This document shows positions 1-32,000 of a stretch of 32,000 nt of DNA, in pieces (the stretch's first letter is position 1; every line of letters begins with the position of its first letter). Below the pieces are notes generated by a model. It saw only the letters and a list, made by a program, of their open reading frames with translations. It was not told the DNA's origin and did no database searches. A program made the position numbers and the translations under genes. This DNA comes from Candidatus Brocadia sp. (GTDB lineage Bacteria > Planctomycetota > Brocadiia > Brocadiales > Brocadiaceae): the NCBI GenBank assembly GCA_021650915.1, contig CP091279.1, positions 1,680,001 to 1,712,000 on the forward strand, read 5' to 3'.

Positions 1-679
1 CAGCCCCCACCAACAATGGAGCTTTTCCTGAAAACAGTGTTTTCTCTGCCACAACCGTTGGCTGTGATTCGGGGATCGTGGTGCGATGGCCCGTCAATAG
101 CCTGCGAACTTTTCCTGACTTCATATCCACCGTCACGATTCCAGCCTGACTGCCATCCCCTCCGTTTGCTATCCCTTCATCGGCGATAATGAAAACCCCA
201 TGATCCTCGTCAACTACCATATCATTATGTTGCGAAGTCGGAAGCGTCGCTGGTGCCGGGATATAGTATATTTTCTCAAGTCTATTAGTCCATGTGTTCC
301 ACCCGACAATTTTAGGTGTCACGTTATTACGATGTCCCATGTCCAACATCCAAACGATTCCATTAGAATCATTTCGGATGCCCAAAACGGAAGACAAAAA
401 GTAATCGTGCGTTTCGCTTGGTGTATTCCACTCCTCGTTTGGAAATGGTTCTATCTTCTTGGTTTTTACATCATATTTTACCACCCGGTATCTGGGTGAA
501 AAGAAAGGATGATAACTATACACCAAGTTCCCTTCAGGGGTAAAAGCGATATTGCCAACAGAGTGTTCGCTTGAGGCGAAAAGTTCCGCCTCGGCTTTTT
601 TGTTCGGATTTTGTGCCGTTACGGAAAACGCGAGAAACAATGTGCTGGCTGTTGCGATAAAAAGGAATATATTTTTCAT
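1..679 (-). CDS. Secreted major-royal-jelly/yellow (MRJP-like) family protein. The N-terminal 226 codons are in the window and the C-terminus runs off the left edge.
   Basis: Absent from the ORF track because it is open at the window edge. My reverse-strand translation from the ATG at 679-677 is stop-free to position 1. It reads MKNIFLFIATASTLFLAFSVTAQNPNKK (signal peptide) ...GIRNDSNGIVWMLDMGHRNNVTPKIVGW...VVDEDHGVFIIADEGIANGG...GIVTVDMKSGKVRRLL, which resembles bacterial MRJP/yellow propeller proteins from memory. Confidence 0.6.
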   Translation of the reverse strand, partial: MKNIFLFIATASTLFLAFSVTAQNPNKKAEAELFASSEHSVGNIAFTPEGNLVYSYHPFFSPRYRVVKYDVKTKKIEPFPNEEWNTPSETHDYFLSSVLGIRNDSNGIVWMLDMGHRNNVTPKIVGWNTWTNRLEKIYYIPAPATLPTSQHNDMVVDEDHGVFIIADEGIANGGDGSQAGIVTVDMKSGKVRRLLTGHRTTIPESQPTVVAEKTLFSGKAPLLVGA

Positions 680-901
680 AGTGATGGATTTTTGGCTAAC
701 AATGTTATTAACAAATTTTCTGTATTTGAACAAAAAGGCATAGAACATGTCAAGCAATAAACATTTATGTGACATATGAAGTCATCATAAATATAATTTC
801 TAACTCGTTAGTAACGCATATTGAGTGATAACAGGAAATAGGATAAGTATTCATGCTCAATATCCCTGCCGCTTTATTCACGAAATACAGCATACTACTA
901 A

Positions 902-1102
902 GGAAAAAATCGGTACCGGTTTCTGTGCATAATAAATAAGAAGTGGCTGAGATATTACCTTGATTTCTGCCATAAATACTGTCCTGGGTATGCTGACAGG
1001 GAATCCCTTAAACATTTTATGGTCAAATTGCATGAGAAACATCAATCTCCTGCAATGCAAGAGGAGGCAACACAAGCAGTGTCCCTTTATTACGAGATGC
1101 TG
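902..1102 (+). pseudogene. Remnant of a tyrosine-recombinase (integrase) N-terminal SAM-like domain
   Basis: The frame is open from 902 and reads ..KKWLRYYLDFCHKYCPGYADRESLKHFMVKLHEKHQSPAMQEEATQAVSLYYEML. This fits the W..Y..F / FL..L / QA..A..LY pattern of integrase N-terminal domains. No catalytic domain follows, because the argS stop converges at 1241. Confidence 0.3.
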
Positions 1103-1240
1103 CAAGCCGTCCCTCACCTTCCGGTAAACCCTTCGGGGGCAGCAGGCTGTCCGGGAATTGGTGTTTTAGCAAATTCTTGTGTCATAATTTGTGCTCATTT
1201 TGAGCTCCAATCAATCAAAAGGGATAGCATTAATAGGTAT

Positions 1241-2938
1241 TTACATCCGTTCTGGTGCTTGCATTCCAAGGATATGAAGACTGTTCTTTATAACTTGACG
1301 GGTGGCATCTACCAGTAATATTCTAGCCTTGGTCAGTTCCACATCATCCGACAAGACACGATGGGCATTATAAAACCTGTTCAGATTTCCACAAACATCA
1401 ATAAGATAATTACAGATCAAGGAGGGTTCGTAAAACTCTGCCGCCTTCATGATAACAGAAGGAAATTGTCCTAAATTCTTGGTCAAAATGGCAGCCTCGT
1501 CTTCTTTCAATAATGCGAAATTTATATCAATTGTGACAGGCTTCCCGTATTTCCTCAATATGCTGCACAGGCGGGCATGGGTGTACTGGACATACGGACC
1601 CGTTTCACCCTCAAAATTGAGCACTTCGTCCCAGTCAAAGGCCACGTCCTTGTTGCGTTTCGTGCACAGATCGGCAAAGATGATAGCCCCAATGCCTACA
1701 TCCCTGGCCACGGTCTCTTTCTTTTCCAACGAAGGATTCTTTTCCTCGATAATCTTTCTGACACGTTCAACGGCCTCGATTAACAGGTCTTCCAGCAGAA
1801 CGACCTTTCCTTTACGGGTAGACATCTTGCCGTCTTTAAACTTCATGAGACCAAAATCCACGTGCACACAACGGTTTGCCCAGTCATAACCCATTAACTC
1901 CAAGACCTTGAACACCTGATGAAAATGCAGCTTTTGTTCAGAACCAACCACATAAATCATTCTGTCAAAGTCGTAGGTCTTCTTCCGGTATTCTGCGGCA
2001 GCAATGTCGCGGGTGGCGTAAAGGGTGGTGTCGTCTTTTTTGCGCAGGAGGCATGGAGGCATCTGATAAGGCTCTAAATCCACAATCAGTGCTTGTTCGC
2101 TAACCTTGGACAGCCCCTTTTCTTTGATCCTCGTTACGGTATCTTCAACCATGATGTTGTAAAAACTCTCACCAACGAAGGCATCGAAGTGTATCCCCAG
2201 CATATCGTAGATCTTCTGAAATTCCTTCAAGCTGATGTCCTTGAAGTGCTGCCAGAGCTTATTTGCTTCAGGGTCTCCGGTTTCAAGCTTCCTGAACCAC
2301 GCCCGTGCCTCGTTTTCCAGACCGGGATTCGTTTCCGCTTCCTGGTGGAATCTTACATAAAGATTATTCAGGTCGGTAACCGTATACGTGTGATGGGCGT
2401 TTTCACTCCCCCATGTTTTATACGCAACGATCAATTGACCGAACTGCGTCCCCCAATCTCCCAGGTGATTGATCCCAACGCAGGTATAACCAAGGGTTTT
2501 ATAGACATTGCAAATGGCATTTCCGATCAGCGCTGAACGGAGATGGTGGACGGCAAGGTGTTTTGCTATGTTTGGGGAAGAGAAGTCGACAACAACCGTC
2601 TTTCCTTTGCCGGCATCCCTACGGCCATATCCGTCTCGTTCTTTAGAAATAGTCTTCAACACGGTCTCGGCCTGCGTTGACTTGTCCAGGAAGAAGTTTA
2701 TATAAGGCCCAACGGCCCGGATGGCTTCTATCGGTTTGACCACCGGCAGGGTCTGTGCAAGTTCACCGGCAATGGCGTTTGGGGATTTTTTCAGGGTTTT
2801 TGAAAGGCTGTAGCAGGGAAAGGCATAGTCTCCCATCCTGAAGTCAGGCGGTATTTCAATCAGTCTTTTGATTTCATCTTCGGGGAGGCCGATTTTCTCT
2901 TGCAACAAAGAGACGATATTTTTTATAAAATAGTCCAT
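1241..2938 (-). CDS. argS: Arginine--tRNA ligase
   Basis: The 565-aa product shows ArgRS features: SSPNIAKHLAVHHLRSALIGN (HIGH-region variant), DGKMSTRKGKVV (MSTR.G motif) and a C-terminal anticodon-binding region. The ORF-track start at 3013 is a GTG inside a repeat element. I prefer the ATG at 2938, which gives MDYFIKNIVSLL. Confidence 0.93.
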   Translation of the reverse strand: MDYFIKNIVSLLQEKIGLPEDEIKRLIEIPPDFRMGDYAFPCYSLSKTLKKSPNAIAGELAQTLPVVKPIEAIRAVGPYINFFLDKSTQAETVLKTISKERDGYGRRDAGKGKTVVVDFSSPNIAKHLAVHHLRSALIGNAICNVYKTLGYTCVGINHLGDWGTQFGQLIVAYKTWGSENAHHTYTVTDLNNLYVRFHQEAETNPGLENEARAWFRKLETGDPEANKLWQHFKDISLKEFQKIYDMLGIHFDAFVGESFYNIMVEDTVTRIKEKGLSKVSEQALIVDLEPYQMPPCLLRKKDDTTLYATRDIAAAEYRKKTYDFDRMIYVVGSEQKLHFHQVFKVLELMGYDWANRCVHVDFGLMKFKDGKMSTRKGKVVLLEDLLIEAVERVRKIIEEKNPSLEKKETVARDVGIGAIIFADLCTKRNKDVAFDWDEVLNFEGETGPYVQYTHARLCSILRKYGKPVTIDINFALLKEDEAAILTKNLGQFPSVIMKAAEFYEPSLICNYLIDVCGNLNRFYNAHRVLSDDVELTKARILLVDATRQVIKNSLHILGMQAPERM

Positions 2939-3095
2939 AACGCAGCGCAGCCGCAACCAATTCACCGTTGTGAAAGCAGGAGATTGCTTCGGACAAGACC
3001 CTCGCAATGACACTGGCTATTTCTTTGATGACATACGGTACGTTGTCATTGCGAGCACATTCGTTGTGCTCAGTGTAAACTCCGCGAAGCAATTC
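2939..3095. repeat. Uninterrupted copy of a nested palindromic repeat element (the 'ctcgcaatgaca / tgtcattgcgag' family) in the argS 5' region
   Basis: The inner arms ctcgcaatgaca (3001-3012) and tgtcattgcgag (3044-3055) are perfect reverse complements. The outer arms are gagattgcttcgg (about 2980-2992) and cgcgaagcaattc (3083-3095). The left half is about 80% identical to 27453-27527 and the right half to 29033-29103. Confidence 0.75.
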
Positions 3096-3219
3096 TTCTT
3101 TTATAGATAAACGGTGCCTTCTGATAAGGAATAAATAGGGTTGTCAAAAAACTTGCAAAAAAAGAACGATTTTATACAGTAATACTATAAATTCAATAAC
3201 CCTTCAGAAAAACGTTGAA

Positions 3220-3284
3220 GGTGGATTCGGCGCAAAAGACAGCGCCTTAATCGTTCGACTGAGCGCTCACGACGAAGTCCACCC
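3220..3284. repeat. Palindromic repeat of the 'ggtggattcggcg...' family
   Basis: The sequence is ggtggattcggcgcaaaagacagcgccttaatcgttcgactgagcgctcacgacgaagtccaccc. Its first 33 nt are an inverted near-copy of 16031-16067. Positions 3249-3279 recur at 12970-12999, matching 26 of 31 by hand alignment. Confidence 0.65.
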
Positions 3285-3462
3285 TGCACAAACTACCACA
3301 ACCAAATTAACCAAGCCTCTTTCCATCCTGACTGGTTTACTCTTTAAGACTGGACATTATATTTTGATAGGGTACCGGGGTTTACCTTTGTGTCATGACA
3401 TGCCAAATGTTTAGTAGCGTTGTCAAGTGGAGACCTGAGAAAAGTCCTCCAATGTATAGTTG

Positions 3463-3882
3463 TCACGCATCAAAGCCGTTGTAGTAATAGGCAAGCCGAA
3501 TTTTGGTAACGTTCAGCGCCCCGGCAACACTCCATTTGCTCACATTCACCCGCAGGTTAACCGTACGCATGACGCGCTCTACTTTACTTGTCGTTCTGCC
3601 ATTGAGCCTCTTTTCTATCGCCGTAAACATATCAGGCCTGGCATTCTCAAGATAGGATGCGGTATGAGTATATCCCTTCGACAAACAATGCTGAATCACC
3701 GCATCCAATCGTTTCCTCTTGGACTCTATCATTTTCTCGATGGTCTTCTGACAATCAACCAATGGCCGTATCGCACAGACCTCCATAAGCTCCGACATCA
3801 CCTCCAGCCATTCTTTCCCTTGCTCTTGACCCCATCTTGCCACAATACATACTTTGCCTGATACGGAATATGCCACAAACAT
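3463..3882 (-). CDS. DDE transposase, downstream frame (-1 relative to 3798..4694), carrying the C-terminal part of the catalytic domain
   Basis: The frame overlaps the upstream frame by 85 nt. It contains ..TSKVERVMRTVNLRVN..KWSVAGALNVTKIRLAYYYNGFD, a C-terminal motif type seen in ISLre2/ISKra4-like transposases. The ATG at 3882 is probably not a real start. Confidence 0.6.
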   Translation of the reverse strand: MFVAYSVSGKVCIVARWGQEQGKEWLEVMSELMEVCAIRPLVDCQKTIEKMIESKRKRLDAVIQHCLSKGYTHTASYLENARPDMFTAIEKRLNGRTTSKVERVMRTVNLRVNVSKWSVAGALNVTKIRLAYYYNGFDA

Positions 3883-4694
3883 CTCTGTACAAGCACCTTG
3901 ATCTTCCCTTTCAAACTATCCAAAATAGAGGTGTCTCCATCGGTTATCAAAAGAAACTGGGAAAACTTCCTGAACACCTTAACACTCTTACCAAACAGCG
4001 TATCCCAACTACCGTTGTAATCCCCTATGTCAAGCCCTGCCACTCTCACCCCTCCACCGCTCTTGTATTGCACAAAGACCTTGAGTTCCTTGCCTCGTTT
4101 GGCTATCCCCTTAATCCCTACCCCTGTCCCGTCTGCTTCTCCCAGGGGAAGTCCCTTCTCGTCGAGTTGAAAATCTATCTCTGCTGCCGTCTTTTGTACC
4201 GATTTCCCTATCGTCATCTTGTCTACTGTCCAGCCAAACATCGACACGATCTTCTTCGCTACCCGGTAGGTCGTTAACGATCCTACCAGCCCAAGCTTCC
4301 GATACGTCTCCGGTGGTATTCGCTTCATCCGCTCCATCCCCAGAAGCTTTCGCGTTATATACATCTTATGACCGCACCTCTTGCACTGCACCTGCAACTG
4401 CTCTAATCTCAACCACTGAAAGACCGTCAGTATCTTCGTCTCTTTTCCATGCCTCGTCTTCCAGATAAACTCCTTGTCATTCCCACATTCGTCGCAGCAA
4501 AATGGCTTCCGTGATTGCGCCATCGCACTCTCACCAAAACCAACCACGATCTTCTGAATAAAATCCCTTAATATCTCCGGCAGTATCTTGCAAAATGCCT
4601 TGAGAATCGACTCCAGGCTGCCGTCCTTTAATTCAACCCGAATTTGACAACCAAATTCTATTGTGATACCATCTGTGCATGGGGTTGCTCCCAT
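3798..4694 (-). CDS. DDE transposase, upstream frame (N-terminal zinc ribbon plus the first two acidic motifs)
   Basis: ATG at 4694 preceded by the SD aaggaggg. The product has CCDECG...CKRCGH (zinc ribbon), EADGTGVGIKG, LLITDGDTSILD and QRCLWHIP. The frame ends 13 nt after a GGGAAAG heptamer. Confidence 0.75.
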   Translation of the reverse strand: MGATPCTDGITIEFGCQIRVELKDGSLESILKAFCKILPEILRDFIQKIVVGFGESAMAQSRKPFCCDECGNDKEFIWKTRHGKETKILTVFQWLRLEQLQVQCKRCGHKMYITRKLLGMERMKRIPPETYRKLGLVGSLTTYRVAKKIVSMFGWTVDKMTIGKSVQKTAAEIDFQLDEKGLPLGEADGTGVGIKGIAKRGKELKVFVQYKSGGGVRVAGLDIGDYNGSWDTLFGKSVKVFRKFSQFLLITDGDTSILDSLKGKIKVLVQRCLWHIPYQAKYVLWQDGVKSKGKNGWR

Positions 4695-4807
4695 ATAGCC
4701 CTCCTTTTCTTTATGGTTTAGTTTCTTGTATCAAAACTATTTTTTACCATATTTGGAGGGCTTTTTCTTTAACCAAGTCTCTCTTTTTCTACTCTACCAA
4801 ATGTTTA

Positions 4808-4831
4808 GGTTCAATCGGGGACGATTGAACC
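4808..4831 (-). terminator. Perfect 10-bp hairpin just downstream of trpS (possible terminator or REP-like hairpin)
   Basis: The sequence is ggttcaatcg-ggga-cgattgaacc, starting 28 nt after the trpS stop. There is no clear U-tract. It directly abuts the right copy of the 12-bp IS direct repeat. Confidence 0.35.
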
Positions 4832-4858
4832 AGCAGGAGATAAGACACTTCTGTTTTA

Positions 4859-5836
4859 TCATCTCAGCCCCATCTTCTTTTTTACATCCGTCATGGTATT
4901 CACGGCTATGTCCCTGCATTTCTTTGCCCCGGCGTGCAGGATGTCTGCAAGATAGTCCGGATCGCTGATCAATTGTTCGTATCTCATGCGAATAGGGGCC
5001 AGCGCCTCGACGATGTTATCTGACAAGATCTTTTTGCATTCGATACAGCCGATCTCCGCCGTCCGGCATACCGTGTTGATACGATCGATCTGTTCCTTTC
5101 TGGAAAAATACTTATGTAAGGTAAAGAGATTACAGATGTCAGGATTGCCAGGGTCGGTGCGCCTCTTCCGGTTTTCATCGGTTACGGCCGTGGAAAGCTT
5201 CTTCCAGATCGACTCAGGCGTTTCTACGAGCGAGATGTAATTTCCCAAACTCTTGCTCATTTTCGTCTTGCCATCGAGTCCCATGATACGCGGGGCATCA
5301 GAGAGCACTTCAACCGGGTCCGGAAATGTCTCGCCATACCGCATATTAAATTTTCTGGCGATCTCCCTCGCCAGTTCTATGTGTTGTACCTGATCCTCGC
5401 CTACGGGCACGGCTTCACCATGATACAGCAGGATGTCTGCTGCCTGTAAAACAGGATAGGTAAATAACCCAGCATTGATATTTTCCCGGTGCTGCTTCGA
5501 CTTGTCCTTGAACTGGGTCATGCGTTCCAGATGACCCATGGGAGTTACCGTGTTGAGTATCCATGCGAGTTCGGTATGCTCTGGCACGTAGGACTGGACG
5601 AAGATAATGCATCGCTCCGGATCCAGGCCGGCGGCAATATTAACCGCTGCGGCATTGAGAATACGCCTCTGCATGTCAGCCGGGTTGTATTCAATCGTAA
5701 TGGCATGATAATCCACAATGCAGAAGATGCAGTCGTACTGGTCAATCATCCGTACCCAGTTTTTCAGTGCCCCCAGATAATTGCCGATGTGCACGTCCCC
5801 GCTGGGCTGAATCCCGCTGAATAACCGCTTTTTCAT
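4859..5836 (-). CDS. trpS: Tryptophan--tRNA ligase
   Basis: The 325-aa product begins MKKRLFSGIQPSGDVHIGNYLGALKNW (class I HIGH region) and contains KTKMSKSLGN (KMSKS). ATG at 5836 with the SD aagga 9 nt upstream. Confidence 0.95.
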   Translation of the reverse strand: MKKRLFSGIQPSGDVHIGNYLGALKNWVRMIDQYDCIFCIVDYHAITIEYNPADMQRRILNAAAVNIAAGLDPERCIIFVQSYVPEHTELAWILNTVTPMGHLERMTQFKDKSKQHRENINAGLFTYPVLQAADILLYHGEAVPVGEDQVQHIELAREIARKFNMRYGETFPDPVEVLSDAPRIMGLDGKTKMSKSLGNYISLVETPESIWKKLSTAVTDENRKRRTDPGNPDICNLFTLHKYFSRKEQIDRINTVCRTAEIGCIECKKILSDNIVEALAPIRMRYEQLISDPDYLADILHAGAKKCRDIAVNTMTDVKKKMGLR

Positions 5837-5948
5837 AAAAAGTATCCTTATCTTTGACTCCTATTCACCGTCGAGGGCACAGAGTGCGCAGAGAAAGAAG
5901 AGAATTGTTAATAATGAAATACCTGCAAATTTAATTATACTCCACAGA

Positions 5949-6018
5949 CTCACAATTTGTGATTTATAGTAGTCCAACACGGACAAACAGAGTTTGTCCA
6001 TGCCACCTTATTATCAAT
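5949..6018. repeat. Composite small repeat: cacaatttgtg palindrome plus a 'cacggacaa..ttgtccatgccacc' hairpin
   Basis: Positions 5949-5968 (ctcacaatttgtgatttata) recur at 21347-21366 with 1 mismatch. Positions 5978-6018 recur at 23543-23583. The unit is flanked by an imperfect inverted pair rich in gcagag (5878-5897 and 6052-6070). Confidence 0.6.
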
Positions 6019-6082
6019 TTAAAATTCACATTTTATGAGCACCTTGAGTATATCTCTGCGTTCTCTGCGGTAAATATTTTTT

Positions 6083-7270
6083 TTACAAGACCCTTGGTAA
6101 TATCTTTTTGATTCGCCTGGCTGCTTCTCTGGTGTTTTTAATACTGGGCACCAGGGCGAACCGTACATACCCTTCGCCAGGGTTTAATCCGGTTTCTGTT
6201 TTATCACTGATCCATGCACCAGGAGTCGTTACTATAGCAATTTCAGGCGAAAGGAGTTTCTGTGCAAAGCTGACAGAGGTCATTCCCTCCGGCACCTTTT
6301 GCCAGAGATAAATTGTTGCTTCCGGGGTACAGTCAGGAAGTTTGATACGACGGAACGCATCCACCAGCAAATCCCTTTTGATCCGGTATTCGGCCTTCAT
6401 CTTTTCCACATGCGTTTCGTCACTGAGGGCGGCAATCGCTCCATCCTGGATAAACGTGGCCGTACCCGAATCAATGTTGGTCTTCACCTTTTTAAATATG
6501 TCTACAATCCGCTTGTCACCTGCCACCCAGCCCACACGGTAACACGTCATGGCGCTTCTTTTAGAGAAGGAGTTAAAGACAATGACACCTTCCTTGGTGA
6601 CCTCCAGGATACTGTGGGGTGGTTCGCCAAAGTAAATTTCACTGTAGGCCTCATCGGAGGCGATAATGATGTTATGCCTTTTTCCAAATTCCACGACCTC
6701 TTTTAAATACGATAGCGGCGCTACGGCTCCAGAGGGGCTATTCGGGTAATTGATCCACATGATCTTTGTATTCTTGCAGACTTCTTCAGGGATCGATTTC
6801 AGGTCGATCAGAAATTTGTTTTCTGCCAGGAGCGGCACATAGTAAGGAATCCCTTCAGCAAACAAAGTCCCTCGTGTATAGGGTGGATAGCCTGGTGTAG
6901 GGATAATCACAGAATCGCCGGGATTAACGATTCCCTCCGGAAAATTGAACACCGCTTCTTTTGAGCCAATGGTGGAAGAAATTTCTGTAGCTGGGTCCAT
7001 CTGGATGCCAAACCTCTTGTGAATCCACTGGGCTATGGACTGACGAAATTCAGGGGCGCCTATATAACTCGGATACCCTGAAGATTTGCGGTTGGTTAGC
7101 CCTTTCTGGGTAGCCTTGCGTACAACATCCGGTGTCGGTACCGTAGGATCGCCCACTCCGAAATCAATCGGGGTAATTCCCAGGGACTTTAACTTTTCAA
7201 CTTCCTTGTCTACTTCTGCAAAGGCGTATGCCCCAATGGACTGTAGCCTCTTTGACGCCGTAATCTCCAT
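6083..7270 (-). CDS. Class I/II PLP aminotransferase, probably LL-diaminopimelate aminotransferase (DapL type)
   Basis: Contains RLQSIGAYAFAEVDKEVEKLKSLGITPIDFGVGDPTVPTP and NSFSKRSAMTCYRVGW (PLP-lysine motif). I chose the ATG at 7270 (MEITASKRLQ) with the upstream gggaaagga. The ORF-track start at 7333 adds 21 unlikely residues. Confidence 0.7.
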   Translation of the reverse strand: MEITASKRLQSIGAYAFAEVDKEVEKLKSLGITPIDFGVGDPTVPTPDVVRKATQKGLTNRKSSGYPSYIGAPEFRQSIAQWIHKRFGIQMDPATEISSTIGSKEAVFNFPEGIVNPGDSVIIPTPGYPPYTRGTLFAEGIPYYVPLLAENKFLIDLKSIPEEVCKNTKIMWINYPNSPSGAVAPLSYLKEVVEFGKRHNIIIASDEAYSEIYFGEPPHSILEVTKEGVIVFNSFSKRSAMTCYRVGWVAGDKRIVDIFKKVKTNIDSGTATFIQDGAIAALSDETHVEKMKAEYRIKRDLLVDAFRRIKLPDCTPEATIYLWQKVPEGMTSVSFAQKLLSPEIAIVTTPGAWISDKTETGLNPGEGYVRFALVPSIKNTREAARRIKKILPRVL

Positions 7271-7358
7271 GGATATCGTTCCTTTCCCTTTCTTCCTTTC
7301 TTCAACTTCGCAGGATGCCCTGCGGTAATTCACCGTACAGAAATTTCACCCCTCAAAA

Positions 7359-7409
7359 TCCCCTCGTAAACTGGGGGGACACACTTTTTATCCCCCGTTT
7401 ACGGGAGGA
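7359..7409. repeat. Inverted pair of 'ccccNcgtaaacNgggg' hairpin units
   Basis: tcccctcgtaaactgggggga (7359-7379) and tcccccgtttacgggagga (7391-7409) are near reverse complements of each other. Related cccc..gggg units occur at 26494-26509 and 26536-26552. Confidence 0.5.
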
Positions 7410-7449
7410 ACACAGGGGGTAAAAGCCACCGAAGGTCTAAGGTAATACG

Positions 7450-7950
7450 CTATTTTTTTGATGGGTCGGTAATTGCCGGCCTTACCGGACTCCTTTTGGC
7501 GGTCATCTCCCTGATCTCTATTTCAAGCACATTGGTCTTATTCAGCATAGCATCAGTAAAGGGAACTTTAGGATTTTGAGGCGCATACTTTTCGGCAAGC
7601 TTCCGGAGGGCGTAATTCTTTGCATCAACTTCGGAAAGGATTGTGATGGTACCAAAAAGCACAACCGACCGGTATGCAACCGAGGAGGCACAGGTGGGTT
7701 GCTTTACTATTACCTCTTTTACTTCCTCCACCTCAAAGCAGACATTCGGATTGCTCCTGATATTCTGTAATTTTCGTCCTTCCTGTGCACAATGGAGAAA
7801 TATTCGGGAGCTTTCTCTATCGTACGTGTAATTCATGGGTGTAATATACGGAATCCCGTCAGCGCACGTCCCCAGCCTTCCCACCATAGCCGTCAGCAGA
7901 ATCTCTTCGATCTCGTCCCCGTCGGTTATTTCTTTGTCTTTCCTTCTCAC
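7450..7950 (-). CDS. Pyridoxamine 5'-phosphate oxidase family (FMN-binding split-barrel) protein
   Basis: The N-terminus MRRKDKEITDGDEIEEILLTAMVGRLGTCADGIPYITPMNYTY is typical of the Pyridox_ox_2/NimA-like family. GTG start at 7950, 8 nt after the upstream stop. Confidence 0.75.
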   Translation of the reverse strand: MRRKDKEITDGDEIEEILLTAMVGRLGTCADGIPYITPMNYTYDRESSRIFLHCAQEGRKLQNIRSNPNVCFEVEEVKEVIVKQPTCASSVAYRSVVLFGTITILSEVDAKNYALRKLAEKYAPQNPKVPFTDAMLNKTNVLEIEIREMTAKRSPVRPAITDPSKK

Positions 7951-7958
7951 GGCACGGA

Positions 7959-8975
7959 CTATATTTTTCTTCCCACTGCCTCGGCAACCGGCTTCAGTTC
8001 TTCCATGAGCGCTTCAAAGGCCTCAAGGGTAATCGTCTGCGGCCCATCGACAAACGATTTTTCAGGCTCCGGATGCGTCTCGATTAACAAACCGTCCGCA
8101 CCCACGGCGACAGAGCCTTTGGACATCGGATTTACCAGACTTCTCTTTCCGGTGCCGTGGCTCGGATCCACGATAATGGGCAGGTGCGTCATTTCCCTGA
8201 GTTGCGGAACAATACTCAGCGATAGCGTAAACCGGGTATGCGTTTCAAACGTCCTGATACCTCTTTCACAGAGGATAACATTGGGGTTATTCTGCGCCAG
8301 AATATATTCTGCAGCCAGGAGGAATTCTTCAACCGTTGCAGACATTCCCCGTTTTAAAATCACCGGTTTTCCGGCCTCACCCACGGCGCGCAGGAGCAGG
8401 AAATTCTGCATATTACGGGTCCCGATCTGCAGGATATCGGAATATTTACTGACTAACGTTACATGTTCCGGGGTAAGCACTTCGGTAACGATGGGTAAAC
8501 CAGATGCCTCACGGGCATGCGCCAGATGCACCAAGCCTTCTTCCCTAAGACCCTGGAAGGTATAAGGATTACTGCGGGGTTTGAATGCCCCGCCCCGTAG
8601 TGCAGTTCCGCCGGCATCTCTCACCCTTTTCGCGATTTCAACGATCTGCTCCTTGCTTTCAATGGCGCACGGTCCGGCAATAACGGCCACTTCTTCTCCG
8701 CCGATTTTTTTCCCATTCATGAGATGAATGATCGTTCTAAAATCCTTTCCTTCCTTGCTGGCTAATTTATAGGGCGCAAGGATAGGGACAGATTTCTCCA
8801 CACCGGGCATAATATCCCAGAAGTCAGCAGGCAATACCCGTTCGTCCCCGATAATCGCAATTACGTTCCGGTTCGTTCCCTGCAAGACCACCCCTTTCAA
8901 ACCAGCCTTTTCTATCCTCTCAAGGACATGATCGATATCCTTTTTTGTAGATTCGGCCTTCATTACAATAATCAT
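7959..8975 (-). CDS. aroF: 3-deoxy-7-phosphoheptulonate (DAHP) synthase, type I-beta with an N-terminal regulatory domain
   Basis: The 338-aa product has an N-terminal domain of about 70 aa (MIIVMKAESTKKDIDHVLERIEKAGL). It then shows IAGPCAIES, GGAFKPRSNPYTFQGL and IVDPSHGTG, as in Thermotoga-type DAHPS. ATG at 8975 with the SD ggtggaggtg. Confidence 0.9.
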   Translation of the reverse strand: MIIVMKAESTKKDIDHVLERIEKAGLKGVVLQGTNRNVIAIIGDERVLPADFWDIMPGVEKSVPILAPYKLASKEGKDFRTIIHLMNGKKIGGEEVAVIAGPCAIESKEQIVEIAKRVRDAGGTALRGGAFKPRSNPYTFQGLREEGLVHLAHAREASGLPIVTEVLTPEHVTLVSKYSDILQIGTRNMQNFLLLRAVGEAGKPVILKRGMSATVEEFLLAAEYILAQNNPNVILCERGIRTFETHTRFTLSLSIVPQLREMTHLPIIVDPSHGTGKRSLVNPMSKGSVAVGADGLLIETHPEPEKSFVDGPQTITLEAFEALMEELKPVAEAVGRKI

Positions 8976-9004
8976 GAGCTACACCTCCACCAAATATTGC
9001 GGGC

Positions 9005-9036
9005 AAAAAAAAACCCTAAAACCAATGGTTTCAGGG
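9005..9036 (-). terminator. Intrinsic terminator 29 nt upstream of the aroF start codon (attenuator terminator)
   Basis: The minus strand reads CCCTGAAACC-ATT-GGTTTTAGGG, a 10-bp stem with one G-U pair, followed by nine T residues (9013-9005). Confidence 0.8.
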
Positions 9037-9074
9037 CAATATATCAACATCAATGAATTGAATAATATCGAACC

Positions 9075-9167
9075 CTAAGACCCCCACTGTGGACGATCGT
9101 ATCGAAAATAATACAATATCCAGGAAAACGTCTCGCTTTTGTTATTCGCGGGGATACGCATAAGCAT
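9075..9167 (-). CDS. Candidate 30-aa leader peptide rich in aromatic codons
   Basis: My translation is ATG CTT ATG CGT ... TGG GGG TCT TAG = MLMRIPANNKSETFSWILYYFRYDRPQWGS. Seven of the last 17 residues are F, W or Y. The stop codon lies inside the putative anti-terminator segment. No obvious SD precedes it. Confidence 0.5.
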   Translation of the reverse strand: MLMRIPANNKSETFSWILYYFRYDRPQWGS

Positions 9168-9203
9168 CGTGGATAAAATGTATATAAAAATTACAGACGA
9201 TAA

Positions 9204-9231
9204 ATTTTACCTCACGCCGTTACATTGTCAA
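9204..9231 (-). promoter_or_regulatory. Sigma70-like promoter for the aroF leader
   Basis: The minus strand carries TTGACA (9231-9226), a 16-nt spacer and TAAAAT (9209-9204). The predicted TSS is near 9197. Confidence 0.55.
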
Positions 9232-9340
9232 GTCTAATTTTTTCATGCCTTGTTCTGGCGGGAAACGTTTATCTCACCTTAAAGAGAAACAAGGGAGGGG
9301 ATGACGGATTGCCGTGGTACGACATCCTCCATCATTCCGT

Positions 9341-9790
9341 CTAGTTGGTTGGTAGTTGCACGATTTCCAGCCAATAATTTGCCATTGTCTTTATGATCGC
9401 AACCAAGCCTTCAAATGACACCGGCTTTGTTATATACGAATTAGAACCCAGTTCATAAGTACGCACGACATCCTCCTCCGCCTTTGAAGTCGTTACAATC
9501 ACTACCGGAATGCGCCTCAAATCAGGGTCTGCCTTAATTTCAGTAAGCGCCTCACGCCCGTCCTTCCCGGGCATATTCAAATCCAGCAGGATAAGGCCGG
9601 GACGCGGCGAGTTTTTGACGTCCGCGTACTTTCCGCGATGGTGCAGGTAGTCGATCAATTCCTCACCATTCTCAATAAAACGCAGGTCATTCAGTAATCG
9701 CGCCTCTTTAAAGGCATCCTTTGCCATAAAGCGATCATCCGAATCGTCATCCGCCAGCAGGATGGTGATTGATTCTTTCGTTCCATGCAT
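9341..9790 (-). CDS. Stand-alone receiver-domain response regulator (Rcp1-like), paralog A
   Basis: The 149-aa product has ILLADDDSDD, the phospho-acceptor region GLILLDLNMP, VVIVTTSKAEED and ITKP. ATG at 9790 with the SD aggaga. Confidence 0.9.
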   Translation of the reverse strand: MHGTKESITILLADDDSDDRFMAKDAFKEARLLNDLRFIENGEELIDYLHHRGKYADVKNSPRPGLILLDLNMPGKDGREALTEIKADPDLRRIPVVIVTTSKAEEDVVRTYELGSNSYITKPVSFEGLVAIIKTMANYWLEIVQLPTN

Positions 9791-9804
9791 GATTTTCTCC
9801 TGTG

Positions 9805-10245
9805 CTACAGAAGCACGATTTCCAGCCAGTATTTCGACAGGGCTTTCATGATCGCAACCAGAGATTCAAATGACACCGGTTTGGTGATATAGGAATTGGA
9901 ACCCAAGTCATAGGTGCGAATGATATCCTCCTCAGCCTTTGAAGTCGTTAAAATCACAACCGGAATGCGCCGCAAATCAGGATCTGTCTTAATTTCAGCA
10001 AGCGCTTCACGCCCGTCTTTCCTGGGCATGTTCAGATCCAGCAGAATAAGCCCAGGCCGCGGCGCATCCGCCGGATCAGCGAACCTGCCCCGATGGTAAA
10101 GATAGTCCAGCAATTCCTCACCATCCACCACAAAGCGCAGGTCGTTGATCAGCGTGGCCTCCCTAAATGCCTCTTTCGTCATAAAGCGATCATCCGGGTC
10201 GTCGTCGGCCATCAGAATGGTAATGGGCTTTTTCCTCTCACTCAT
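9805..10245 (-). CDS. Stand-alone receiver-domain response regulator (Rcp1-like), paralog B
   Basis: The 146-aa product matches paralog A at 109 of 146 positions in my gap-free hand alignment. It has the strong SD aaggagga. Its start overlaps the kinase stop by 8 nt. Confidence 0.9.
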   Translation of the reverse strand: MSERKKPITILMADDDPDDRFMTKEAFREATLINDLRFVVDGEELLDYLYHRGRFADPADAPRPGLILLDLNMPRKDGREALAEIKTDPDLRRIPVVILTTSKAEEDIIRTYDLGSNSYITKPVSFESLVAIMKALSKYWLEIVLL

Positions 10246-11884
10246 AGTTTCCTCCTTTTGATTGTCTCATAGGCAGGGTTATGATAAACGCGGCTCCCTT
10301 CCCGGGTGCGCTTTTTGCCTCAATCTTTCCGTCGTGACGTTCGGCAATCTTTTTGCAAATAGATAAACCGATGCCCGTCCCCTCGTATTCATCACGCCCA
10401 TGCAACCGCTGAAATACTCCGAAGATCCGGTCGGCATACTTCTCGTCAAATCCGATACCATTGTCCTCGAAGGTAATCTGGCACACCGGACGATGGGCAT
10501 TTCCGTCGGAACCATTCTCCTGATCATCAAGCATACAGGCCCGTATGTCCACAACCGGTGATCCCCCTTTCCGTTGAAATTTCAACGCATTGCCGATGAG
10601 GTTCTGAAATAATTGGCGCATCTGCAAGGGATCAGCATCAATGATCGGCAAATCCCCCAGTTTTACCGTCCCCCCCGTCTGTTCGATTTTAATTTCCAGG
10701 TCAGACAATACTTCCCTTGCTACCTGGGCGAGATCAACCTGGGTAAAGGGCTGAGCCTTTGTCCTCAGCCTTGAAAACACCAACAGATCCGTTATGAGCG
10801 TCTTCATGCGCTGGGAGGCGTTTTGCATCCTTACGATATATTCCTTCCCCTCACTGCTCATCGTTTCACCGCATTTATCAAGCAAGCGATCACCGAAGGC
10901 CATAACCTTTCGCAATGGTTCCTGCAGATCATGCGACACGATATAGGCAAACTGCTCCAGTTCTGAATTAGAACGGCTGAGTTCCTTCGTTTTTTGTTCC
11001 AGAGCGCGTTCTACCCGTTTTCGTTCGGCAATTTCCAGCGCCATCTTTTGGTTCGCAAGCACCAGTTGGCCGGTACGTTCCTCTGCCTGATTCCGGTAGT
11101 CGCGTAACCGCCCCAGCATGTGATTGAACGCCTGCGCAAGGTCAGCTATTTCATCATGGCTCGTAATTCTGATATGTTGCTCAAGGATACCCTCAGATAT
11201 TTTTTGCGTCGCTATATTGAGGTCTCTGATCGGCAAGGTAATTCTTCTTGTCAAAAAGAGGGTAACGGCAATACCCACGACAACGCAGATAATGGTAAAA
11301 TATCCTGTGGACACAATGATTTGACGGATTCGCTTCCGCAGGCCATCCTTAGTTAACCCCAATTGGACGTATCCGATAATTTTCTGACGCGTTGTTCCGT
11401 TATCATCTCCTAATATCTCAGGAGAATCACTATCAATGGCGCTTGCAACCGGGGCAACGATGTCAATATACCGGAGACCATCCTTTTTGTTGACGAACTC
11501 CTCATGCAGCATTTGTAAGGACCGATAGGATTTCTTATAATGATGCAGGGAGGGCGTTTTTATCTCGGACTGAAAACTTTCACAAATCAGTTTCCGTTTA
11601 TTCTTGTACAGGCACACATAGGCAACATCCGCATCCACGGCAAGACTTTTGACGATTTGCCTAATGGCGTCTTTGTCTTCAGTGTAAATGCCATATTCAC
11701 TGTTCTGAGACATCATAGCGGCAACGCTCATTCCATGATTCAGAAGGTTACGGTACGAGTGAGAAATTTGCGCTCGAATGAGGAAGATACTGATTCCCAC
11801 TGCGGTAACCAGGATTACGCCAATCGTCAAAAAATTAAATTTCGTGGCAAGGTTTAAACGTTTTTTTTCTCGTGCGACGTGCAT
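10238..11884 (-). CDS. Membrane sensor histidine kinase (2 TM, HAMP, coiled coil, HisKA, HATPase_c)
   Basis: The TM segments are FNFLTIGVILVTAVGISIFLI and VSTGYFTIICVVVGIAVTLFL. HAMP is seen at LPIRDLNIATQKISEG..DEIADLAQAFNHM and the H-box at FAYIVSHDLQEPLRKV. The N, G1 and G2 boxes are NLIGNALKF, FEDNGIGF and GTGIGLSICKKI. Confidence 0.9.
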   Translation of the reverse strand: MHVAREKKRLNLATKFNFLTIGVILVTAVGISIFLIRAQISHSYRNLLNHGMSVAAMMSQNSEYGIYTEDKDAIRQIVKSLAVDADVAYVCLYKNKRKLICESFQSEIKTPSLHHYKKSYRSLQMLHEEFVNKKDGLRYIDIVAPVASAIDSDSPEILGDDNGTTRQKIIGYVQLGLTKDGLRKRIRQIIVSTGYFTIICVVVGIAVTLFLTRRITLPIRDLNIATQKISEGILEQHIRITSHDEIADLAQAFNHMLGRLRDYRNQAEERTGQLVLANQKMALEIAERKRVERALEQKTKELSRSNSELEQFAYIVSHDLQEPLRKVMAFGDRLLDKCGETMSSEGKEYIVRMQNASQRMKTLITDLLVFSRLRTKAQPFTQVDLAQVAREVLSDLEIKIEQTGGTVKLGDLPIIDADPLQMRQLFQNLIGNALKFQRKGGSPVVDIRACMLDDQENGSDGNAHRPVCQITFEDNGIGFDEKYADRIFGVFQRLHGRDEYEGTGIGLSICKKIAERHDGKIEAKSAPGKGAAFIITLPMRQSKGGNYE

Positions 11885-11887
11885 TCG

Positions 11888-12838
11888 CTACTCCTTAAAA
11901 ACCTGGTGGGCATGGTCGATTATTTCCTCAGAGATTTTTATCTTCATATGCCTTGCTGTCCGCAGATTCAGGAAATACCGTGCCGTACGGGGAGAGACAA
12001 TCGGCGCTGACTTTGGTTCATTCCCCTGCAGTATCTTCCATGTAATCTCTCCGCCCTGCATTCCAATATCCGTATAATCCCAACCGAGCGAGTAGAGGGC
12101 GCCCGCCTCTACCCAACTGGGACTCAGACCGCAAAAAGGGATATTGTTCCTGAATGAAAAGAGCAGAATTTGCTTTGCCGTCTGGGCATTGAACACCATG
12201 CTATCTGGTATTCCCCATAATACGTCACTATTTTTCGCTATATTTTTTAGCGCATTTGGCAGATCCTTCGGATTATTCACCTCCCGGGCATAGAGAATCA
12301 ATCCCATTTTTTTCGCTACCCCTTCAGCTATGACAATCTTTTCTTCATTTTCTTTCGGATTATAAATGACCCCTATCCTTCTGACTTCAGGAACTATTCG
12401 TCTCAGAAAAGAAAACTCTGTCTCTACGGGAAATTCGAGAATCACCCCCATTGCGTTCCTTGTATTCATCAGTTTCTTATTCTTCAAAATCATGCTGACG
12501 ACTATGGGTGTGTCAGTAACGTTATCCATCACCGCATCTGCAGCTTTATTTCCCACCGCAAATATTAAATCTGCCTTTTCTTCTTTCAGTTGCTGCATGA
12601 CCTGCATTGGTTTCAATGCAGCATCATCCAGAACGTAGGTATGGTAATTTACCTTTGCTCGCTGCCGGCTGAGATACCTTTGAAACCCTGCAAAGACCTC
12701 CTGGTAAGGCACGGCATCGTTGCATAAAATCGTCACCGTCTTGACGTCTTTTGCGTAAACAGCGCCTGCCATGATGCACACCGCAAAGAGTGCAATCAGA
12801 GCTCGCTTCGCAATGCTTATTGTTTTACACGCACCCAT
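11888..12838 (-). CDS. Periplasmic ABC-type substrate-binding protein (ABC_sub_bind family), first gene of the two-component operon
   Basis: Signal peptide MGACKTISIAKRALIALFAVCIMAGAVYA. It also shows RRIGVIYNPKENEE and GALYSLGWDYTDIGMQGGE..ILQG, typical of this family. The stop lies 3 nt before the kinase ATG. Confidence 0.75.
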   Translation of the reverse strand: MGACKTISIAKRALIALFAVCIMAGAVYAKDVKTVTILCNDAVPYQEVFAGFQRYLSRQRAKVNYHTYVLDDAALKPMQVMQQLKEEKADLIFAVGNKAADAVMDNVTDTPIVVSMILKNKKLMNTRNAMGVILEFPVETEFSFLRRIVPEVRRIGVIYNPKENEEKIVIAEGVAKKMGLILYAREVNNPKDLPNALKNIAKNSDVLWGIPDSMVFNAQTAKQILLFSFRNNIPFCGLSPSWVEAGALYSLGWDYTDIGMQGGEITWKILQGNEPKSAPIVSPRTARYFLNLRTARHMKIKISEEIIDHAHQVFKE

Positions 12839-13721
12839 GATCGGAATCGTCTCTCGAATTCCTTTCGTCCCTTCAGTTTTCAGGGAGCGTCCCCCCTACT
12901 ATGCCCTGTCTGCCATTCGGACATAACTTCAATGTTTTTCACTGGCAGACTTATGAGAAGGCCTTTGTCAATCGTTCGATTAAGCACTCACGACAAGTCT
13001 GCAGGATTGAATCATCCGAAGGGAATTGGGATGCAGCAGTCGATCTATATCTAACGCTTATTTTTACAAATACTTATAGCTATATTACGGCGAAATAAAA
13101 TAGACAATTGATCACCTTTTCATTTGATAGGCCTTTGGAATGCGCAACACCTATACCAATATTTCTATACCATAGAAATCACTCCAGTACTGATCCCCAT
13201 CGTATTCCCTGGTAAAATCTGTTTTCTTCTCGACTTTTTACATCTCCAGCGATACGAAAGACCTGAGGGCACCTTTGCTGTGTTAACTATCTTTATATGG
13301 ATAGCTATTATCCTATTATAAGGTAAGGCCTTACGAACTATTACCCGTCCACCAACACAAAAGAGGACGAGAACAGAAAGCTACCCCCGTCCCATTTCCA
13401 TAAGAGTATGAAAGCTCACTGGCTTGCAATAAAAACACACTGATTGATAAGCATTTTCGTGCCAACTATCCATGTTTCATAGAGACAGCCGTTTAACTTG
13501 TAAACATATCTGTTGAAATATTAATCGCTTATGATTTCGGAATAAAGGTGACACAAGGCAGGTAATAAAGCAGGATTAATTTGAGAGATATGGATATGCC
13601 GGTATGCCAATAAAGTGTTATGGGCGAAATGGATGCAACGCGAGAAGTGAATTCCTTTTGGTATGTGTTTAGAATCACCAATAAGTACTGGGAGTGACAA
13701 CAAATTAGCTATAGAAAAGGC

Positions 13722-13789
13722 AGGGGCGAAGCAATCGCCGTAATCGGCACGAACGTATTCGTACTCACATTGGCAATTGCTTCGCCCCT
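13722..13789. repeat. Long imperfect hairpin downstream of the ferritin-like gene (possible terminator or REP-like element)
   Basis: The arms aggggcgaagcaatcgcc (13722-13739) and ggcaattgcttcgcccct (13772-13789) are complementary at 17 of 18 positions. An inner acgaa-cgta-ttcgt hairpin is present. The hairpin lies 68 nt after the stop at 13857. Confidence 0.5.
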
Positions 13790-13856
13790 AAACTACGTGT
13801 CTCTTTTTTTTGCTGTTTTTATTGAGAAAAGGACTGCGCAAGGTCACAACAGCGCA

Positions 13857-14309
13857 TTAGTCCCATTGATAGATATTATCATCATAGTAGAGCTCGAGCT
13901 TGTGTTTATGTTTGAGTTCTTCCTGTGCCAGGATTTTGCATAAGTTTTTCATATCAGGATTATCCGTAGATTTGGCCATACCCACATAAAAATTATAGGA
14001 TTTCTGTTCCTTCTTCATAGCAACAATCAACACGTCCTGAAAAGTTTTGACATCTGAAATGTCTTTATCCACCAGATATTCTGTAATATGGAGGTCATGA
14101 ATCTTTTCCGGCTTAAATTTTTTAACCTTGGAAACATCAAACTTCTGCAATAACTCCTTATGCTTTACCTCTTCAGCGGCAAGTTCCTTCAACCATACCT
14201 GTGAAGCCGGGTCTTTAACAAATTTTAATGCATCCATATAAAATTTATATGCCTTCTCTTCTTGTTGTGCCGCCTGTTGTATAATTTCTTTTACATCCAA
14301 CGTAGCCAT
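13857..14309 (-). CDS. Ferritin-like / rubrerythrin-family diiron four-helix-bundle protein
   Basis: The 150-aa product has two E...ExxH pairs: QQEEKAYKFY with AAEEVKHKE, and KKEQKSYNFY with AQEELKHKHK. It has the strong SD aaggagga. Confidence 0.8.
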   Translation of the reverse strand: MATLDVKEIIQQAAQQEEKAYKFYMDALKFVKDPASQVWLKELAAEEVKHKELLQKFDVSKVKKFKPEKIHDLHITEYLVDKDISDVKTFQDVLIVAMKKEQKSYNFYVGMAKSTDNPDMKNLCKILAQEELKHKHKLELYYDDNIYQWD

Positions 14310-14431
14310 TCAATCCTCCTTATCATTTTAAAGTACATCAAATCTAATGTGAACGAGTCGTAAAAGACGAAAACCGAAGCACAAAATTCACGACTCAATC
14401 CTGTCATGATTACTGGTATTCCAAACTTTCC

Positions 14432-15388
14432 TCAAATCAAATTTCTTTTTTTGGCCATGCCTAATGCCCGCAATTCGGAAAGCTTATGTTCTGCGGCAAT
14501 CGCAGCGGTAACTCCCTCTCCTATGGCAGTTGCAATCTGCCGGTACGAATTTTTCCGGATATCACCAACGGCATACAACCCCTCTATCGCCGTTTCCATG
14601 TGGATGTTCGTTTCAATATGACACCCGACATCCACACAGAGCAGATTGCCCAAAAATCCCGTGTTGGGCACGCTTCCAATGAAAACAAACACCCCCTGAC
14701 ACGGCATGTCCTTCTTTTCCTTTGTAATAACATGCTGTGTCACTATACCATCAACCTTATCCTGTCCATGAATACTTTCCACAATGGTATTGAAGACCAC
14801 CTTGATCTTAGGGTTTGAGAGCGCTTCATCCAGATAAATTTTTGTGGCCCTGAATGCATCTCTTCTGTGAATAATTTGTACGGTATTTGCATATTTAGTC
14901 AGGAAAATGGCCTCTGTTATTGCAGAATCACCTCCCCCCACGACAACAACGTCTTTTCCCCTGTAGAAAGCGCCGTCGCAGGTCGCACAATAACTGATCC
15001 CTCTTCCATAAAACTCTTTTTCACCAGGCACGCCCAGTTTTTTGGGCTCTGCACCAGCGGCTAAAATAACCGCATGGCTTCCGTACGTGTCCGTATCGGT
15101 TGTCACGATTTTTAGACCGTTTTCTACCTGTAATTTCAGGACCTCTTCATACCGTATCTCGGCGCCGAACCGCTTAGCCTGGGCCTCCATGCGCTGTATC
15201 AGATCAACACCGCTGATCACTTCAGGAAATCCCGGATAATTCTCAATCAGATCCGTGCCCACTAACTGCCCGCCCACGACCTGTTTTTCAAAGATCACGG
15301 TCTTTAACAAGGCACGGCAGGTATAAACGGCCGCAGCAAGGGCGGCAGGCCCGCCGCCGACAATAATCACGTCGTAATCGGTGTTCAC
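14432..15388 (-). CDS. trxB: Thioredoxin-disulfide reductase
   Basis: The product shows DVIIVGGGPAALAAAVY (FAD), the redox-active site CATCDG, VVVVGGGDSA (NADPH) and a GD motif (AVGDIR). The GTG start at 15388 overlaps the cytochrome stop (GTGA). Confidence 0.92.
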   Translation of the reverse strand: MNTDYDVIIVGGGPAALAAAVYTCRALLKTVIFEKQVVGGQLVGTDLIENYPGFPEVISGVDLIQRMEAQAKRFGAEIRYEEVLKLQVENGLKIVTTDTDTYGSHAVILAAGAEPKKLGVPGEKEFYGRGISYCATCDGAFYRGKDVVVVGGGDSAITEAIFLTKYANTVQIIHRRDAFRATKIYLDEALSNPKIKVVFNTIVESIHGQDKVDGIVTQHVITKEKKDMPCQGVFVFIGSVPNTGFLGNLLCVDVGCHIETNIHMETAIEGLYAVGDIRKNSYRQIATAIGEGVTAAIAAEHKLSELRALGMAKKRNLI

Positions 15389-15981
15389 ATTCCCTTGAGC
15401 CCCTTCAAGGCATTAAAGACCTGCCATCCATAAAAATTCAAGGCGAACTGTTTTTTCTCGATATGGCACTCAAGACATCGTTTCGTCCCCTCGGTCGCCC
15501 AATCACGGGTCACAAACGCAGTTTTCGAGGCCTCCCCCCGTGGCGTAAGCTTGCCTTTGCCGGCATGACAAAAATTACAGTCCGTACCCATGATTTCACA
15601 GAGTTCAAACATCTTTTTTGCCTGCTTCTCATTTTCTTTGTATCGCTTCCGGTCGAGGTGACAGTAATCACATTCAACCCCGAGCGCAACAGAGGCCTTC
15701 ATCATCTCCTTCGATTTTTTCCCTTCGTCGGTAAAGACAGTTAAATCTTCATTATGGCAAAAATCGCATTCGACTCCGAAGAGCGACGTCATTCGCTTGA
15801 TTTGAGCATCTTTTTCTTCCTTCGTCCCCTTAAAGTACGGATTTGAGTAAGTGACATTGGGCACACCTTTCTCTGTCGGCTCTGCATAAGACAGGGCCAT
15901 GCCTCCCCCAGAAAAGCATACCAGGAAACCCGCAATTACGAGGCAACCTTTTGCATATTGTCTGTTTACGAACGCTAACAC
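15385..15981 (-). CDS. Secreted tetrahaem cytochrome c (resembles the photosynthetic-reaction-centre cytochrome subunit family)
   Basis: There are four CxxCH motifs (CDFCH, CDYCH, CNFCH, CLECH), three of them preceded by Met-containing helices (RMTSLFGVECDFCHN, MMKASVALGVECDYCH, MFELCEIMGTDCNFCH). An N-terminal signal peptide is present. GTG start with the SD aggaag. Confidence 0.8.
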   Translation of the reverse strand: MLAFVNRQYAKGCLVIAGFLVCFSGGGMALSYAEPTEKGVPNVTYSNPYFKGTKEEKDAQIKRMTSLFGVECDFCHNEDLTVFTDEGKKSKEMMKASVALGVECDYCHLDRKRYKENEKQAKKMFELCEIMGTDCNFCHAGKGKLTPRGEASKTAFVTRDWATEGTKRCLECHIEKKQFALNFYGWQVFNALKGLKGM

Positions 15982-16027
15982 GAAATATCTTCCTAAAAAT
16001 CATGGTATGGGTTTCACAAGTTATGAG

Positions 16028-16116
16028 TAGGGTGGATTAAGGCGTTGGTTTTTACGCCGAATCCACCACAACTATTTCCTGGAAAGGTGGATTCGCTCTC
16101 GCCTAATCCACCCTAC
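16028..16116. repeat. Double-hairpin palindromic repeat ('ggtggatt..aatccacc' family)
   Basis: The element comprises ggtggattaaggcg..cgccgaatccacc (16031-16067) and ggtggattcgctctcgcctaatccacc (16087-16113). The outer arms are tagggtggatt and aatccaccctac. Confidence 0.65.
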
Positions 16117-16160
16117 CGCAAACCAGCTTAAATAAAATGAAACTTCCTATACAATTCAAG

Positions 16161-16322
16161 TTATGAGTCAAGTTTATCAAAAAGGTCTTTACTTGCGCCA
16201 CAGGCTGGGCAAGTCCAGTCATCCGGCAACTGCTCAAACGATGTTCCCGGCTTTACCCCGTTATCCGGATCACCCTTTTCCGGGTCGTATACGTAACCAC
16301 ATACACGGCATTCCCACTTCAA
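16161..16322 (-). CDS. Rubredoxin (53 aa, TTG start); absent from the ORF track
   Basis: My translation is (M)[52 protein letters not shown], with the classic CxxCG and CPxCG iron-binding knuckles. The SD GAGGAGG lies 7 nt upstream of the TTG. An in-frame TGA 27 nt upstream excludes a longer ORF. Confidence 0.9.
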
Positions 16323-16354
16323 TCTAAGTTCCTCCTCAATAAAAAATCAGAAAT

Positions 16355-16384
16355 ATTCTACACTACTTTCTCTTCCGTAATCAA
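16355..16384 (-). promoter_or_regulatory. Candidate sigma70-like promoter of the rubredoxin gene
   Basis: The minus strand carries TTGATT (16384-16379), an 18-nt spacer and TAGAAT (16360-16355), about 30 nt upstream of the TTG start. Confidence 0.4.
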
Positions 16385-16396
16385 TCTTTAAAATAA

Positions 16397-16429
16397 AGAA
16401 AGTGCAGAATCTCTGTCTCTGCACTTTCT
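16397..16429 (-). terminator. Intrinsic terminator after the cytochrome c' gene
   Basis: A perfect 12-bp stem joins agaaagtgcaga (16397-16408) and tctgcactttct (16418-16429). On the minus strand TTATTTT follows it. The hairpin lies 32 nt after the stop at 16461. Confidence 0.6.
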
Positions 16430-16460
16430 TTTCTCTCCCATTATGACCGGTCACGAACTA

Positions 16461-16991
16461 TTATCGATTTTCAACCGGTATCATTTTATCGCGGATCTCT
16501 GCGTGGCACTCAAAACAGGTCTTTTCCACCATATTCGTGAATGCCTTAAACGTCGCCTTCTGATTATCTGCCTTTGCAGCCTTTTGAACTTCGAGCGCCG
16601 ACGACGTTATGCTTTTCATGTAAACGTGGAACCCTTCCTTCAATTTTGCGATCCTTTCTGAGTCATTGGGATCGATCTTTGCTCGCTGAAACCACTTGTT
16701 CTCCTTTGGATCGATGGGAAAGAATACTTCGTTTATCTTATAACTTTCATCTACAATGGAGCCGGCCTCCTGGGCAACGTATTTTAAATTGCCTGCCAGC
16801 GTCCCTTCGAGTATGTTGCTCATCCGCCTGGCGATACTACTCATTAACACCCTGGTAGGAAGCACAACCCCTTCGTGGGACACGCCTGCTTCCTCAGCCG
16901 CACTGACCGTACGCGGGTAAATGCTATTTGTCAATCCGGCAAAACCAATACTACAGAAGATACCCGCAATCAACAGCGTTACCTTTTTCAC
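16461..16991 (-). CDS. Class II cytochrome c (cytochrome c'/c-556-like four-helix bundle), secreted
   Basis: The 176-aa product has the signal peptide MKKVTLLIAGIFCSIGFAG. A single CxxCH (CFECH) sits about 15 residues from the C-terminus, the class II arrangement. GTG start. Confidence 0.65.
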   Translation of the reverse strand: MKKVTLLIAGIFCSIGFAGLTNSIYPRTVSAAEEAGVSHEGVVLPTRVLMSSIARRMSNILEGTLAGNLKYVAQEAGSIVDESYKINEVFFPIDPKENKWFQRAKIDPNDSERIAKLKEGFHVYMKSITSSALEVQKAAKADNQKATFKAFTNMVEKTCFECHAEIRDKMIPVENR

Positions 16992-17053
16992 ACTGCACCC
17001 CTTTCTCTAAAATACTTATGAAAGAAATAAATTACACAATTAAGCCCTTTGCC

Positions 17054-18469
17054 TTACAATGTTCGAACACAAGGCTCCGTCATTGACATGGGAGATAATA
17101 CCTCATTGACCTTCTCCGCAGAAAGAATTCCTTGTTCCAGAATGATTTCCCGCGGCGATTTTCCTGTCCTCATCGATTCCTTTACTACCTCTGATGCCTT
17201 TGCATAGCCAATAATCGGATTTAACACGGTGACAATGCCGAGGCTTCTCAGGGCGTAATCACGGCATCTTCCCTCGTTAACGGACAGGCCTCGTATGCAT
17301 TTTTCATGAAATATCTTCGCGGCGTTGCTCAGGATCAACAGCGAATCGAGCAATTTGTACTGGATTACCGGCATCATGACATTCAGCTCAAATTGCCCTG
17401 CCTGCGCCGCCAGCGCAACCGAAAGATCGTTGCCCATAACCGAAAAGCACACCATATTCATCATCTCAGGGATAACCGGATTCACTTTCCCCGGCATGAT
17501 AGAAGACCCTGGCTGCACTGCCGGAAGCTCAATCTCCGCCAGCCCGGTATTTGGCCCGGAACCCATTAATCTGAGGTCATTCGCAATACGGATCAGTTCC
17601 ACGGCCAGGGTGCGAAGCGCGCCAGAGAGTTCAACGCACGGGGCGTTGCTTTGCATGGCCTCAAACCGGTTCCTTGCCCGCCTGACATCCAGGTTGACTA
17701 TGTTTCTCAGCCTTTCTACAACCCGCGCCGCGTATTCCGGATGGGTGTTAATTCCCGTGCCTACCGCGCTTCCGCCAATTCCTAATTCTTTTAACGATTC
17801 ACGGGACTTTTCAATCCCCCGGGTCGCCTTCATAAGGGAATCTGCATAACCAGAAAATTCCTGACCCACACGAATGGGCACGGCATCCTGAAGGTGGGTA
17901 CGCCCCGACTTTACCATGGAATCAAAGGACTGCGCCTTTTCCTGAAACGTCTTCGTCAGGTCATTCAGATTCTTCACAAGCCTTTCAGACAATTGCAAGG
18001 CAGCGATGCGCATGGCTGCAGGATACACATCGTTAGTAGACTGACCGTAGTTGACATGATCATTCGGATGGACAACCGAATAATCCCCTTTCGCCCCGCC
18101 AAGCATTTCAGTCGCAACGTTGGCAATGACTTCATTGACGTTCATATGGTGAGACGTGCCTGCGCCCGCCTGATACACATCCACCAGAAACTGATCATGA
18201 AACTCGCCGTTTACTATGCGGTCGCATGCGCGGATAATCGTGTTGCCCAACTTCCCGTCGAGACAGCCAAGCTCTACATTAACCATAGCTGCTGCCTTTT
18301 TAATGGCAACCATGGCCAAGGTAAAGGCCAGCAGCGACGTTTGTCCGCTAATGGGAAAATTTTCCAGCGCCCGTGCAGTCTGAACCCCGTAATAAGCCGT
18401 TGCGGGCACGTTCATCTCACCGAGATAATCCCTTTCCGTGCGAAACGCACCAATCCTGTTTTTGCTCAT
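17054..18469 (-). CDS. aspA: Aspartate ammonia-lyase (fumarase/aspartase superfamily)
   Basis: The 471-aa product has TERDYLGEMNVPATAYYGVQTARALENFPISG (aspartase-type N-terminus), GTSHHMNVNEV, QSTNDV and the signature GSSIMPGKVNP. Confidence 0.75.
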   Translation of the reverse strand: MSKNRIGAFRTERDYLGEMNVPATAYYGVQTARALENFPISGQTSLLAFTLAMVAIKKAAAMVNVELGCLDGKLGNTIIRACDRIVNGEFHDQFLVDVYQAGAGTSHHMNVNEVIANVATEMLGGAKGDYSVVHPNDHVNYGQSTNDVYPAAMRIAALQLSERLVKNLNDLTKTFQEKAQSFDSMVKSGRTHLQDAVPIRVGQEFSGYADSLMKATRGIEKSRESLKELGIGGSAVGTGINTHPEYAARVVERLRNIVNLDVRRARNRFEAMQSNAPCVELSGALRTLAVELIRIANDLRLMGSGPNTGLAEIELPAVQPGSSIMPGKVNPVIPEMMNMVCFSVMGNDLSVALAAQAGQFELNVMMPVIQYKLLDSLLILSNAAKIFHEKCIRGLSVNEGRCRDYALRSLGIVTVLNPIIGYAKASEVVKESMRTGKSPREIILEQGILSAEKVNEVLSPMSMTEPCVRTL

Positions 18470-18506
18470 AGCGCCACGAACCCTGCCTCGTTTTTCCGGA
18501 TCTCTT

Positions 18507-19049
18507 TCATCCCTTTTTATTTACCATATCGATCCACATATCATAAATACGACCTTCCTTTTCGGCCTCCCACAATGCTGTTTTCTCCAGAAAATCAAGG
18601 GTATTCTTCAGAATGCTGAAATGCACCTTCTCTTCACCAGCAAGGAAGCGGTAGGTCTCCCGCTCCACGGCATCCTCCGTTTCCCGGGCGGCCTTTTCGT
18701 AGAACGCTGTTCCCTTTTCCTCAAGCTCCATGGCAAGCTTAACGGCAGCAATATCATTGGCGCCGGCATCCACCTTCTTTTTTGCCGCTTCACCCATCTG
18801 CTTGAAAATCGTAACTAATCTTTCGCCAGGACTTGCCTGACTCTTTTCCCGTGCCTGGCTTTTCCCGCTGTGGTCGGACAGCAGGGCGCGAAGCCTTTTG
18901 ATATGCGCTTTTTCATCCTCTACAAACGACCTGAACATAGCCCGTCCCATAGGATGCAGGGTCTTGTCTGCCAATTCGCTGTAAAACTTCACTCCATCTG
19001 TCTCCATCTGAAGCGCAATCGATTTTATCTCTTTTAACGTGTCGCTCAT
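18507..19049 (-). CDS. Ferritin-like / rubrerythrin-family diiron protein (second copy, distant paralog)
   Basis: There are two E...ExxH pairs: QMETDGVKFY with VEDEKAHIKRL, and ELEEKGTAFY with AGEEKVHFSIL. The ORF-track start at 19061 is a GTG. I prefer the ATG at 19049 (MSDTLKEIK), which is preceded by gggga. Confidence 0.75.
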   Translation of the reverse strand: MSDTLKEIKSIALQMETDGVKFYSELADKTLHPMGRAMFRSFVEDEKAHIKRLRALLSDHSGKSQAREKSQASPGERLVTIFKQMGEAAKKKVDAGANDIAAVKLAMELEEKGTAFYEKAARETEDAVERETYRFLAGEEKVHFSILKNTLDFLEKTALWEAEKEGRIYDMWIDMVNKKG

Positions 19050-19310
19050 GTTTTTCCCCACATTCTATCGTATAATACGCTCAAAATCAATACGTATGCC
19101 AATGCCCTGCACATAAAAGCAAAAGAGCTTAATCACTCTCACGGAAAATAATTATGCCTCCGGCGGGAACCCAGCATTTTTGCGTCGTATTCACACTTGT
19201 CAGGGATCTTAGGCAATACGTCCATTTCTTTTGGAATTGCCAGAATTCGTTTATAAAGGGCGTACCGCTTCCTAACACATAATTATACTTTCCAATTCTC
19301 TAAAAATAAA

Positions 19311-19339
19311 TTGAAAATCACCGGCGCACTTTTTACAAT
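19311..19339 (+). promoter_or_regulatory. Sigma70-like promoter for the DUF1254/DUF1214 gene
   Basis: The plus strand carries TTGAAA (19311-19316), a 17-nt spacer and TACAAT (19334-19339), about 170 nt upstream of the ATG at 19510. Confidence 0.5.
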
Positions 19340-19399
19340 GACAAAACCCGGCCCGGAACGAGTTGAGAAAGACCTAACCCGGATAACAAAATTCATGAG

Positions 19400-19418
19400 T
19401 TAACCCTGACAGGGTTAA
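19400..19418. promoter_or_regulatory. Perfect 19-bp palindrome in the predicted 5' UTR (operator or RNA hairpin)
   Basis: The sequence ttaaccctg-a-cagggttaa has 9-bp arms with no mismatch. It lies 61 nt downstream of the -10 and 92 nt upstream of the ATG. Confidence 0.35.
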
Positions 19419-19509
19419 TGGTGTTTGTAATTTTTGCATACGAATGCCATACGTAAGAACGCGTTGTTACGAAAAGGACACCCGATTTTTTTAGAAAAGG
19501 AAACCTGAT

Positions 19510-20967
19510 ATGAACCGAACATTCAAAAAAGCCGTTGTTACCGCTCTCTTTGCATTCTTCAGCACAAGCTTAACGACACCCTCATCCTCCGCTCAGGTAT
19601 TACAGGAACAAGAAAAGGACACCTCCGTACTTTCAAGAGAGCAACTCCAGGAAACGGAGGCTTTCCATGTCGGCGTGCTGGCCTACCTGTGGGGTTATCC
19701 CCTGGTAATGAACCATAATCATCGCCTGGCAATGAGCGCCGTTGAAAAGCCGTTGCCAAGCGGAATTTACGCGCCTCTCAATGCACTCAACCCCAGCAGA
19801 AGATTATTGGGACCGGAATGGAAGGCCCGCTTCGCCAGTCATGAGGTTATCTTTGCCCAGGTTTGGTTCGATCTGCTGGAGGAGCCAATAGTGGTGGAAA
19901 TCCCTGATGATCACGGCGGACGATATTTCAGTATGACCTTTTATGATTACCGGGGAGACCTCATCCGGGCTATCGGAACACGCTCCACGGAAGGCAAAGG
20001 CGGGACATATCTTCTGGTTGGCCCACATTTCAGGGGAGAAACGTTCCCAACCTTGAACGTCATTCACAGCCCGACCCGTTTTGTATACGGACAGGGAAGG
20101 ATCGTGGTTAAAAAGGAAGATCAGACCGAGATCGCCACCGTAGTAAATATCATGCGGCAGTATTACAGCGTGATCCCCTACAGCCGGTGGCTTGACCCTT
20201 CTCTGCCTCCGAAACCGTACCAGGCCTCTGAAAGGCTGAACCCCGGTCTCATTCCGCAGGATCTGCAATTTTTCCATATCCTGGGAGAAGCAATGAAAAT
20301 TGTGCCGCCACGGGAAGAGGAACAGAGTCTCTATGCATTGTTTAAGACCATCGGTCTTTCCGAGCATGGATTTGATTATGGCACCCTGGGGGATCACACG
20401 AAGGCCGGATTAAAAAGGGCCATTCCGGAGGCCAGGGTGATGATGGTTTCGCGCGCCCAGTCTCTCTTTAGCTATACCGGCGGATGGTTTTATCCACCTC
20501 TGACGACAGGGTGGTCCGGATTGCGGTACCTTAACCGCGCAGCCATGTGTTATGCATTCGACCCCTTTGCCGGCCTTGCCGTTGAGCAGTTATGCCCACG
20601 CACAAACGTTGATGCTCAGGGTGAAAAACTTGATGGCGCAAAGAAAAAATATCGGCTCCACTTCAAAGAGGGATTACCTCCCGTTACCGGTGAATGGTCG
20701 CTTACCCTGTATGATAAAAACGGCATCATGTTCGGAAATCCCGCAAACCGCTACAGCATAAGCAGCATAACCAGCGGCCTTGAATACCAAAAAGACGGCA
20801 GTCTGACCATCCTTATTCAGGCAGAGGAACCCACAGACCCGAAGGAAAAACGCAACTGGCTTCCCGCCCCGAAAGGGGAGTTCTGGCTTATGGTCCATCT
20901 GTGGCAACCAAACGACAAGGTCCTCAAAGGGAAATGGAAACTGCCCGGGGTTGAGCCGGTAAAATGA
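19510..20967 (+). CDS. Secreted DUF1254/DUF1214 domain protein
   Basis: The 485-aa product has a signal peptide. AYLWGYPLVM marks DUF1254, and the C-terminal NWLPAPKGEFWLMVHLWQP marks DUF1214. Confidence 0.8.
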   Translation: MNRTFKKAVVTALFAFFSTSLTTPSSSAQVLQEQEKDTSVLSREQLQETEAFHVGVLAYLWGYPLVMNHNHRLAMSAVEKPLPSGIYAPLNALNPSRRLLGPEWKARFASHEVIFAQVWFDLLEEPIVVEIPDDHGGRYFSMTFYDYRGDLIRAIGTRSTEGKGGTYLLVGPHFRGETFPTLNVIHSPTRFVYGQGRIVVKKEDQTEIATVVNIMRQYYSVIPYSRWLDPSLPPKPYQASERLNPGLIPQDLQFFHILGEAMKIVPPREEEQSLYALFKTIGLSEHGFDYGTLGDHTKAGLKRAIPEARVMMVSRAQSLFSYTGGWFYPPLTTGWSGLRYLNRAAMCYAFDPFAGLAVEQLCPRTNVDAQGEKLDGAKKKYRLHFKEGLPPVTGEWSLTLYDKNGIMFGNPANRYSISSITSGLEYQKDGSLTILIQAEEPTDPKEKRNWLPAPKGEFWLMVHLWQPNDKVLKGKWKLPGVEPVK

Positions 20968-21389
20968 TCTTGTGCAATTTCATGAACAAGATGACGCTTA
21001 CGTACCTGATTGCATTGGGTATCATTGCCGTCCTCAGCATAGCGTCCTATGTTACGCTCAAAAAAGATATCTCTTCCCAGGAAACGAATGCCGCGGTAAT
21101 TAATCTGACCAGCAAACAACGGTTTCTGACACAAAACATTGCCATCCATTCCCTGTGTCTGGCAAGCACAAACGATTCTGCCGAAACGGAGGCGCTCAGA
21201 CAGTACCGGCTTACCACCATACATACCATAGAAACGGTGCATAAAGGGCTCATTAGCGGAGACACATCCCTTCATTTGCCCGGAAGGCAATCCCCGCAGA
21301 TCCACGCTCTGTATTTTGAACCACCGGTGCAGTTATACTCAAGAGGCTCGCAATTTGTGATTTATAAACCTGATACCGTCTTACCATAA
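20964..21389 (+). pseudogene. 5' fragment of a sensor gene (TM plus PilJ/NarX-type N-terminal sensor domain), truncated
   Basis: Its ATG overlaps the upstream stop (ATGA). The product reads LTYLIALGIIAVLSIASYV (TM), INLTSKQRFLTQNIAIHSL, ...HKGLISGDTSLHLPG. Sensor-like sequence ends near 21345, where the repeat ctcgcaatttgtgatttata begins. No TM2 or output domain follows. Confidence 0.55.
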
Positions 21390-21394
21390 TCTAA

Positions 21395-23401
21395 CCCGAC
21401 TTTCGCAATTCGCGCCCAAAAAAGTTTATTTTTGGGCAAGAGTCGCCAGGAAACCCGTGATATTCAAGGGGTGAATTTTCAAAACGGCTTGTAGTGCCGA
21501 CCTACCCTCTTGACGCATGCAGGAGGAAGTGCGAAAATGCTCGCATGTTTCTCCGGGAAAAGACACGAACGAAAGATGGGAAAACCCACCGTTATTGGAG
21601 CGTGGTAGAGAACCGCCGGGTCAGCGGAAGAAGGGTGGTGCAACGGCAGGTTCTCTATTTGGGAGAACTCAATGACAATCAACGGGCTGGGTGGATTCGG
21701 ACGATAGAGGCGGTGTCGGGTAAAGAACCGAAACCAAGACAACTGGCATTGTTTCCGGATGACCGGGAAGCCATGCCGATACCGGATGGTGAGACAGTTC
21801 GGGTGAGGTTGGACAAAATAGAGCTGCGCCATCCACGGGAGTGGGGAGCAAGCTGGTTGGGATTGTATGTATGGAATATGCTGGAACTGGACACATTCTG
21901 GAGGATGCGTCTGCCGTCAAGCCGGAAGGGGACAAGCTGGTTGAATATACTGAAGGCGCTTGTCTGTTACCGGTTGATCGATCCGGGAAGCGAATTTCGT
22001 TTTCACCGTGAGTGGTACGTGCGGAGCGCAACAGGCGATCTGCTGGGAGAGGATTATTCCCTGGCGCAGAAGGACAAGGCGTATCGTTGTTTGGATTTGT
22101 TGCTTGAGCATCGGGACGAGCTGTTTGCCTATTTAAAGGAGAAGTGGGGCAAGCTCTTTGGGGCGAAGTACGATGTACTGCTGTATGATTTGACGAGTAC
22201 GTATTTTGAAAGTGACCCACCTCCGACTGGATCGGGGAGTAAGAAACGGTTTGGATATAGCCGGGACAAACGTTCGGATTGCGTGCAGGTGGTAGTGGCA
22301 TTGGTGTTAACGCCGGAAGGATTTCCCGTTGCCTACGAAGTGTATCCGGGCAATACCAGAGACACCGCAACGCTGGAGGAATTTCTGGATCGGATTGAAA
22401 AGCAGTATGGGAAATTCCGGCGCACCTGGCTTATGGATCGCGGTATTCCAACGGAGGAGATGTTGGAAAAGATGCGTGAGCGCGGGATTGATTATTTGGT
22501 TGGGACTCCGAAGGGGCATTTGACGAGAGTAGAAAAACCGCTACTCGAACAAACCTGGATGCGGGCGAGGGAGAGCGTCCGCGTGAAAGTTCTTCGGCAG
22601 GAATCGGAGTTTTACGTTTACGTGGAAAGCCATGACCGGGTGTCTAAGGAGCGTGCCATGCGTCGGCGCAGACTCAGACGTCTGTGGGTGGGCTTGCGCG
22701 AACTTCGCAATCGAAAAGCCCTCACGCGCGATGACCTGTTCATGCATATTGGCGCGTTAAAGAAAGAAGCCGGACGAGACTACAGACTGGTCACGATCTC
22801 CATTCCCAAACCGCAGGAACCGGTCAATGAGAATACGTTCCGGTTCAGTTTGGATCGGGAACGCCTGAGGCAGGCGTATCGGCGCGAGGGGCGTTATTTG
22901 CTTCGTTCCAACATGCAGGCCACCGCGCCAGAAACCGTCTGGGAAAATTATTTGCTGTTGACACGGATAGAACAGGCATTTAAGGACTTGAAGGGGTCTC
23001 TTTCCGTCCGCCCCCTATGGCATCAATTGGAACGGAGAATTGAAGCCCATATCTTTGTTTCCTTTTTGGCTTTTTGTCTCCACACGACACTGCGCAATCT
23101 TGCGCGGGGGAGGGCCGGAGGGCTGACGTCTGAAGCGATTTTGGAAAAACTGTCGGGCATTCAAATGATAGACGTTCATTTACCGACCACGGATGGCCGT
23201 CATATTGTCATGAGCCGTTATACCCAGCCGGAGAAGGACGTTTTACTCCTTTTGGCGCAGTTGGGATTAACGCTTCCTGAACAACCGCCGCCCAAGGTTT
23301 ACGTATCCGGGCAGGTCGGCCTGTAGTGCCGACCTTTTTACATGACCCCTTGATTTTCCTGGCTTAGCGGGTTGTATACCCCTCGAATTGCGAAAGTCGG
23401 G
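21395..23401 (+). mobile_element. IS1634-family insertion sequence (about 2.0 kb)
   Basis: Perfect 18-bp terminal inverted repeats cccgactttcgcaattcg lie at 21395-21412 and 23384-23401 (reverse complement). They are flanked by the direct repeat ctaa(c) at 21391-21394 and 23402-23405. One long transposase ORF fills the interior. Confidence 0.85.
21545..23326 (+). CDS. IS1634-family (IS4-related) DDE transposase
   Basis: The product starts MFLREKTRTKDGKTHRYWSVVENRRV. It carries LLYDLTSTYFES, TWLMDRGIPT, GRYLLRSNM and IEQAFKDLKGSLSVRPLWH. The ORF-track start at 21494 adds 17 residues, so the start is uncertain. Confidence 0.88.
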   Translation: MFLREKTRTKDGKTHRYWSVVENRRVSGRRVVQRQVLYLGELNDNQRAGWIRTIEAVSGKEPKPRQLALFPDDREAMPIPDGETVRVRLDKIELRHPREWGASWLGLYVWNMLELDTFWRMRLPSSRKGTSWLNILKALVCYRLIDPGSEFRFHREWYVRSATGDLLGEDYSLAQKDKAYRCLDLLLEHRDELFAYLKEKWGKLFGAKYDVLLYDLTSTYFESDPPPTGSGSKKRFGYSRDKRSDCVQVVVALVLTPEGFPVAYEVYPGNTRDTATLEEFLDRIEKQYGKFRRTWLMDRGIPTEEMLEKMRERGIDYLVGTPKGHLTRVEKPLLEQTWMRARESVRVKVLRQESEFYVYVESHDRVSKERAMRRRRLRRLWVGLRELRNRKALTRDDLFMHIGALKKEAGRDYRLVTISIPKPQEPVNENTFRFSLDRERLRQAYRREGRYLLRSNMQATAPETVWENYLLLTRIEQAFKDLKGSLSVRPLWHQLERRIEAHIFVSFLAFCLHTTLRNLARGRAGGLTSEAILEKLSGIQMIDVHLPTTDGRHIVMSRYTQPEKDVLLLLAQLGLTLPEQPPPKVYVSGQVGL

Positions 23402-23408
23402 CTAACGG

Positions 23409-23572
23409 GGTGGCACGGACAAGCTGTGCTTGTCCATGTCTTTGTAATACTGCTCAATACCTTGTACTTGCAATGATCAGGCTTGGTTTGTCTATCCAAA
23501 TTTTAAAATGGATATTTCACAAACAACGTTGTGCAATCTCAACACGGACAAATGGAGTTTGTCCGTGCCACC
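23409..23572. repeat. MITE-like element bounded by inverted hairpin repeats
   Basis: The left end ggtggcacggacaagctgtgcttgtccatg (23409-23438) matches the reverse complement of the right end cacggacaaatggagtttgtccgtgccacc (23543-23572). Each end is itself a ggacaa..ttgtcc hairpin. A solo copy lies at 5978-6007. Confidence 0.55.
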
Positions 23573-23584
23573 CTGATTATCAAT

Positions 23585-23902
23585 GTTACCACAATGCTCA
23601 AGCAGCGATTACGCAAAACGGATATCCTGGCAAGGCTTGGCGGAGATGAATTTGCCGCACTCTTATGCCAGGTTGACAGAAAGCAGACGGAAATTATTGC
23701 AAAACAAATGATCGAAATCATATCTCAGAAAGGCAGATTTACCCAAGGCTACCCGACAAACGTTACCGCCAGCATCGGCATCACCTTGTTTCCTACCCAT
23801 AGTAACGAAGCACAATCCCTGCTTGCCTGTGCTGATCAGGCAATGTACCTTGCAAAGGAAAAGGGACGCAATGGTTTTTGTTTTTATCAGGGCAACCCTT
23901 GA
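23585..23902 (+). pseudogene. 3' fragment of a GGDEF (diguanylate cyclase) domain
   Basis: The product reads ..TTMLKQRLRKTDILARLGGDEFAALL...VTASIGITLFP...LLACADQAMYLAKEKGRNGFCFY, which is the second half of a GGDEF domain only. The ORF-track N-terminus (MQSQHGQMEFVRATLII) is read from the repeat. Confidence 0.7.
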
Positions 23903-24180
23903 AATGCAGGAAATTTTAATCTGGTGATTTCCCCTCTGGAAAGAGGAAACATACCCCCCCTGCGTAAAAACGCCATATTCGTTCGGCATAACCAGCTTGC
24001 CAAGCATCTCCGGGGAACAGCCGGTCAGCATGGGTCGTCTTTGATGAACAATTGCCCTCAAAGACACAGCGAGGCGTCACCAGTCCGGCGCCTCTCCTGC
24101 GGCGACCTGCTCGGCCGGCCTGTCAAAGGTTAGCGCTTCGACCTGGGTAAAGACATTTGCCGTGCGTCGTAGCTGGCTCC

Positions 24181-32000: not shown

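Follow-up and report, generated by a model that had tools for sequence, protein, structure and literature searches.

A putative Tyr/Phe-sensing transcription attenuator precedes the DAHP synthase gene aroF in anammox Brocadiaceae

Here, we describe a leader upstream of aroF in a 32,000-nucleotide stretch of the genome of Candidatus Brocadia sp. (GCA_021650915.1, contig CP091279.1, positions 1,680,001 to 1,712,000; this whole stretch is called the window, and positions are counted from its first letter). We consider it likely that this leader is a ribosome-mediated transcription attenuator that senses tyrosine and phenylalanine and governs an operon in which aroF is followed by genes for a PNPOx-like protein and an aminotransferase in anammox Brocadiaceae. 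The elements, pairing energies, geometry, and conservation presented below are direct observations. A sequence-only reading of the window had placed a promoter, a mini-ORF, a stop-codon segment, and a terminator on the minus strand ahead of aroF, and all four are present where it had put them (Table 1).

Table 1. Features of the aroF leader and operon, in positions of the window
Feature	Position	Strand	Details
sigma-70-type promoter	9204..9231	-	TTGACA 9231-9226, 16-nt spacer, TAAAAT 9209-9204
Leader-peptide mini-ORF, 30 codons + TAG	9075..9167	-	MLMRIPANNKSETFSWILYYFRYDRPQWGS
Candidate segment 1, codons 5-7	9148..9155	-	AUCCCCGC; partner in MFE folds GUGGGGGU, 9087-9080
Regulatory codon cluster	9099..9128	-	F14 (9128-9126), W16, Y19, Y20, F21, Y23 (9101-9099)
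Segment 2, anti-terminator 5' arm	9072..9085	-	GGGGGTCTTAGGGT; stop TAG 9077-9075 inside
A/U-rich spacer hairpin, segment 2 to segment 3	9044..9071	-	from folding
Segment 3, terminator 5' arm and anti-terminator 3' arm	9027..9037	-	GCCCTGAAACC
Segment 4 and T9 tract	9005..9023	-	GGTTTTAGGGT (9023-9013), T9 (9013-9005); intrinsic terminator with segment 3
aroF, type I-beta DAHP synthase with N-terminal ferredoxin-like regulatory domain	7959..8975	-	NF006421 469 bits; TIGR01361; PF18152 + PF00793
PNPOx/Nim-like protein, 166 aa	7950-7450	-	
Class I/II aminotransferase	about 7270-6083	-	

The promoter matches the consensus at 11 of 12 positions and is the top promoter-like site in a 5-kb scan (7000-12000). 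Transcription would start near 9197, giving a promoter-to-terminator transcript of ~190 nt. As the sequence-only reading had counted, 7 of the final 17 residues of MLMRIPANNKSETFSWILYYFRYDRPQWGS are F, W, or Y, and codons 14-23 alone hold six aromatic codons in ten. The same reading was also correct that no Shine-Dalgarno sequence precedes the mini-ORF in the window, and the ORF is missing from the gene calls of three public assemblies for this organism, whose genotype is present in at least 80 index blocks of public assemblies. The mini-ORF stop lies 99 nt from the aroF start, with the termination point ~70 nt past the stop and a gap of 29 nt between the end of the T9 tract and the aroF ATG (8975).

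In the mechanism that we propose, a ribosome would translate the 30-codon leader ORF on a transcript begun near 9197. With ample charged Tyr- and Phe-tRNA it would reach the TAG and, since the stop codon lies inside segment 2, mask that segment, so that segments 3 and 4 could pair and polymerase would terminate at T9. With Tyr or Phe scarce, the ribosome would instead stall in the F-S-W-I-L-Y-Y-F-R-Y cluster with its leading edge short of segment 2, leaving this segment free to pair with segment 3 upon its emergence; no terminator would then form, and transcription would read through into aroF. The transcription start, leader-ORF translation, ribosome stalling, and the effect on regulation are predictions. 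Masked folding agrees with the earlier proposal that a stalled ribosome frees segment 2 and that one at the stop codon covers it: an A site at codons 14-23 permits nine segment 2:3 pairs before segment 4 exists, and none can form once the A site has reached W28 or the stop codon.

Two competing helices are predicted. The terminator hairpin (9037-9013) consists of 11 pairs, 5 of them G-C, closed by a 3-nt loop and followed by T9 (-14.9 kcal/mol), and shows significant covariation across relatives, with 6 pairs altered on both sides, 93.9% of cells paired, and none of 500 shuffles as good. The segment-2 stretch GGGGGTCTTAGGG (9085-9073) is, as noted from the sequence before, a 9/10 copy of the terminator 3' arm that pairs with the 5' arm at 9 of 10 positions, one of these pairs being G-U. 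This anti-terminator duplex (-14.0 kcal/mol) is stronger than 98.5% of shuffled upstream regions (P = 0.015) and reaches P ≤ 0.03 against shuffles in seven of eight Brocadiaceae loci and likewise in L006, L012, L014, L017, L029, L031, L137, and L139. It is the consensus structure returned by RNAalifold, and the leader as a whole is more stable than its shuffles (z = -2.8). Taken locally, the energies of the two helices are comparable, and in the full-length transcript the terminator is favored (-50.5 versus -42.9 kcal/mol), a thermodynamic preference from which it follows that a switch must be kinetic.

The sequence-only reading had suggested looking for joint change of the mini-ORF and the duplicated arm among relatives. 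The mini-ORF, the terminator, and the stop-bearing arm copy do recur together in Brocadiales relatives and in L006, whose leader DNA cannot be aligned, but column covariation of the anti-terminator is not above that of shuffles (12-sequence alignment, fixed register). The outer half of the duplex, TAGGG:CCCTA, is invariant, and the inner half is register-shifted in L163, L167, and L006. In L163 and L006, the altered terminator is matched by segment-2 changes, to GGCGG...TAGGG and GGC.CTCAGGG. A matrix of arm swaps tells own from foreign partners between unrelated lineages only; it fails to do so within Brocadiales, since a G-rich segment 2 will pair with many different GC-rich arms. The predicted anti-terminator is supported by pairing energy and by recurrence, also in unrelated lineages, without column covariation. 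The comparison strongly supports the trp/pheA-style attenuation put forward earlier.

A mini-ORF with the core F-Y-Y-F-x-Y precedes aroF in 12 of 14 related Brocadiales/Planctomycetota loci and is still present at 61% aroF identity, a divergence at which the DNA can no longer be aligned. In 11 of the 12 ORF-bearing loci the stop codon falls within or adjoins the anti-terminator arm. Segment 2 spans the stop codon (-6 to +6) in eight Brocadiaceae loci and likewise in L161, L163, L165, and L167, the exceptions being the degenerate L166 and L162. The leader peptides read MKHYAVFYYFKYYRGGS in L001, MKYYTIFYYFRYYKRGWS in L082, MKWFSVFCYFSYYYKRGRL in L002, MKFYFFKYYKRGWS in L165 (Wujingus), and MYFKYFSIQIRCS in L161 (Kuenenia sp.); those of L003, L163, and L167 end in ...LYSVFYYFRYYSKEEGC, ...SYYYPFNYFPGGGRS, and ...FFTFPYYSFNCFAGGGGS, and that of L006, the GC-rich Planctomycetota locus at 61% aroF identity, ends in ...WRWYFGFYYFTFHGKGSQGA. 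In all nine, a terminator lies downstream and the stop is in or just after the copy of the terminator 3' arm. The peptides are 11 to about 47 residues long, and their conservation is confined to the aromatic core and the RNA-dictated C terminus.

In the codon alignment, the conserved peptide core is Y-Y-F-R-Y, extending across loci as F/x-Y-Y-F-x-Y, and its synonymous differences are of the TAT/TAC, TTT/TTC, and CGA/AGA type, with the residues kept. Indels between core and stop are multiples of 3, unlike those in the spacer. Both features are a signature of coding sequence. In a strain variant, we observe no difference in the 222-nt leader versus eight in the 143 nt upstream of it. A promoter of the form TTGACA-16/17-TA(A/G)A(C/A)T precedes the leader in L001, L081, L082, L003, L002, L004, L165, and L006. 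Ribosome-binding signals are seen in L161 (GGGAG, 7 nt upstream) and L006 (AGGA), and in L165 the start codon is about 7 nt past the -10 hexamer. In L166 the ORF stops 14 nt ahead of the degenerate segment 2, and no leader element was found in L168 (Anammoxibacter).

Tyr and Phe are the best reading of the effector amino acids. The earlier suggestion that all three aromatic amino acids are sensed is not supported by the comparison: Tyr and Phe codons are conserved, and Trp codons are not, being missing in L001, L081, L003, L161, and L163. In addition, W28 lies within segment 2, so a ribosome stalled there would mask the anti-terminator.

The design looks like one of three segments, not four. 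The role of 9155-9148 as a segment 1 is uncertain, since its pairing with 9087-9080 in the MFE folds overlaps only three anti-terminator pairs and its conservation in relatives is not evident; folding the leader as far as segment 3 gave no consistent partner for a 1:2 helix across relatives. Furthermore, the L165 transcript probably begins at the leader ATG, which leaves no space for a segment 1. The spacer hairpin (-5.9 kcal/mol; 3% of shuffles are equally stable) was rejected as a conserved pause element and is probably dispensable, since in most relatives its stability is not significant.

The gene order aroF, PNPOx-like gene, aminotransferase gene is also found in the Kuenenia sp., Loosdrechtia, Wujingus, and Brocadiia loci. 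The gene upstream of the leader varies among relatives and the leader remains with aroF. For this reason, and given the promoter that intervenes, we rejected an assignment of the terminator to the response-regulator operon upstream. Thermotoga-type DAHP synthases with an N-terminal ferredoxin-like domain are feedback inhibited by Tyr and Phe, and the attenuator would place transcription under the control of these two amino acids as well.

The proposed logic is that of the Escherichia coli trp and pheA leaders (trpL and pheL), in which regulatory codons are combined with a terminator and with an anti-terminator that competes for the terminator 5' arm, the two helices being mutually exclusive. 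In trpL, about 70 nt separate the stop codon from the termination point, a distance similar to that in the Brocadiaceae leader. Unlike these E. coli leaders, which govern terminal branches, the Brocadiaceae leader precedes the common first step, has its stop codon inside the anti-terminator arm, and has no evident conserved 1:2 pause/anti-anti-terminator helix.

Two precedents concern aroF itself; they are compared here by their published descriptions only. The AroF of Corynebacterium glutamicum belongs to a DAHP synthase subclass other than the type I-beta with a ferredoxin-like domain. A leader peptide, aroR, upstream of aroF in Corynebacterium had been mentioned in the sequence-only reading, and PMC11802643 (citing Neshat et al. 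2014) and PMC4046766 (an earlier prediction) bear this out. As described there, aroR is likewise a short ORF with Phe/Tyr codons (Phe-Tyr-Phe) before a DAHP synthase gene, at the same pathway step, and ribosome stalling raises read-through, as we propose for the Brocadiaceae leader. The Brocadiaceae core (F-Y-Y-F-x-Y-Y) is longer and Tyr-dominated, and the Corynebacterium element is reported to respond to Phe and not to Tyr. Its host is an actinomycetote, whereas ours is a planctomycetote, and a sequence relationship was neither detected nor expected. The other precedent, uORFC-13-1 of Acholeplasma, is a computational prediction only (PMC8632094): an upstream ORF directly before an intrinsic terminator and ahead of aroF, for which attenuation through the decoding speed of aromatic codons was proposed, as here. 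It is confined to Acholeplasma and environmental sequences, and its U run encodes at least one Phe, compared with the Tyr/Phe block of the Brocadiaceae leader. The mechanism is classical and has precedents at aroF, and the Brocadiaceae leader is unannotated and outside Rfam. In the openly readable literature, we found no earlier attenuator described for Planctomycetes or anammox bacteria and no earlier description of Tyr-codon leaders.

It is unlikely that the terminator is controlled by a trans-acting factor or a ligand (a TRAP- or PyrR-type protein, a T-box-like tRNA contact, or a riboswitch), with the aromatic ORF being incidental. The missing Shine-Dalgarno sequence in the window would fit such control, as would the terminator without a clear aromatic ORF in L162 (Loosdrechtia), and the about 110 nt of extra leader upstream of the mini-ORF in L001, L081, L082, L002, and L004 could harbor another structure. 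Yet conservation lies in the run of aromatic codons, in its frame, and in the position of its stop, and the region ahead of the ORF varies between about 0 nt in L165 and about 110 nt, which leaves no aptamer-sized conserved element. Neither the window nor 17 related loci gave a match to any Rfam family at gathering score, and riboswitches, T-boxes, and known leader families (Trp_leader, Phe_leader, His_leader, etc.) were rejected on this basis. At a relaxed threshold, cmscan returned terminator-driven small RNA matches below cut-off, such as NsiR1 with 25.8 bits, where the gathering score is 39. This weak match and the ~190-nt unit with its own promoter and strong terminator would also suit a functional small peptide of aromatic or hydrophobic character or a stand-alone small RNA whose proximity to aroF is mere gene order, and attenuator RNAs and leader peptides that act in trans are known from Sinorhizobium (PMC7298713, PMC6614838). 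We regard this as quite improbable, given that the peptide varies so widely in length and is unconserved in sequence beyond its core and C terminus, and that the unit always sits directly upstream of aroF, whichever gene lies on its other side; a trans role would in any case supplement attenuation and not substitute for it. A covariance model of the element matched only 9005-9095 in the window, and no second copy was found there.

An effect of the leader ORF on aroF translation or mRNA stability, through coupling, re-initiation, or an RNase site, and not on termination, appears very unlikely. Leader genes near structural genes have been proposed to raise translation, Planctomycetes included (PMC4833913), but the distances discussed in that work are 10-16 nt, versus the 99 nt found here; a canonical hairpin with T9 stands between the ORF and aroF, and aroF carries its own strong Shine-Dalgarno sequence, GGAGG (8988-8984). 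The remaining explanation, a chance juxtaposition of a promoter, a random ORF, and a terminator, is effectively refuted by the comparative data and has next to no probability left. Single parts of the arrangement are indeed unexceptional: the 10-mer copy alone is no rarer than expected (four one-mismatch matches versus 2.4 expected), and among 522 small ORFs of the window, 3 reach the same aromatic content of five in eight residues. The entire arrangement, however, is kept across Brocadiales and in L006, and at least five aromatics in eight residues are encoded in the sense direction in 36 of 153 upstream regions, compared with 2 of 153 in antisense and 0 of 153 after shuffling. Ribosome-mediated attenuation in response to Tyr and Phe is the reading that we prefer.

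On a broader scale, we lean, with confidence only somewhat above even, toward viewing the leader as one member of a class of Tyr/Phe leader-peptide attenuators on genes for type I-beta DAHP synthases with a ferredoxin-like domain. This class would be large, uncatalogued, and probably polyphyletic and would span at least six phyla (Planctomycetota including anammox bacteria, Chloroflexota, Desulfobacterota, Poribacteria, Actinomycetota, and CPR/Patescibacteria), and with its Brocadiaceae member, Planctomycetes would have their first described ribosome-mediated attenuator, of a minimal three-segment form with the stop codon built into the anti-terminator and with a leader ORF that is apparently leaderless in some relatives. 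Tyr/Phe leader control of the first committed aromatic step would then be far commoner than the two published cases suggest, with standard gene calling and Rfam both overlooking such leader-peptide attenuators. To our knowledge, pure culture of anammox bacteria is not possible and hardly any work exists on their gene regulation; the leader offers the first concrete, testable cis-regulatory mechanism proposed for amino acid biosynthesis in these organisms. It would imply a coupling of transcription to translation that is tight enough for attenuation in very slow-growing Planctomycetota, and the leader-to-aroF ratio of read coverage in existing anammox metatranscriptomes could indicate aromatic amino acid limitation in situ.

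We consider it likely, from its elements, geometry and comparison with relatives, that the aroF leader is a ribosome-mediated attenuator of the trp/pheA type, as the sequence-only reading had proposed. The promoter, aromatic mini-ORF, segment 2 (the anti-terminator 5' arm, which carries the mini-ORF stop codon) and terminator of that reading were all recovered on the minus strand by promoter and terminator scans and an ORF list. The gene next to the single-domain regulator is indeed aroF, encoding a type I-beta DAHP synthase with an N-terminal ferredoxin-like domain (PF18152+PF00793), and segment 2 pairs with the terminator 5' arm (segment 3) at 9/10 positions, one of them G-U. From the stop codon to the end of the T-tract is 70 nt. 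Since 3 of the 522 small ORFs within the window are equally aromatic and the 10-mer is not rare there by itself, the single-sequence case is suggestive only, and the argument's weight rests on relatives. An Rfam search of the window matched no family, and gene calling passed over the mini-ORF in three public assemblies that share this genotype.

Elements of the aroF leader and neighboring genes in the window
Feature	Position	Strand	Basis or remark
Intergenic region	9341 (response-regulator stop) to 8975 (aroF ATG)	minus	Sequence reading
Promoter TTGACA-16-TAAAAT	9231-9204	minus	11/12 matches; top site of 5-kb scan
Mini-ORF MLMRIPANNKSETFSWILYYFRYDRPQWGS	9167-9075	minus	ORF list
Candidate segment 1 AUCCCCGC	9155-9148	minus	Codons 5-7; pairs with GUGGGGGU (9087-9080)
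Segment 2 GGGGGTCTTAGGG	9085-9073	minus	Holds TAG stop codon at 9077-9075
Terminator GCCCTGAAACC-ATT-GGTTTTAGGGT, then T9	9037-9005	minus	11 pairs; top terminator of 5-kb scan
PNPOx/Nim-like gene and aminotransferase	6083-7950	minus	Pyridox_ox_2; annotated DapC/LL-DAP-like
Single-domain response regulator (149 aa)	9790-9341	minus	Tandem, closely similar to the next
Single-domain response regulator (146 aa)	10245-9805	minus
Histidine kinase	11884-10238	minus	Stop overlaps start of the first regulator (10245) by 8 nt
ORF (316 aa)	12838-11888	minus	Precedes kinase and regulators

Protein similarity searches of genome and metagenome collections yielded 160 loci, to which exact-protein look-up added 8 Brocadiales loci. 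By its DAHP synthase the window belongs to Candidatus Brocadiaceae (anammox Planctomycetota). Relatives with 88-93% AroF identity are Brocadiaceae MAGs, and those with names include Wujingus, Loosdrechtia, Kuenenia sp., and Scalindua. Upstream of relatives' aroF, the mini-ORF has the core F/x-Y-Y-F-x-Y(-Y), and the promoter is kept as TTGACA-16/17-TA(A/G)A(C/A)T; the leader DNA of L006 is otherwise unalignable with that of the window. Synonymous differences inside the core (TAT/TAC, TTT/TTC, CGA/AGA in the codon alignment) and core-to-stop length differences of 0, 3 or 6 nt are signatures of reading-frame constraint, while indels in the spacer do not keep to multiples of three. In a strain variant whose AroF protein is identical (L169:236-600 versus window 8976-9340), the 222-nt leader has 0 substitutions, against 8 over the 143 nt that precede the predicted transcription start. 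Loosdrechtia (L162:860-1200, 89% AroF identity) shows no clear aromatic mini-ORF and no recognizable segment 2 and keeps the terminator (GCCCTAAAACG..GTTTTAGGG plus T7); the sensor may have been lost or remodeled in this lineage. The L166 ORF ends 14 nt ahead of a degenerate segment 2, Scalindua rubra has a weak leader peptide (…NSNFVF), and no such leader was seen in the Anammoxibacter aroF upstream region.

Predicted leader peptides upstream of relatives' aroF and peptide types in the broader set
Locus or group	Peptide
L001	MKHYAVFYYFKYYRGGS
L081	MKYYAVFYYFRYYRGGS
L082	MKYYTIFYYFRYYKRGWS
L003	...LYSVFYYFRYYSKEEGC
L002/L004	MKWFSVFCYFSYYYKRG(R/W)L
L165 (Wujingus)	MKFYFFKYYKRGWS
L161 (Kuenenia sp.)	MYFKYFSIQIRCS
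L166	MLNCLRFFYYF
L163 (71-72% clade)	...SYYYPFNYFPGGGRS
L167 (71-72% clade)	...FFTFPYYSFNCFAGGGGS
L006 (GC-rich Planctomycetota, 61% aroF identity)	...WRWYFGFYYFTFHGKGSQGA
Anaerolineales	YFFYYYFWW
Syntrophobacterales and other deltaproteobacteria	FYYYAYFYP..GM
Poribacteria	YYRSFYAW
Separate groups	FWFWFGYRPG; SYSYWFT
	FYFYFYFYF
Peribacteria	GFWFYFY

In five loci (L001 [2735-2850], L081, L082, L002 and L004), promoter and mini-ORF are separated by about 110 nt of additional leader. In L001 this opens at the predicted start with a tiny ORF, ATGCTTAATTTGCTATAA (MLNLL*), whose resemblance to the starts of the L166 (ATGCTTAATTGT…) and window (ATGCTTATG…) ORFs suggests an insertion splitting an ancestral leader ORF.

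The gene upstream varies, being a response regulator in the window, a divergent TPR/PMT_2-like membrane protein in L001, L003, and L166, and glutamate synthase, a flagellar gene or an acyltransferase elsewhere. Of the 15 loci extending far enough downstream, 13 have a PNPOx-like gene (159-173 aa) and then a class I/II aminotransferase after aroF; Scalindua rubra (L164) is without the PNPOx-like gene, and L006 has neither. This combination argues that the leader belongs to aroF. The aminotransferase might be an aromatic or prephenate aminotransferase. As no terminator was detected in the window between the aroF promoter and the regulator operon, transcripts reading through from that operon would reach the attenuator too.

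A 12-sequence alignment gives the terminator helix strong support: 93.9% of cells are paired and six pairs have changed on both sides (0/500 shuffles as good). The anti-terminator duplex is close in energy to the terminator (-14.0 versus -14.9 kcal/mol in the window, -16.0 versus -12.0 in L001, and -23.2 versus -21.4 in L006), in most loci outdoes dinucleotide-shuffled upstream sequence, and is the RNAalifold consensus fold of close relatives. Its 5' arm spans the stop codon in Brocadiaceae loci with an intact segment 2, L166 and L162 being the exceptions, and stops just short of it in L006. Where the inner part of the terminator differs, segment 2 has changed to match and a small bulge is present, as in L163 (terminator GCCCTATCCGCC/GGCGGATAGGGC, segment 2 GGCGGTCTTAGGG) and in L006 (CCCTGAGGCC/GGCTTCAGGG, GGCTCTCAGGG), but in a fixed column register anti-terminator covariation is not above shuffles. 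In an arm-swap matrix, a locus's own partner stood out from foreign ones only when unrelated lineages were compared. By the strictest covariation test the anti-terminator is thus a candidate feature, although the loci taken together look as a terminator/anti-terminator switch would predict; strict covariation of the anti-terminator is the one testable defining feature of an attenuator that was not found.

In masked folding, a ribosome with its A site anywhere in codons 14-23 leaves 9 pairs between segments 2 and 3 before segment 4 (the terminator 3' arm) is transcribed, and one at W28 (codon 28) or the stop codon covers segment 2, which is then unable to pair. The complete transcript, whose two folds the earlier reading had left for comparison, always prefers the terminator form (-50.5 versus -42.9 kcal/mol), so control must be kinetic, as in trp; the ribosome's position on the leader codons would decide it. 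The candidate segment 1 helix overlaps only three anti-terminator pairs in the window and has no clear counterpart among relatives. In Wujingus (L165:1029-1110), about 7 nt separate the conserved promoter's -10 hexamer (TAAACT) from the leader ATG downstream; the transcript thus probably starts at the start codon, leaving no room for segment 1, and the peptide is probably translated from a leaderless transcript. The family looks like a three-segment attenuator. The caveat that the window's mini-ORF has no SD is correct, yet not fatal. Family members differ in their SD: Kuenenia sp. has GGGAG, L006 has AGGA, and Wujingus is probably leaderless.

Sensing of all three aromatic amino acids, as first proposed, is overstated. 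Tyr (49) and Phe (36) codons dominate the leader peptides; the 9 Trp codons are scattered and missing from several, and W28 lies within segment 2. We conclude from the codons and the place of W28 that the element probably senses Tyr and Phe, and not all three. Thermotoga-type DAHP synthases carrying this N-terminal regulatory domain are feedback-inhibited by Tyr/Phe, which such sensing would match.

Among loci with at least 150 nt upstream (n=153), an ORF with at least five aromatics in 8 residues within 250 nt precedes the DAHP synthase in 36 on the sense strand, versus 2 antisense and 0 shuffled. A downstream terminator is paired with an ORF of at least four aromatics in 8 residues in 31 loci, and several leaders hold highly significant anti-terminators within the 3' part of the ORF; no Rfam family matched at gathering score in the 17 related loci searched. 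Aromatic-rich mini-ORFs with terminators lie in the 250 nt ahead of the same DAHP synthase class in L012, L014, L017, L020, L029, L031, L032, L039, L048, L066, L106, L111, L123, L138, L139, and L159. Such leaders span Poribacteria, Anaerolineales (MDQATNSKKYFFYYYFWWEE...), Syntrophobacterales and other deltaproteobacteria (…FYYYAYFYPIEGEAPGM…), Peribacteria, and others. In deltaproteobacterial leaders (L020, L032, L039, L048, L088, L106, L137, and L140), a common motif at the C-terminus, ..G(A/N)(P/S)GM(L/H/R)R.., falls on a terminator-arm-like RNA segment (GCCGTGGGC), so the peptide tail appears dictated by RNA pairing; its Brocadiaceae equivalent is (K)RG(G/W)S.

Corynebacterium glutamicum aroR-aroF is an established case of leader-peptide attenuation at a DAHP synthase gene, with a peptide that carries Phe-Tyr-Phe and a response to limiting Phe (PMC11802643, PMC4046766), and a uORF with terminator (uORFC-13-1) is predicted upstream of Acholeplasma aroF (PMC8632094). 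In the openly readable literature, we found no report of a leader attenuator in Planctomycetes or anammox bacteria and no survey of broad aroF leader distribution. The mechanism is ordinary; the host lineage and the stop codon built into the anti-terminator are noteworthy, and the Brocadiaceae leader reveals a widespread, unannotated class.
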